A stretch of DNA of 64,000 nucleotides from Longimicrobiales bacterium (GCA_965204735.1 OZ242008.1:1728001-1792000); one strand, 5' to 3'; shown: positions 1 to 64,000, numbered from the stretch's first letter. Made by a program: numbers and translations. The notes: generated by a model from the letters alone, not told the origin.

Positions 1-2
1 AG

Positions 3-839
3 CTCGAAGACCGCAAGGTGGAGATCGACATCCAGCACGCCCCTTCCATGGAGGGGATGATGTTTCCCGTCGGCGGCATGGAGGGAGTGGACGTCAACTT
101 CACCGAGATGCTCCAGGACATGCTTCCCAAGCGCACGAAGCGCCGCGCCGTCACCATCGGCGAGGCCAGGCGCATCCTCCTCCAGGAAGAGCTGGACCGC
201 CTGGTGGACATGGACGAGGTGGTGAACGAAGCGATGGACCGGGCCGAAGAGATCGGCATCGTCTTCCTGGACGAGTTGGACAAGGTGGCCGGCGTGCGCG
301 CCGGCACGGGTCCCGACGTGAGCCGGGAAGGGGTCCAGCGGGACCTGCTTCCCATCGTCGAGGGCTCCAACGTCCAGACGCGCTACGGGATGGTCCGCAC
401 CGACCACATGCTCTTCATCGCCGCCGGGGCGTTTCACGTCTCCAAGCCTTCGGACCTGATCCCCGAGCTTCAGGGGCGCTTCCCCATCCGGGTGGAGCTG
501 AAGAGCCTCGGCGCGCCCGAGTTCGTCCGCATCCTCCAGGAGCCGCAGAACGCCTTGGTCCGACAGTACCGGGCGCTCGTGGAGACCGAGGGCGCGTCGC
601 TGAAGTTCACCGCCGGCGGGATCCAGGAGATCGCCCGGATCGCCGCCGACCTCAACGACCGGCTGGAGAACATCGGGGCCCGCCGGCTCCGCACCGTCCT
701 CACCAACCTCCTGGAAGACATGATGTACGGCCTTCCCGACGAGGGCCGCGGCGACGAAGTGGTCGTCTCCAAGGCGTTCGTCAAGAAGCGGCTCGAGAAG
801 GTCGCTTCCGACGACGACCTCAGCCGCTACATCCTCTGA
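3..839 (+). CDS. hslU: ATP-dependent protease ATPase subunit HslU (5'-truncated by window)
   Basis: Motifs GIVFLDELDK, DVSREGVQRDLLP, LIPELQGRFPIRVEL, ENIGARRL and C-terminal DLSRYIL. Confidence 0.97.
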   Translation, partial: LEDRKVEIDIQHAPSMEGMMFPVGGMEGVDVNFTEMLQDMLPKRTKRRAVTIGEARRILLQEELDRLVDMDEVVNEAMDRAEEIGIVFLDELDKVAGVRAGTGPDVSREGVQRDLLPIVEGSNVQTRYGMVRTDHMLFIAAGAFHVSKPSDLIPELQGRFPIRVELKSLGAPEFVRILQEPQNALVRQYRALVETEGASLKFTAGGIQEIARIAADLNDRLENIGARRLRTVLTNLLEDMMYGLPDEGRGDEVVVSKAFVKKRLEKVASDDDLSRYIL

Positions 840-843
840 TCCC

Positions 844-1884
844 GTGACGTCTCGACCCGCCGGCAACGTTCCCGCCAGCCCCGGCCGTCGCCCAAGGCCC
901 GCCCGTCGGCCTCGGCGCGCCGCCTGCGGTCTTGCTGCCGGACGCGACGCCCGCTCGGCTCGCCCCGAAGCGCCTGCCGACTTCCTCGACCTGTCCGACC
1001 ACGACGCCGACGGCCTCCGCGCCGTTCTGAGCGACGCGGCGCGCCTCAAGTCCGGCGAACTCTCGGGCCCGCTCCTGGCCGGTCGCACCCTTGCCATGAT
1101 CTTCCGCAAGAGTTCGACCCGCACCCGCGTCAGCGCGGAAGTCGGCATGACCCAGCTCGGGGGCCACGCCGTCATGATCTCGGACCACGACTCGCAGATG
1201 GGAAGGGGCGAGAGCGTGGCCGACACGGCCAAGGTGCTGAGCTGCTACGTGGACGCCATCCTCGTCCGCACCTTCGCCCACGAGGAGCTCCTGGAGTTCG
1301 CCCGCGAGGCCGCGGCGCCGGTGGTGAACGGCCTCACCGACCTGCTCCATCCCTGCCAGGTGATGGCCGACCTTCTCACCGCCGCCGAAGAGTTCGGACC
1401 CTCTCTCGACGAGCTGCGGGTGGCTTGGATCGGGGACGGCAACAACATGGCCAACTCGTGGCTCAACGCCGCCGCCCGCCTTGGCTTCTCCCTCCGGCTC
1501 GCCTGCCCGGAAGGCTACGAGCCGGACCCGGCGATATTGGCGCGGGCCGGCCGCGAGGCGGGTGCGGAGCTGGTCCGCGACCCGGCCGAAGCCGCGGCCG
1601 GCGCCCACGTGGTGACGACCGACGTGTGGGCGTCGATGGGCCAGGAAGACGAGGCGACGGCCCGCCGAACGGCGTTCTCCGGCTACCGCGTGGACGACGC
1701 GCTCATGCGCCGGGCCGATCCGACTGCCGTCTTCCTCCACTGCCTTCCCGCGCATCGGGGCGAGGAGGTGACGGCGTCCGTCGTCGACGGCCCCCGCTCC
1801 CGCGTCCTCCGGGAAGCAGAGAACCGACTGCACGTGATCAAGGCCGTTCTGCTGGCCTTGATCGACCCGTCCGCTCGATCGTGA
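844..1884 (+). CDS. argF: Ornithine carbamoyltransferase
   Basis: SSTRT carbamoyl-phosphate motif, HPCQ, DVWASMG, FLHCLP. The first ~45 aa are low-complexity, so the start is uncertain. Confidence 0.93.
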   Translation: MTSRPAGNVPASPGRRPRPARRPRRAACGLAAGRDARSARPEAPADFLDLSDHDADGLRAVLSDAARLKSGELSGPLLAGRTLAMIFRKSSTRTRVSAEVGMTQLGGHAVMISDHDSQMGRGESVADTAKVLSCYVDAILVRTFAHEELLEFAREAAAPVVNGLTDLLHPCQVMADLLTAAEEFGPSLDELRVAWIGDGNNMANSWLNAAARLGFSLRLACPEGYEPDPAILARAGREAGAELVRDPAEAAAGAHVVTTDVWASMGQEDEATARRTAFSGYRVDDALMRRADPTAVFLHCLPAHRGEEVTASVVDGPRSRVLREAENRLHVIKAVLLALIDPSARS

Positions 1885-1921
1885 TCACCCGTCCGCCCGC
1901 CGCCACAGGGAACGCGAAGCG

Positions 1922-3037
1922 ATGGCCCCGCCCCTGATCCGCACCCCGCTTCACGACGTCCATTCGTCGCTGGGCGCCAAGATGGTTCCCTTCGCCGGCT
2001 ACGAGATGCCGATCCAGTACCCCGGCGGCATCCGCGCCGAGCACGCCGCCGTGCGCACCGCCGCCGGCCTCTTCGACGTGTCCCACATGGGCGAGTTCAC
2101 GGTCCGCGGCTCCGATGCCGCCGACTTCGTGCAGCGCCTGACCGTGAACGACGTGTCCAGGGTCGTGCCCGGCCAAGCCCAGTACTCGGCGATCTGCGAC
2201 GAAGCCGGACGGGTGCTGGACGACCTTCTGGTCTACCGCTTCGACGACCGCTTCGTCCTGGTGGTCAACGCAAGCAACCGCCGCAAGGACTGGGAGTGGT
2301 GCCAGCGGCACGCCGGCCCCTTCGACGTGGAGCTCTCGGACGACTCCGACGAGATCGCCCTCGTGGCCTTGCAGGGGCCTTCGGCGCAGAAGATCCTGGC
2401 GCCCCTCGCGACCGGGCGCGACGCCCTCTCCGACATCGGCTACTACCGCTTCGCACAGGGGGCCGTGGCCGGTGTGGACGCGGTGATCAGCCGCACGGGC
2501 TACACCGGCGAGGACGGCTTCGAGCTCTACGTCCCGGCCGGCGGCGCCGAGAGGGTGTGGCGCGCCGTTCAGGAGGCCGGCGAGCCCCACGGCTTGGTCC
2601 CCGCCGGCCTGGGAGCACGGGACTCGCTGCGCCTCGAGGTCGGCTACGCGCTGTACGGGAACGACCTGGGCGAGGAGCACACCGCCATCGAGTCCGGGCT
2701 GAGCTGGATCGTGAAGCTCGACGCCGGCGACTTCGTGGGCCGCGAAGCGCTGGCCGCCGAGAAGGCCCGGGGCCCCGCGCGCCGCCTGGTGGGGATCCGC
2801 CTTCTGGAACGGGGTTTTCCGCGACCCGGCTACCCCCTCGTGCACGAGGGCGAGGACGTGGGCGTCGTGACTTCGGGCGTGGCCAGCCCGACCTTGGGCT
2901 GCGGCGTCGCCCTGGGCTACCTGCCTGCCGAGGCGGCCCGTCCCGGCACCGACGTGGGCGTCCGCATTCGGGGCCGGGTGGTGGCCGGACGCACCCAGAG
3001 GCCGCCCTTCTACACCGAGGGCTCGATCCGCAGGTAG
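1922..3037 (+). CDS. gcvT: Glycine cleavage system aminomethyltransferase T
   Basis: RTPLHD..GAKMVPFAGYEMP, GLFDVSHMGE, SRTGYTGEDGFE, GLGARDSLRLE. Confidence 0.96.
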   Translation: MAPPLIRTPLHDVHSSLGAKMVPFAGYEMPIQYPGGIRAEHAAVRTAAGLFDVSHMGEFTVRGSDAADFVQRLTVNDVSRVVPGQAQYSAICDEAGRVLDDLLVYRFDDRFVLVVNASNRRKDWEWCQRHAGPFDVELSDDSDEIALVALQGPSAQKILAPLATGRDALSDIGYYRFAQGAVAGVDAVISRTGYTGEDGFELYVPAGGAERVWRAVQEAGEPHGLVPAGLGARDSLRLEVGYALYGNDLGEEHTAIESGLSWIVKLDAGDFVGREALAAEKARGPARRLVGIRLLERGFPRPGYPLVHEGEDVGVVTSGVASPTLGCGVALGYLPAEAARPGTDVGVRIRGRVVAGRTQRPPFYTEGSIRR

Positions 3038-3060
3038 CCCTCCAAGCCCGCGAACGCGCC

Positions 3061-4848
3061 ATGGCGGAGTCCGTCCTTCTCACCACCCACGACCTGCCCC
3101 TGGCGGGCAAGTTGCGCGCGGGCTTCCGCAGAGCCGGGTACCGAGTGGAGCTCCTGGCCAAGGGCGAGGACCCTTCCTACGTGGACGACGCGACGCTCCT
3201 GGTCGTCACCGGCGGACTCGACGAGCCGACAGGGGACGCCTCGAGCGATCGGGAGTCCGCCTCCGCCCAAGCTCGCCGCACCGTCCTCCAGGGCCGGACG
3301 ATGGGCGTTCCGGTCTTCGTGGTCGGCGGCCGTTCCGGGGCGCCTCTCCCGGAGGGGGCTGCGGCGGCTTTCCCGCAGCCGGCCGACGCCGACGAGATCG
3401 TGCTGGTGGGCCGTCGCGCCGTCGAGCGGAGGCGGCTGCGCGAGGCGACCGGAATCGTGGGCGAGACCGACGCCATGGTGGAGGTGCTGGAGCGGATCGT
3501 CCAGATCGCCCCCGTGGACGCCACCGTCCTCGTCACGGGCGAGTCGGGAACCGGCAAGGAGCTAGTGGCCAGGGGCCTCCACGCCCTCTCCCGCCGTCGC
3601 CACAACTCCTTCATCCCGGTCAACATGGCCGCCCTCCCCGAGTCCATCCTGGAGAGCGAGCTCTTCGGTCACGAGAAGGGGGCGTTCACGGGGGCCGTGG
3701 ATTCGCGAAGGGGCATCTTCGAGCTGGCCGACGGCGGCACCGTCTTCCTCGACGAGATCGGCGAGATGCCCCTCCAGACCCAGACCAAGCTCCTCCGCGT
3801 GCTGGAGCAGCAGGAGTTCCTCCGCGTGGGCGGCCAGAAGCCGATCCAGGTCAACGTCCGCATCCTGGCCGCCACAAACCAGCGCTTGCCCGAGCGCGTG
3901 GCCGCCGGCGAGTTCCGCAAGGACCTCTACTACCGCCTCAACGTCCTCCACATCTCCTTGCCCCCCCTTCGCGACCGGTCCGAGGACATCCCTCTCCTCG
4001 TGGCCGCCTTCGTCGCCGACGCCAGCAAGCGCCACGACCGGGGTCCCTTCCAGGGAATCTCCGGCGAGGCGATGCGCATCCTCGTCCGGCACCGCTGGCC
4101 CGGCAACGTGCGGGAACTCCGCAACTTGGTCGAGAGCATGGTGGTGCTCGCGCCCGGCAAGAAGATCCGCGCCGAGGACATCCCGGCCGACGTGCGCGCG
4201 GGCGAAGGCTCCAAGGCCCTGGTCCACGCCTCGACCCCGGCGGCAGGCCCCGCCAGGGCAGACGCTTTGGGCTTGCGGCCCCAGTTCGAGTTCATCTTCC
4301 GCACGATGATGGAGATGAAGGTGGACATCGAGGACCTGCGGCGGGAGTTCGACGCCTTCCGCCGCGCCGAGGAAGAGGGGGCGCCCCGCCGGGCGTCGGC
4401 CGAGATCGTCTACGAACGGATCCAAGGCGGCTTGCCTGCCGAAGACGATCCCCTGGGGTCGGACCTCGCCTTCGAGGTAGACCCGGCCCCGCCGGCGAGC
4501 CCGCCGGCCGAAGCGCCGCGGCCCGACCCGGGACCCGCCGACGGCACCCCCCCCGGCCGCACAGAGCCTCCGTCCCCTCCCGAGGAAGGCCCGCTTCCCT
4601 CCGGCGCAGTCACTTACCTGCCCGGCATGACCTTGGACGACATGGAACGAGGGGTCGTGCGGGCAGCCCTGGGCAGTGTGGACGGAAACCGGCGCTTGGC
4701 GGCCGAGAGCCTGGGCATCGGCGAGCGGACCCTCTATCGCAAGATCGCCCGACTGGGCCTGGAAGAAGGGCTGAACCCGCCGGAGGGACGAGACGACGCG
4801 CCAAGCGCCGGCGAAGACGACCCGCAGGGCGGGAGGGTCGCGGGCTAG
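3061..4848 (+). CDS. Sigma-54-dependent transcriptional activator (AAA+, Fis-type HTH) with a degenerate N-terminal receiver-like domain
   Basis: GESGTGKE, ESELFGHEKGAFTGA, FLDEIGEM, WPGNVREL and C-terminal GNRRLAAESLGIGERTLYRK. Start placed at ATG 3061, after the gcvT stop; the upstream part of ORF 2296 is a shadow frame of gcvT. Confidence 0.92.
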   Translation: MAESVLLTTHDLPLAGKLRAGFRRAGYRVELLAKGEDPSYVDDATLLVVTGGLDEPTGDASSDRESASAQARRTVLQGRTMGVPVFVVGGRSGAPLPEGAAAAFPQPADADEIVLVGRRAVERRRLREATGIVGETDAMVEVLERIVQIAPVDATVLVTGESGTGKELVARGLHALSRRRHNSFIPVNMAALPESILESELFGHEKGAFTGAVDSRRGIFELADGGTVFLDEIGEMPLQTQTKLLRVLEQQEFLRVGGQKPIQVNVRILAATNQRLPERVAAGEFRKDLYYRLNVLHISLPPLRDRSEDIPLLVAAFVADASKRHDRGPFQGISGEAMRILVRHRWPGNVRELRNLVESMVVLAPGKKIRAEDIPADVRAGEGSKALVHASTPAAGPARADALGLRPQFEFIFRTMMEMKVDIEDLRREFDAFRRAEEEGAPRRASAEIVYERIQGGLPAEDDPLGSDLAFEVDPAPPASPPAEAPRPDPGPADGTPPGRTEPPSPPEEGPLPSGAVTYLPGMTLDDMERGVVRAALGSVDGNRRLAAESLGIGERTLYRKIARLGLEEGLNPPEGRDDAPSAGEDDPQGGRVAG

Positions 4849-4865
4849 GTGCTGCCAGGGGGACT

Positions 4866-5105
4866 CTAGTCCTCGCAGTCCTGCCCGTCGGCGCGGTCAA
4901 CGATCCCCTTGGAGATGTCCGCGATCAGCCAGATGATGGCGCCGGCGGCCCACGCCGTCACCGCCGACACTATCGCTTCCGGGGACGGGTCCACGACTGG
5001 TCCCACCGTCGCCGTCGCTACCGCGACGATCACTGCGCATCGAGCTCGGCGCCGATACCTTGCGACCTTCTCGACGGCTCCAGCGCTGGTATTCGATCTT
5101 GCCAT
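4866..5105 (-). CDS. Small hypothetical membrane protein
   Basis: 79-aa ORF with two hydrophobic segments filling the gap downstream of acnA on the same strand; no family recognised. Confidence 0.4.
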   Translation of the reverse strand: MARSNTSAGAVEKVARYRRRARCAVIVAVATATVGPVVDPSPEAIVSAVTAWAAGAIIWLIADISKGIVDRADGQDCED

Positions 5106-5132
5106 CGTCGTTGACCCCAATCAGGCATTAGG

Positions 5133-7970
5133 CTAGCCGGCGCCCCCCGCCGCCAGCTTCCGCAGCACCGTGTGGAGGATGCCGCCGTTGCGATAGTACT
5201 CCACCTCCACGTCCGAGTCCAGCCGGGCCGTCGCATGGAACTCGATCCGGCGCCCGTCGCTCCGGGTGGCCGTCACCGCGACCGTGCTTCGGCGCGCCAG
5301 CCCGTCGGCGACCCCGGAAATGTCGTAGCTCTCGTCCCCCGTGAGTCCCAGCGACTCGCCCCCTTCGCCCTCCGCGAACTGGAGAGGCAGCACGCCCATC
5401 CCCACCAGGTTGGAGCGGTGGATGCGCTCGTAGCTCTCGGCGATCACCGCCCTCACGCCCAGGAGCAGCGTGCCCTTGGCAGCCCAGTCTCGGGAGCTGC
5501 CTGTCCCGTACTCGCGTCCCGCGATCACGATCAGGGGCGTCCCGGCCGCTCGATAGCGCTCCGCCGCCTCGAAGACCGACACGACGTCGCCGCTGGGGAC
5601 GTGCCGCGTCCAGCCGCCCTCCTTGCCGTCGAGCAGCAGGTTGCGCAGTCGCACGTTCCCGAAGGTGCCCCGCATCATCACCTCGTGGTTGCCGCGCCGG
5701 GCGCCGAACGTGTTGAAGTGGATCGGTGTCACCCCCAGCCCCTGGAGGTACTGGCCGGCAGGCTCGTTCCTGGGAATCGCGCCGGCGGGCGAGATGTGGT
5801 CGGTGGTCACCGTCTGGCCCAGCAGGGCAAGTACCCGGGCGTCGCGCACGTCCTCGGGCGCAGGGGCCGCGGGACTCATCCCCTGGAAGAAGGGCGGGTT
5901 GCGGATGTAGGTGGATTCGGCGTCCCACTCGTAGAGGCTTCCTTCCTCCGGCAGGGGCAGGGCGCGCCAGTGCTCGTCCCCGTCGAACACCCGCCCGTAG
6001 CGCTCTCTGTACATCTCCGGCTTCAGCGACGCCGCCACAGTGTCGCGAACCTCCTCGGGGGACGGCCAGATGTCGGCCAGGAAGACCGGGGCGCCGCCGC
6101 GGTCGCGGCCCAGCGGCTCCTCCCGCAGGTCGACGTCGATCCGCCCCGCCAGCGCGAACGCCACCACCAGCATCGGCGACGCAAGGTAGTTGGCGCGCAC
6201 CAGCGTGTGGATGCGGGCCTCGTAGTTGCGGTTCCCCGACAGGATCGAAGCCACGACCAGCCCGTTCTCCTCGACGGCCTCGGCCACCGGCCCCGGCAGC
6301 GGTCCGCTGTTGCCGATGCACGTCGTGCAGCCGTAGCCGACCAGGTTGAACTTGAGCTCCTCCAGGTACCGCATGAGCCCAGCCGCCTCCAGGTAGTCCG
6401 TGACCACCTGCGAGCCCGGCGCCATGCTGGTCTTCACCCACGGCTTCGGCTCCATCCCCAGCGCCCGCGCCTTCTTCGCCATCAGTCCGGCGCCGACCAT
6501 GACGGACGGGTTGGAGGTGTTGGTGCAGCTGGTGATCGCGGCCACCACGATGCTCCCGTCGCCGAGCTCGACTCGCTCGCCGCCCATCTCGATCTCGACG
6601 GTGCGACGAGCGCCGGCCTCGGCCCGGGGCCCGGGCTCGGCCCCGTTGCCGGACGCGCTCCCGCGGCCGGACGCGCTCCGGCTGCCGAACCCCGCCGGAC
6701 GCAGCTTCGGCAGGTCCCTGGGAAACGCCCGGTCGATCTCCGTCAGCGCGATCCGGTCCTGGGGACGCTTCGGCCCCGCCAAGCTGGGCACTACGGTCGA
6801 GAGGTCCAGCTCCAGCGCGGTCGTGTACTCGGGGTCGGGGGTGTCGTCGGTGCGGAAGAGGCCCAGTTCCTTGGCCACGCGCTCCACTCGCTCGACGTGG
6901 GCCGGCTCCCGCCCCGTGCCCGCCAAGTAGCGCAGCGCTTCGTCGTCCACCGGGAAGAAGCCGACGGTGGCGCCGTACTCGGGGGACATGTTGGCCAACG
7001 TGGCCTTGTCCGGCAGGCTCAGCCCCGACAGGCCGGCCCCGTAGTATTCGACGAACCGTCCCACGACCCCGTGGGCGCGGAGCATCTCGGTCACCCGGAG
7101 GACCAGATCGGTGGCGGTCGCGCCTTCGGAGAGCGCGCCCTTGAACTTCACGCCCACCACGTCCGGCAGGAGCATGTGGTAGGGCTCCCCCAGCAGCACC
7201 GCCTCCGCCTCGATGCCGCCGACGCCCCAGCCCACCACGCCCAGCCCGTTGATCATCGTCGTGTGGGAGTCGGTCCCGACCACCGTGTCCGGGTAGGCCA
7301 GCGCACCGCCTCCGTGTTCTCGCCGGTGCACCACCGACGCCAAGTACTCCAGGTTGACCTGGTGCACGATTCCCGTGCCCGGGGGCACGACCCGATAGTT
7401 CTCGAAGGCTTCCTGAGCCCAGCGGAGCAGGGCGTAGCGCTCCCGGTTGCGCTCGTACTCTCGGGCCACGTTCTTCTCGAAGGCGTAGCCGGTCCCGAAG
7501 AAGTCCACCTGCACCGAGTGGTCGATCACGAGATCGGCCGGGACGCGGGGGTTGATGCGCCGCGGGTCGCCGCCCATCGCCCGGATGCCGTCCCGCATCG
7601 AAGCCAGGTCCACGATCGCGGGCACGCCCGTGAAGTCCTGAAGAACAACCCGCGTGGGCATGAACGGGAAGTCGGGGCGGGGACCGTCGGGGTCCCAGGA
7701 AGCGACCGCTTCCACGTCCTCGGGCGAGACGTGACCGTCGCCCTCGTTGCGCAGCACGTTCTCCAGCAGGACGCGGATCGAGAACGGAAGGCGGTCGAGC
7801 GAGGGAACGACGCCGCTCTCCTCCAGGCGCGCCAAGCGAAAGCAGGACGTGCGGCCTTCCGCCAGCTCGACGGTGGCGAGGGCGCCGAATGGATCGGTGA
7901 GACTTGGCACGGCGGAGTCGACTCCTGGCCCAGAGGAACGTTGCGAAGGCTCGGATTGAAACGTAGCCAC
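5133..7970 (-). CDS. acnA: Aconitate hydratase A
   Basis: RVVLQDFTGVP, DLVIDHSVQVD, GIVHQVNLE, VGTDSHTTM, AITSCTNTSNP, GYGCTTCIGNSG, TTDHISPAG, YGTGSSRDWAAKG. Confidence 0.97.
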   Translation of the reverse strand: MATFQSEPSQRSSGPGVDSAVPSLTDPFGALATVELAEGRTSCFRLARLEESGVVPSLDRLPFSIRVLLENVLRNEGDGHVSPEDVEAVASWDPDGPRPDFPFMPTRVVLQDFTGVPAIVDLASMRDGIRAMGGDPRRINPRVPADLVIDHSVQVDFFGTGYAFEKNVAREYERNRERYALLRWAQEAFENYRVVPPGTGIVHQVNLEYLASVVHRREHGGGALAYPDTVVGTDSHTTMINGLGVVGWGVGGIEAEAVLLGEPYHMLLPDVVGVKFKGALSEGATATDLVLRVTEMLRAHGVVGRFVEYYGAGLSGLSLPDKATLANMSPEYGATVGFFPVDDEALRYLAGTGREPAHVERVERVAKELGLFRTDDTPDPEYTTALELDLSTVVPSLAGPKRPQDRIALTEIDRAFPRDLPKLRPAGFGSRSASGRGSASGNGAEPGPRAEAGARRTVEIEMGGERVELGDGSIVVAAITSCTNTSNPSVMVGAGLMAKKARALGMEPKPWVKTSMAPGSQVVTDYLEAAGLMRYLEELKFNLVGYGCTTCIGNSGPLPGPVAEAVEENGLVVASILSGNRNYEARIHTLVRANYLASPMLVVAFALAGRIDVDLREEPLGRDRGGAPVFLADIWPSPEEVRDTVAASLKPEMYRERYGRVFDGDEHWRALPLPEEGSLYEWDAESTYIRNPPFFQGMSPAAPAPEDVRDARVLALLGQTVTTDHISPAGAIPRNEPAGQYLQGLGVTPIHFNTFGARRGNHEVMMRGTFGNVRLRNLLLDGKEGGWTRHVPSGDVVSVFEAAERYRAAGTPLIVIAGREYGTGSSRDWAAKGTLLLGVRAVIAESYERIHRSNLVGMGVLPLQFAEGEGGESLGLTGDESYDISGVADGLARRSTVAVTATRSDGRRIEFHATARLDSDVEVEYYRNGGILHTVLRKLAAGGAG

Positions 7971-8082
7971 CAGCGAGTGACACAGTGGCGCGGGACGGCC
8001 CCGATCTCAAGGCCATCCCGCCCGTCTCCAAAGCGTCCCGACACCTGCCGGTCGGCCGACTTTACGGACCGGTTCGCCCGCG

Positions 8083-8661
8083 CTAGACTTCCCCTTCCAC
8101 AGCGAGCCGAGGTGGCGGAACCGGTAGACGCGAAGGTCTCAAAAACCTTTGCCCTTGCGGGCGTGAGGGTTCGAGTCCCTCCCTCGGCACTTGGGACGAC
8201 GGGGCCGGCCTGCTGTCCCGCTCGACCCCGGGCGTGCCCGTGCCCGCAACCGGCGCCTCGCCCTGCGACGGGGCAAGCCCCGGCGGCCGCTCGGCGGCTT
8301 CGTCTTCGAGCGCTCCCTGGAGACGCGCCGTCCGCAGCTCGCTGATCTGCGCTTGAAGTCGCTCCTCCATGGCGGCCATGTCCTGTCGCAGTCCCTGCTC
8401 CATGGCGGCCATGTCCTGCCTCAGCCGCTCCTCCATGGCGCGGAGCTCGCCCAGGAAGACGCTCATGAGGATGCCCAGCACGCCTCCGAAAGCGACCACG
8501 ACCGAAAGCACGACGCCCACTGGGCTGTTCATGACCTGCCATGCCGTGGTCCAGGTATTCTTCGTTCCAGGGCGCACCGGGACGGGTGGGGGCTCGTCCT
8601 GCGCAGCCCGCACGGTTCCGGTCGACACTCCTTCGGACAGTCCACCGTACATGGTTCCCAT
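8083..8661 (-). CDS. Hypothetical membrane-anchored coiled-coil protein with 11-residue repeats; 3' end runs antisense through tRNA-Leu
   Basis: GGAGG-type RBS before ATG 8661; TM segment VVLSVVVAFGGVLGILMSVFL followed by (AMEERLRQDMA)n repeats. Confidence 0.6.
   Translation of the reverse strand: MGTMYGGLSEGVSTGTVRAAQDEPPPVPVRPGTKNTWTTAWQVMNSPVGVVLSVVVAFGGVLGILMSVFLGELRAMEERLRQDMAAMEQGLRQDMAAMEERLQAQISELRTARLQGALEDEAAERPPGLAPSQGEAPVAGTGTPGVERDSRPAPSSQVPREGLEPSRPQGQRFLRPSRLPVPPPRLAVEGEV
8106..8189 (+). tRNA. tRNA-Leu (anticodon CAA)
   Basis: Acceptor stem GCCGAGG/CCTCGGC, D-loop GGTA, anticodon arm AAGGT-CTCAAAA-ACCTT, long variable arm, T-arm GAGGG-TTCGAGT-CCCTC, discriminator A. CCA is not encoded. 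Confidence 0.96.
8358..8440. repeat. 33-bp tandem repeat, about 2.5 copies (coding)
   Basis: Core CTCCATGGCGGCCATGTCCTG recurs at a 33-nt period (units 8358-8390, 8391-8423, partial 8424-8440). Confidence 0.85.
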
Positions 8662-8848
8662 TCGGCTCCTCCCTCTCCCCCTCGGTTAGGAATATCGGCG
8701 CGACGCCCCCGCCCTCGCAAGGTCATCAGGCGCGCGCCCAAGGCTCGGACCTTAAGGTTGAGCTCCCACAACGGGCGTTTCCATGTACGGATCGGCCAGA
8801 TTTCGGCTAGTCGGAGCAGTGCCGACGGAGACATGGGCGTCGGCGAAG

Positions 8849-8885
8849 TTGACCGCCATTCCATGAGTGTGTATAATACACACTC
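8849..8885 (+). promoter_or_regulatory. Sigma-70 promoter of hicB with an overlapping palindromic operator
   Basis: TTGACC (8849-8854), 17-bp spacer, TATAAT (8872-8877); perfect inverted repeat GAGTGTGTAT-A-ATACACACTC (8865-8885). Confidence 0.85.
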
Positions 8886-8924
8886 GTCGATCTCGGCTCA
8901 GTGCGCCTTATGGGAAGACTCGCC

Positions 8925-9335
8925 ATGCGATTCGCCGTCGTCATCCACAAGGACCCGTGCAGCTGCTACGGGGTCACCGTGCCTGGGCTGCCCGGGTGCT
9001 TCTCCGCCGGGGAGACGGTCGACGAAGCCGTCGAGTCCGCTTCGGAGGCCATTGCGTGCCACGTCGAGGGCATGCTGATGGACGGGGAAGCGGTCCCCGA
9101 GCAGCCGTCCCTGGAAGATCTCCAGGCGAGCGACGACTTCGCCGGCGGCGCCTGGGCCCTCGTGAACGTCGATCTGTCGAAGCTGACCAGCGAAACCAAG
9201 CGCGTGAACATCACGATGCCGGCCCGAGTGCTGGCGATCGTGGACGAGGCGGCCGTCAGGGAAGGCGACACGAGGTCGGGCTACTTGGCCCGAGCGGCGC
9301 TCAGCTACCTGAAGGACCGCCAGCCCGTCGGTTGA
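8925..9335 (+). CDS. hicB: HicB-family antitoxin (partial RNase H fold plus RHH)
   Basis: MRFAVVIHKD..YGVTVPGLPGCFSAGETVDEA and C-terminal KRVNITMP..VDEAA..TRSGYLARAA. Confidence 0.92.
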   Translation: MRFAVVIHKDPCSCYGVTVPGLPGCFSAGETVDEAVESASEAIACHVEGMLMDGEAVPEQPSLEDLQASDDFAGGAWALVNVDLSKLTSETKRVNITMPARVLAIVDEAAVREGDTRSGYLARAALSYLKDRQPVG

Positions 9336-10230
9336 AGTACGCTCGTCCAACGGAGCCTGTGCCGGTCTCGATCTTGCGGCTGCGGTGGCGATAGGAGCCG
9401 ACGACGCCGTAGCCGCCGTTCACGTTCTGCACTGGATGGACATCGTGGAGGTTGCCTTGATCGCCCGTCGTAAGGAAGGCGTGGAAGTGACGGTCCACCG
9501 CAAGCACGTCCAGCATGGGAACCGGACCTGCGCTGTCCACCGCGACTTGGGGGATTGGTCCGTCGAAACGTGTGCCCTGCACGTCGGCGTACCACGCTCT
9601 GCCGCAGTTGGAGCAGCTGTCGTATCGCCGCCGCACCCCCATCAGGTACCGATGCGCGGCGGCGCTCTCGGACCACGTTGCGGCCAGCGAATGCGAGCCG
9701 TCGTTGCTCGAGAGGGCCGCTCGCTCGATCTTGAAGGCGCCGACGACCCGGGTCTCGCCAAAGGCTCGAACCCGCCCGTCCGCGGTGGCTTCTACGCGGT
9801 ACGTCGCTCCCGGTTCCAGCACGGCCTCGGGTCGCAGGCAGTACCATGCCTGCCGCACCCCGGTCCCATAAACTATCCGAGGTCCCAGCGAGCCCGGCCA
9901 TTCGTAGTCGCGACTGCGACGGACGCAGCTGTCGCCGGCGAACCTCGTGCCTGCGGCGGCGGCCCGGGCGCTGTCCCACTCCGCGACGAGAGTCCACTCA
10001 CCCGAGCCCGGGTCGTGCCGGTGAATGCGGACGCTCACGTTCGCGAGCGCATGGATGGTGAATCCGTCCACGGGCGCGACGTCCACAACATGTCCGATGG
10101 AGTCTGGGTTCAGGACTGCGTAGAGCACCAGTTGGTCGCTGAGTCCCGTGGGTTGCAGCGGAAGCTCCTCGCAGGCGCCAAGAACCACGGCCAGCAGGCC
10201 AAGGCCGGCAAGACGGTTGGTGGTCGTCAT
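9301..10230 (-). CDS. Lipoprotein, DUF4249-like partner of the TonB-dependent receptor
   Basis: Lipobox VLGA-C; LVLYAVLNP near the N-terminus, PGATYRVEAT, C-terminal NVNGGYGVVGS; directly downstream of the TBDT. Confidence 0.75.
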   Translation of the reverse strand: MTTTNRLAGLGLLAVVLGACEELPLQPTGLSDQLVLYAVLNPDSIGHVVDVAPVDGFTIHALANVSVRIHRHDPGSGEWTLVAEWDSARAAAAGTRFAGDSCVRRSRDYEWPGSLGPRIVYGTGVRQAWYCLRPEAVLEPGATYRVEATADGRVRAFGETRVVGAFKIERAALSSNDGSHSLAATWSESAAAHRYLMGVRRRYDSCSNCGRAWYADVQGTRFDGPIPQVAVDSAGPVPMLDVLAVDRHFHAFLTTGDQGNLHDVHPVQNVNGGYGVVGSYRHRSRKIETGTGSVGRAYFNRRAGGPSGS

Positions 10231-10257
10231 CTTCGCTGGTCTCCTTGTTCGCTCAGG

Positions 10258-12570
10258 TCAGAACTTGAAGTCGATGCCGATCGTCGGAAGGAGCGGCAGC
10301 TGCTGCTCGTGCTCGAAGACGTAAAGACGGTCCGCGTCGTCGAGAGCGTGCCCGAAGCCGGCGAACTGGTAGAACAGAACGTTGGTGCGCCCCGTCACGT
10401 TGACGACGGACAGGTAGGGCGCGATATCCCACGCGCCCCACCGAAAAGCGTACTTCGCCGCCACGTCGAAGCGGGCATAGGTGGGAAGGCGACCCTGCAA
10501 GTCCGACCAAACGGTGAAGAAATCCCCAGTGGTCAGCAGGGTTCCCTCTCTGCTTGTGCGCCCGCCGAGACGCTGATTTGGATCGAAGCGCAGGTTGGTG
10601 TAGTCTCCGGCCGGGTACCAAAACGGTCCGCCGGTTCCAACGGTCGCCCGAAGGGAGACGCCAAAGCCGCCGGGCAAGTCGGCCGCCACAAGCCCCTCGA
10701 CTTCGTGGCGCCGGTCCCAGTGTGGACGGTATTCTTGGCCTCCGGCGCCGTCGAGGGCCACGCTTGCCCACTGGTACGACAGCCATCCCCGGACGGGACC
10801 CGCGTGCTTCTGCACCATCAAGTCCACGCCATAGGCGTTGCCGTCGTGAAACTCCATCGTCCCCGGGTCGCGGGAGATCCCGGCTCGCCAATGCGGCAGA
10901 CCTCTGAACCGACGGGTCCATCCGGCTGCGGAGGCCGTCCAGTCTTGTCCCCGCCATGCGTCCAGCGCCAAGCTCGCGCCGTTGGCTACGGAGGCAGGCT
11001 GGTCCCTGCCGTGAACAAACCACGTCGGCGCGCCTGGTTCGCGGGCGTAGGCGTCCCGGAGCACCGACAAGAACTGGTACGTGCGGTCCACGCTGGCGCT
11101 GACGGCGAACAACGGGGTGCGCAAGCGAACCGAAAACCGCGGCTCGACGAAGTTGCGCCCGGACTTGCTCTCGAGGCCCGCGCGGATCCCCGGAGCGAAC
11201 CGCACCGGTCCCAGCCACGCTTCCATCTCCGCGAACGCGGACGCGTGGAGGTAGGAGCGAGAAAGGTCGCCCGTGAAGGCGGCCCCCTCCCCAAGGCTTT
11301 GCAGACGCACAGGGCCGCCTTCGACGGCGACTCCTGCCCGGCCGCCCGTCCGCTCGCCACGCAGCGTGAGCCCGACGCGCGCTCCCGCCACCGATACGCT
11401 GCTGACGCTCGTCGGGTTGGTGGGCGTGCCTCCGAACGCCTGTCTTGCCCGGTAGCGGCTGTAGTATGCGGTCACGTTGCCGGTCGTGCGGTTGTCGCGC
11501 ACCCACGACCAAGACGCCGAAGACGTGAGGTTCGCCCACTTCGCACTGAAGGATTCATGTCCTGCGCCGCCGGATTGAAAGTCCCACGCGTAGTAGTCGT
11601 CGGACGCGAAGATCGACCAGCGCAGTCGGTGCTCTTCGGCAGGATACGCCTCGATGCCGAAGTTTAGGTCGTGGAAGGAGTACGGGACGTTGATGCGCGC
11701 CAGGTCGACGAACGCCTTGCGTCCGGCCGCGAGCCACCGAACGCCGCCCCAGGGCAGCGTCCCGTCTGCGGCGAGCCGTCCGCCGAGCAGGCTGAGCCCG
11801 CCCGACAGGTTGACTCCGCCCGGACCGCCGGCTCGCTGACGTGCGGACACCAAGCCGGAAAGAGCGCCGCCGTGCCGGGCGGGGATTGATCCTCGGTAGA
11901 ACTCGGTGGACTCGACGACGTCGACGTTGAAGGAGCCGAAGTAGCCGTACATGTGGTACGGCGCGAAGACGGGAGCGCCGTCCAGAAGCACGGCCACTTG
12001 GTCGCTGCCGCCGCCTCTCACGAAGAGTTCGCCCGTGTAGTCGTTCACGCTGGTAACGCCGGCCAAGGCCTGGAGGCTGCGGAAGACGTCGGGCTCGGCC
12101 AGGGCCGGCACGGCCTTGATCTCGGCCTGCGTGACGCCGACCGCCCCGACTGCGACCTCGCGGTCGAAGATGAGCCGGTGAAGCTCCCTGGACGTCATCT
12201 GCCGCTCGACGTGGACGGTCAGCGCCGGCAAGGAGATCGCGGTGCGTTCCAGCCTGAGCTCGACGACGGCGCCTGCGGGAGGCGCGGCAACGATCGTGTC
12301 CAGGTCGGCGTACCCGAGCCGCGTGGCCACGATCCGAACGCGGCCGCTCGTCCCTTCGCTGGTCGCCAGCCCCTGGCGGTTGGTGGTCCGCGTCGCCGAG
12401 TACTCCGGGAAAGCGACGAGCACGTCGCTCAACGGTTCACCCGAAGTGCGGTCCAAGGTGCGAACCGCCCAGGCCCCCGACGTGGGGACCTGGGCATAGC
12501 TCGCCGCCGCCAGGAAGGCCAAGCACGTCGCCGAGCCGGCCAGCCCGAAGACTGCTGCGAGACGTTTCAT
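10258..12570 (-). CDS. TonB-dependent receptor with N-terminal carboxypeptidase-regulatory-like domain
   Basis: Signal peptide from ATG 12570; plug motifs EPDVFRSLQALAGV, LFVRGGGSDQ, LLDGAPVF, IPARHGGALSG; barrel strands; C-terminal IGIDFKF. Confidence 0.9.
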   Translation of the reverse strand: MKRLAAVFGLAGSATCLAFLAAASYAQVPTSGAWAVRTLDRTSGEPLSDVLVAFPEYSATRTTNRQGLATSEGTSGRVRIVATRLGYADLDTIVAAPPAGAVVELRLERTAISLPALTVHVERQMTSRELHRLIFDREVAVGAVGVTQAEIKAVPALAEPDVFRSLQALAGVTSVNDYTGELFVRGGGSDQVAVLLDGAPVFAPYHMYGYFGSFNVDVVESTEFYRGSIPARHGGALSGLVSARQRAGGPGGVNLSGGLSLLGGRLAADGTLPWGGVRWLAAGRKAFVDLARINVPYSFHDLNFGIEAYPAEEHRLRWSIFASDDYYAWDFQSGGAGHESFSAKWANLTSSASWSWVRDNRTTGNVTAYYSRYRARQAFGGTPTNPTSVSSVSVAGARVGLTLRGERTGGRAGVAVEGGPVRLQSLGEGAAFTGDLSRSYLHASAFAEMEAWLGPVRFAPGIRAGLESKSGRNFVEPRFSVRLRTPLFAVSASVDRTYQFLSVLRDAYAREPGAPTWFVHGRDQPASVANGASLALDAWRGQDWTASAAGWTRRFRGLPHWRAGISRDPGTMEFHDGNAYGVDLMVQKHAGPVRGWLSYQWASVALDGAGGQEYRPHWDRRHEVEGLVAADLPGGFGVSLRATVGTGGPFWYPAGDYTNLRFDPNQRLGGRTSREGTLLTTGDFFTVWSDLQGRLPTYARFDVAAKYAFRWGAWDIAPYLSVVNVTGRTNVLFYQFAGFGHALDDADRLYVFEHEQQLPLLPTIGIDFKF

Positions 12571-12584
12571 TGTTCGCTCCTTGC

Positions 12585-13727
12585 CTACCAAGTAAGTGCG
12601 ACTTCGGAGCGAACGCGGGCGCCAACCGACAGGACGTAGGTTCTGGGCCCGTTCGCGAACGTCACGACAGCCGAGCCGAGGTCGTCGTTCCAGATTGGAT
12701 CGAGTTCGACGGCCCAAACCTCGAAGTTGGCTCCTCCCGGCTTGGGCGAAACGGGGAGCATTTCTTGCGCGGGATCGACCGTGACCCACTTTCCGTCTCT
12801 GACGCTCCCGTAATCTGCGCTTCCGGTTACGAGTGTTCCGTCGGAGTTGATGTATCCCACGGTGATTCGTACTTCTTCACGTCCCCATTCCGTGTTGTAG
12901 CGCGACCTGAAGCCAATCAGGTCCGTAGGCGAATACGTCACCAATGGATCGTAGTGAGGGTGTCCCGCCACGTTGCCCTCACGGACCAACCCAATGGAAC
13001 CCAGCAGGTGGTTTCGGGCCGCGGCCAAGTCTTCCTCGGATTCGAACGACCCATAATCCAGCGTCAAGGGTTCGGTGTCACCCACCTTGTACGTCCACAC
13101 CACGGCCGCCTCGCCGTCGTCGGGGTCCTGGATGACTGCTCCGGGCATGTCGGCTTGGTGGCCAATTCGAGTTCCCCAGTTCTCTCTGGGAGCCACGTAG
13201 AAGAACGCGCCGTACCGCTGGATGTGGCTCATCTCGGTTGCCTCCTCTCGGCGTCCGCTGGCCTCGTGGACCGCGAAGTCGAGTACGTCCGGGTCCCACG
13301 AGCCTGCGACTCCGATGTTGGGACTACCTCTCCAGGTCAGCCGGTGTTCTCGAAGTGGTACCGAGATCACCAGTTGGGCCACCTCGTCGAGCCGGGCGAC
13401 CCTAGCCAGGAACTCGCCTTCGTCGGTGCCAAGGGCGCCGGCGCTTCCGGCTAGCAGACCCCCGCCTTCGGGGCTGCCGAGGTAGTCGCCGAGGACCAGC
13501 TGGTGCTCTACTTGGGTGGAGGCTCGCATGGCGGCGAGGATATGCTGCCGGGCGTCGGGGGACGCCAGCCCGCGGGCCAGGGCACCTGCCACCTGGGAGA
13601 GCGGGGGCTCCGCGTCCAGCGCGTGAGCGAACGGCTCGTCGCCGGGTGTCGCGACGGGATGGGTTGCGTCGGCGCAGGCCGTCGTGAAGACGGCGAGCGC
13701 GATCAGGAACAGCTTGTTGCTTCTCAT
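12585..13727 (-). CDS. Hypothetical lipoprotein (380 aa)
   Basis: AGGAG RBS, signal peptide MRSNKLFLIALAVFTTA-C; first gene of the operon with the TBDT. Confidence 0.75.
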   Translation of the reverse strand: MRSNKLFLIALAVFTTACADATHPVATPGDEPFAHALDAEPPLSQVAGALARGLASPDARQHILAAMRASTQVEHQLVLGDYLGSPEGGGLLAGSAGALGTDEGEFLARVARLDEVAQLVISVPLREHRLTWRGSPNIGVAGSWDPDVLDFAVHEASGRREEATEMSHIQRYGAFFYVAPRENWGTRIGHQADMPGAVIQDPDDGEAAVVWTYKVGDTEPLTLDYGSFESEEDLAAARNHLLGSIGLVREGNVAGHPHYDPLVTYSPTDLIGFRSRYNTEWGREEVRITVGYINSDGTLVTGSADYGSVRDGKWVTVDPAQEMLPVSPKPGGANFEVWAVELDPIWNDDLGSAVVTFANGPRTYVLSVGARVRSEVALTW

Positions 13728-13795
13728 GGGACGACTCCTGGGTGGTGCGCCGTCCAGAACAGGCCGGATGCCCGTCTCCGGGGGTCGCTTGTACC

Positions 13796-13826
13796 CCTGG
13801 ATACTCCAGGTTCCCGAAAAGGTTCC
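13796..13826 (-). promoter_or_regulatory. Putative ECF-sigma-type promoter of the lipoprotein-TBDT operon
   Basis: Minus strand GGAACC-N16-GTATC about 70 nt upstream of ATG 13727; palindrome CCTGGA-TAC-TCCAGG overlaps the -10 element. Confidence 0.35.
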
Positions 13827-14448
13827 ATCGTTGTCGGAGGGGCCGATGCGATCCAGGCGAGGAGCGAATGGAGTCGAGCCCGAGGAAGCGGGACTGCGTG
13901 GCGGTGGCGCGGCAGGTTGAGCGAGGGAGCACTGACGCCGACGGCGGGCGCGGCGCGGCTGGGGGAGACGCGACGGCACATGAGCGTCTGACGCGGCGGT
14001 TCGGGGATGAGGGCGACGGGGCAACCGTCAAGGCGCTGGGGCGCCCGACTGTCCCACGTCACCGCTCCCTGTCCGAAGCCACAAGAGCCCGGACGCGACC
14101 ATCCGTGGCGCAAGCAGATCCCGTGAGGAGGTCGAGCGGGCCATGGCCAAGTGGGAGCGCCGCATCGCCCGGCTCGCCGCTTCCGGTGCCTTTCGACGGT
14201 CGCGCCCGCCCCGCTTCCGCCGGAGCGCAGCGATGACTGGCCAGCCAGGCGGGCGGTGTGACGGGTCCCCCGTGCGTTGGCAGCGACGAGGTCCGCCGTC
14301 CTCCCGTCCGTAGTAGGCGTGTTGCTGGAGATCGTGCCCCTGTGACCGGAAAGATCGCCCCTCCACCAACCCCCACCCGGAGCAACGCTCGTGCGGTTCC
14401 CGTTCGCCGTCGGCCTAAGTCTCGATAAACACAGGTTGCAGCATCTTG

Positions 14449-14913
14449 TCAGCCGGGTTGCGAGGCAATCGTCGCCCGGCGCTGGAGTGCCCGTATCACA
14501 TGAGGCATCGCGAGAAGCCTCAGGTAGCGGTCGTTGGCGTGATTCTGGATGACGAGACCGTTCTCCCATCGCCCAATGGTTGCCTCGCCAAGGCCGGTGA
14601 CGTGGGCGAAGGCGGCCCTCGTCATGCCGTATCCGCGTCGGATCGACCGAATGTCGGCGGGCGACAACACGCCTAGGTGCCGACAGATCGCTTCGTGGCG
14701 GAGCCGTTCGCCGTGCTGGTCGATGTACTGGAGGTCGCAGGCCGCACACGTGCGGACGGGCACGTACACGGGAATCCGAGACTTGAGGTCGCCGGATCCC
14801 CACGTCATCACGTCGTCGACCCATCGGGTGACGACTTCTTCGCCGTCGCACTGGGGACAGGGATCGGCGACGGTGGCGGCCGAGCCACGGGGCGCTGGCG
14901 CGGTGGATTCCAT
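14449..14913 (-). CDS. MqsA-like antitoxin/regulator (Zn ribbon plus XRE HTH)
   Basis: CPQC...CAAC zinc ribbon, then LSPADIRSIRRGYGMTRAAFAHVTGLGEATIGRWENG..QNHANDRYLRLL. Confidence 0.85.
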   Translation of the reverse strand: MESTAPAPRGSAATVADPCPQCDGEEVVTRWVDDVMTWGSGDLKSRIPVYVPVRTCAACDLQYIDQHGERLRHEAICRHLGVLSPADIRSIRRGYGMTRAAFAHVTGLGEATIGRWENGLVIQNHANDRYLRLLAMPHVIRALQRRATIASQPG

Positions 14914-15023
14914 GATTCGTCTATCACTCCGTCTGGCCAGCACGGCCAACTGATGCCGGGTGGCGGCGTCGATTCCCAACAGTTCGGGTCAAGGGCCGAG
15001 TGGATGGCTCCCGCCCGCCGCGC

Positions 15024-16535
15024 CTACTCCTCCGCCACGGGCGCGACCGCCTTCAGCACCTCCCGCGTCAGGTCCCAGCGGTTGAAGCCCTGGCGGCCGT
15101 AGTCCAGCCCCCGCCGGACGATCACCAGGTCGTGAGTGGGGACGACGACCACGTACTGGCCCCGGTTCCCGGCCGTCGAGTAGGCGGTGGCAGGCACGTC
15201 GGTGCGGTCGTCGGGGACCAGCCACCACTGGCCGCCGTAGAAGTTGCCGCGCTCGGCGGTGGAGGGTGCAGGCGTCCGCGCGAAGTCGATCCAGTCTTCG
15301 GAGATGATGCGCTCGCCGTTCCACACGCCGCCGTTCAGGTAGAGGAGGCCGAAGCGGGCCAAGTCGCGGGCGTTGGTGTACACTTGGCTGCTCAAGATGA
15401 AGTCGCCGAAGCGGTCCACGCTCAAGTAGGTGCTGCGCATCCCGATCCGGTCCAGCAGGGCGGTGCGGGGGAAGGCCAGGTAGTCGTCCCCCAAGGCCAG
15501 CTTCATGGCGTAGACGCCCAGCAGCGTGTCGTAGTTCTCGTAGTCCCAGTTGGCGCCCGGCTCCCGGACGAGCGCCCTGTGGCGCGCCCCGACGACGGAG
15601 CTGGCGCCGGCCCAGTAGGACATCCCCGAACCGACGGCGTACTCCATGCCGCGGTTGTCGACGGGGTACAAGCCGCTGGACATGTTGAGGACGTGACGCA
15701 AGGTGACTTGCGACCGCGGGTCGGTCTCGGCGGCGTCGGCCTCGGGAAGCCAGTCGAAGCCCAGGGGGGCGTCCAGCTCCAGCCGTCCCTGGTCCGCCAG
15801 GATGCCGATGAGCGTGACCGCGATGCTCTTGGCGGTCGACCAGGTGCGGGTGCGGGTGGTCATCTCCACGCCGGGGGCGTAGCGCTCGTGAACGATTCGG
15901 CCGCCGTGCACGACCAAGAGGCTGAGCGTGACCTGCTCCGGCGACTCCCGCTCGAAGGCCCACGTCGAAGCCGCGTCGAGAGCGGCGGCGTCCACCCCGT
16001 CGGGCCACGACTGCTCCGCCACCATGTCCCCGTCGGGCCAAGGGATCTCGGCGGGGTCGCCCGGGGGCGGCGCCATGTCGAGGACGGGCAGGCTCTCGAT
16101 GTCGTCGAAGCTCTGGTCGGGCGCCATGATCACGCAGCCCAGCCCGTCGCGGAACGCCGCCCGCATCGTCGGAACGTACCCGGGCGCACCGATGGCGACG
16201 GCCTTGCGCTCCCACTCCACCTCGTAGTCGCCGCCTTCCGCACTCCCGACCGCCGTGCCCAGCCGCCCTCGGATGTAAGCGATCTCCTGCTCGAAGACCT
16301 GCTCCAGCGTGCGATTCGACGTGAACAGCCCGTTGCAGAGGAAGATCGCCTGCATCCCCCGAGCGATCATCTCCCGGTTGAACCGCCAGTAGTCGTAGGA
16401 CTCCTGCTGCTGGGGCGCGACGGCTTCGGCGGGCGCGGCGCTCTCGCCGCCGGCGGGCGCAGGAGCCTCCGCGTCGGCAACGCAGGCGGCCTGCACGAAG
16501 AGGGCGAGGAAGGCAGCAGAGGCTGGAGGCTTCAT
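15024..16535 (-). CDS. Serine hydrolase, beta-lactamase/AmpC-like family lipoprotein
   Basis: SxxK (WSTAKS), YxN (YEN), LRHVLNMSSG, ARDLARFGLLYL, GNRGQY; lipobox QAA-C. Confidence 0.88.
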   Translation of the reverse strand: MKPPASAAFLALFVQAACVADAEAPAPAGGESAAPAEAVAPQQQESYDYWRFNREMIARGMQAIFLCNGLFTSNRTLEQVFEQEIAYIRGRLGTAVGSAEGGDYEVEWERKAVAIGAPGYVPTMRAAFRDGLGCVIMAPDQSFDDIESLPVLDMAPPPGDPAEIPWPDGDMVAEQSWPDGVDAAALDAASTWAFERESPEQVTLSLLVVHGGRIVHERYAPGVEMTTRTRTWSTAKSIAVTLIGILADQGRLELDAPLGFDWLPEADAAETDPRSQVTLRHVLNMSSGLYPVDNRGMEYAVGSGMSYWAGASSVVGARHRALVREPGANWDYENYDTLLGVYAMKLALGDDYLAFPRTALLDRIGMRSTYLSVDRFGDFILSSQVYTNARDLARFGLLYLNGGVWNGERIISEDWIDFARTPAPSTAERGNFYGGQWWLVPDDRTDVPATAYSTAGNRGQYVVVVPTHDLVIVRRGLDYGRQGFNRWDLTREVLKAVAPVAEE

Positions 16536-16704
16536 GGTGCGGGTCTCCTGGAGAAGTGGGTCGGACGAGGGGCGGGCGCGACAAGGGGATCGTAGAGGGT
16601 GTGCCGGAGGGCATGCTACGGCGCCGCGGCTTGGGCGAGCAAGACCGCGGCCCCGGCGGGTTCGTCCGACTGCTTCGCTGCGCATCAGAAAGACCGGGCG
16701 CGCC

Positions 16705-17232
16705 CTACGGAGCCTGCTGCCTCCGCATCACCAGGTGCTCCCCGGCTCCGTCCAGGGTCAGCAGCGCCACGTCGCCCGATGCGAGGTTGATCTCGCCGTG
16801 CCAGACGTAGCCGGTCGGGACGCCGCCCGGGGTCTCCGCGTCTTCGGCCAGCACGGCTTCGAAGCGCACCGACAGCGCTACCACTCCGGCCTCCGCGGAC
16901 AGGTCGCGGAGGACATGGACGGGTCGGTCGCCTCGCATCCCCTTCGGGAAGAGGGTGTCGCGGACGACGGGCCGGCCGTCGACGGCCACATCCAAGGCGA
17001 AGGGCGCCAAGGCCCGCGTGCACTCCCGGGGGCTCCGCATGTGGACGGGAAGGGTTGCCAGCTCCTCGTCGGTGCGAGTTCGGCACGCCTCGACGGGCAC
17101 GCCCGCAACTCGCCACGACAGTCGGACGATCGGGTCGTCGGCGCCGAAGTCCATCGGCGCGCGGGACAGCCATGCGACGCCGCCGGTCATCGCAATGGCC
17201 AGGAGGGCGGCCCCGGCTCGCCTAGCGGTCAA
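16705..17232 (-). CDS. Hypothetical N-terminally membrane-anchored protein, translationally coupled to the cytochrome b/Fe-S fusion
   Basis: TTG start overlaps the TGA of the upstream gene (TTGA); N-terminal TM; soluble domain RLSWR..C..EELATLPVHMR..C. Confidence 0.7.
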   Translation of the reverse strand: MTARRAGAALLAIAMTGGVAWLSRAPMDFGADDPIVRLSWRVAGVPVEACRTRTDEELATLPVHMRSPRECTRALAPFALDVAVDGRPVVRDTLFPKGMRGDRPVHVLRDLSAEAGVVALSVRFEAVLAEDAETPGGVPTGYVWHGEINLASGDVALLTLDGAGEHLVMRRQQAP

Positions 17233-19088
17233 GACGCGGCTCCGTCGGCTTCGCACTCCGCACCCACCTCGAACTGCCGTTCCGCCCGCGCGGCGTCCAT
17301 CGCCCGCACGCTCGACCAGAACCGCGCCACCCTGTCCCGCAGCACCCTGGCCTCGCCCGCCCCGGCGTAGACCACGTCGATCCGGCGGCGGTCCACCCGC
17401 TCCTGGAGCTCGGCTTCGCGCCCGTTGTGGACGCGCTCGTCGAACCACTTGACGCCTTCGCGGCTTCGGCAGTCCCTCGGAGGGCAAGCTGCCACGAGCA
17501 CGCCTCCGGCACCGGCCCGGACCAGGTACTCGATCACGGAGGTGTGAAGGCTGCCCACGCATCCCACGGGGAAGATCCGCGCCGCGGGGACGGCCGCGGA
17601 CGCAGCCGATCCGGCGGGTCCGTCGACGTCGGCGAGTCCCAGCGGGCGGAGCGACTCCAGCGAGCCGACCGACCCTGCCGCTCCGTGCATGCATCCCACG
17701 ATCACCACGTCGCTGGGACCGGGCCGCGCCTCGGCCAGGAACTCCCGCGTTCGGGCCAGCTGGTCCCGCCCCGTCCGTCCGTCGGGCCCCACGCCCATGG
17801 GCGCGCACGACCCTGCGCAGACGCCGCAGCTCACGCACTTGGCCGTATCCACCCAGCCGACCAAGCCGTCGCGTCCGTCGTCCCGTTCCACCATGGAGAT
17901 GGCTTCGTAGGGACAGTCCTGGAAGCACTGCTCGCAACCGGTGCAGTGGCGCGGGTTCACCCACGAAGGCGAGGGCGCCTTCTCCGCCCGCGGCTTGGTC
18001 AGGAACGGAACCAGAAGGGCCGCTGCGACGATCGATCCGCCCGCGACCCAGACCCAGCCGGCCGCCATGGTCCGGGTCGCAGGCAACCAGAACCCGTAGA
18101 CCCAGTCGGCAGGCACGACCGAGGGAAGCTTCAGCAAGTCCGCCTTCGGGCCCAGCGGAGGCGGCCACGCCACGGCTGCAATGGCCAGGCAGCCGACCGC
18201 GCCCCACAATAGCCGCTTGGGCGGAAGCAGCTGCGCTCGCGCCAGCCGCGACACGTGCACCCAGAGAAAGAGGGCGATCCCCACGGGCGCCGCGATGTGG
18301 GCGAACAAGTTCATGAAGAAGAACGCGTCCGGCAGGGGCGCCTCGCCGGTGAACGCCCGGCCCAGGGGCTCGGAGAAGACGGGCAGCGCGTCCAGGATGC
18401 GGGCGCCCTCGGCGGCGAGAACTTGGCCGTGGACGTCCCACGCCATGACGTAGCCGGTCCAGCCGCAGACGAAGAGGATGCCCAGGAGCACGCCCCCCGA
18501 CACCCATGCCAGCGCCCGCGGACCCCAGGTGCGGCGCTGGGCGAACATCCGAAAGCCGTGGAGGACCGCCGCCACGACCGCCAGGGCGGACGCGTAGCGA
18601 TGCATCCCCCGAATCCACCGCCCGCCCCACCACTGCGCGTCGATCGCCGCCACCGACTCGTGGGGCGCGCCGATCCGGTAGAAGAGGAGCAGATACGCCC
18701 CCGTCGCCAGGAGGACGCCGAAGCAAGCCACCACCAGCGCGCCCGAGTGGTAGAGCGGGTTGAAGCGCCAGGTGTACAGCGCGTTGAACGCGGCGTCGAG
18801 ACGGGCGAGCGCTCGGAGGCCGGGGTTCGCGGCAGCCGGGGAGCTGCCCGAAGCCTGAGGGCCGCCCGCCGGTGGGTGGTTGCTCGCCGCCCGGGAGCCG
18901 CCCTCCGGTGGGTGGTCGCCCGCCGCCCGGGAGCCGCCCGGCGGTGGGTGGTCGCCCGCCGCCTGAGAGCGGTCCCCCGCCTGAACGCCGCCGGCCGCCT
19001 GATAATCGCTCGCCGCCAAGCGGGACGCGGCCTCCCGCCCGGATCGCCCGCCACGCTTCCCACCTTGCCCCTCCCCAGCAATATTCAT
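17229..19088 (-). CDS. Cytochrome b (N-terminal domain) - 2x[4Fe-4S] dicluster - MvhD/FlpD-like [2Fe-2S] fusion protein
   Basis: Heme His pairs in RGMHRYASALAVVAAVLHG and FAHIAAPVGIALFLWVH; CTGCEQCFQDCP and CVSCGVCAGSC; MvhD-type Cys in VGCMHG, VGCVGSL, ACPPRDC. Start uncertain (low-complexity N-terminus). Confidence 0.85.
   Translation of the reverse strand: MNIAGEGQGGKRGGRSGREAASRLAASDYQAAGGVQAGDRSQAAGDHPPPGGSRAAGDHPPEGGSRAASNHPPAGGPQASGSSPAAANPGLRALARLDAAFNALYTWRFNPLYHSGALVVACFGVLLATGAYLLLFYRIGAPHESVAAIDAQWWGGRWIRGMHRYASALAVVAAVLHGFRMFAQRRTWGPRALAWVSGGVLLGILFVCGWTGYVMAWDVHGQVLAAEGARILDALPVFSEPLGRAFTGEAPLPDAFFFMNLFAHIAAPVGIALFLWVHVSRLARAQLLPPKRLLWGAVGCLAIAAVAWPPPLGPKADLLKLPSVVPADWVYGFWLPATRTMAAGWVWVAGGSIVAAALLVPFLTKPRAEKAPSPSWVNPRHCTGCEQCFQDCPYEAISMVERDDGRDGLVGWVDTAKCVSCGVCAGSCAPMGVGPDGRTGRDQLARTREFLAEARPGPSDVVIVGCMHGAAGSVGSLESLRPLGLADVDGPAGSAASAAVPAARIFPVGCVGSLHTSVIEYLVRAGAGGVLVAACPPRDCRSREGVKWFDERVHNGREAELQERVDRRRIDVVYAGAGEARVLRDRVARFWSSVRAMDAARAERQFEVGAECEADGAAS
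18861..18968. repeat. 36-bp tandem repeat, 3 copies (AAGDHPPxGGSR)
   Basis: GGTGGGTGGT(C/T)GC(C/T)CGCCGCC recurs at a 36-nt period in the 5' end of the cytochrome b fusion ORF. Confidence 0.8.
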
Positions 19089-19104
19089 ATCATCATGATA
19101 ATAG
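19081..19104. promoter_or_regulatory. AT-rich divergent promoter/operator (candidate Rrf2 site)
   Basis: ATATTCATATCATCATGATAATAG in a GC-rich background; inverted repeat TATCA-TCA-TGATA (19088-19100) between divergent genes. Confidence 0.5.
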
Positions 19105-19126
19105 GACGAATGCCGCAGGCAACCCC

Positions 19127-19567
19127 GTGATCCTCTCCCAGACCGCCGTGTACGCCCTTCGAGCGATGCTTCACTTGGCCGAGCGCCCCGACGACCAGCC
19201 GGTGCCGGTGGGCGACGTCGCGGCCGCGCTGGACGTTCCGCGCAACTACCTGTCCAAGATCCTCCACGTCCTTGCCCGGCGCGGCCTGCTCCGGTCCGTC
19301 CGTGGACCCGGCGGCGGATTCAGCCTCGCCCGTCCGCCCAGCCGAACGACGCTGCTGGAGGTGGCCGCCCACTTCGACGACATGGACCGCGAGCGCTGCC
19401 TGCTGGGCCGCCCCGAGTGCCGGGACGACGATCCGTGCCCGGCCCACGGCCAATGGAAGGAAGTCGCCGCCGCCCTGCACGCCTTCTTCCGCAACACCAC
19501 CATCGCCGACCTCGCCCGCGGCGCGACGAAGACTCGCCCGCGCCACCAACAGGAGGCCGACTCGTGA
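19127..19567 (+). CDS. Rrf2-family Fe-S transcriptional regulator
   Basis: SQTAVYALRAM, VPRNYLSKIL, SVRGPGGGFSLAR, C-x6-C-x5-C-x2-H. Confidence 0.93.
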   Translation: MILSQTAVYALRAMLHLAERPDDQPVPVGDVAAALDVPRNYLSKILHVLARRGLLRSVRGPGGGFSLARPPSRTTLLEVAAHFDDMDRERCLLGRPECRDDDPCPAHGQWKEVAAALHAFFRNTTIADLARGATKTRPRHQQEADS

Positions 19568-19743
19568 CCGACCACGACGACACTGGCGCAAAGGCGCCGG
19601 ACCCCGCCGACGTTCCCTTCCTCCAGCGGCTCTACGACCGGCCCTTCCTGCTGCTGGCGCTGGGCTTGGCCGTCATGCTGATCCTCTTCACCGGCTGGGG
19701 GCTGTGGGAGGTGCTGACGCTCCCCGAAGCCACCCTGCCGTAA
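19564..19743 (+). CDS. Small single-TM protein, probable accessory subunit of the heme-copper oxidoreductase
   Basis: GTG overlaps the rrf2 stop; 59 aa, PFLQRLYDRPFLLLALGLAVMLILFTGWGLWEV; followed by an RBS for subunit II. Confidence 0.75.
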   Translation: MTDHDDTGAKAPDPADVPFLQRLYDRPFLLLALGLAVMLILFTGWGLWEVLTLPEATLP

Positions 19744-19756
19744 GGAGCTGGCGCAG

Positions 19757-20347
19757 ATGTACCAAACGGGAATGACCCCGCCGCAAGGCGTCTGGTGGAA
19801 GCCGGCGCACAAGTCCGAGAAGGTCTGGGCCACGGTGGCCTTCGTCTGGTGCATGGTGCTCTTCGCCATGATGCCGGTCTGGCACCTTCGCGGAGGCCAG
19901 AACCCCTCCGGAATCCGCGCCAAGGTGGATCCGACCGCCTTCCAGGCCAGGGTCCAGGAGTTCATCCGCGACTACCAGGTGGGCACCGACAACGGCTTTC
20001 CGGTCGTGGCGCCGCCGCCGGGCAGCGACGTGTACATGATCGGCCAGATGTGGGCGTGGCTGCCGGTGCTTCAGCTCGAGAAGGACGTCGAGTACACTCT
20101 GCACCTCTCGTCGCTGGACGTGAACCACGGCTTCAACCTGTATCCGTTCAACGTCAACTTTCAGGTGGTTCCAGGATACGACTACGGACTGCGCATCGTG
20201 CCGACCGAGGCCGGCGAGTACGGCGTGGTCTGCAACGAGTTCTGCGGCGTCGGCCATCACTTGATGGTGGGGAAGGTGATCGTCACCGACTCGGAGACGA
20301 ACGTCGCCTCCCGACCGGCCGCCGGGGCGGAAGGCGGCGCCAGATGA
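19757..20347 (+). CDS. Heme-copper oxidoreductase subunit II (CuA), B-family/eNOR type
   Basis: Single TM plus cupredoxin domain with DVNHG and CNEFCGVGHHLM CuA ligands. Confidence 0.93.
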   Translation: MYQTGMTPPQGVWWKPAHKSEKVWATVAFVWCMVLFAMMPVWHLRGGQNPSGIRAKVDPTAFQARVQEFIRDYQVGTDNGFPVVAPPPGSDVYMIGQMWAWLPVLQLEKDVEYTLHLSSLDVNHGFNLYPFNVNFQVVPGYDYGLRIVPTEAGEYGVVCNEFCGVGHHLMVGKVIVTDSETNVASRPAAGAEGGAR

Positions 20348-22062
20348 ACCCGTTTCGCAAGTGTCCGACCACCGGGCTGAGCGTGCACAAGGACGCCGAC
20401 GCCCTGATCAAGGCCAACGCGGTGGCAGCCACGGTGGCGCTGCTGATCGGCGGCGTCACGGCGGTGCTCGTGCTGCTGACCCGGTGGCAGGCCGTTCATC
20501 TCCTGAGCGACGTGTGGTTCTACCGCATCCTCACCGTCCACGGGATGAACATGCTGATCTTCTTCATCCTGTTCTTCGAGATGGCGGTCCTCTACTTCGC
20601 GTCCGCCGTGCTGCTCAACTCCCGCGTGGCCGCGCCGAAGACGGGGTGGGTCGCGTTCGCTCTCATGCTGGCGGGCGCCGCAATGGTGGAGTGGGCCATG
20701 TTCACGGGCAGGGCGGACGTCCTGTTCACCTCCTACGTGCCCCTGAAGGCGCATTGGAGCTTCTACCTGGGCGTGATCCTCTTCGCCGTGGGCGCAATCT
20801 TCGTGACCACGATCTTCTTCGCGACCCTGGTGGTCGCCAAGCGGGAGAAGACGTATTCGGGGTCGGTGCCCCTGGTGACCTTCGGGGCGATGACGGCGGC
20901 GATCATCGCGGCGATCACGCTCCTCCACGGCGCGGCGATCTACATCCCCACCTTCCTCTGGTCGCTGGGCCTCATGGAGGTGGACCCGCAGGTGTACCGA
21001 CTGGTCTGGTGGGGGCTGGGCCACTCGTCGCAACAGATCAACGTCGCCGCCATGGTGGCGATCTGGTACCTGCTGGGCGGGCTCACCGTCGGCGCCGTGG
21101 TGGTGAACGAGAAGATCAGCCGCACGGCCTTCGTCCTGTACATCCTGTTCATTTCCATGGCGTCGGCGCACCACCTGCTGGTGGACCCGGGGTTCGGCCC
21201 GTCGTGGAAGATCGTGAACACGTCGTACTTCATGTACATGGCGGTGCTGGCGTCGATGCTCCACGGCTTCACCGTGCCGGCGGGCGTCGAGCTGGGGATG
21301 CGCCTTCGGGGCTTCACGCAAGGGTTGTTCGGCTGGCTTCGGCGCGCGCCCTGGCACGACCCGGGCTTCTCGGCGCTGTGCCTCTCCGTCGTGGTGTTCG
21401 GATTCGTGGGCGGAATCACGGGCGTGACCTTCGGCACCGAGCAGATCAACATCATCGCGCACAACACCTTGCGAATTCCCGGCCACTTCCACGCGACCGT
21501 CGTCAGCGGCACCGCGATGGCCTTCATGGGCGTCACCTACTACGTGATTCCGCTGATCTTCCGGAAGAAGATCGCCTTCTACGGCTTGGCGAAGTGGCAG
21601 CCGTGGGTGTTCAGCGCCGGAATGCTCGTGTTCTCTATGGCGATGACCTTCGCCGGAACCTTCGGCGTTCCGCGCAGGCACTGGGACGTCACCTTCTCCG
21701 GCGCGCCCTTCGGCGTCGAGTACTCCGCCGCCGTGGACTTGCTGTTCGCGGTCATGGCTGCCGGAGGGCTGGTCGCGGCAGTGGGCGGCGCCATGTACAT
21801 CGTGGTCACCGTGTCGTCGGTGTTCTTCGGCAAGCCGCTGGGCGACGAAACGACGGAGTCGGCCCTTGCGGGCGCCGTGCCGCCCGGTCTCTACACGCGC
21901 CCGTTCACGGAGCTTCCCGCCCGGACGCCGAAGCTGAAGGAACACGGCAAGCTGGGGACGATGCCGGGCACGATGATCCTCGTCGGCGTGTTCCTGCTCG
22001 CCTTCGTCGTCTACTACTTCGCCAACTGGAAGCTCCTGTCGGCGATGTGGCAGATCGGGTGA
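20344..22062 (+). CDS. Heme-copper oxidoreductase subunit I, probable eNOR-family nitric oxide reductase
   Basis: All six His ligands present (LTVHG, GHSSQQ, SAHHL, GHFH); Gln at the H+4 position where A/B-family O2 reductases have Tyr; ATGA overlap with subunit II. Confidence 0.82.
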   Translation: MNPFRKCPTTGLSVHKDADALIKANAVAATVALLIGGVTAVLVLLTRWQAVHLLSDVWFYRILTVHGMNMLIFFILFFEMAVLYFASAVLLNSRVAAPKTGWVAFALMLAGAAMVEWAMFTGRADVLFTSYVPLKAHWSFYLGVILFAVGAIFVTTIFFATLVVAKREKTYSGSVPLVTFGAMTAAIIAAITLLHGAAIYIPTFLWSLGLMEVDPQVYRLVWWGLGHSSQQINVAAMVAIWYLLGGLTVGAVVVNEKISRTAFVLYILFISMASAHHLLVDPGFGPSWKIVNTSYFMYMAVLASMLHGFTVPAGVELGMRLRGFTQGLFGWLRRAPWHDPGFSALCLSVVVFGFVGGITGVTFGTEQINIIAHNTLRIPGHFHATVVSGTAMAFMGVTYYVIPLIFRKKIAFYGLAKWQPWVFSAGMLVFSMAMTFAGTFGVPRRHWDVTFSGAPFGVEYSAAVDLLFAVMAAGGLVAAVGGAMYIVVTVSSVFFGKPLGDETTESALAGAVPPGLYTRPFTELPARTPKLKEHGKLGTMPGTMILVGVFLLAFVVYYFANWKLLSAMWQIG

Positions 22063-23045
22063 CGGCGGAACTCGGGCCTCGCGGGGCGCCGAAGATCCTC
22101 CGACCCCAGGACAGATGGCCCGTCGGGGCGGCCGCGTTCATCCTGGCCGTTTCCGCCGCGTGGTGGGGATTCGCGCTCTTCGCGGTTCCCGGCGCCCCCG
22201 AGTGGCTCGACCGCGCCCGCGCCGTCTGCTTCAACGTCGACGAGAGCGGCCTGCCCGACGCGAAGGGCTGGCTGCTGCTGATCGGACAGCCGCCGGCGAT
22301 GCTGCTGGCGCTGTACGCTGGGTGGAGCGGCCAAGTGCGCGACACTTGCCGCCACCTTGTCCGCTCTCCCGCCCGACGACGCCTGATCGTGGGCGCAGGT
22401 CTGGCGGTTGCGGCCTTTCTGGCGACCGCCGCGGCCCAGGTGGCCAGCCTTCGCCTCCCGCCCCCGGCGCTGGCGGCCGGCTTCGGAGCGACCGGCGACG
22501 AACTCCTGCCCGAGACCTACCCCCGCCTCGACCGCCCGTGGCCCGGGACCGAAGGGCTGGTGGACCAGCGCGGCGCCGCCTTCTCGCTGGAGAGCCTCGA
22601 AGGCCGACCGGCGTTCGTCACCTTCGCGTTCGGCCACTGCGCCACGATCTGCCCCATCGTGGTGCGCAACTCGCTGGAAGCGCGGCGGTCCGTGGCGTCC
22701 CAGCGGGATGCCGATGTCGAGACGGCGGTCGTGGTGTTCACGCTGGACCCTTGGCGCGACACGCCCAGCCGCTTGCCGGTCCTTGCGGAGCGCTATGGGC
22801 TCGACCCCGCGCGGGACTTCTTGGTCGGCGGCGCCCCGGAAGCCGTGACGCCCGTGTTGGACGCTTTCGCCATGGCCCACCAGCGCGACCCCCGAACCGG
22901 CGACGTCGTTCACCCGCCGCTGGTCTACGTGGCGGAGAGCGACGGGACGTTGGCCTACGCATCCACGGGCGCGACGGTCCATCTTGTGCAGCTGGCGGGC
23001 AGGACCGCCGGCCGAACGAACGACGCGACCCCGATAGGCCGCTGA
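22059..23045 (+). CDS. SCO/SenC copper chaperone fused to an N-terminal multi-TM domain
   Basis: FAFGHCATICP (CxxxC), TLDPWRDTP, VVHPP; GTGA overlap with subunit I. Confidence 0.88.
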   Translation: MTAELGPRGAPKILRPQDRWPVGAAAFILAVSAAWWGFALFAVPGAPEWLDRARAVCFNVDESGLPDAKGWLLLIGQPPAMLLALYAGWSGQVRDTCRHLVRSPARRRLIVGAGLAVAAFLATAAAQVASLRLPPPALAAGFGATGDELLPETYPRLDRPWPGTEGLVDQRGAAFSLESLEGRPAFVTFAFGHCATICPIVVRNSLEARRSVASQRDADVETAVVVFTLDPWRDTPSRLPVLAERYGLDPARDFLVGGAPEAVTPVLDAFAMAHQRDPRTGDVVHPPLVYVAESDGTLAYASTGATVHLVQLAGRTAGRTNDATPIGR

Positions 23046-23072
23046 CGTGCACATGCAGGGAACGTCAAGACG

Positions 23073-23924
23073 ATGAGGGTCGTCACGTGGAACGTCGACC
23101 GGGCCACTTACTGCAAGAACACCCAGCTCTCGGCGGCAAAGTGGAAGGCGTTCCTGCGGATGTCGGCCGACATCGCCATGCTCCAGGAAGTCTACAACAT
23201 CCCGCAGTGCGTTCGCGACCGCTACCACGTCAAGTACGTGAAAGTACGCTACTTCACAGGAGGCTGCGCCAAGTTCGGGACCGCTGTGCTCGCCAGGAAG
23301 CCCGATTGGAAGATCGGGGCAGAAGCGACGTGGAGCTCGGAGCACGACTGGGTCAACCGGATCCAGCAAACGTTCCCCGGCTGGCTGGTCGGGCGTCAAG
23401 TCGAGAGCGCTTCGGGCGACCGCTGCACGGCCGTGTCAGTACATGCGCTGGCTGTTCCGGTTGAGCGCCGGGAAGGAACTCACGCGCTCTGCGAGATACT
23501 GGACGGCGTCGACGTCGCTCCTGTCAAGCTGCAAAACAACCCGACGCTGTGGTTCACGGAAATACTGTGGTCGCTGCTCAAGGGAGCCAAGATAGACAAA
23601 GCCGCGAGCTGGATCGTTGCCGGCGACTTCAACAGTTCCATACTGTTCGACAAGCCCAAGAACCGAGGCAACGGCGAGATCGTCGAAAGGCTCAACGCCT
23701 TGGGGCTCTTCGACTGCGTCGTCGAGCGCCATGGAGAGCGCAAGCCCACATATCGCGCCAAGACCCATCCGCACCTGGTGCCGGTCCATCAACTGGACTA
23801 CGTGTACGCGAACGCACCGTTGCTCGACCGCCTGACCGACGTCGCGGTGGGAGGAGACCTGCCGGCAGGGGAGAAGGGGCTCAGCGATCACCTTCCCGTC
23901 GTGTGCGACTTCGGAGACGCCTGA
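23073..23924 (+). CDS. Endonuclease/exonuclease/phosphatase (EEP) family protein
   Basis: MRVVTWNV, DIAMLQE, VAGDFN, QLDYVY, LSDHLPV. Confidence 0.88.
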   Translation: MRVVTWNVDRATYCKNTQLSAAKWKAFLRMSADIAMLQEVYNIPQCVRDRYHVKYVKVRYFTGGCAKFGTAVLARKPDWKIGAEATWSSEHDWVNRIQQTFPGWLVGRQVESASGDRCTAVSVHALAVPVERREGTHALCEILDGVDVAPVKLQNNPTLWFTEILWSLLKGAKIDKAASWIVAGDFNSSILFDKPKNRGNGEIVERLNALGLFDCVVERHGERKPTYRAKTHPHLVPVHQLDYVYANAPLLDRLTDVAVGGDLPAGEKGLSDHLPVVCDFGDA

Positions 23925-24147
23925 CAAGTCGGGCTCCCCCACCAGATCGGCCAGCAGCATGTCCGGTTGGGACTGAAGCGCTCGCGCCCGGCCAATTCCG
24001 CTTCCCGTCCCCCGCTCCCGGGGCTACCTTTTGCGGGGCGGAGAACCCGCCGCGACGCGGCCCGGACCGCCCGGACCCGGCCGCCCCCCTGGCCGTTCCA
24101 AGGGCGGTCCGGCACTCATTTCGGAAGAGAGGAAGCGAGGGAAGCCG

Positions 24148-24651
24148 ATGAACATGAAGAAGATGGCGGCCGCCGGCCTGCTGGCGACGGGGGTCGCGGT
24201 GGTGCTGGTCGCCGGAAGCAGGTCCACGGACGAGGGGGCGGCGAGCTACTCGGCCCAGCCAGCGGCCGCCGGCGACGGTCCTGCGGTCCACGTCTACAAG
24301 ACGGCGACGTGCGGGTGCTGCGCGAAGTGGGTCGACCACCTGCGGGAGGCCGGCTTCGCCGTGACGGTCGAGGACACGAGGGAGTTGATGGCCGTCAAGC
24401 GGCGCGAGGGAGTCCCGACGGACCTCAGCTCGTGCCACACGGCGCTGGTGAACGGCTACGTCGTGGAGGGACACGTGCCCGCGTCGGTGGTCCACGCCTT
24501 CCTGGAGGAGGCCCCTGAAGCGCGGGGCCTCGCAGTCCCTGGAATGCCGATCGGATCGCCGGGGATGGAGGGCCGGCACGCGGAAGCCTACGACGTGTTC
24601 GCCTTCGACGCGGACGGCGAGCGGACCGTCTTCCGCCACGTCGAGCCGTAG
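24148..24651 (+). CDS. DUF411/CopG-like periplasmic metal (Cu)-binding protein
   Basis: YKTATCGCCAKWVDHL, SCHTA, EGHVP, GLAVPGMPIGSPGME; N-terminal signal/anchor. Confidence 0.9.
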   Translation: MNMKKMAAAGLLATGVAVVLVAGSRSTDEGAASYSAQPAAAGDGPAVHVYKTATCGCCAKWVDHLREAGFAVTVEDTRELMAVKRREGVPTDLSSCHTALVNGYVVEGHVPASVVHAFLEEAPEARGLAVPGMPIGSPGMEGRHAEAYDVFAFDADGERTVFRHVEP

Positions 24652-24898
24652 CCAGGCCGTTCGCCACATTGGGCCCGCTGGGCATCGCAATCCAGCGCCG
24701 CTTTCGGGCGTCGCCCGGTTCGCCCGAAGCGTCCGACAGCCCTAGAATGAGAGTTCGTCGCCGGACCATGGCGCAGGGCAGCCCTCGCGGTCGAGCCCGG
24801 GCCACCCGTCCCCCTCGCGATCTTCCACCTTCCGCCAAGAGCGGCGGCAGCCCGAGCCCCCTGGGCGCCATGCCCAGGCGGCCCCTCCCTGGAGCGCC

Positions 24899-26203
24899 AT
24901 GTCCGAGATCGACCACCCGAAGAGCACCCTGACCGTCACCGACAACCGAACGGGACGGCAGTACGAGCTGGACATCCTGGAAGGCGACGTAGTCCGGGCC
25001 ATGGACCTGCGGCAGATCAGGGTCCGGGACGGCGACTTCGGGATGATGGCGTACGACCCCGGCTTCACCAACACGGCGTTCACCACCAGCCGCATCACCG
25101 ACGTCAAGGGGAGCCGAGGCGTCCTGGAGTACCGGGGCTACCCCATCGAGCAGCTGGCCGACCGGGCTTCGTTCCTGGAGGTCGCGTACCTGATCCTGAA
25201 GGGGGAGCTGCCCACGCCGGCGCAGCTGGACGGCTTCGTGCACGACGTGACGTTCCACACCTACGTCCACGAGAACGTCCTCACGATCCTGAAGGGGTTC
25301 CGCTACGACGCCCACTCCATGGGCATGATGATCTCGACCGTCGCGGCCCTCTCCACCTTCTACCCCGAAGCCAAGGAGGTGGACGACCCGGAGAACCGCT
25401 GGATACAGATCAACCGGCTGATCGCCAAGATGCCGACCCTGGCGGCCTTCGCCTACCGCCACCACCGGGGCCTGCCCTACGTCTACCCGGAGAACGAGCT
25501 CTCCTACGCGGCCAACTTCCTCAACATGCTCTTCCGAATCGGCGGACGGGAGCACCAGCCGAACCCGACGCTGGAGCGCGCGCTGGACGTCCTCTTCATC
25601 CTCCACGCCGACCACGAGCAGAACTGCTCCACGACGGCGATGCGGGTGATCGGAAGCTCGCGGGTCGATCCCTACTCCGCGCTGGCCGGCGCCATGGCCG
25701 CCCTCTACGGCCCGCTCCACGGAGGGGCCAACGAGGCGGTGCTGCGGATGCTCGCGGAGATCGGGACCACCGACAACATCCCCGACTTCATGGAGAGCGT
25801 GCGGCGGGGAGAGCGCCGGCTGATGGGGTTCGGCCACCGGGTCTACAAGGCCTACGACCCGCGGGCGGCGATCATCAAGCGCACTGCGGACGACGTGTTC
25901 GCGGTCACCGGGCGCAACCCGCTGCTCGACATCGCGCTGGAGCTGGAAAAGATCGCCCTCGGCGAAGAGTACTTCGTCAAGCGGAACCTCTACCCGAACG
26001 TGGACTTCTACTCGGGGCTGATCTACCAGGCGATGGGCTTTCCGGTGGAGCTCTTCCCGGTCCTCTTCGCGATCCCGCGAACGGTGGGATGGCTCGCCCA
26101 GTGGCAAGAGATGATCGTGGACCGGGAACAGAAGATCGCCCGCCCGCGACAGGTCTTCCTGGGGCCGAAGCGCCGAGAGTTCGTCCCCCTGGAGGAACGG
26201 TAG
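24899..26203 (+). CDS. gltA: Citrate synthase
   Basis: YDPGFTNTA, LEYRGYPIEQL, LHADHEQNCST, GPLHGGANE, LMGFGHRVYK, YPNVDFYSG. Confidence 0.97.
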   Translation: MSEIDHPKSTLTVTDNRTGRQYELDILEGDVVRAMDLRQIRVRDGDFGMMAYDPGFTNTAFTTSRITDVKGSRGVLEYRGYPIEQLADRASFLEVAYLILKGELPTPAQLDGFVHDVTFHTYVHENVLTILKGFRYDAHSMGMMISTVAALSTFYPEAKEVDDPENRWIQINRLIAKMPTLAAFAYRHHRGLPYVYPENELSYAANFLNMLFRIGGREHQPNPTLERALDVLFILHADHEQNCSTTAMRVIGSSRVDPYSALAGAMAALYGPLHGGANEAVLRMLAEIGTTDNIPDFMESVRRGERRLMGFGHRVYKAYDPRAAIIKRTADDVFAVTGRNPLLDIALELEKIALGEEYFVKRNLYPNVDFYSGLIYQAMGFPVELFPVLFAIPRTVGWLAQWQEMIVDREQKIARPRQVFLGPKRREFVPLEER

Positions 26204-26207
26204 CCGG

Positions 26208-26660
26208 GTGGCCGGGGCGTTGCGCAGCGGAGATGGACGGTCCAGCCGCCTGGGGCGCGGCCGCCTCCGGACGTTGTCCGTCCTCGTGATCGGCCGGCGC
26301 GGCGCTCTCGGCCTGCGCTTGGCGGCGTGGGCGCTGGCTCTGGCGCTGGCGTCGGCCGGCTGCGGCGCGGGCCGAAGCATGGGCAGCCCGCTCGAAGGCT
26401 CCGGCGGCGAGTCCGACGAGATCGAGATCCTGGTTCGCAACGACAACTTCAGCCAAGTCACGGTCTACACTGCGCGCAGCGGCGCGTACCGCAGGCTGGG
26501 GATCGTTCCCGGCAAGGGCGAATCCACCTTTCGGACCGAGTGGTACCTTCCCGACATCCAGCTTCGGGTCAGGTTCCTCGCGGGACCCGACTTCTTCACC
26601 GAGAGACTTCCCGTCAGCCCAGGCGAGCTGCTGGAGCTGATCATCCCCGCCCGCGACTAG
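26208..26660 (+). CDS. Hypothetical lipoprotein
   Basis: Hydrophobic stretch ending in SAG-C, then a beta-rich domain (VRNDNFSQVTVY..RRLGIVPG). Start uncertain. Confidence 0.6.
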   Translation: MAGALRSGDGRSSRLGRGRLRTLSVLVIGRRGALGLRLAAWALALALASAGCGAGRSMGSPLEGSGGESDEIEILVRNDNFSQVTVYTARSGAYRRLGIVPGKGESTFRTEWYLPDIQLRVRFLAGPDFFTERLPVSPGELLELIIPARD

Positions 26661-26731
26661 GCGCCAGCGCGGGTTGGGGGCCACCGGCGGCCGCCGGCGG
26701 GACCGCCGATCCACAGCGCCGGGAGACCACG

Positions 26732-28837
26732 ATGCGAACCGATTCGCCTTCGCCGCTTCCTCGCTTCTTCCCGGCGTCCGCCGCCGCGTGGTGGCTCGCC
26801 GGGGTCGGGGCGTTCGTCGCCGGAGCGGAAGCCCAGCAGCCCGAGGCGCGCACCTTCGGCATCGACCACGTCGTCGACATGACGCGGGTGTCCAGCCCCA
26901 AGATCGCCCCGGACGGATCGCGCGTCCTCTTCGTCAAGGACGAGCTGGAGTGGGACGAGAACGAGCGAACGAGCCAGATCTGGATCGTGGGCGCCGACGG
27001 CGAGGGAGCCCGTCCGTTCACCGGCTCCCCGGAGGACCGGGGTCCCGAGTGGTCGCCGCGGGGACGCTGGGTGGCGTTCACGCGCCCGGCGGGGGAAGGC
27101 GACGAGAAGCTCCGCCAGCTCTTCCTCCTGCCCTCCGACGGCGGAGAAGCGGTGCAGCTCACCAAGCACCCCACGGCGGTGGGTCGCTACGAATGGGCCG
27201 ACGGGGGCGCGTCGATCTTCTTCGTGGCGGCGGACTCCCTCCCGGACGACGTGGAGAAGGAGCGGAAGAAGGGCGACGACGCGGTCTTCGTCGACGAGGG
27301 ACCCAACGGCCAGCGGCGTGGCTCGTGGAACGGCGTCTGGAGGGTGGACGTGGACGTGGAGTTGTCCGGACTTCCGACGGACGCCGTCCGCTTGACGCCG
27401 CAGGGCCGGATCGTCGGGTCCTTCGCCCCGTCCCCGGACGGCCACCACCTGGCCTACGCCTACCGCACCGAGAACCGCCGCAACGCGGGTCACCTGTCGG
27501 AAGTGTGGCTCCTCTCGACGGCCACCGGCGACGAGCAGCGGATCACCGACAACGACGCCCCCGAATCCCAGCTGGCGTGGTCGCCCGACGGGCGCGCGAT
27601 CACCTTCGCGGCCCCCGACCTGGAGCATTGGGAGCTGGACCAGGGCAACCTGTACCGCTACCACGTCCCGACGGGACGCACGAGCCAGCTCCTGGCCGAC
27701 TTCGAGGCCGACCTGCGGGGCTACGAGTGGCACCCAGGCGGGCGCGCCGTCGACTTCACCGCCCTCGACCGCACCGACGCGCACCTCTACCGCCTGGACG
27801 TGTCCTCGGGAGAAGTGGAGCAGCTCACCTCTGCGACGGGAGTGACGGGCGCGGCGTCCTGGAACGCCGTTCACGACGTGGCCGTCTTCGAGCGCTCGTC
27901 CCCCACGGCGCCCGGCGAGATCTGGCTGGCCGACTTCCGCGACGACGCCGACGGCGCCCCTATGCGACTAACAGAAGCCAACCCGCAGCTGGCGGAAATT
28001 GACCTAGCGGAGCCGGAGCTGGTGCGCTGGACGAGCTCCGACGGCCTTGAGATCGAAGGGGTTCTCTACCGACCCGCCGGACGGGATCGACCCGGCCCCG
28101 CCGTCCTGCAGATACACGGAGGGCCGGCAGGCGTCTTCACTCGCGGATTCAACGCCGGGGCCCAGCTTCTCGTCGCCCAGGGATACGCGGTGCTTCAGCC
28201 GAACGTGCGGGGCTCTTCGGGCTACGGCGACGCCCTGCTTCGGGGCAACGTCCACGACATCGGGGGAGGCGACTACGAGGACCTGATGACGGGCGTGGAC
28301 GCGATCGTCGAGCGCGGCGTGGCGCACCCCGACTCCCTGGCGGTGAAGGGGTGGAGCTACGGCGGCATCCTGGGCGGGTGGACGATCACCCGGACCGACC
28401 GCTTCAAGGCGGCCAGCCTGGGCGCGATGGTGGCGGATTGGCGAAGCGAGTTCGGCGCGGGCTTCAACTTCGACGTGGTGCGCTGGTACCTGGGAGGCGA
28501 CCCCTGGTCCAACCGGGAGTTCTGGACCGAGCGGTCGGCGTACACCCACCTGGACCGAGTGAGCACGCCGACGATCCTCTTCCACGGCGCCGAGGACACG
28601 ACCGACACGATGGAGCAGTCCATGAACTTCTTCGCGGGACTGCGCCACCTGGGAGTGGAGGCGCGCTTCGTCGTCTTCCCTCGGGAGGGCCACGGGATCC
28701 GCGAGCCCAGGCACCGCCGGACGTTGCTGGCCGAGGAGATCCGCTGGCTCCACAAGCACGTCAAGGGAATGGACGAATGGGAACCACCGCCGCGACCGTC
28801 GCCCGAGGACGAAGGGAAGAAGACGGCGATCTCCTAG
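26732..28837 (+). CDS. S9-family (prolyl oligopeptidase/acylaminoacyl) peptidase
   Basis: Signal peptide, beta-propeller WSPDG repeats, IHGGP, NVRGSSGYG, GWSYGG nucleophile, Asp in HGAED, His in REGHG. Confidence 0.93.
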   Translation: MRTDSPSPLPRFFPASAAAWWLAGVGAFVAGAEAQQPEARTFGIDHVVDMTRVSSPKIAPDGSRVLFVKDELEWDENERTSQIWIVGADGEGARPFTGSPEDRGPEWSPRGRWVAFTRPAGEGDEKLRQLFLLPSDGGEAVQLTKHPTAVGRYEWADGGASIFFVAADSLPDDVEKERKKGDDAVFVDEGPNGQRRGSWNGVWRVDVDVELSGLPTDAVRLTPQGRIVGSFAPSPDGHHLAYAYRTENRRNAGHLSEVWLLSTATGDEQRITDNDAPESQLAWSPDGRAITFAAPDLEHWELDQGNLYRYHVPTGRTSQLLADFEADLRGYEWHPGGRAVDFTALDRTDAHLYRLDVSSGEVEQLTSATGVTGAASWNAVHDVAVFERSSPTAPGEIWLADFRDDADGAPMRLTEANPQLAEIDLAEPELVRWTSSDGLEIEGVLYRPAGRDRPGPAVLQIHGGPAGVFTRGFNAGAQLLVAQGYAVLQPNVRGSSGYGDALLRGNVHDIGGGDYEDLMTGVDAIVERGVAHPDSLAVKGWSYGGILGGWTITRTDRFKAASLGAMVADWRSEFGAGFNFDVVRWYLGGDPWSNREFWTERSAYTHLDRVSTPTILFHGAEDTTDTMEQSMNFFAGLRHLGVEARFVVFPREGHGIREPRHRRTLLAEEIRWLHKHVKGMDEWEPPPRPSPEDEGKKTAIS

Positions 28838-28877
28838 AGGTCGGGCTCGTCGGCGAAGAAGCGATGGCCGAAGCGCC

Positions 28878-30263
28878 GTGATCCCCCAGGAGTTCGTCGC
28901 CGGAAAGCGCGACGGCCGGGAGCTCGAGCCGGAGCAGCTGCGGGCCTTCCTCCGGGCGTACATGGACGGGGACGTCGGGGACGAGCAGATGGCCGCCTTC
29001 CTGATGGCGGTCTACTTCCGAGGCCTCTCGCCGACCGAGCTGGACGTTCTGGTGGACGTCATGCTCCACTCGGGCGACGTGCTGTCGCGCAGCGGAGCGT
29101 CGGGCGCCGGCGAGGCGGCGTCGGCCGGCCGGCGGGCGTCGGCCGGACCGCGGGTGGACAAGCACTCGACGGGCGGGGTGGGGGACAAGGTCTCGCTCGC
29201 GCTGGCGCCCCTGGCCGCCGAGATGGGGATGGTCGTGCCGATGATGTCGGGGCGCGGGCTGGGGCACACCGGGGGCACGCTGGACAAGCTGGAGGCGATC
29301 CCCGGCTTCCGAACGCGGACCTCGCTGGCCGAGTTCGACCGCGCGCTGGCCGCGGTCGGGTGCGCGATGATCGGCCAGACCGACGAGATCGCTCCCTTGG
29401 ACCGTCGGCTCTACGCTTTGCGGGACGTGACTGCGACGGTGCCGTCGCTGCCCCTGATCACCGCGTCGATCATGTCGAAGAAGCTGGCCGAGAGCCTGGA
29501 CGGCCTGGTGCTGGACGTGAAGGTGGGGAAGGGGGCCTTCCTGCCCGAAGTCGGCCAGGCGCGGGAGCTGGCCCGGGCGATGGTGCGCGCCGGCGAGGCC
29601 CGGGGCTTGGCGACCACGGCGGTCCTCTCGGCGATGGACCGGCCCCTGGGACGCGCGATCGGCCACAGCCTGGAAGTGCGGGAAGCGGTGGCGTGCCTGG
29701 CCGGCGGCGGCCCGCCGGACTTTCGGGAGCTGGTGGTGCGCCTGGCGGCCGAGATGGCTCTGGCCGGCGGCGTGGCCGACGCCCTGGAAGAGGGCAGCGC
29801 AATGGCGGAGGCGGCCCTGGACGGTGGCGGGGCGCTGGAGCGCTTCGCGCGCATGGTCGCGGCCCAGGGCGGCGACCCCTCGTTCCTGGAAGAACGGGAC
29901 CTGGGCGAACGCGGCCTGCCCACCGCGGCGCGAACGACCCTCGCCACGGCGCGCGAGGACGGCGTTGTGGCGGAAATTGACCCACTTCCCCTGGGCTACG
30001 GGCTGATCGCCATGGGCGGAGGGCGGACCCGTCGGAGCCAGCGGATCGACCACGGGGTGGGCTTCGAGCTCGCCGTGCGGGTCGGCGACCAGGTGACGGC
30101 GGGCCAGCCGTTGGCCACGGTTCACGCTGCCGACGAAGCCGGTCTCGAGACAGGCGTCCGCGCGGTCGCCGACGCGACCCGAGTGGCCGGGGCCGCCGCG
30201 TCGGGCCAGGGCGCCGGGCCCAGCCCGTTGCCCCTCGTGCTGGAGCGAGTGGTCGGCTCGTAG
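28878..30263 (+). CDS. pdp: Thymidine/pyrimidine-nucleoside phosphorylase
   Basis: VDKHSTGGVGDK, MMSGRGLGHTGGTLDKLEAIPG, LYALRDVTATV, SIMSKK. Confidence 0.95.
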   Translation: MIPQEFVAGKRDGRELEPEQLRAFLRAYMDGDVGDEQMAAFLMAVYFRGLSPTELDVLVDVMLHSGDVLSRSGASGAGEAASAGRRASAGPRVDKHSTGGVGDKVSLALAPLAAEMGMVVPMMSGRGLGHTGGTLDKLEAIPGFRTRTSLAEFDRALAAVGCAMIGQTDEIAPLDRRLYALRDVTATVPSLPLITASIMSKKLAESLDGLVLDVKVGKGAFLPEVGQARELARAMVRAGEARGLATTAVLSAMDRPLGRAIGHSLEVREAVACLAGGGPPDFRELVVRLAAEMALAGGVADALEEGSAMAEAALDGGGALERFARMVAAQGGDPSFLEERDLGERGLPTAARTTLATAREDGVVAEIDPLPLGYGLIAMGGGRTRRSQRIDHGVGFELAVRVGDQVTAGQPLATVHAADEAGLETGVRAVADATRVAGAAASGQGAGPSPLPLVLERVVGS

Positions 30264-30330
30264 CAAGGGCGCGTGCCGACCGGACGACGCACGCGACCCG
30301 CGTTGGTCGAGCCGGCCCGCAGCGCGTGCG

Positions 30331-30552
30331 TCAGCCCTGACCGCTCCGGTACTCGATCCCTTCCTGATCCAGCGCTTCGGCCAGCTCGCGGGCCCGGTCT
30401 TCGCTGGTGCGAATGGCCATTCCGCACGTGGCCTGGGCGCTCCGCGGCGCCGGCACCACGTCGGCGGGTATCCCCCGCTCCTGGGCGACGTCCTCGGCCC
30501 ACAGGGCGTGGTGCGTGGTGGGGAAGGTGAAGGTGCGCGTGCGTTCGGTCAC
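30331..30552 (-). CDS. DUF3343-like small protein
   Basis: TFPTTHHALWAE..VVPAPR..TCGMAI; GTGA overlap with the PBP1A stop. Confidence 0.75.
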   Translation of the reverse strand: MTERTRTFTFPTTHHALWAEDVAQERGIPADVVPAPRSAQATCGMAIRTSEDRARELAEALDQEGIEYRSGQG

Positions 30553-32759
30553 TGGCTTTCGCGGTCGCATACGGTGGTGGGCTGGGTGCCGGGGAGGTAG
30601 AGCTCGACGTAGGCGTCCTCCGCCGGACACCAGCGCGACGCCAAGTGGCCGGTCCGCGAGTCCACCCGGGCGGCAACGAGCCCGTCCGGCACCGGCCAGG
30701 GAAGGGGAACGGCCAGCAAAGGCCTGGGCTGGACCCCCTCGGCTTGGGCTGTCCCGGCTTGCACGTCGCCGGCTTCGGCTTGGTCCGCTTCCGCTTCGCG
30801 AACGTCGTCGTAGTAGATGCGCCGCATGAAGCTGCCCCACACCGGGGCCGCCAGCCCTCCGCCCGTGGCCAAGGGAACGATCGGCTGAGGCTCGTCCATC
30901 CCGAACCAGACGGCGGCGGCGATGTCCGGCGTGAACCCGACGAACCAAGTGTCGGCGCCGTCGTTGGTGGTGCCGGTCTTGCCTGCCGCCGGGACGTCGG
31001 GGGAGAGCCCCGCCACGACCCGCACTCCGATGCGGCCGGTGCCGGCCTCGACCACGTCCTGCAGGAGCGAAACCGCGATCCGAGCCACCAGCGGATTCAG
31101 GACCTGCTGTCGGTCGGGCTGGGGCTCCCACAGGACCTCGCCGTCGGCGCTCTCGACCCGGACGATGGGGAACGGACGCACCCGCGTGCCCAGCGTCGCC
31201 AAGGTGGAGTAGACCTCCAGCATCTGAATGGGGATCACCTCCGCGGCGCCGATGAAGGAGGACGGATAGCGCTCCACCTCCGTGTCGATCCCGAGCCTCG
31301 ACGCCATGTCGACCACGGCGTCGACCCCCACTCGCAGCCCCAGCCTGATGGCGACCATGTTCTTCGACCGGCGCAGCCCGTGGCGCAGCGTCATGTAGCC
31401 GTCGAACCCCGGTTCGTAGTTGGAGGGCCGCCACTTCGTCCCGTCGAGCTGGTCCACGACCACCGGCGCGTCCAGCATGACCTCGGACGCCGGAACCCCG
31501 CTCTGCAGCGCCGCGGCGTAGACGATCGGCTTGAAGGCGGAGCCGGCTTGGCGGCGGGCCAAGGTGGCCCGGTTGAACTCGGAGTGGTTGAAGTCCCGTC
31601 CTCCCACCATCGCCCGGACGTGGCCCGTCTCCGGATCGGAGGCGACGAACATCCCCTGGACGTAGGGAACCGTCGCGTACCGGCCCTCGGCGCTCTCGGC
31701 AAACTCCCCGTAGGTCATGTGACGGAACCCGGCCCGGGCTTCGATCGCCTCCCACCCCTTCTCCATCGACGCCTCGGCGGCGGCCTGCATCTCCAGGTCG
31801 AGGGTCGTGTGAATGTGGAGCCCGGCCGTGTAGAGGAGCCGCGGCCCGAACCTCTCGTAGAGAATCGTGCGCACCCACTCGACGAAGTACGGGGCCGTCT
31901 CCTCGACGCGCTGGGCCAGCTCCCGCGGCACGTCCTCCTGCTTCCACCGCTCCGCCTCCGCCTCGGTCAGGTACCCCTGCTGGGCCATCAGCGTCAGCAC
32001 TAGATTGCGGCGGCTGATCGCGGCTTCGGGGTCGTTGATCGGCGTGTAGTGCTCCGGTCGGTTGGCGATGGCGGCAAGGAGCGCGCCCTCCGCCGGATTC
32101 ATGTCGATGGCGTTCTTCCCGAAGTAGGCGGTGGACGCTTCCTGCAGTCCGTAAAGACCCCGGGCGTACCCGATCTGGTTCATGTACGCCTCCAGGATCT
32201 CGTCCTTCGAGTACGCCTGCTCCAGACGGAAGGCGACCTTCCACTCCTTGATCTTCCGGAGGATCCGCTTCTCGAAGCCCAGCTCGTCGGTCCACATGTT
32301 CCGAGCCAGCTGCTGGGTGATCGTGCTTCCCCCGCCCCCCGAAAGCGAGCGTGTGCGGAGCACGCCGCCGACCGCCCGGGCGATCCCCCGCAGGTCCACC
32401 CCGTTGTGCCGGTAGAAGCGCTTGTCCTCGATGGCGATGAACGCCTGAGGGACGTGGGGCGGCAGGTCCGCGATCGCCACCGGCGTCCGCTGCTCGTCGC
32501 CGATCTTGTCCGCGATGATGCGCCCGTTGCGGTCGTACATCTTGCTTGCCTGCTCGGCCTCGTAGGTGTGGACCTGAGCGATCGACGGGCACTCGGTGCT
32601 GGAGGTGTCGCACAGGTTCCGCCCCCAGCCCAAGAGCGCTCCGGCCCCGGCGGCGCCCAGGAAGAGGAGGACGAGCGACGCCGCGCCGAGCGCTCCCAAG
32701 CGCCGACGGTCGCTCCTCTTGGGGACGCTCTTGTCGAAAGCGCTGAACAAAGCGGCCAT
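30549..32759 (-). CDS. mrcA: Class A penicillin-binding protein (PBP1A family)
   Basis: Transglycosylase EDKRFYRHNG, GGSTITQQL, RKIKE; transpeptidase SxxK (GSAFKP), SKN, KTG. Confidence 0.92.
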   Translation of the reverse strand: MAALFSAFDKSVPKRSDRRRLGALGAASLVLLFLGAAGAGALLGWGRNLCDTSSTECPSIAQVHTYEAEQASKMYDRNGRIIADKIGDEQRTPVAIADLPPHVPQAFIAIEDKRFYRHNGVDLRGIARAVGGVLRTRSLSGGGGSTITQQLARNMWTDELGFEKRILRKIKEWKVAFRLEQAYSKDEILEAYMNQIGYARGLYGLQEASTAYFGKNAIDMNPAEGALLAAIANRPEHYTPINDPEAAISRRNLVLTLMAQQGYLTEAEAERWKQEDVPRELAQRVEETAPYFVEWVRTILYERFGPRLLYTAGLHIHTTLDLEMQAAAEASMEKGWEAIEARAGFRHMTYGEFAESAEGRYATVPYVQGMFVASDPETGHVRAMVGGRDFNHSEFNRATLARRQAGSAFKPIVYAAALQSGVPASEVMLDAPVVVDQLDGTKWRPSNYEPGFDGYMTLRHGLRRSKNMVAIRLGLRVGVDAVVDMASRLGIDTEVERYPSSFIGAAEVIPIQMLEVYSTLATLGTRVRPFPIVRVESADGEVLWEPQPDRQQVLNPLVARIAVSLLQDVVEAGTGRIGVRVVAGLSPDVPAAGKTGTTNDGADTWFVGFTPDIAAAVWFGMDEPQPIVPLATGGGLAAPVWGSFMRRIYYDDVREAEADQAEAGDVQAGTAQAEGVQPRPLLAVPLPWPVPDGLVAARVDSRTGHLASRWCPAEDAYVELYLPGTQPTTVCDRESQ

Positions 32760-33111
32760 CTTAGGTGCCCGTCCTTTCCGTTGGCGTGCCTGGCGCTCCT
32801 CTGCCCCGCCTGCAATCTACGACGCAAAGCCGCTCGGTGTTGCCGAACGCGACCGCGGCGCCGGGAGCGGAGGCGCACTCCGCGACCAGAGGGTTGACCC
32901 GCGTCCAGTCCCCAACGAGCTTTCAAGCCATGCAAGAGATGATTGCAGCGTGCCCTGGTTCTTGCGACTTGCACGCTGCGCAAGCCTGCGTTCTCGCGGT
33001 CAAGCCCAGCTCGGCCTTGGACCTGCGTGGAACGGGCTGGGGACGGGCGGCCGGGGGAGCGGGTTCCTGATCGTTGTCGCGGAACCGTCGCGAAGGACGG
33101 CGACGACGGAA

Positions 33112-34209
33112 GTGAGGGTGCGTTCCGCTTCCGGCGGCTACGCCGTCCACGTGGGGGGAGGAGCGCGGGATGCCCTGCCCAAGCTCGTGGCGGAGGCGTC
33201 TCCGTCGGGCCGTTGCGCCCTGATCTCCGACGAGACCGTGGCGGAGGCCTGGGGACGCCGCGTCGCCGAATCCTTGCAGGATGCGGGTCTGGACCCGACG
33301 ATCGCCACCTTTCCGGCGGGGGAAGCCTTCAAGACGCGCCAGAGTTGGGCGGCGCTCACCGATGCGCTGCTGGCGGCCGGACTGGGGCGGGACTGTTGCG
33401 TGGCGACGCTGGGCGGGGGCGTGGTGGGGGACGTGGGAGGGTTCGTCGCGGCGACCTATCTGCGGGGCGTTCCCTTCGTCCAGGTTCCGACGACGACCCT
33501 GGCCATGATCGACGCCTCCGTCGGGGGCAAGACCGGCGTGGACCATCCGACGGGGAAGAACTTGATCGGCGCGTTCCACCCCCCGTCGGCCGTGGTGGCG
33601 GACCCGGTGTTCCTGGAGACTCTCGGGCTGCGCCGCCGGGCCGAGGGCTACGCCGAGGCCGTGAAGCACGGAGCGATCATGGACGCCTCCTACGCCGAGT
33701 GGCTGGCGGGCCGGGCCGAGGCGCTGCTGGCGGGCCGGGCCGGCGACGTGGAGCGGGCCGTGGTCCGCTCCGTGGAGATCAAGGCCGAAGTGGTGTCGGA
33801 GGACGAGTTCGAGACCGGGCGGCGTCAACTCCTCAACTTCGGCCACACGGTGGGACACGCGCTGGAGTCGGCTTCGGGCTGGGCGCTGCCCCACGGCCAC
33901 GCCGTCGCCGTGGGCATGGTGGCGGAAGCGTGGATCGGCGAGGCCCTGGGGGTCACCGCGCCCGGCACGGCCGCCCAGCTCCGGCGGATGGTCCGCGCCT
34001 TCGGCCTCCCCGTCGTCCACGACGCGCTGGGCGACCCCGAGGGCGTGGTCGCCGGGATGGCCCGGGACAAGAAGGTGCGGCGCGGAGTCGTCCACATGGC
34101 GCTCCTGGAAGAAGTGGGGCGGGCGAGCACGGCGCAGGGCTCGGCCCACCCGATCCCGTCGGCGGAGCTTGTCCGCGCCCTCGAGCGCCTGGGGTCGGAG
34201 GTTTCGTGA
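33112..34209 (+). CDS. aroB: 3-dehydroquinate synthase
   Basis: LGGGVVGDVGGF, VPTTTLAMIDASVGGKTG, KNLIGAF, LNFGHTVGHALE, HGHAVAVGM. Start approximate. Confidence 0.95.
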   Translation: MRVRSASGGYAVHVGGGARDALPKLVAEASPSGRCALISDETVAEAWGRRVAESLQDAGLDPTIATFPAGEAFKTRQSWAALTDALLAAGLGRDCCVATLGGGVVGDVGGFVAATYLRGVPFVQVPTTTLAMIDASVGGKTGVDHPTGKNLIGAFHPPSAVVADPVFLETLGLRRRAEGYAEAVKHGAIMDASYAEWLAGRAEALLAGRAGDVERAVVRSVEIKAEVVSEDEFETGRRQLLNFGHTVGHALESASGWALPHGHAVAVGMVAEAWIGEALGVTAPGTAAQLRRMVRAFGLPVVHDALGDPEGVVAGMARDKKVRRGVVHMALLEEVGRASTAQGSAHPIPSAELVRALERLGSEVS

Positions 34210-35855
34210 AGGCCAGGGAGCCGACGGCGCCGGAAGAGCGCCCGCCGAACCCCACGATCTCGTCGGCGCTGGAGCGTCGCGCCGGCAAGAACCCCGACGC
34301 CGCCTTCCTCCACTTCCGGGACGGCCCGATGACCTACGGAGAGGCGGCGGCCCAGGCGGAGGCGCTGGCGGCATCCCTGTCGAACCTGGGGATCGAAGCC
34401 GGCGACCGCGTCGCCCTGGCGCTGCCGGCTTGGCCCGAGTTCGCGGTGGCGGTGTTCGCGGCGTCCCGCCTGGGCGCGTCGGTGGTCCCCCTGAACCCGC
34501 GTCTGACGCCCCACGAGCTTCGCTACCGCCTTCGCCACTCGGGCGCGGTGTGCGCCGTCTCCGCCGAGGACGCCTACGGGATCGACTACCTGCAGATCTT
34601 TGAAGACCTGCTGGTCGATCTGCCGGATCTCCGCCACTTGGTCACCGTGGGCGACGAGGACCTGTGGTACGACGACAGAATCTTCCAATGGGAGGACCTG
34701 CTCTCGGCCGGACGGGGCCGGGGTTGCGCCGCCCGCCCCGGGAACGCGGACGAGCCCTTCGCCCTCCTCTACACCTCGGGCACCACCGGCAAGCCCAAGG
34801 GCGTGGAGCTCAGCCAGGCCAACCTTCTTCACGCAGCCGACGAGACCGCCGAAGCGGTGGAGCTGGGACCCGACGACGTGGTGGTCGGCGTGGCGGCCCT
34901 CTTCCACGCCTTCGGCCTCGGACCCGGCCTGCTGGGGACGCTGCTGCGGGGGGCCGGCCTGGTTCTGCTGGACGACCTGGACGCCCGAGCCGCCCTGGAG
35001 GCGGCGCGCCGACACCGTGCCACGATCCACTACGGGGTGCCGTCCCTCTTCGCCATGGAGATGCGGGAGATCGAAGGCGGGAACAGCCGTCCGCCGGGCG
35101 CCCTGCGGGCGTGCTTGACCTCCGGCGGCCCCATGAGCGACGGGCTGGCGCGTCGAGTGCAGGCGTGCTTCGGCGTTCCCGTGCTGGCCGCGTACACCCT
35201 GACCGAAGCCGCCTCCACGGTTGCCGCGGGAAGGGTCGCCGACCCGAGCGGCAAGCTGCGGTTCACCGTGGGCCGGCCCGTCAGGGCGACCTCGGTGCGC
35301 GTGACCGACGACGACGGCGCCGTGCTTCCTCCCGAGAGCGTCGGCGAGATCAGGGTGCGCGGCCCCGGGGTCATGTGCGGCTACTTCCGCCAGCCGTCCG
35401 CCACGTCCGCGGCCTTCGACGAAGAGGGCTACCTGCGGACCGGGGACCTGGGCATGCTCGACGAGGACGGGTACCTCCACTTGGTGGGCCGCCGCGTGGA
35501 CACGATCGCCCGAGGCGGCTTCGACGTGCACCCCAGGGAAGTGGAGGACCGCCTGGCCGCCCACCCCGCCGTGGACCGGGCCGTGGTGGTCGCCGTTCCC
35601 GACGGTGCGCTGGGCGAGGCCGTGTGCGCTTGCGTGGTGCGGGTGGAAGGCGGCGTGGTCACGGAGGAGGAGCTGCGCGAGTGGACGGCGCTGGCGCTGG
35701 CCAAGTACAAACTGCCGGACGTGATTAGCTTCATGGACGACCTGCCCTTGACGAGCACGGGCAAGGTGTGGCGCATGGAACTTGTGCGCCGCGTGTCGCG
35801 AGCACGCGAAGACATGAACGACGAAGACGCAAAACAAGACGGAACGACAACGTGA
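34206..35855 (+). CDS. AMP-binding enzyme (acyl-CoA synthetase family)
   Basis: YTSGTTGKPKG, YTLTE, RTGDLG, LPLTSTGK; GTGA overlap with aroB. Confidence 0.9.
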   Translation: MKAREPTAPEERPPNPTISSALERRAGKNPDAAFLHFRDGPMTYGEAAAQAEALAASLSNLGIEAGDRVALALPAWPEFAVAVFAASRLGASVVPLNPRLTPHELRYRLRHSGAVCAVSAEDAYGIDYLQIFEDLLVDLPDLRHLVTVGDEDLWYDDRIFQWEDLLSAGRGRGCAARPGNADEPFALLYTSGTTGKPKGVELSQANLLHAADETAEAVELGPDDVVVGVAALFHAFGLGPGLLGTLLRGAGLVLLDDLDARAALEAARRHRATIHYGVPSLFAMEMREIEGGNSRPPGALRACLTSGGPMSDGLARRVQACFGVPVLAAYTLTEAASTVAAGRVADPSGKLRFTVGRPVRATSVRVTDDDGAVLPPESVGEIRVRGPGVMCGYFRQPSATSAAFDEEGYLRTGDLGMLDEDGYLHLVGRRVDTIARGGFDVHPREVEDRLAAHPAVDRAVVVAVPDGALGEAVCACVVRVEGGVVTEEELREWTALALAKYKLPDVISFMDDLPLTSTGKVWRMELVRRVSRAREDMNDEDAKQDGTTT

Positions 35856-37807
35856 AACCTTATTCGAGGGCCCCTCATGCGGGTCCTGACCAGCACCAAG
35901 CGGCCAACTACGCGGCCCTGCTCATCGACTTCGACAACGTCACGATGGGCATGAGGAGCGACTTGGCCAAAGAGTTCAAGAACCTCCTCGACTCCGACGT
36001 GATCAAGGGCAAGGTGACGGTGCAGCGGGCCTACGCCGACTGGCGCAGGTACCCCCAGTACATCGTCCCCCTGTCGGAGGCCTCCATCGACCTGATCTTC
36101 GCGCCGGCCTACGGGAGCTCGAAGAAGAACGCCACCGACATTCGGATGGCCATCGACGGCATGGAGCTCGTCTTCATACGGCCCGAGATCGGAACCTTCA
36201 TCCTCTTCACCGGCGACTCGGACTTCTCCAGCTTGGTCCTGAAGCTGAAGGAGTACGGGAAGTACGTGATCGGGATCGGCATTCAGGAATCCAGCTCCGA
36301 CATCCTCGTCCAGAACTGCCACGAGTACTACTCGTACACCTCGGTCGCCGGGCTCAGCAAGACGTCCGAGGGCGGACGTCGGCAGGACGGACTCGACCCT
36401 TGGCAGTGCGCCGGCGAGGCTGTGGCGCGCATGGCGTCGCGGGGGGACGCGATGCGCTCCGACCGGCTGAAGCAGGTCATGATGGAGCTCTCCCCCGGCT
36501 TCGACGAACGGGACTTGGGCTTCAGGAAGTTCTCCAAGTTCGTTGCCGAGGCCGCCAAGAAGGGGCTGCTGCGCATCGAGCGGCGCGAGAACGGACAGTA
36601 CGAGGTGGCCCCGCCGGCGGAGAGGGGAAGCGACGGCCGTCCGGCGGCTGCGCCCTCCACGGCCGGCGCCGGCAAGGGATCCGCGGCCGGCAAGGGAGCT
36701 GCGGCGGGAAGGAGCAGCGGCGCCGGCAAGGGTTCCGCAACGGCGAAGACGTCCGCGAGCGGCCCCCCCAACGGCCAACCGCCTCGCAGGAAGGACCGCA
36801 AGGGGAAGGCGCCGGAGCCGACTCCAGCCGCCGGCGAGAAGGACGCCGCCGCATCGGCCGACGCGGAGACGGAAGCAGGGAAGGGGCGCCGCGCGGCGCT
36901 GCGTCTGCTGGAGCGCGCGCTTCGGGAGTTCGGCGAGAAGGCGGAGCAGGGGGTTCGGGACTCGGACGTCAAGCGCAAGCTCATCGCGCTGGACGCCCAC
37001 TTCGACGAAGGCCGCCTGGGGTTCGGCAAGTTCAGCAAGTTCCTCCTCTTCGCCGAGACCCAGGGCGTGGTGGCCGTGACCCGCCTGGAAGGGGGGAGCT
37101 TCGAGGCGCGGGTCCCGTCCGCCGAGCTGGATGCCAAGCTCCTGGGCCTGCCCACCACCGTGGAGTCCATCAAGAGCTACCTGACCAACCGGTACAAGGG
37201 AATCGGGGTCAAGACCGCGGACAAGCTGATCGCGTCCTTCGGCACAGAGCTGTTCACCGTGTTGCGGGACGAGCCCGAAAAGGTGCGCGAGGTTCTCCCC
37301 AAGGCTCGGGCAGTGCGCGTGCTGGCCGCCTGGAACGAGGACCACCAGCGTCGGAGCAAGCCGCATGGGGGCCGGGGGAAGGCGTCGCCGCGCACTTCGG
37401 CCTCTCCCGGCGGTCCGGGCCGCCCCGACCCGGCGCTGACTTCCCGCGAATCCGCCCCGCCGACGGAGCGGACGCCCTTGCCGACGGAACGGGCGAACGC
37501 CCCCGGGGGCAAGCCGGGCGCCCTGACCGTCCACGAGCCCCGGGTGCGCCACTTCGGCCGGGGAAGGACGGGCGCCAAGGCCGGCCCGGGCGGCTCCGGA
37601 CCTGGAGTGGTCGGGTCCGACGCCCGCGCAGCCCCCTCCGCCGCCAAGGTGGCCGAAGCCGCCGTCGCCGCGGACGCCGCGGCCGGTGCAGCCACCGCGC
37701 TCTCCGCCGAAGCGGATGCTCCCGCGTCGCGCAAGCGGGCGGCTTCCGGGGTGCGGCGCTTCTTCGCGCGACGCGGCCGGGGACGCGTCGCAGACGATGG
37801 GAAGTGA
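35852..37807 (+). CDS. NYN (LabA/DUF88) nuclease with two OST-HTH/LOTUS domains and a C-terminal HhH-like domain
   Basis: LIDFDN, RAYADW, KNATDIRMAID, TGDSDF; LOTUS motifs FDERDLGFRKFSKFV and FDEGRLGFGKFSKFL; YKGIGVKTADKLIASFG. Confidence 0.87.
   Translation: MKPYSRAPHAGPDQHQAANYAALLIDFDNVTMGMRSDLAKEFKNLLDSDVIKGKVTVQRAYADWRRYPQYIVPLSEASIDLIFAPAYGSSKKNATDIRMAIDGMELVFIRPEIGTFILFTGDSDFSSLVLKLKEYGKYVIGIGIQESSSDILVQNCHEYYSYTSVAGLSKTSEGGRRQDGLDPWQCAGEAVARMASRGDAMRSDRLKQVMMELSPGFDERDLGFRKFSKFVAEAAKKGLLRIERRENGQYEVAPPAERGSDGRPAAAPSTAGAGKGSAAGKGAAAGRSSGAGKGSATAKTSASGPPNGQPPRRKDRKGKAPEPTPAAGEKDAAASADAETEAGKGRRAALRLLERALREFGEKAEQGVRDSDVKRKLIALDAHFDEGRLGFGKFSKFLLFAETQGVVAVTRLEGGSFEARVPSAELDAKLLGLPTTVESIKSYLTNRYKGIGVKTADKLIASFGTELFTVLRDEPEKVREVLPKARAVRVLAAWNEDHQRRSKPHGGRGKASPRTSASPGGPGRPDPALTSRESAPPTERTPLPTERANAPGGKPGALTVHEPRVRHFGRGRTGAKAGPGGSGPGVVGSDARAAPSAAKVAEAAVAADAAAGAATALSAEADAPASRKRAASGVRRFFARRGRGRVADDGK
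36668..36739. repeat. 18-bp tandem repeat, 4 copies (AGKGSA) in the NYN protein linker
   Basis: GCCGGCAAGGG-type units at an 18-nt period. Confidence 0.75.
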
Positions 37808-38393
37808 CGAGGATTCCTTTCCGGCCGACCTGCTGAGCGGAGACTGCGCCGAGGCGGCCCGGCGTCTGCTGGGAAGCGTTCTCGCGTCCACGGTCGCCGG
37901 ACGACCGGCCAGCGGCACGATCGTGGAGGCCGAGGCCTATCTGGGACCCCACGACCCGGCGAGCCACGCCCGCGCCTCCGTCGGCAAGACACGCCGCAAC
38001 GCGGCCATGTTCGGGGAGCGGGGCACCCTCTACGTCTACCTCTCCCACGGCGTGCACCACTGCGCCAACGTCGTCACGGGGGAGAGCGGCGACCCGGCCG
38101 CCGTGCTGATCCGCGCCCTGGAGCCCCTGGACGGCCTCGACGTCATGGCCGCTCGCCGCCGCCGCGACGCGGACCTCTGCAACGGCCCGGGGCGACTGGC
38201 CCAAGCGCTGGGCATCACCCTGCGCCACAACGGCCACTCGCTCTCCCGTCCGCCCCTTCGTCTCCTGGCGGGAAAGCCCTTCCACGACTCGGAGGTGGGC
38301 GCCTCGGGCAGGATCGGCGTGTCCCGGGCGACGGAGTGGCCGCTGCGCTTCTTCGTCAAGGGGCACCCTGCCGTGAAGCCGCCGCGGTGGTGA
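37797..38393 (+). CDS. mpg: DNA-3-methyladenine glycosylase (MPG/AAG family)
   Basis: IVEAEAY, DPASHA, YVYLSHGVHHCANVV, AVLIRALEP, NGPGRLAQALGI, RIGVS. Confidence 0.93.
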   Translation: MGSDEDSFPADLLSGDCAEAARRLLGSVLASTVAGRPASGTIVEAEAYLGPHDPASHARASVGKTRRNAAMFGERGTLYVYLSHGVHHCANVVTGESGDPAAVLIRALEPLDGLDVMAARRRRDADLCNGPGRLAQALGITLRHNGHSLSRPPLRLLAGKPFHDSEVGASGRIGVSRATEWPLRFFVKGHPAVKPPRW

Positions 38394-38401
38394 CGTTGTG
38401 T

Positions 38402-38420
38402 TACTTTGCGTCATAAAGTA
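38402..38420. promoter_or_regulatory. Palindromic operator upstream of the DUF4153 gene
   Basis: TACTTT-N7-AAAGTA in an AT-rich patch about 57 nt before ATG 38478. Confidence 0.55.
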
Positions 38421-38477
38421 GATTGCGGCGGCGTCGCGACGTCCGACCGCCTAGCCTCACGAAACGGAGAACAGCCC

Positions 38478-40310
38478 ATGAAGACGAAGCTTCCTCCCGT
38501 TCGCCGACTCCTCTCGGACGGCTGGGCCGCGGCCCAACGGTTCCCCGAGGCGGTTCTCTGCGGCCTCGTGGCCGGCACCGCCGGCGCCGCCGGCATCGAC
38601 GCGGCCGACGAGCGGTTCTGGTTCCGCATCTGCTTTGCCGCGACTCTCGGACTGCCGCTCTTCGTGACCCTGGTCCTGACCGGCGAACGCCGCGGCTGGA
38701 CGGACGCGTGGCGCTGGGCGGCTCGCGCAGGCGGAGCGGCCCTTCTGGTCGCTTGGTGGGCGGCGAGCGGAGGCTGGCAGATGAACATCATCCCCGTGCG
38801 CTTCGTCCACACGGCCCTGACGCTCCACTTGGCCGCGGCGTCGCTTCCGTACCTGGGCGCCCGAGAGCCCTGGGGCTTCTGGCAGTACAACCGCGCCCTC
38901 TTCTTCCGCTTCCTGGTGGCGGTGATCTACGCGGCCGCCGTCTTCGTGGGAGTCGCCCTGGCAGTGGCGGCGCTCGACAACCTCTTCGGCGTGGACGTGC
39001 CGGAGGAGACCTATGGACGGCTTTGGTTCGCGGCCGCCTTCGGCCTTCACCCGCTGGTGTTCCTCGCGGGGGTGCCGAAGGAGTTCGCGAGCCTGAACGA
39101 GAACCGCGACTACCCGAAAGGGCTCCGCATATTCTCGCAAAACGTCATGCTGCCCCTGGTGGGCCTCTACGTGGCGATCCTCACGACCTACCTGGTCAAG
39201 ATCCTGATCACCGGGACGTGGCCCAGCGGGTGGGTCAGCTACCTGGTGTCGGCTCTGGCCGTGATCGGGATATTCTCACTTCTCATGGTGCATCCGGAGC
39301 GGATGCGGACGGAGCGGAACTGGATCGACCGCTACGCCCTCGGCTTCTGGATCGCCATCCTGTACTCGGCGGTGATGGTCCTGGTGGCTCTCTGGCAGCG
39401 CATCGACCAGTACGGGATCACGGAGGCGCGGTACATCCTGGGCGTGCTCGCCGTATGGCTGGCCGCCACGGCGCTGCACCGGGTGATCACGCGCACCCGG
39501 GACATCAAGGCGATTCCCACGACCCTGGCCGTCGTCGGAGCGTTGACGCTGGCGGGACCCTGGTCGGCCTACTCCGTCGCGAAGAGAAGCCAGCTGGGAA
39601 GGATCGAGGAGATTCTGACCACCCACGGCGCGCTCTCGGGCAACGACCTGTCGTCCGAACCGAGGGAGATACCCTTCGAGGAGTGGCGTCAGGTGGAGGA
39701 CGTGGCGCTGTACTTGGTGGACAACCACGGCACCGGCGCCTTCGACCGCTGGACCGGAGGCGTCGGGAACGGCGACGAACGATGGGCGACGGAGCCGGCC
39801 CTCGACTGGAACGGCCTCAAGGAGCGGACCGACGGGGTGGTGGCGCGGCTGGGCGTCCGGCCGGGTCCCGTGGGACGACCCGTCGAGCTGCACGCGGCGA
39901 GTCCCCGCGAACCGCTCTCCACCGAGGGCTACGACCTCGTGGCGGCCCTCGGCGCCGCAGCCGAGGCGACGATCGACGGGAACACCGTGCGCTTCGCCCT
40001 CTCGGAGGACGGCTTGGCGGTTGTCGCGACGGTGGGCGGCAGAGAGTCGCGGACGTCCCTGGCGCCGTTGATGGAGCGGGCGCAAGCCGCCAAGGAAGCG
40101 CTCTCGGACGACGCCGGCCGCCCGGCGACGGACGGCACCGCGAGGGTGGAGGTCCCGGCCGGGGAGCTGGCCCTGGACGTTGCCGCGGACGGGCTGTCCA
40201 TGCGGTTGGCGCTGGCTTGGCTGCGCGTGGAGGACCTGGAGGGCGGGACGGTTGCCACCGACATGGGAGTGGACGCGGTCCTGCTCCGGCGAAGCACGCC
40301 GTCGGGGTAG
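38478..40310 (+). CDS. DUF4153-like multi-pass membrane protein
   Basis: RFP near the N-terminus, FWQYN, LPLVGLYVAIL..Y, RIDQYGITEARY, SQLGRIE; many TM helices. Confidence 0.8.
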   Translation: MKTKLPPVRRLLSDGWAAAQRFPEAVLCGLVAGTAGAAGIDAADERFWFRICFAATLGLPLFVTLVLTGERRGWTDAWRWAARAGGAALLVAWWAASGGWQMNIIPVRFVHTALTLHLAAASLPYLGAREPWGFWQYNRALFFRFLVAVIYAAAVFVGVALAVAALDNLFGVDVPEETYGRLWFAAAFGLHPLVFLAGVPKEFASLNENRDYPKGLRIFSQNVMLPLVGLYVAILTTYLVKILITGTWPSGWVSYLVSALAVIGIFSLLMVHPERMRTERNWIDRYALGFWIAILYSAVMVLVALWQRIDQYGITEARYILGVLAVWLAATALHRVITRTRDIKAIPTTLAVVGALTLAGPWSAYSVAKRSQLGRIEEILTTHGALSGNDLSSEPREIPFEEWRQVEDVALYLVDNHGTGAFDRWTGGVGNGDERWATEPALDWNGLKERTDGVVARLGVRPGPVGRPVELHAASPREPLSTEGYDLVAALGAAAEATIDGNTVRFALSEDGLAVVATVGGRESRTSLAPLMERAQAAKEALSDDAGRPATDGTARVEVPAGELALDVAADGLSMRLALAWLRVEDLEGGTVATDMGVDAVLLRRSTPSG

Positions 40311-40402
40311 GCAAGGCCGCGCAGGGGGCCGCAGGGGCCATCCTTGTTGCTTTCGCCCTTGCCCTGGGGGTCCATGTCGGGGTAGGCAAGGCCGCGCAGG
40401 GG
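40301..40402. repeat. 27-bp perfect direct repeat, 2 copies
   Basis: GTCGGGGTAGGCAAGGCCGCGCAGGGG at 40301-40327 and 40376-40402. Confidence 0.85.
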
Positions 40403-40434
40403 CTGCGGGCTGCAGGGGTGTTAGCTTGTCTCCC

Positions 40435-41862
40435 ATGAGCACCGTCGCCGATCCAACTTGGCTCTCCGTCCTCCCGCCGCTGCTGGCCATCGGGCTGGCC
40501 GTCGCCACCCGCCAGGTCTATCTCTCCCTTGCCGGCGGAATATGGCTCGGGTGGACGATTCTTCGCGGGTGGAACCCGGCCGCTGGACTCGGAGAGGCGG
40601 TCGAGTCCGCCGTCAGGGTCCTGGGCGACGCCGGGGACGCTCGGGTCGTCATGTTCACCTTGGTGATGGGCGCGCTGATCGCGACCCTCAGCGCCTCCGG
40701 CGGCGTGGCCGGCTTCGTGGGCTGGCTCGAGCGGAACCGCTGGGTCGACAACGGCCGCCGGTCCCAGCTGCTGGCGTGGGCGACGGGCGTGGCGATCTTT
40801 GTCGAGTCCAACATCACGGTGCTGGTGGCGGGCGCCGTCTGCCGCCCGCTCTTCGACCGCTACCGGACCTCCCGGGAGAAGCTCGCCTACCTGATCGACT
40901 CGACCAGCGCGCCGATCTGCATCCTGATCCCGCTGAACGCCTGGGGCGCCTACAACCTGGGCATCCTCGGCGGCGCCGAGGTGGGCGTGGAGAACCCGCT
41001 GGCCGTCTTTCTCCAGTCGATCCCCTTCAACTTCTACGCCTTCGCCGCAGTGGCCCTGGCTCTGGCGGTCGCCCTCTTCAAGCTGGACTGGGGTCCCATG
41101 AAGGACGCCGAGGCACGGGCGGCGCGGGGAGAAGTCCTTCGCCCGGGCGCCACTCCCATGATGGACGAAGACGTCCTCGGCGGCGGCGAGGAGCCCCCCG
41201 TTGCGCCCCGGGCGTCCAACATGATCGTCCCGATCGCGGCGCTCGTGGTTCTGATGCCCGTCGGCCTCTGGATCACGGGCGACGGCGACCTTCGCCAGGG
41301 CAGCGGCTCGACTTCGGTCCTTTGGGCTGCCTTGGGGGCCCTGGCGTCGGCGTGGTTCCTGCTGCTGGCCCAGCGCGCATACTCGGTCGACGCCCTGGTG
41401 CGGATCGCCCTGCGGGGGGCCGGCGGGCTGGTTCCCCTTGCGCTGATCCTGATCCTTGCCCTGGCGCTGGGAGACGTGGCCGGCCACCTGGGCACCGGCG
41501 CCTACGTGGCGCAAGCCACCGAGGGCGTGCTGCCGCCGGCCGTCTTCCTTCCGCTGGTGTTCGTCGTGTCGTCGGCGATCGCGTTCTCGATCGGGTCCAG
41601 CTGGGGCACTTTCGCGATCATGATCCCCATCGCGGTGCCCGCCGCCGTCCTCCTGGGACTCCCGCCCGCGCCGTTCCTGGCGGCGGCGCTCTCCGGGGGC
41701 ATCTTCGGCGACCACTGTTCCCCCGTGAGCGACACCACGATCATATCTTCCATGGCGGCCGCCACGGACCACGTGGACCATGTGCGGACCCAGCTGCCCT
41801 ACGCCCTTGCCGGCGGAGCGGTGGCGGCGGCGTGCTTCACGGTGGCGGGGGCGCTGCTGTAG
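40435..41862 (+). CDS. NhaC-family Na+/H+ antiporter-like transporter
   Basis: WLSVLPPLLAI, SREKLAYLIDSTSAP, GSSWGTFAIM, IFGDHCSPVSDTTIISS, DHVRTQLPYA. Confidence 0.9.
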   Translation: MSTVADPTWLSVLPPLLAIGLAVATRQVYLSLAGGIWLGWTILRGWNPAAGLGEAVESAVRVLGDAGDARVVMFTLVMGALIATLSASGGVAGFVGWLERNRWVDNGRRSQLLAWATGVAIFVESNITVLVAGAVCRPLFDRYRTSREKLAYLIDSTSAPICILIPLNAWGAYNLGILGGAEVGVENPLAVFLQSIPFNFYAFAAVALALAVALFKLDWGPMKDAEARAARGEVLRPGATPMMDEDVLGGGEEPPVAPRASNMIVPIAALVVLMPVGLWITGDGDLRQGSGSTSVLWAALGALASAWFLLLAQRAYSVDALVRIALRGAGGLVPLALILILALALGDVAGHLGTGAYVAQATEGVLPPAVFLPLVFVVSSAIAFSIGSSWGTFAIMIPIAVPAAVLLGLPPAPFLAAALSGGIFGDHCSPVSDTTIISSMAAATDHVDHVRTQLPYALAGGAVAAACFTVAGALL

Positions 41863-41932
41863 GGCTCGCGGGTCCGGACCCCAGGAGGGCCTTCCGCACC
41901 AACCCGCCTCCCGCACCAACCCCAGGAGTCGT

Positions 41933-42682
41933 GTGAAGATCACGGTTTGCGTCAAGCGCGTTCCCGACACCGAGACTCGGATTCGCATCGCGGACAGCGG
42001 CGCCGAGATCGACGGGGACGGGGTCAAGTACGTGCTGAGTCCCTACGACGAGTTTGCTCTCGAGGCCGCTCTTCAGCTCGTGGAGGAAGCGGGTGCCGGC
42101 ACGGTCGCCGTGCTGAGCTTCGGCGACGACGCCACCAAGGAGTCGCTGCGGTCGGCGCTGGCGCTGGGCGCCCACCAGGCGTTGCTGCTCAAGGGCGAGC
42201 CCACAATGGACGGATGGGCCACGGCCCAGACCCTGGCGGCGGAGCTTGGGTCGGCCGACTCCGATCTGGCGCTCTTCGGGGTGAAGGCCGTGGACGGCGA
42301 CCAGCAGCAGGTGGGACCGATGGTGGCCGAGCTCCTGAACCGACCGTGCGCCACGGCCGTCGCGTCGATGGAAGTTGGCGACGGCGTGGTGGTGTGCCGG
42401 CGCGCGGTGGAGGGTGGACAGGAGGTCGTGGAGCTGGACCTGCCCGCCGTGGCGACGATCACCAAGGGCAAGTACGAGCCCCGATACGCGTCGCTTCGGG
42501 GCATCATGGCGGCAAAGCGCAAGCCCCTGCAGGAGAAGGAAGCGGCTCTGGTCGAGCCGGGGTTCGCCGTGGAGGCGCTGGAGCTTCCCCCGTCGCGGCC
42601 GGAGGGACGGATCGTGGGCGAAGGCCCGGGCGCGGCGTCCGAGCTGGTCCGGCTCTTGCGGGAAGAGGCGAAGGCGCTGTGA
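41933..42682 (+). CDS. etfB: Electron transfer flavoprotein beta subunit
   Basis: KITVCVKRVPD, PYDEFALE, AVDGDQQQVG, PRYASLRGIMAAK. Confidence 0.95.
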   Translation: MKITVCVKRVPDTETRIRIADSGAEIDGDGVKYVLSPYDEFALEAALQLVEEAGAGTVAVLSFGDDATKESLRSALALGAHQALLLKGEPTMDGWATAQTLAAELGSADSDLALFGVKAVDGDQQQVGPMVAELLNRPCATAVASMEVGDGVVVCRRAVEGGQEVVELDLPAVATITKGKYEPRYASLRGIMAAKRKPLQEKEAALVEPGFAVEALELPPSRPEGRIVGEGPGAASELVRLLREEAKAL

Positions 42683-43707
42683 CGACGCGCAACGTTCTTG
42701 TCGTGGCCGAAGCGGCCGACGGACGGCTTCGAGGGGTGTCGCGGGAGGTGGCGTCGGCGGCCCGGACGGTGGCCAACGCCCTGGGCGGCGAGGTTCACGC
42801 CTTCGCGGCCGGAGGGCCCGGGACGGCGGAAGCGGCTGCCGAGCTGGCCGGCTTCGGCGCCGAGAGGCTCGTGGTTGCAGAGTTGAAGGAGCCGGCGGCC
42901 GGCGGTCCAGGCGCCCACGCGGCGGTGCTGGCCGAGCATGTTCGCGCCGAGGGCTGCGCGGCCGTCTTCTTCGCTGCCACGACGTGGGGCAAGGACGTGG
43001 CCCCGCGGGCGGCGGCCAAGCTGGGCGTGTCCCTCCTCTCCGACGCGACGGCGCTCGCGGTCGACGGGGGCGACCTGCTGGTCGTTCGCCCGGTCTTCGC
43101 CGGCAAGGCGCTGGCGCGGGTCCGCCTCCCCTGCTCCCCGGCCGTGGTCTCTCTCCGACCCAACGTCTTCCCCGCCAGGGAAGTCCCCGGGCCCGCCACC
43201 CCGGCGGAGCTGCTCGCGGACCGGGCGGCCGCAGGGGCGCCGACGAGCTCGAGCAGCAGGGACGGAGGCGCTGGCGGCTACCGGGTGAAGGGCTTCGAAG
43301 CCGCCGGCGCCGCTGCGGTCGACGTGGCCGAAGCCGCCGTGGTGGTGTCGGGCGGGCGGGGAATGCAGGGTCCCGAGAATTGGCACGTGCTGGAGGATCT
43401 GCGCGACGCGCTGGGCGAGACGGCCGCTCTCGGCGCTTCCCGCGCCGTGGTGGATGCCGGATGGCGGCCCCACGCCGAGCAGGTGGGCCAAACGGGGAAG
43501 ACGGTCACGCCAACGCTCTACTTCGCGCTGGGCATATCCGGCGCCATCCAGCACTTGGCGGGCATGCGGACCTCCGGCGTGATCGTCGCCGTCAACCGCG
43601 ACCCGGACGCCCCGATCTTCGGGGTCGCCGACTACGGGATCGTGGGCGACGTCTTCGAGGTCGTCCCCGAGCTGGCAGCGGAGGTCCGCAAGTTGCGGGA
43701 AGAGTGA
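42679..43707 (+). CDS. etfA: Electron transfer flavoprotein alpha subunit
   Basis: [51 protein letters not shown]. Confidence 0.96.
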
Positions 43708-43786
43708 CGCAACGGGTGGACGCGCGTGCCCGGCCGAGGACCGCGCGCTCTACAGGACGAAGCGCAGGACGACGCGCTCGAGGACC

Positions 43787-44410
43787 TCATCCGCTTCCGC
43801 GGTCCGACCACTCCGCCCGGAGAAGCGCCCAACCGGCGACCGCCGCGTAGCCGGCCCCGAACGCTGCGCCGCCCAGCCCTTGGCCGGAAGCCGCGTCGCC
43901 GAGGGCAAAGGCCAGCAGGACCGCGGCCGCGAAGGCTGCGAGAAGGCTGGCCAGGTTCGTCGCCGCCCACAGTGCGGGCCGGCGCGTCCGCCGCTGCGCG
44001 AAGATCCACAGCCCAACCGTGAAGGCGGCCAAGCCGGCCGCGGCGCCCGCCGCTGCCGCCGCCTCCGCGCTGGCCACGTCGCCCGTCGCCGACCAGACGC
44101 CCAGCCCCAGCGCGCCGCCGCCGGCGCCCGACAACGGCAGCCCGAAGAGGAGCGACCTCGCCCACGCCACGCGCCGCCGTCCGATCAGCCAAAGACCCGG
44201 CGCGACCCCGAGGGTCATCCCGCCCAACACCAGGGCGCCGATCGCCACCTCGGCGGCCACGTCGCCCAGCGCCTCCCCGACGGCCCAGCCCAACGGCTCG
44301 CTCAGGTGCCGGGCCGCGAACGCCGCCGCCCCGGCGCCGGCGGCGCTGGCGAGCACGCCCTGCAACCACGCTGTCCAATCCCGCGGACTCGACTCCGTCA
44401 TCTCGACCAT
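43787..44410 (-). CDS. Hypothetical multi-pass membrane protein
   Basis: Ala/Gly-rich, about 6 hydrophobic segments; GGAGAGAGG RBS-like tract upstream; co-oriented with the upstream operon. Confidence 0.55.
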   Translation of the reverse strand: MVEMTESSPRDWTAWLQGVLASAAGAGAAAFAARHLSEPLGWAVGEALGDVAAEVAIGALVLGGMTLGVAPGLWLIGRRRVAWARSLLFGLPLSGAGGGALGLGVWSATGDVASAEAAAAAGAAAGLAAFTVGLWIFAQRRTRRPALWAATNLASLLAAFAAAVLLAFALGDAASGQGLGGAAFGAGYAAVAGWALLRAEWSDRGSG

Positions 44411-44452
44411 TCCTCTCTCCCTTCGCCGTTCCCTCGTCGCCCGCCCCGTCGC

Positions 44453-45064
44453 TTACGGGTCGCTGCAGTCCCGCTGGTACCCGCAGTTCAGGCACAGCGC
44501 CTTGCAGTGCCGCTCCAGCACCGGCCCGCCGCACAGCTCGCACCCCGACTCGGCCATGTACCGGCGGCTGAGCGCCACGTAGTGCGCCGCGCTTCGCTCC
44601 GTCCACTCCGCCGCCCCCGCGCTCAGGGGCCGGACCCGCCCCGGCACCCCCGCCACCAGCCGTCGGTCCGGCACGACCGACCCTTCCTTCACCACCGCCC
44701 CCGCCGCGATCACGCACCCCTCGCCCACCACGGCCCGCTGGAGCACGGCGGCGCCCATTCCCACGACCGTCCTCCGCCCAATCCGGCAGCTTTCCAGCAC
44801 CGCGCCGTGCCCCACCGTCACCTCGTCCCCCACGACAGTGGCGCCCTGGGCGCTGACGTGCACCACCGCGTTGTCCTGGACGTTTGCCCGCGCCCCGATC
44901 CGGATCCCGTGCGCCGGATCGTCGCCCCTGGCCACGGCGCCGAACCACACGCTGGCCTCCTCGCCGATCTCCACGTCGCCGATCACCACCGCTCCCGGCG
45001 CCACGAACGCGCTCTCGGCGATCCGGGGACGCCGCCCCGCAAAGGCCAGCGCCCGCGCCGTCAC
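44453..45064 (-). CDS. Gamma-carbonic-anhydrase-family (YrdA/CaiE-like) protein with a C-terminal Cys-rich zinc ribbon
   Basis: Hexapeptide repeats VIGDVEIG, RGD, NVQDNAVVH, VTVGHGAVL; tail CELCGGPVLERHCKALCLNCGYQRDCSDP. Confidence 0.88.
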   Translation of the reverse strand: MTARALAFAGRRPRIAESAFVAPGAVVIGDVEIGEEASVWFGAVARGDDPAHGIRIGARANVQDNAVVHVSAQGATVVGDEVTVGHGAVLESCRIGRRTVVGMGAAVLQRAVVGEGCVIAAGAVVKEGSVVPDRRLVAGVPGRVRPLSAGAAEWTERSAAHYVALSRRYMAESGCELCGGPVLERHCKALCLNCGYQRDCSDP

Positions 45065-46338
45065 CGCCCGCCCGCCCGCCCCGCGACCGTGTTCTCGTCC
45101 CCCGAGGCCGCCGGCCGCCGCAGCTTGGCCCGGAGCACCTGCGTGTCCGACGCCTCCACCACCTCGATCCGCACCCCGTCGGCCATGAACGACGCTCCCG
45201 GCTCGGGCACGTGCCCCAGCTCCTCCAGGATGAACCCGTTGAGGGAGCGGTTCTCGCCCGCCGGCAGGGCGAAGCCGAAGCGCTGGTTGATCTCCCGCAG
45301 CTCCGCGCTTCCCGCCGCCGCGATCTCGTCCTCCGACACTCGGGTCAGGGGCTCCTCGTCCACGTCGGTCTCGTCCACGATCTCGCCGACCAGCTCCTCC
45401 AGCACGTCCTCCAAGGTGATCAGCCCGTCGGTGCCGCCGAACTCGTCGGCCACGATCCCCATGTGGACCCGCTGGGCGCGGAAGAGGGCCAGCAGCTTCG
45501 CCAGCGACAGGGACCCCGGCACGAACATGGGCTCTCGGGCCAGCTCGGAGAGGGGCACGCCCCGCCGCCCCGCCACGTAGGCCTGGTACGCCTCCCGCGC
45601 GTGAAGTATGCCCGTCACGTCGTCCACGCTCTCGCCGTACACGGGAACCCGCGAGTGGGGCACGGACTCCAGCTCGGGCACGATCTCCTCCAGCAAGCGC
45701 GAGTCCTTCCACGCGAAGATGTCGACGCGGGGCGTCATCGCGTCCCAGGCGTCCAGCTCGTCCAGCTGGAACGCCCTTTCCACCAGCCGGTGCTCGTCGG
45801 GCTGGACCACTCCTTCGTCGGCCCCGATCTCCAGCGCCTCCCGAACCTGGAGCTCCTCCGCCGAAGCCCCCCCGCCCGTCGCCTTCCGCGGCAACAGCCT
45901 CTCCACGACCCGCAAGGGCAGCATGAGCCACCCGAAGAAGCCCGACCCGCGCTGGAGGAAGGGCGCCGCGGCAAGGGCCAAGCGCACCGGCCGTCTGCTC
46001 GCCAGCCCGCGGGGCACCAAGTCTCCCGCCAGCAGCATGACCAGCCACAGCGCCGGAGCCGCCCACAGTCCCGCCGTCCCCCAGCCCGACGCGGCCGCGC
46101 CCATGCCGGCGGCCATCGCGCCCAAGTAGCACACCGTGCGAAGCACCGCCAGGGGAGACGTGGCCAACTCGTCCACGCGCAGCGCCGACAGGGCCTCGGC
46201 GCCGGCGAAGCCTTCGTCGGCCAGCAGCCGAGCCCGGGACTCGCTGATCCGGAGGACGGCGGTGAGGGCTGCCGTGAGCGCGCCGGAGAGTCCCAGCAGC
46301 GCGGCGGACGCAACCACCAGTCCCGCCGTCAGCCACAT
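45061..46338 (-). CDS. Hemolysin/CNNM family (DUF21-CBS-CorC) protein
   Basis: GDLVPR, MTPRVD, HSRVPVY, IVADEFGGTDGLITLEDVLEELVGEIVDE. Confidence 0.9.
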   Translation of the reverse strand: MWLTAGLVVASAALLGLSGALTAALTAVLRISESRARLLADEGFAGAEALSALRVDELATSPLAVLRTVCYLGAMAAGMGAAASGWGTAGLWAAPALWLVMLLAGDLVPRGLASRRPVRLALAAAPFLQRGSGFFGWLMLPLRVVERLLPRKATGGGASAEELQVREALEIGADEGVVQPDEHRLVERAFQLDELDAWDAMTPRVDIFAWKDSRLLEEIVPELESVPHSRVPVYGESVDDVTGILHAREAYQAYVAGRRGVPLSELAREPMFVPGSLSLAKLLALFRAQRVHMGIVADEFGGTDGLITLEDVLEELVGEIVDETDVDEEPLTRVSEDEIAAAGSAELREINQRFGFALPAGENRSLNGFILEELGHVPEPGASFMADGVRIEVVEASDTQVLRAKLRRPAASGDENTVAGRAGGR

Positions 46339-46387
46339 GACGCGACCTCTTCTCGACTAGGAGGCTGGTCCTCCTGCGGACGAGCCT

Positions 46388-47428
46388 CTACGTCCACTTC
46401 CGGCTCTCGCTGATCAGCTCGGCGATCACGTCCCGCGTGCTCAGCCCCTCGGCCTCGCCGTCGAAGTTCACCACGATCCGATGCGCCAGGATCGCCGGCG
46501 CGATCTGATGGACGTCCTCCATCGTGGGCATGGGCGCGCCCCGAAACGCGGCCCGGGCCTTCGCGCCCAGCACCAAGTACTGGGAGGCCCGAGGACCCGC
46601 CCCCCAGCTGACGTAGCGCTTCGCCACCGCAGCCTGCTCGGCGCCGCCGGGGCGCGTGGAACGGGCCAGCCTGACCGCATAGCCGACGATCGACGGCGGC
46701 GCCGGGATCCGCCGGACCAGCCGCTGAAGCTCGATGATCTCGTCGCCATGGACCACGGGCTCGACCCGCACGTCCTGCACCTCCGTGGCGAGGGTGGCGA
46801 TCTTCTCCTCTTCCTCCCGGTCCGGGTACCCGATCCGCAGGTCGAACATGAAGCGGTCCAGCTGGGCTTCGGGGAGCGGGTAGGTTCCCTCCTGCTCGAT
46901 GGGGTTCTGGGTCGCCAGCACGAAGAACGGCGGGTCCAGGTGGTAGGTCTTGCCGGCAGCGGTCACGTCCCGTTCCTGCATCGCCTCCAGCAGGGCGGCC
47001 TGGGTCTTGGGAGGGGTCCGGTTGATCTCGTCGGCCAGCACGATGTTCGCGAAGATCGGTCCCGCCACGAACCGGAAGACCCGCTTGCCGGTGATCTTGT
47101 CCTCCTCGATCACGTCCGTCCCGGTGATGTCGGTGGGCATCAGGTCCGGCGTGAACTGAATGCGCGAGAACTTGAGGTGGAGTGCGTCGGCCAACGTGGA
47201 GATGATCAGCGTCTTGGCCAGTCCGGGCACGCCCACGAGCAGCACGTGCCCGTTGGCCATCATCGCCGTGAGGATGCCGTCCACGATGTGCTGCTGGCCG
47301 ACGATCCGACGCTCGACGGCCGTTCGCAGCTCGCCGGCGATCTCGCCCGCCCGCCGCAGGAGCCGGACGTCCCGGTCGGCGGCCAGGTCGCGGCCCGCCG
47401 GAGCGGGAGGGGAGGACACTGGATTCAT
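46388..47428 (-). CDS. MoxR-family AAA+ ATPase
   Basis: GVPGLAKT, RIQFTPDLMPTD, LADEINRTPPKTQAALLEAM, ATQNPIEQEGTYPLPEAQLDRF. Confidence 0.95.
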   Translation of the reverse strand: MNPVSSPPAPAGRDLAADRDVRLLRRAGEIAGELRTAVERRIVGQQHIVDGILTAMMANGHVLLVGVPGLAKTLIISTLADALHLKFSRIQFTPDLMPTDITGTDVIEEDKITGKRVFRFVAGPIFANIVLADEINRTPPKTQAALLEAMQERDVTAAGKTYHLDPPFFVLATQNPIEQEGTYPLPEAQLDRFMFDLRIGYPDREEEEKIATLATEVQDVRVEPVVHGDEIIELQRLVRRIPAPPSIVGYAVRLARSTRPGGAEQAAVAKRYVSWGAGPRASQYLVLGAKARAAFRGAPMPTMEDVHQIAPAILAHRIVVNFDGEAEGLSTRDVIAELISESRKWT

Positions 47429-47548
47429 GGGAAGCGAAGATAGGCCAGGGCCGTTTCTCGGGTCAACCCGATTCGGGCGCTTCCCGTGCCGGCCCGAAGG
47501 TCCGGGAACCCTCGCCCAAAGGTCCGGGAAGCCCGTCGGCTCGTCGGC

Positions 47549-47576
47549 TTGCGAATTTTTTCACAAGCACTAGCTT
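47549..47576 (+). promoter_or_regulatory. atp operon promoter with an overlapping Rex-like operator
   Basis: TTGCGAA-TTTT-TTCACAA (47549-47566) is one mismatch from TTGTGAA-N4-TTCACAA; candidate -35 TTGCGA, 16 bp, -10 TAGCTT (47571-47576). Confidence 0.65.
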
Positions 47577-47599
47577 TCGACACGAAACGGAGGTCGATC

Positions 47600-47857
47600 G
47601 TGGAGGAAGGCCGGACGCGAGAGGCGGGGCCTCGCGGAGGCGCCGGGGGGCTCGAAAGGTACGCCGGCTACGGCATCGCTTGGGTCCTGGCGGCGCTCCT
47701 TGGGGGCTGGGCCGGCTTGGCGCTGGACAGGCGGCTCGGCACCGCTCCGCTGCTGACGCTGCTCGGAGCCTTCGCGGGAGCGGGGGCGGGACTGTACACT
47801 CTCTACGCGCGGCTCGTGCTGGAGCCCGCCGAGAAGGAGAAGGACCGAGAGGAATGA
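47600..47857 (+). CDS. AtpZ/AtpI-family 2-TM ATP synthase accessory protein
   Basis: GWAGLALDRRLGTAPLLTLLG motif; first gene of the atp operon; GGAGG RBS. Confidence 0.8.
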   Translation: MEEGRTREAGPRGGAGGLERYAGYGIAWVLAALLGGWAGLALDRRLGTAPLLTLLGAFAGAGAGLYTLYARLVLEPAEKEKDREE

Positions 47858-48230
47858 ACCGGCAACCGCCGTTCTACGCCGCCGCCTTCCTGCTGGTGCT
47901 GGCGGGGGGCGCCGCGGCGTGGCCCTTCCTCGAAGGAACGGGCCGGACCGCCGTGGCCTGGGCAGCGCTCCTGTGCTTGGCCGTCCAGCTTCCGCTCCAC
48001 GCCCTGACGAGGGGCTGGCGGCGCAGCGCCGAGAAGTTCGTGAAGGCCGTCGCCTTCTCGTTCGCGGTCAGGGCGGCGTCCGTCGTCGCGGCGGTCGTCC
48101 TCGTGGTGGTCCCGGAGCGCGCGGCCCCGGCGCCGTTCCTCTTGGCGCTGGCGGTCTTCCTCGTCTCGACTTCGCTGGTCGAGGCCGTCCTGGAGTCCCG
48201 GGCGCCGCCGGCCGGAAGGCCCGCCGAAGC

Positions 48231-48234
<4 letters not shown>
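47854..48234 (+). CDS. ATP synthase I-like 4-TM protein
   Basis: Four hydrophobic helices; ATGA-coupled on both sides, between the AtpZ-like gene and atpB. Confidence 0.7.
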
Positions 48235-49409
<1,175 letters not shown>

Positions 49410-49410
<1 letters not shown>

Positions 49411-49976
49411 TGACGCCGGCTGGGGGCGTGCTCCTCGGGCCGTGGGCGGCCGCGGCCGAAGGGGGCTGGAGCAGCCTCTTCACGCCCGACTGGGGCCTCT
49501 CCGTCTGGACGTGGGCGACCTTCCTGGTCATGCTCGCCGTCCTCGGCCGCTTCGCTTGGAAGCCCCTTCTCGGCGCCCTCGAAGCGCGGGAGAAGGGCAT
49601 CCAGGACGAGATCGACGAGGCCAAGCGGCGCCGTGAAGAGGCCGACCGGGTTCTGGCCGAGCAACGGGCGCAGCTGGCCGAAGGCCGCCGCCAAGCCCAA
49701 GCCGTGGTCGCCGAGAGCAGGGCCGCCGCCGCCAAGCTGCAGAAGGAGCTGGAGGCCAGGGCCAGGGAAGAAGCACAGGCGATCCTCGACGCCGCCCGCC
49801 GGGACATCCGCCGGGAGCGCGACGCCGCAGTGGAGGTGGTCCGACGAGAAGCCGTGGAGCTGGCCCTGGCCGCGGCGGAGCGCCTTGTGGGCGAGCGGAT
49901 GGACGGCGAGCGGGATCGAAGGCTGGTCATGAGCTGCATCGACGACATCTCCGGGTCCGCCGGCTTCAGGGCGTGA
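49410..49976 (+). CDS. atpF: F0F1 ATP synthase subunit b
   Basis: N-terminal TM, FAWKPLLGALEARE, long coiled coil; operon position. Confidence 0.93.
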
Positions 49977-50560
49977 GAGAAGCCACCGTCGCCCGCAGCT
50001 ACGCCGAGACCCTCTTCGCACTGGCGGAGGGCCACGACGGCGTCGAGGCGTTCGGCCAAGCCGTCGACGCCGTGGCCCGCCTCTGCGAGGACGCTCGGGT
50101 GCGGGAGTTCCTGGCCACGCCGCGAATCCCGGCCGCCGCCAAGAAGGGAGCGCTGGAGAAGGCGCTGGGTCCCATGTCGCATCCCCTCTTCCTCGCCTTC
50201 CTCAAGGTGGTCGTGGACAAGGGACGGCAGCGGCTGATCCCCCGGATCGCCGAAGAGTACGGGCTGCTCCTGGACCGGCGCATGGGTCGCCGCTACGTGG
50301 AGGTCACGGTGGCGAGGCCTCTGGACGAAGCCGCGCTGGGCGAGCTGGCGCGACGGATGTCCAAGGCGACGGGACTCACGATCGTTCCCGCCGTGAAGGT
50401 GGTTCCCGGCATCCTGGGAGGAATCGTGATCCGCGACGGCGACACGGTCTACGACGGCTCCCTCAGGCGCAGGCTGGGAACGATGCGGCGACGCCTTCTG
50501 GGGGCGAAGCTTCCGGTCGGCGCGCAACCGCCAACGACAACGAACCACAGGAACGAATAG
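49973..50560 (+). CDS. atpH: F0F1 ATP synthase subunit delta
   Basis: [27 protein letters not shown]. Confidence 0.94.
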
Positions 50561-50564
50561 ACGA

Positions 50565-52115
50565 ATGGCAGACACCCAGCTTCGCGCGGGCGAGCTCAAG
50601 GGCGTGCTCCTGGCCGAGATCGAGCGCTACGACCAGGTCCTGGACGCCGAGGAAGTGGGCGAGGTCCTCGAGGTCAAGGACGGGGTGGCCCGCATCTACG
50701 GCCTCACCCGGGCCATGGCCAGCGAGATGCTCGAGATCACCTCGGGCGAGACCGGCGACACCGTCACCGCCTTGGCGCTGAACCTCGAGGAGGACAACAT
50801 CGGCGCCGTGGTGATGGGGGAGTGGGCCGGACTCCACGAGGGCGACGAGGTGCGCCGCACCGGCCGCGTTCTGGACGTGCCCGTGGGCGACGGCTACCTG
50901 GGCCGCGTCGTGGACGCCCTGGGAGCCCCGGTCGACGGCGGACCCGAGATCGAGACCGCAGGCCGGCGCCAGATCGACGTCGTGGCGCCCGGGATCGTCA
51001 AGCGCCAGCCGGTGAAGGAGCCGCTCCAGACGGGCATCAAGGCGATCGACGCCATGATCCCCATCGGCAGGGGTCAGCGCGAGCTCGTCATCGGCGACCG
51101 CCAGACCGGCAAGACGGCGATCGCCGTGGACGCCATCATCAACCAGCGCGACACGGACGTCGTGTGCATCTACTGCGCCGTGGGCCAGCGGGCGGGGCAG
51201 GTCGCCGGGGTGGTCGAGACCCTGCGCCACCACGGCGCCATGGAGTACACGATCGTGGTCGCGGCCAACGCCTCCGATCCGGCCCCGATGCAGTACATCG
51301 CCCCGTACTCGGCCACCGCCCTGGCGGAGGACTTCATGTGGCGGGGCAAGCACGTCCTCGTCGTCTACGACGATCTGTCGAAGCAGGCCCAGGCGTACCG
51401 GCAGCTCTCCCTCGTGCTCCGGCGCCCGCCGGGCCGCGAGGCGTATCCGGGAGACGTCTTCTACCTCCACTCCCGCCTCTTGGAGCGCGCCGCCAAGCTC
51501 TCGGACGAGCTGGGCGGAGGCTCGCTGACCGCCCTTCCCATCATCGAGACCCAGGCGGGCGACGTGTCGGCGTACATCCCGACGAACGTCATCTCCATCA
51601 CCGACGGCCAGATCTACCTGGAGCCCGACCTCTTCAACTCGGGGGTGCGGCCGGCGGTCAACGTGGGCATCTCCGTCTCCCGGGTGGGCGGCGCCGCCCA
51701 GGTCAAGGCCATGAAGACGGTGGCGGGCCGCCTGCGGCTGGACCTGGCCCAGTTCCGCGCGATGGAGACGTTCGCCCAGTTCGCCTCGGACCTGGACGCC
51801 GCCACCCAGCGGCAGCTGGCCCGGGGCCAGCGCACGGTCGAGATCCTCAAGCAGCCCCAGTACCGGCCCGTGCCGGTGGAGCGGCAGATCGTGGCGATCT
51901 ACGCCGTCACCAACGACTACCTGGACGACGTGGATCTGTCCAAGGTGCGCGAGTGGGAGCAGGGCTTCCTGGAGTTCGTCGAGAGCCGCTTCAACGACGT
52001 CTTCGCCGGCCTGAGGCAAGAGGGGAAGCTCACCGACGACATCGAAGGCCGCCTGAAGGAGGCGATCGGCGAGTACGCCGCGGCGTTCGAGGCCCAAGCC
52101 CAGGTCGGCGCCTGA
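50565..52115 (+). CDS. atpA: F0F1 ATP synthase subunit alpha
   Basis: [43 protein letters not shown]. Confidence 0.98.
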
Positions 52116-52116
52116 C

Positions 52117-54442
<2,326 letters not shown>

Positions 54443-54446
54443 CGCG

Positions 54447-54707
54447 ATGGCCAAGGCGCTGAAGCTCCACGTGCTGACGCCCGCAGGCGCCGTCTTCAAG
54501 GGAAGCGCCCGCTCGCTGGTGGCGCCGGCGTGGGACGGTCGCGTGGGGGTCCTGCCGGGACACGCCCCGTTCCTGACTCTCTTGGGCGAAGGTCCTCTGG
54601 CGGTGCGCACCGATTCCGGCGACGCCCGCGAGTTCGGCGTCTCGGGCGGCGTCATGAAAGTCGAGTCCGACGACGTGACCGTATTGGCCGACCGAGTCCT
54701 CGAATGA
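54447..54707 (+). CDS. atpC: F0F1 ATP synthase subunit epsilon (short, beta-sandwich only)
   Basis: GRVGVLPGHAP, VSGGVMKV..VTVLAD; 86 aa. Confidence 0.93.
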   Translation: MAKALKLHVLTPAGAVFKGSARSLVAPAWDGRVGVLPGHAPFLTLLGEGPLAVRTDSGDAREFGVSGGVMKVESDDVTVLADRVLE

Positions 54708-55522
54708 AGCTCGACCTGCACGTCCACTCCACCGCTTCGGACGGCGTCTGCTCCCCGGACGAGGTCGTCGAGCGGGCGGCGGGCGGCGGCCTCGACGTGA
54801 TCGCGCTGGCCGACCACGACACGACCGCCGGCGTCGCCTCGGCGAAGCGCGCCGCCCGCGACCGTCCGGTCGAGGTGATCGCGGCGGTGGAGCTGAGCAG
54901 CACCTACCGCGGCGAAGACGTGCACGTCCTGGCGTACTTCCTGGACATCGAGTCGCCGGCGCTGGCGGCCCAGCGTCGCAGGGGCTTCGACCGCCGAGCG
55001 GCCCGCATGAGGGAGATGCGGGAGCGCCTCGCGGCTCAGGGAATCACCGTCACCAGCCGCCAAGTGGACGCCCAGCGCGCCTCGGGCGACGTCGCCGCGG
55101 CTCGGCCCCACTTGGCACGGGCGTTGGTGGCGGCGGGGCACGCGGTCTCGGTCCCCGACGCCTTCGCTCGGCTCATCGGCGACGGCTGTCCGGCCTATGT
55201 CCCGACGGAAGTCTCGACGCCGGAAGAGGTGATCGGCGTGGCGCTGGCTGCCGGAGGCATCCCCGTCTGGGCCCACCCGCCCGCGGCGCTGCTGGAGAAG
55301 CTGCTGCCGCCGATGCTGGATGCCGGGCTGAAGGGGCTGGAGGTCTACCGACCCCCGGGGAGGTCCGCCAGCCCGGCCAGGCTGCGGGAGATCGCCCAGG
55401 CGGAAGGGCTTCTGGTCACCGGAGGCTCGGATTGGCACGGTCCCGCCGGCGGTTCCGAGCTTGGCGACTTCTTCGTGACCGGCGATCAAGTCGCTAGCTT
55501 TCTGGAAGCGGGAGGGGCGTAG
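54704..55522 (+). CDS. PHP-domain phosphoesterase (TrpH/YciV-like)
   Basis: DLHVHSTASDG, LADHDT, AHP, TGGSDWHG. Confidence 0.92.
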   Translation: MKLDLHVHSTASDGVCSPDEVVERAAGGGLDVIALADHDTTAGVASAKRAARDRPVEVIAAVELSSTYRGEDVHVLAYFLDIESPALAAQRRRGFDRRAARMREMRERLAAQGITVTSRQVDAQRASGDVAAARPHLARALVAAGHAVSVPDAFARLIGDGCPAYVPTEVSTPEEVIGVALAAGGIPVWAHPPAALLEKLLPPMLDAGLKGLEVYRPPGRSASPARLREIAQAEGLLVTGGSDWHGPAGGSELGDFFVTGDQVASFLEAGGA

Positions 55523-55638
55523 CCGGCCCGCACTTGCGGGAAGGGCGACCGCTCGGCCCGCGAAGGAAGTAGTTCGGCGGCTCCGGCCCAGGAGTGGTTC
55601 GGCGGCGTTGGTCCAGGAACCGCCTGGTCCGGTCGGTG

Positions 55639-55666
55639 TTGACTTTCTTCCAGGAAGGCTTACCTT
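55639..55666 (+). promoter_or_regulatory. rRNA promoter
   Basis: TTGACT, 16 bp, TACCTT about 330 nt upstream of the 23S gene. Confidence 0.65.
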
Positions 55667-55784
55667 CCAAAGCTGTCCGCTTCACAACCGGCGGCCGGCC
55701 TTCCGCGGAGCCGTCTTGCGGCGGGTCGGCGGATCGGACGCGGCTCGCCTTCGGGCGGCGGCCGGACGACGGAGCGGACGTCAG

Positions 55785-55797
55785 GATTCTTGACAGC
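55785..55797 (+). promoter_or_regulatory. boxA-like antitermination element
   Basis: GATTCTTGACAGC immediately before the 5' arm of the rRNA processing stem. Confidence 0.5.
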
Positions 55798-55993
55798 AAG
55801 GGTAGAAGGAAGGTAAAGAGCCTTAGGTCGCTCTGGCCGTCCACTCCACGGACGCCCGCTTGACGGGCGAAGCTGGACGGGCGCGCCAGGAGCGTACGTG
55901 TTGGAAAGGCGACGGTGGACTGGCCCAGTTGCGCAGCCGAACGAGGAACGGACGCAAGTCGCGGTTCGGCGTTCGGTTCGAGGAACAAGGGCT

Positions 55994-58955
<2,962 letters not shown>

Positions 58956-59037
58956 AGCACCTGTCTTTCCACCGCGTCTCTCCGACACGGAAACCGAAAG
59001 GCTCTTCCTTCCTTCTGCCCTTCTTTCTTTTTCGAAA

Positions 59038-59155
59038 GGCTGGTGGCCACAGCGCAGGTGACACACCCGATCCCATCCCGAACTCGGCAGTTAAGCCCTG
59101 CAGCGCGGATGGTACTGCTGGGGCAACCCGGTGGGAGAGTACGTCGCTGCCAGCC
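59038..59155 (+). rRNA. rrf: 5S ribosomal RNA
   Basis: Terminal helix GGCTGGTGG/CTGCCAGCC, CCCGATCCCATCCCGAACTCGG, GATGGTACT, GGGAGAGTA. Confidence 0.97.
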
Positions 59156-59164
59156 TGTCGTGCG

Positions 59165-59205
59165 AAGCGCTCCGTTCGGCCCTCGAGGCCGGGCGGAGCG
59201 TTTTT
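59165..59205 (+). terminator. Rho-independent terminator after 5S
   Basis: Stem AAGCGCTCCGTTCGGCC / GGCCGGGCGGAGCGTTT ending in a T run. Confidence 0.85.
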
Positions 59206-59270
59206 GCGTCTTGGGGGCGTGCCCGAGCACCGGCTGGGGGCCGGGAGCGCGGCCGTGGTCCTGGACGGGC

Positions 59271-59891
59271 CTATTGCCGGAGTGCGATGCGTACGATGAT
59301 GGCAGGATTGGGGGCGGCCATGACGGCGTGGGCCATGGCGGCTCCGGCGGCTCCGGCTCGGAGGACCAGGGGGACTTGGGCGGGGACGACGCCTCCGATC
59401 CCGACGACGGGGATCGACACTGCGGAGGCGACGCGGGAGAGGCCCTCCAGGCCTATGGGCGCGTTCGTCTTGGCCTTCGTGGAGGTGGCGAAGACGGCGC
59501 CGCATCCGATGTAGCTTGCGCCGTCGGCCTCTGCGGCGCGGGCGGCGGAGGGGTCGGAGGCGGAGAAGCCGATCAGGAAGCCGGGGGGAGCCAGGGCGCG
59601 GGCAGCGGTGACGGGGAGGTCGTTGGGTCCCAAGTGGACGCCGTCGGCGCCGACGGCGAGGGCCAGGTCGAGACGGTCGTTCACGAAGAAGAGCGCGCCG
59701 TCGGCCCGGGTGTCCGCGCGGAGACTCCGGGCCAGGGGCAGGAGGTCGCGGGGCGGGAGGCGCTTGTCGCGGAGCTGGACGGCAGGGGCGCCGGCGGCGA
59801 GGGCGTCGCCCACGACTTCCAGGACGTCCCTGGGACGGGCGGAGGCCCGGTCGGTGACGACGACGAGGCGGAGCCGCCGGCTCAGGTCCAT
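59271..59891 (-). CDS. thiE: Thiamine-phosphate synthase
   Basis: VQLRDK, VNDRLDLA, DGVHLG, FATSTK, VVGIGG. Confidence 0.94.
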   Translation of the reverse strand: MDLSRRLRLVVVTDRASARPRDVLEVVGDALAAGAPAVQLRDKRLPPRDLLPLARSLRADTRADGALFFVNDRLDLALAVGADGVHLGPNDLPVTAARALAPPGFLIGFSASDPSAARAAEADGASYIGCGAVFATSTKAKTNAPIGLEGLSRVASAVSIPVVGIGGVVPAQVPLVLRAGAAGAAMAHAVMAAPNPAIIVRIALRQ

Positions 59892-59898
59892 GGCGGGT

Positions 59899-60978
59899 TC
59901 AGCGGGAGCGGGAGGGGCCGGACTCCCGACGGATGCGCGCGCGGGCGGCGCCGTGTTCTTGGAGAGATCGACTGAATGCGTGGCTGCCGTCGGGCCTTGC
60001 GACGAAGTAGAGGTAATTAGTGTCGGCAGGCGCCAGGGTGGCGTCGAGCGCGGCGGCGCCGGGAGCGGCGATGGGGCCGGGAGGGAGGCCTGCCCGGGTG
60101 TACGTGTTGTAGGGGTGGTCGGCCACCGAGTCCATGGCGGAGTAGAGGAGGCGGGGCCGGTAGCCGCCGAGGGCGTAGAGGACGGTGGGGTCGGCCTGGA
60201 GCGGCATGCCGATGCGCAGCCGGTTGTGGTAGACGCTGGAGATCGTCGGCATCTCGTCCACCCTCCGCGCCTCTGCTTGAATGATCGACGCCAAGGTGAC
60301 GGCTTCCTGCTCGGTGAGGCCGGCCGCCGCGAGGAGGTCGCGACGCTCCGGCGTCCAGTAGCGGCGGTAGCGGGCGACCATGGCCTCCACCACGGCGTGC
60401 ACGCCCACGCCCTCGGCGAAGCGGTAGGTGTCCGGGAAGAGGTAGCCTTCGAGCCCTGGTCCGGGGACCGCCCACCGGGAGTGGAGATCGGGCGCCGAGA
60501 GCGAGCGCGCCACCTCGGCCGAATCGTCCCCCGCCGCTGCCGCGATGCGGCCCGCCATGGCGCGGATCGTCAGCCCCTCGGGGATCGTGACGGCATGGCT
60601 GACGACTCGTCCCTCCGCCAGCGCCTGCAGCAGCTGGGAGGAGCGCACGGCTGCGGGGACGCGGTAGGTGCCCGCCTTCACCGATCGGTCCTGGCCGGTG
60701 ATCCGGGCGCGGGCGCGGAAGAGGAGGGGCCGCGCAACGATCCGGCGCGCCACGAGGGTGTCCACCACGTCCTGAAAGGTGGCTCCGGCGGGGACGCGGA
60801 AGACGACGACGCCGTCGCCGGAGGAGGCGGGCGCCGTCGGGGCCAGCAGCGCGCGCACGAGCACCGCGGCGAGGAGGACGGCAAGGGCCAGCGGAGCGGC
60901 CAGGACGACGGCTCGGCCGTAGCCCCTTGGCGTGCCGGCGCTACCGCCGGTCGCTTGAGCGGTCGCCTTGCCGGGCAT
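59899..60978 (-). CDS. mltG: Endolytic transglycosylase MltG
   Basis: TIPEG, LEGYLFPDTY, LASIIQAEA, LQADPTV, PYNTY..GLPPGPI, YLYFVA. Start approximate. Confidence 0.94.
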   Translation of the reverse strand: MPGKATAQATGGSAGTPRGYGRAVVLAAPLALAVLLAAVLVRALLAPTAPASSGDGVVVFRVPAGATFQDVVDTLVARRIVARPLLFRARARITGQDRSVKAGTYRVPAAVRSSQLLQALAEGRVVSHAVTIPEGLTIRAMAGRIAAAAGDDSAEVARSLSAPDLHSRWAVPGPGLEGYLFPDTYRFAEGVGVHAVVEAMVARYRRYWTPERRDLLAAAGLTEQEAVTLASIIQAEARRVDEMPTISSVYHNRLRIGMPLQADPTVLYALGGYRPRLLYSAMDSVADHPYNTYTRAGLPPGPIAAPGAAALDATLAPADTNYLYFVARPDGSHAFSRSLQEHGAARARIRRESGPSRSR

Positions 60979-61477
60979 CGGGGTGTTCGGCCTCGGGCCG
61001 GCTGGCGTCGAGCCTGTCGGCTCTGGGCTGCCGGTTGGCGTCGAGCCAGTCCTGGAGGATGACGGCTGCTGCTGCGGCATCGATCCTGGCCTTGTCCTCC
61101 CGCTTGGCTTTGGGAAGCCCGATCGACCGGAGACGGGCCGAAGCCTCGACCGAAGAGTAGCGCTCGTCGTGGAACTCGACCGGGAGGCGGCCCCTCTCCC
61201 CCAGCCGCTTCCCGAAGGCGCGGACTTCCGCTGTCCAGTCATTTTCGCGCCCGTCGGTGTCCAAGGGAAGCCCGACGACGACGAGCCGCACCTTGTGCCG
61301 GTCGGCCAACTGCAGAAGCTGGGCCACGGGAGGGCGCTTCCCGGTCCGGCGCTGGAGGGTGGCGAGGGGGGTCGCCAGGGTCGCGCCGACGTCGCTCATG
61401 GCGACTCCGATGCGGCGGCGGCCGTAGTCCAGTCCCATGATCCGTCCGGGCGCGCAGGCGCGGGTTTCCCCCGTCAC
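60941..61477 (-). CDS. ruvX: YqgF/RuvX pre-16S rRNA nuclease (Holliday junction resolvase-like)
   Basis: GLDYGRRRIGVAMSD, VVGLP, DERYSS, IDAAAAAVILQ; GTGA overlap with the helicase stop. Confidence 0.93.
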   Translation of the reverse strand: MTGETRACAPGRIMGLDYGRRRIGVAMSDVGATLATPLATLQRRTGKRPPVAQLLQLADRHKVRLVVVGLPLDTDGRENDWTAEVRAFGKRLGERGRLPVEFHDERYSSVEASARLRSIGLPKAKREDKARIDAAAAAVILQDWLDANRQPRADRLDASRPEAEHPDARQGDRSSDRR

Positions 61478-63999
61478 GACGGGTCCTCGGCGCGGGCCAG
61501 GAGATCGGCGAAGTCGTAGTTGACGCTGGTGACGCCGAAGTCCGGTTCCCGCCGGAAGGGGCGTCGCAGGTAGCGGACCCGGTGCTCGGCCTCGTCCAGG
61601 AACTCGACGATGGCCAGGATGTAGTCGCCGGGCTTGTTCAGCGAGCAGAGGATCTCGTTGCGCGTGACGGTGATCGTGCGCGCGCCCGCAACGCGCCCCT
61701 TGACCTCGATGAAGCGAAGCTTGCCCGTGCCGGGAACTCGGCTCTCGACGTCGTAGCCCAGCCGGTCGAACTCGCGGTCCACGGGCTCGAAGCCCAGCCG
61801 GCGCTCGACCTCCATGACGGCTTCGCGAGCGCGGGCGGCGGCGGCCTGGGTGTCGCGCGGCCCGAGGGGAGCAAGAGGGGCGTCGGTCTCTTCGGCGTCC
61901 GCCCGCCCGCCGATCTCCCGGAGCAAGCCCACCGGCACGACCAGCACGCCGCCCAGCACGACAGGCGCCCGCGAAGATATCTGGCGCTCCAGTTCCAGCG
62001 CCGCCAACCGCTTCCCGAGCCGCACCTGAAGGGCGTCGGCCCGCCTGGCGGCCTCGCCGGAGGCCAAGCGGGCGCCGGCCGTGAGCCCGTCGCCGGAGTC
62101 GAGCCCGCTGTCGCTGCCCGTCGCGGAATCCGCACCGGCCCCACCCGCCGCCTCCCGAGCCTTGAGTTCCTGCGCCCGGTGGTCCCAGTAGTTGATCTCG
62201 TTGGTGAGGCGGCCCTTGACGGCGGCCTGCGTCTTGTCGATCAGCGGATGTCGAAAGCTCCTCGCTTCCTCCAGGTGCCGGGGCGCGGCCTGCGCCACGG
62301 CCCACTCCACCATGCGCGCCTCCAGTCCGTCGCCGACCCAGCCGCACTCGGGGCGGTCCAGAATGGCGGCGGTCTCCGGTTCGGCGCTGGTCAGCGGGCG
62401 ATAGTCGAGGTAGGGTGCGCACTCCACCTGCCGGATGCGGCCCGATCCGTCCATCTCCAGGTGAAGCACCTTCTTGGACACGATCCGGCGTTCGCCGCCC
62501 TGCGTCGTGCCGCCCTCCTGCACGGCGTGTTCCAGGTAGAAGAGCACCCGAGGCTCGACGCCGCCGTCGCGTTCGTCCACGAGCACCGTCCCGCGCTTCA
62601 GCAGCTCGCGGTGGCGCTCCAGCGTCAAGTCCAGGACCGCGTCCAGCAGGGGATGACCCGGGCACACGAACGCCGCCGGGGGCTGGCCGACAGGAGGCTC
62701 CATCTCCTTGTCGAAAGCGATGCGCTCGTAGCGGGACAGCACCGGCTCCCGAGCGCCCGCTGACCGACCCCGAGCGCGCACGGCGGCAGGCACGTGGGTG
62801 ACCTGATAGCGGCGAGGCTCCCGTTTCCGCGCCTTGCCGCCCAGCCGCCGAAACGCCTCGACGAAGAACGACTCCACGTAGTGCGGTTGGAGCCGGCGGG
62901 CCTCGGCGCGCTCCATCTCTTCGCGCACCTTGTGCAGCTTCCGGGCGTCGATCGCGCCGTGGGCAAGGGCTTCGTCCTCCAGCAGGTCGCGAAGCCTGTC
63001 CCGGTCCAGGGCGTGCTCCACGACCCTGTCGAGACGGGCCTTCACCTCCGGCTGCTCGCCGTAGCGCACCGCCTCCGTCAGCAGGTCGCGCAACGGCCTG
63101 CCCTCGAAGTGGAGCTTCCCCAGCACGTCGAAGACCTTGCCGCCCAGGGCCTCCCGCGCCTGCTCCAGCTTCTCGAGAAGCCGGCGGTACACGTCGCCCT
63201 CGCGGGTTTCGGCGGCGACGAGGTTCCAGATGTGGCACACCTGGCGCTGGCCGATTCGGTGGATGCGCCCGAAGCGCTGCTCGATCCGGTTGGGGTTCCA
63301 GGGCAGGTCGTAGTTCACCATCAGGTGCGCGCGTTGCAGGTTGACCCCTTCCCCCGCCGCGTCGGTGGCCAAGAGCACTTGCGTCTCGGGGTCGTGGCGG
63401 AACGCCTCCTGGGCCTTCAACCGGTCTTCGCGCCTCATGCCCCCGTGGACGACGACCAAGCTGCCGGGCCGTCCCAGCAGCGTCGCGATGCGCGTCTGCA
63501 GGTAGTCCAGCGTGTCCCGGTGTTCCGTGAAGATCACCAGCTTCTGCGTGGCCGAAGGCTTGTGCGGCGGGATTTCGCCCGCGCCGTAGGGGAGCTCGGG
63601 GGACTCCATGACGCGCCCCCGCAGGCCCGACGACGTGAAGACCTGGCGAAAGACGTCGGCCAGCTCCTGCCACTTGGCGTCCGTGCCGCTCCGAAGCACG
63701 TCCGTGGCCAGGCGTTCCAGCCGTCGCAGGACGGCGATCTCCGCCTTCAGTTCGGGGATGGTGCGGGCGGCTGTCGCCCTGCTCAGCACTTCGGCCTCGG
63801 CGGACTGTCGCTCGATCTCGGGCGCGTCTTCCAGGTCGGCAAGGGCCTCGGCGTCGTCCAGGTCGAAGGCGGGCGTCGAGGGTGCGGACTCGGCTTCTCG
63901 GAGCCGGCCCTCCAACCGCTCCCGTCGCCTTCGCAGGGAGTGGTGAATCGCGGCGGGCGACGACGCCAAGCGCCGTTGCAGGATCGTAAGGGCGAAGCC
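61474..63999 (-). CDS. SNF2-family helicase with C-terminal DUF3883 (PD-(D/E)XK-like) domain; 5'-truncated by window
   Basis: KLVIFTEHRDT, ATDAAGEGVNLQ, NYDLPWNPNRIEQRFGRIHRIGQ; C-terminal GYDVES..RFIEVKGR..TRNE. Confidence 0.9.
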   Translation of the reverse strand, partial: GFALTILQRRLASSPAAIHHSLRRRRERLEGRLREAESAPSTPAFDLDDAEALADLEDAPEIERQSAEAEVLSRATAARTIPELKAEIAVLRRLERLATDVLRSGTDAKWQELADVFRQVFTSSGLRGRVMESPELPYGAGEIPPHKPSATQKLVIFTEHRDTLDYLQTRIATLLGRPGSLVVVHGGMRREDRLKAQEAFRHDPETQVLLATDAAGEGVNLQRAHLMVNYDLPWNPNRIEQRFGRIHRIGQRQVCHIWNLVAAETREGDVYRRLLEKLEQAREALGGKVFDVLGKLHFEGRPLRDLLTEAVRYGEQPEVKARLDRVVEHALDRDRLRDLLEDEALAHGAIDARKLHKVREEMERAEARRLQPHYVESFFVEAFRRLGGKARKREPRRYQVTHVPAAVRARGRSAGAREPVLSRYERIAFDKEMEPPVGQPPAAFVCPGHPLLDAVLDLTLERHRELLKRGTVLVDERDGGVEPRVLFYLEHAVQEGGTTQGGERRIVSKKVLHLEMDGSGRIRQVECAPYLDYRPLTSAEPETAAILDRPECGWVGDGLEARMVEWAVAQAAPRHLEEARSFRHPLIDKTQAAVKGRLTNEINYWDHRAQELKAREAAGGAGADSATGSDSGLDSGDGLTAGARLASGEAARRADALQVRLGKRLAALELERQISSRAPVVLGGVLVVPVGLLREIGGRADAEETDAPLAPLGPRDTQAAAARAREAVMEVERRLGFEPVDREFDRLGYDVESRVPGTGKLRFIEVKGRVAGARTITVTRNEILCSLNKPGDYILAIVEFLDEAEHRVRYLRRPFRREPDFGVTSVNYDFADLLARAEDPS

Positions 64000-64000
64000 G

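Follow-up and report, generated by a model that had tools for sequence, protein, structure and literature searches.

A Rieske-less cytochrome b-Fe-S-MvhD-like fusion and its membrane-anchored partner accompany eNOR-type nitric oxide reductases and may form an electron wire for their maturation

In this study we show that the genes of a predicted eNOR-type NO reductase in a Longimicrobiales bacterium stand head-to-head with a cytochrome b/Fe-S fusion and its small membrane-anchored partner, and that this pair occurs almost one-to-one with eNOR in three phyla. It might be possible that the pair acts as a Rieske-less outward wire that uses cytoplasmic electrons to mature, activate or reactivate the eNOR. 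We give this reading a probability of roughly 0.45; within it we infer the topology and direction of the wire, its donor and client, and the binding of Rrf2 as well as the signal it answers. The window, i.e. the whole stretch of DNA that was analysed (64,000 nucleotides, GCA_965204735.1 OZ242008.1:1728001-1792000), carries all seven genes of the two divergent units, which a sequence-only reading had already described as an eNOR-type operon facing the fusion pair:

16705..17232, minus strand: membrane-anchored partner, 175 aa (788 relatives at E<=0.001)
17229..19088, minus strand: cytochrome b + 2x[4Fe-4S] + MvhD/FlpD-like fusion, 619 aa (Pfam, NCBIfam)
18861..18970, no strand: tandem repeat of 36 bp, 3.1 copies, within the lineage-specific extension at the N-terminus of the fusion
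19065..19093, plus strand: promoter-like site of the rrf2-eNOR operon (TTGCCC-17-TATCAT), by sequence pattern
19083..19100, no strand: candidate Rrf2 operator, a palindrome of ATCATR-N4-YATGAT type covering both -10 hexamers
19095..19122, minus strand: promoter-like site of the fusion-partner pair (TTGCCT-16-TATCAT), by sequence pattern
19127..19567, plus strand: Rrf2-family regulator (PF02082 and TIGR00738 over cut-off)
19564..19743, plus strand: single-TM protein, 59 aa, directly preceding subunit II and conserved in eNOR loci
19757..20347, plus strand: CuA subunit II (best PDB match ba3 subunit II)
20344..22062, plus strand: eNOR subunit I with GHSSQQ motif (residue and PDB comparison)
22059..23045, plus strand: TM domain + SCO1/SenC copper chaperone with CxxxC (PF02630, aa 167-297)

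The intergenic region between the units, which had been called very short and AT-rich, measures 38 bp with 50% A+T and has an A+T-rich 32-bp core (72% A+T versus ~30% across the window). On the leftward side the TTG start of the small protein overlaps the TGA of the fusion as TTGA; on the rightward side three of the four junctions are 4-base overlaps and the remaining one is a 13-bp gap with AAGGAG. The absences asserted for Rieske protein, cytochrome c and hydrogenase were borne out as well: all four Rieske matches of the genome fall outside the window, a Pfam/NCBIfam-type domain scan gave a cytochrome c domain in 0/7 ORFs, and a search of the whole 98%-complete genome yielded no [NiFe]-hydrogenase large subunit. 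The FlpD domain occurs only once in the genome, and a separate Rieske-cytochrome b-cytochrome c locus, which can feed CuA, lies near 925-927 kb. Neither nirK, nirS nor nosZ scored over cut-off in this genome, so that the NO for this eNOR probably comes from outside the cell. No electron-donor gene lies within the locus; a 2-oxoacid:ferredoxin oxidoreductase family gene is present in the genome. The locus is also devoid of ctaA/ctaB or any heme gene, a ctaA family gene lying ~1.5 Mb away.

Judged by their residues, the rightward genes encode a heme-copper NO reductase of eNOR type and the copper chaperone that goes with it, as had been proposed. Subunit I has six His ligands (H66, H227, H276, H277, H381, H383), and Q231 stands for the cross-linked Tyr (H227-x3-Q231 aligned to H233-x3-Y237 of ba3), a replacement that is diagnostic of eNOR (PMC8756737). 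All five published channel residues match, namely Q231, Y242, S304 and H307 together with E21 of subunit II (Q245, Y256, S318, H321 and E(II)21 in R. marinus numbering), the spacing in subunit I being identical. In subunit II the residues H124, C159, E161, C163, H167, M170 and the channel Glu E21 are invariant in 82 rows. We take the 59-aa TM protein to be subunit IIa-like, a label carried over from ba3. The best PDB matches of subunit I are ba3 (B-family) enzymes; a B-family O2 reductase is ruled out by the absence of the active-site Tyr. In a quick tree of 34 rows, in which the fusion-less eNORs sit on long branches and do not resolve, 6 HPLVY rows (SH-aLRT 98) stand apart from 26 Gln rows (82).

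In the fusion, Cytochrome_B (aa 110-282), Fer4 (377-428) and FlpD (495-597) exceed the Pfam cut-off. Its cytochrome b part has 6 TM helices, 2 hemes and a degenerate Qo motif, the AF2 model reaches pLDDT 92 and the Foldseek matches are cytochromes b/b6. H163/H177/H264/H278, the eight Fer4 Cys and C466/C510/C535 are present in 118/118 rows and C540 in 116/118. C510, C535 and C540 align with Cys of MvhD, and we presume that together with C466 they are the four [2Fe-2S] ligands of the MvhD-like domain. The Fer4 and FlpD block matches the HdrA2 C-terminus as one stretch. The first ~90 aa are of low complexity, with the conserved part starting near aa 92, and most homologues have only about 17 residues in place of this extension. 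A frameshift or artefact origin of the fusion is ruled out by the single ORF and thousands of relatives; cytochrome b matches lacking FlpD in the ESM Atlas score under 0.9 and are leads only. The Qo motif reads ADWV here and mostly xD[V/L][F] in relatives. Across the 118 rows D is found in 111 and the canonical Qo Trp in 20, with mostly L/F/V preceding D328. Given D or N at position 328 in 118/118 rows and the strong conservation of the cd helices, quinone binding may persist. As far as sequence can tell, the fusion is not a second bc complex, since the Qo Trp and Pro are degenerate and the genome has its separate Rieske-cytochrome b-cytochrome c locus.

For the 175-aa partner we found no Pfam or NCBIfam match and no Foldseek fold match at E<=0.001, and its ESM Atlas matches are hypothetical clusters. 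AF2 predicts an N-terminal TM helix and an outer beta-sandwich (pLDDT 95). In VIA-align the highest Z, 7.2 with an rmsd of 3.6 across 93 residues, went to generic beta-sandwiches. The fold searches thus assigned the partner to no family, be it Rieske, cupredoxin or copper chaperone, which is not evidence of a new fold. A beta-hairpin carries the motif C50-x13-H64-M65-x5-C71, with both Cys in 138/138 rows and H64/M65 in 137/138 rows of alignment A1. Distant fused forms have lost the His-Met pair while both Cys stay, a pattern more in keeping with a structural disulfide between C50 and C71 than with a metal site common to all forms. In other bacteria single-gene forms exist in which the partner is fused to the cytochrome b protein. 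The two-protein complex model of fusion and partner scores 0.75 (best control 0.00), above a mark that is reached by 116/157 solved pairs and 2/215 mismatched pairs; the two parts of a split gene usually score above it as well. Its runs share at least 89% of contacts with a partner pLDDT of at least 77, and the partner is placed on the Qo face, its conserved residues R37/W40/R41/G98/R103/P104 contacting the ef loop, which holds D328, and the cd2 region. Subunit II, modelled along with the two, had no reported contacts, and a control in which another protein took the place of the fusion scored 0.00; this neither supports nor counts against an interaction of the small protein with subunit II. 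The single-gene forms and the model score support the view that fusion and partner are one two-subunit unit.

The sequence-only reading had also proposed that the leftward pair is dedicated to eNOR, and the near one-to-one co-occurrence in three phyla argues for this, although the relatedness of the genomes makes all counts overstate independence. Among 251 Gemmatimonadota genomes, a close eNOR is present in 58/59 fusion-bearing genomes (57 within 5 kb on one contig) and the fusion in 58/58 genomes with a close eNOR; it is found in 0/29 genomes with only weaker B-family-like matches. The sole fusion-bearing genome lacking eNOR (G126) holds a broken fusion remnant. In a second phylum (that of G254) the same 15/88 genomes carry both, and in a third (that of G251/G252) eNOR occurs in 18/18 fusion genomes and the fusion in 18/20 eNOR genomes. 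A fusion found mostly apart from HSSQQ-type subunit I had been set beforehand as grounds for giving up this link, and the check did not refute it; the fusion genomes with eNOR were 58/59, 15/15 and 18/18, and no intact fusion without eNOR turned up in 490 genome searches across the three phyla. In metagenomes the fusion was present in 45/46 eNOR loci with at least 2 kb upstream, 34/80 having been dropped as too short. Proteobacteria were covered by one operon, a protein search and papers. Dataset S4 of PMC11214002 includes Turneriella parva and Alicycliphilus, which host the related PDWF-FeS clade (PMC4122944), among the carriers of eNOR. In the cultured Defluviimonas sp. SAOS-178_SWC the whole operon lies on a plasmid. 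The pair is not required to build every eNOR, as it is missing from HGAQQ types on Thermus and Thermomicrobium plasmids (8-10 kb around checked) and from G190 (HGTQQ) and G465 (HPAQQ). The head-to-head layout with Rrf2 is the Gemmatimonadota arrangement; outside this phylum the pair lies co-oriented inside the eNOR operon, with the fusion directly after SCO.

A shared regulatory site, likewise suggested beforehand, finds support in a palindrome that overlaps both divergent promoter-like sites and tracks the presence of Rrf2. The regulator scores below the cut-offs of the IscR (78 vs 208 bits), NsrR (48 vs 182), CymR and RirA models. Its closest solved structure is IscR, with C91, C98, C104 and H107 aligning to IscR positions 92, 98, 104 and 107, a pattern found in 70/77 locus matches; by its three C-terminal Cys and putative fourth ligand it is predicted to be of the Fe-S-binding type. 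The two promoter-like sites are the only 2 in 6.8 kb (shuffles, mean 0.3), and the TTGC..17..TATCAT/TATTAT layout recurs in relatives. Since the ATG at 19088 is 6 bases downstream of its promoter-like site, the fusion-partner mRNA is possibly leaderless. The palindrome is the top genome-wide match of a PWM trained with the window left out; the next matches do not lie at N-oxide genes recognisable by ORF inspection. It is found in 29/32 held-out loci with rrf2 in between versus 5/16 with no rrf2 in the locus, and upstream of 12/20 hand-picked non-eNOR rrf2 copies, 14 of these 20 facing clade II nosZ. Part of its conservation may be due to the overlapping -10 boxes.

Taken as a mechanism, fusion and partner would together make up a dedicated cytochrome b complex of two subunits and no Rieske protein, through which a low flux of low-potential electrons moves outward. 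A cytoplasmic donor (ferredoxin or flavodoxin) would reduce the MvhD-like [2Fe-2S] cluster, from which electrons would pass over the two [4Fe-4S] clusters to the inner and then the outer heme b and reach the periplasmic face. There the small protein would cap the old Qo/ef-loop surface and offer its Cys-clamped His-Met hairpin to a client, for instance SCO, apo-CuA or the catalytic centre itself. Bound to the palindrome, a single Rrf2 dimer would block both overlapping promoters, and loss or modification of its Fe-S cluster by NO, a nitrosative or a low-O2 signal would release both transcripts together. We favour the outward direction in view of the similarity of the Fer4 and FlpD block to the HdrA2 C-terminus, of the role of MvhD as the point where electrons enter Hdr complexes (PMC6019823) and of the 2-oxoacid:ferredoxin oxidoreductase family gene in the genome. 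A role in maturation is suggested by the position of the fusion directly after SCO in co-oriented operons and by the turnover of purified R. marinus eNOR with TMPD/ascorbate (PMC11214002, where artificial donors only are reported for the eNOR assays). Plain CuA loading does not explain the pair, since CuA- and SCO-dependent O2 reductases of the same phylum do without such a wire.

A serious if doubtful alternative is that the pair is a ferredoxin/NADH:quinone (or :CuA) oxidoreductase, possibly in a supercomplex, that supplies the main flux to eNOR during NO respiration. An unbroken series of redox centres (two hemes, three Fe-S clusters) whose ligands are invariant, the conserved acidic Qo residue, the near one-to-one occurrence with eNOR and the FAD/NADH-fused relatives in eNOR operons, which look like higher-flux enzymes, all fit this. 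However, a canonical Rieske-cytochrome b-cytochrome c route already exists in the genome, eNORs without the pair are known, and exporting cytoplasmic electrons across the membrane would cost membrane potential. We regard as unlikely a joint reading in which the Cys/His/Met beta-sandwich replaces Rieske and c1 as a redox-active copper/heme relay, passing ferredoxin/NADH electrons directly to the CuA of eNOR or splitting quinol electrons between eNOR and an acceptor in the cytoplasm, as natural partner of most eNORs within an Rrf2 regulon that includes clade II nosZ in Gemmatimonadota; as part of the same reading, such a relay-bearing pair would be a new class of cytochrome b complex. Quinol oxidation at a Qo-like site, with the small protein handing one electron to eNOR while the second travels inward over the hemes and Fe-S clusters to NAD+/ferredoxin, would extend the Ferrigenium proposal of bioRxiv 10.64898/2026.01.22.701106 and agrees with the retention of the entire cytochrome b scaffold, ef loop included, and with the modelled position of the small protein. 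Yet the Qo Trp and Pro are degenerate and the His-Met pair is not universal. Transfer from a b-heme to a ferredoxin-type cluster is also steeply uphill by usual potentials, and the mostly heterotrophic Gemmatimonadota have little need of reverse transfer; we consider this reading quite unlikely. As the module is common in that phylum, it is no marker of autotrophic iron oxidisers.

The use of heme As by eNOR (PMC11214002) and the heme o synthase or UbiA-family genes between subunit I and fusion in some operons could point to a redox partner that helps convert heme O to heme As, or insert it into eNOR, at low O2. With ctaA so distant, no heme gene in the locus and heme-a O2 reductases occurring in the same genomes without the pair, we think this very unlikely. 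It is least probable that the pair works on its own in NO stress or redox sensing and is co-regulated with eNOR but has no mechanistic link to it: it does lie on a separate transcript here by gene layout, and Rrf2 and palindrome are shared with unrelated genes, nosZ among them, but the intact fusion always came with eNOR in the searches above and other phyla have the pair inside the eNOR operon.

If the pair indeed serves eNOR as a maturation wire, this concerns a common and recently recognised enzyme (547 GTDB and 2,709 IMG sequences; Table 1 of PMC11214002) that makes the greenhouse gas N2O. Accompanying nearly every HS[S/A]QQ-type eNOR examined, the pair is a candidate for missing assembly or electron-supply machinery, might be needed for heterologous eNOR expression, and would be a case of a bc-type cytochrome b put to new use in the absence of a Rieske protein. 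In Gemmatimonadota the shared operator is predicted to tie N2O production by eNOR to N2O consumption by clade II nosZ. The main-text portion and Datasets S1 and S4 of PMC11214002 hold no mention of the cytochrome b pair, and we found no functional study of it in a literature search of largely open-access coverage.

eNOR identity, dedicated link, single unit and shared site find support in these results; the claim that the module is undescribed does not. Kao & Hunte reported the cytochrome b + 4Fe-4S + MvhD architecture without a Rieske gene in 2014 and named it the PDWF-FeS clade (PMC4122944), with M. magneticum AMB-1 and T. parva as examples; the accessible text gives no eNOR link, partner subunit or function. 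The Qo motif is PDWF/PDWY there, ADWV here and xDWF in distant fused forms, and by this motif the present fusion falls outside the clade in the strict sense, being a relative that shares its architecture. The eNOR link is on record too, in a 2026 preprint (bioRxiv 10.64898/2026.01.22.701106) that describes cytochrome b-FeS genes beside eNOR and SCO in a Ferrigenium operon, seen there in the proteome, proposes a supercomplex and calls these genes unusual and a Ferrigenium marker. Compared by description only, that operon has a second paralogue with FAD/NADH domains, whereas here there is one MvhD-type copy, common across several phyla; we reject a Ferrigenium-specific marker, the module being common in Gemmatimonadota and beyond.

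The eNOR itself shares with the eNOR family (Murali et al. 2024, PMC11214002; R. marinus enzyme) the Gln for Tyr, six His, channel spacing, CuA subunit II and B-family ancestry; unlike in that family, its locus lacks ctaA/ctaB. The regulator shares the HTH, three C-terminal Cys and a palindrome at N-oxide respiration promoters with IscR, NsrR and NsrR(Th), but the Thermus NsrR(Th) site (PMC5748679) is unlike the palindrome here and only the HTH half of the Thermus plasmid Rrf2 aligns (35%). With Rieske/cytochrome b complexes (bc1, b6f) the fusion has helices A-E, the four heme His, the cd helices and the ef loop in common; it differs in lacking Rieske and cytochrome c1/f, in its degenerate PEWY, in the added cytoplasmic Fe-S extension and in H114 at the place of the heme ci Cys. 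With the HdrA2 C-terminus and MvhD it shares a di-cluster ferredoxin and, after it, an MvhD fold whose Cys are conserved, but there is no FAD domain and a membrane cytochrome is attached; an Hdr/hydrogenase module was rejected, the genome search having yielded no [NiFe] large subunit for MvhD docking. Finally, the pair is comparable to NosR, likewise membrane-bound, with [4Fe-4S] clusters on the cytoplasmic side, a domain on the outer side and a tie to one copper-containing respiratory enzyme, although the scaffold of the pair is an unrelated bc-type cytochrome b, it has no FMN domain and its partner subunit is separate. On the same points CcoG/FixG can be compared to the pair in the way it works.

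The module is real and well conserved. Gene calls and domain scans returned its seven genes with the strands and couplings that the sequence-only reading had described, in a host genome that is a single 4.14-Mb contig (98% complete):

16705-17232 (-), small protein (175 aa)
17229-19088 (-), cytochrome b-2x[4Fe-4S]-FlpD-like fusion (619 aa)
19127-19567 (+), rrf2, followed by genes for a small TM protein and CuA subunit II
20344-22062 (+), eNOR subunit I, followed by TM-SCO to 23045

In the fusion, the Cytochrome_B, Fer4 and FlpD domains all scored above cut-off, and two protein searches gave 2,192 (E<=0.001) and 4,424 (E<=1e-30) relatives of 8,000 scored candidates; among the 120 matches listed per search, cytochrome b and Fe-S domains occurred in all and FlpD in all but one. 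The architecture, a single ORF with thousands of relatives, is not an artefact. The FlpD domain occurs only once in the genome. The same reading had noted the absence of a Rieske protein and of a hydrogenase large subunit, and indeed there was no Rieske match inside the window and no [NiFe]-hydrogenase in a genome-wide search. The fusion may start at a leaderless ATG at 19088 or at a later TTG. Further features of the window are:

14449-14979 (-), ORF with, by eye, two CxxC pairs plus an HTH-like stretch at its C-terminus; it resembles an MqsA-type antitoxin
15024-16685 (-), beta-lactamase-fold protein gene
17253-17255, fusion C612, an extra C-terminal Cys ('ECE') kept in 91% of 160 aligned rows and absent from forms with the small protein fused on
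18861-19088, lineage-specific low-complexity N-terminal extension of the fusion, with a 36-bp repeat
23073-23924, endonuclease/exonuclease/phosphatase-family gene of lower GC (0.63), directly 3' of SCO; none among 20 related loci
24151-24651 (+), DUF411 metal-binding protein gene; like the beta-lactamase-fold gene, not kept beside the module in 20 related loci
56001-59000, low-GC island (0.58-0.60 vs 0.70)

The nearest solved structures to subunit I are of ba3 type; in subunit I itself, Q231 replaces the cross-linked Tyr. All five residues that Dataset S1 of PMC11214002 tabulates for the R. marinus eNOR are present with identical spacing (Q231, Y242, S304, H307 and E21 of subunit II), and the CuA ligands of subunit II are invariant across 82 aligned rows; by these sequence marks the heme-copper enzyme is eNOR-type. 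Besides this enzyme, the host genome has an oxidase of the A family, a gene of the ctaA family and a Rieske-cytochrome b-cytochrome c locus. Since no nirK, nirS or nosZ scored above cut-off in this genome, its probable role is to remove or respire NO produced by other organisms. The neighbours of eNOR-fusion operons in other phyla (L149, L151, L028) include NnrS, nirS, hemerythrin and a regulator of the Crp family, as would fit an NO context. In two other phyla eNOR is adjoined by a second and divergent COX1-family gene whose motif is GHILQF, without Tyr at H+4, at these loci:

L149:3459-4871
L150
L151:13265-14659
L152
L189:6877-8352
L190:7294-8715

The fusion and eNOR occur together across three phyla. 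Subunit I lay alongside in 18 of 20 GTDB loci retrieved by the fusion; for L017 it is on a different contig of the genome, and for L019, a 3-kb contig, no match was found in the 1.7-Mb genome. Among 251 Gemmatimonadota genomes, whose shared ancestry makes the counts here and below non-independent (no p-value is attached), the fusion was found in 59 and eNOR at >=65% identity in 58, all 58 having both and 57 within 5 kb. The sole exception, G126, holds a broken remnant, not an intact fusion: its decayed locus (L036, G126:C1:2067000-2069500) has a broken sco, an FlpD-only remnant, an intact small gene, a broken rrf2 and no eNOR; the candidate operator is still there. None of 29 Gemmatimonadota genomes whose only subunit I matches are weak (28-35%) had the fusion, and all six such genes included in the tree carry the Tyr-bearing HPLVY motif. 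Among 88 genomes of G254's phylum, the fusion and eNOR were present in the same 15. In the phylum of G251/G252 the fusion occurred in 18 of 151 genomes, all among the 20 with eNOR; of the other two, G403 has a contig stopping 2.7 kb downstream and G465 an HPAQQ-type enzyme, whose genes (L187, G465:C69) are inserted between what by eye look like the alpha and beta genes of a nitrate reductase or nitrite oxidoreductase. The fusion is seen in 45 of the 46 metagenome eNOR loci (out of 80) that include 2 kb or more of upstream sequence. An alphaproteobacterial plasmid carries, in one direction, small TM, II, I, cyoE, SCO, fusion, partner and hemerythrin genes. The fusion is not universal among eNORs, as it was absent near the HGAQQ eNORs of Thermus and Thermomicrobium plasmids and, by genome search, from G190 (HGTQQ eNOR).

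The AF2 model of the fusion (pLDDT 92) has six membrane helices with cytochrome b/b6 as structural matches. In b6 the N-terminus is inside, and the same topology would place the Fe-S domains of the fusion on the cytoplasmic side. Each of 118 aligned rows has the four heme His and eleven Cys, and 116 have a twelfth Cys; the acid of the Qo motif is retained in all (D or N) and its Trp in just 20, and H or Q takes the heme ci Cys position. The small protein is predicted to be a TM anchor with a beta-sandwich (AF2 pLDDT 95). It was fused behind FlpD in seven of eight long matches scanned (four full length, one of these with sub-threshold FlpD), and the fused form also occurs in L019 and in six of seven distant genomes from G254's phylum. 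Its C50, H64, M65 and C71 are almost invariant among matches picked by likeness to the query; His-Met is lost in one search match (P0172) and in distant fused forms, while the Cys are retained. The modelled complex of both proteins scored 0.75 (best control 0.00), past a mark that 116 of 157 solved pairs and 2 of 215 mismatched pairs attain; the two halves of a split gene also tend to attain it. Contacts agreed at >=89% between runs, with partner pLDDT >=77. This supports binding of the two proteins. In the model, the anchor packs against helices B and E, and conserved R37, W40, R41, G98, R103 and P104 cover the cd2 region and the ef loop, D328 included. None of the listed contacts involves the Cys/His/Met hairpin, so its position is uncertain.

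We consider it most likely, at roughly 45%, that the pair acts as an outward, low-flux electron wire that would mature or activate eNOR. The Fer4-FlpD block aligns continuously with the HdrA2 C-terminus, and electrons enter Hdr complexes through MvhD (PMC6019823); an Fe-S block derived from an entry module argues for outward flow, and inward or bifurcating transfer seems distinctly unlikely. The degenerate, capped Qo site and the ordinary quinol-to-cytochrome c route in the genome argue for the same maturation wire; bulk electron supply to eNOR by the pair is a doubtful alternative. The fusion gene often directly follows SCO, again favouring maturation, and a supply of heme As appears improbable. 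What chiefly weakens the maturation wire is that some eNORs, like CuA enzymes of other kinds, do without the pair; that the pair and eNOR are merely co-regulated strikes us as slightly less probable even than heme As supply.

The module had been put forward as a candidate undescribed one, but parts of it are already in the literature. PMC4122944 gave the architecture its name, for M. magneticum AMB-1 and T. parva and, in an FAD-fused form, for Alicycliphilus, in passages that make no link to eNOR, and the Ferrigenium preprint (bioRxiv 10.64898/2026.01.22.701106) connects eNOR with cytochrome b-FeS genes within a single genus. Dataset S4 of PMC11214002 includes T. parva and Alicycliphilus as eNOR carriers, a figure legend of its preprint names the AMB-1 eNOR neighbourhood, and PMC8756737 lists one protein with the same three domains. 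What this analysis adds is the profile across three phyla, a model of the pair as a two-subunit complex, and a candidate operator that nosZ loci share.

A stretch of 6.8 kb has just two sigma-70-like sites, against 0.3 in shuffled sequence. Both lie between the divergent start codons, overlapping back to back, and an 18-bp palindrome (19083-19100), the candidate Rrf2 operator, spans both -10 boxes. Its consensus was taken by inspection from GTDB loci, so that the fit of 26 of those 29 is circular; with a matrix built excluding the window, the palindrome was the top site genome-wide. The next-best matches, G000:C1:2760392 (22.6 bits) and 551377 (20.0 bits) in the host genome, lie near transporter-like ORFs and are possibly chance. 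Of the 80 metagenome loci, 51 with the divergent layout served as a held-out set (the other 29 were too short or lacked this layout; a few loci are near-duplicates). A site of >=15 bits occurred in 29 of the 32 that have rrf2 between the two units, in 1 of the 3 where rrf2 lies elsewhere in the locus, and in 5 of the 16 where no rrf2 was seen. The same Rrf2 subfamily was found in 104 of 251 genomes. Of 20 strong copies away from eNOR, picked by hand, 12 had an operator-like site within 150 bp upstream, and 14 (of 17 neighbours scanned) face clade II nosZ above cut-off, ten with the site. In G021 the site occurs both at an eNOR junction without rrf2 and at an rrf2-nosZ junction, ~20 kb apart. 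Proteins of ~145 aa matching only N-terminal COX1 adjoin these Rrf2 genes (L171:3658-4092, L174:1795-2250, L175:4296-4727). Rrf2 genes next to clade II nos clusters were already noted in PMC6264515; our literature search found no published binding site for this Rrf2. By family models and structure alignment its ligand set is closer to that of IscR than to that of NsrR, and the NsrR(Th) site given in PMC5748679 differs from the palindrome described here.
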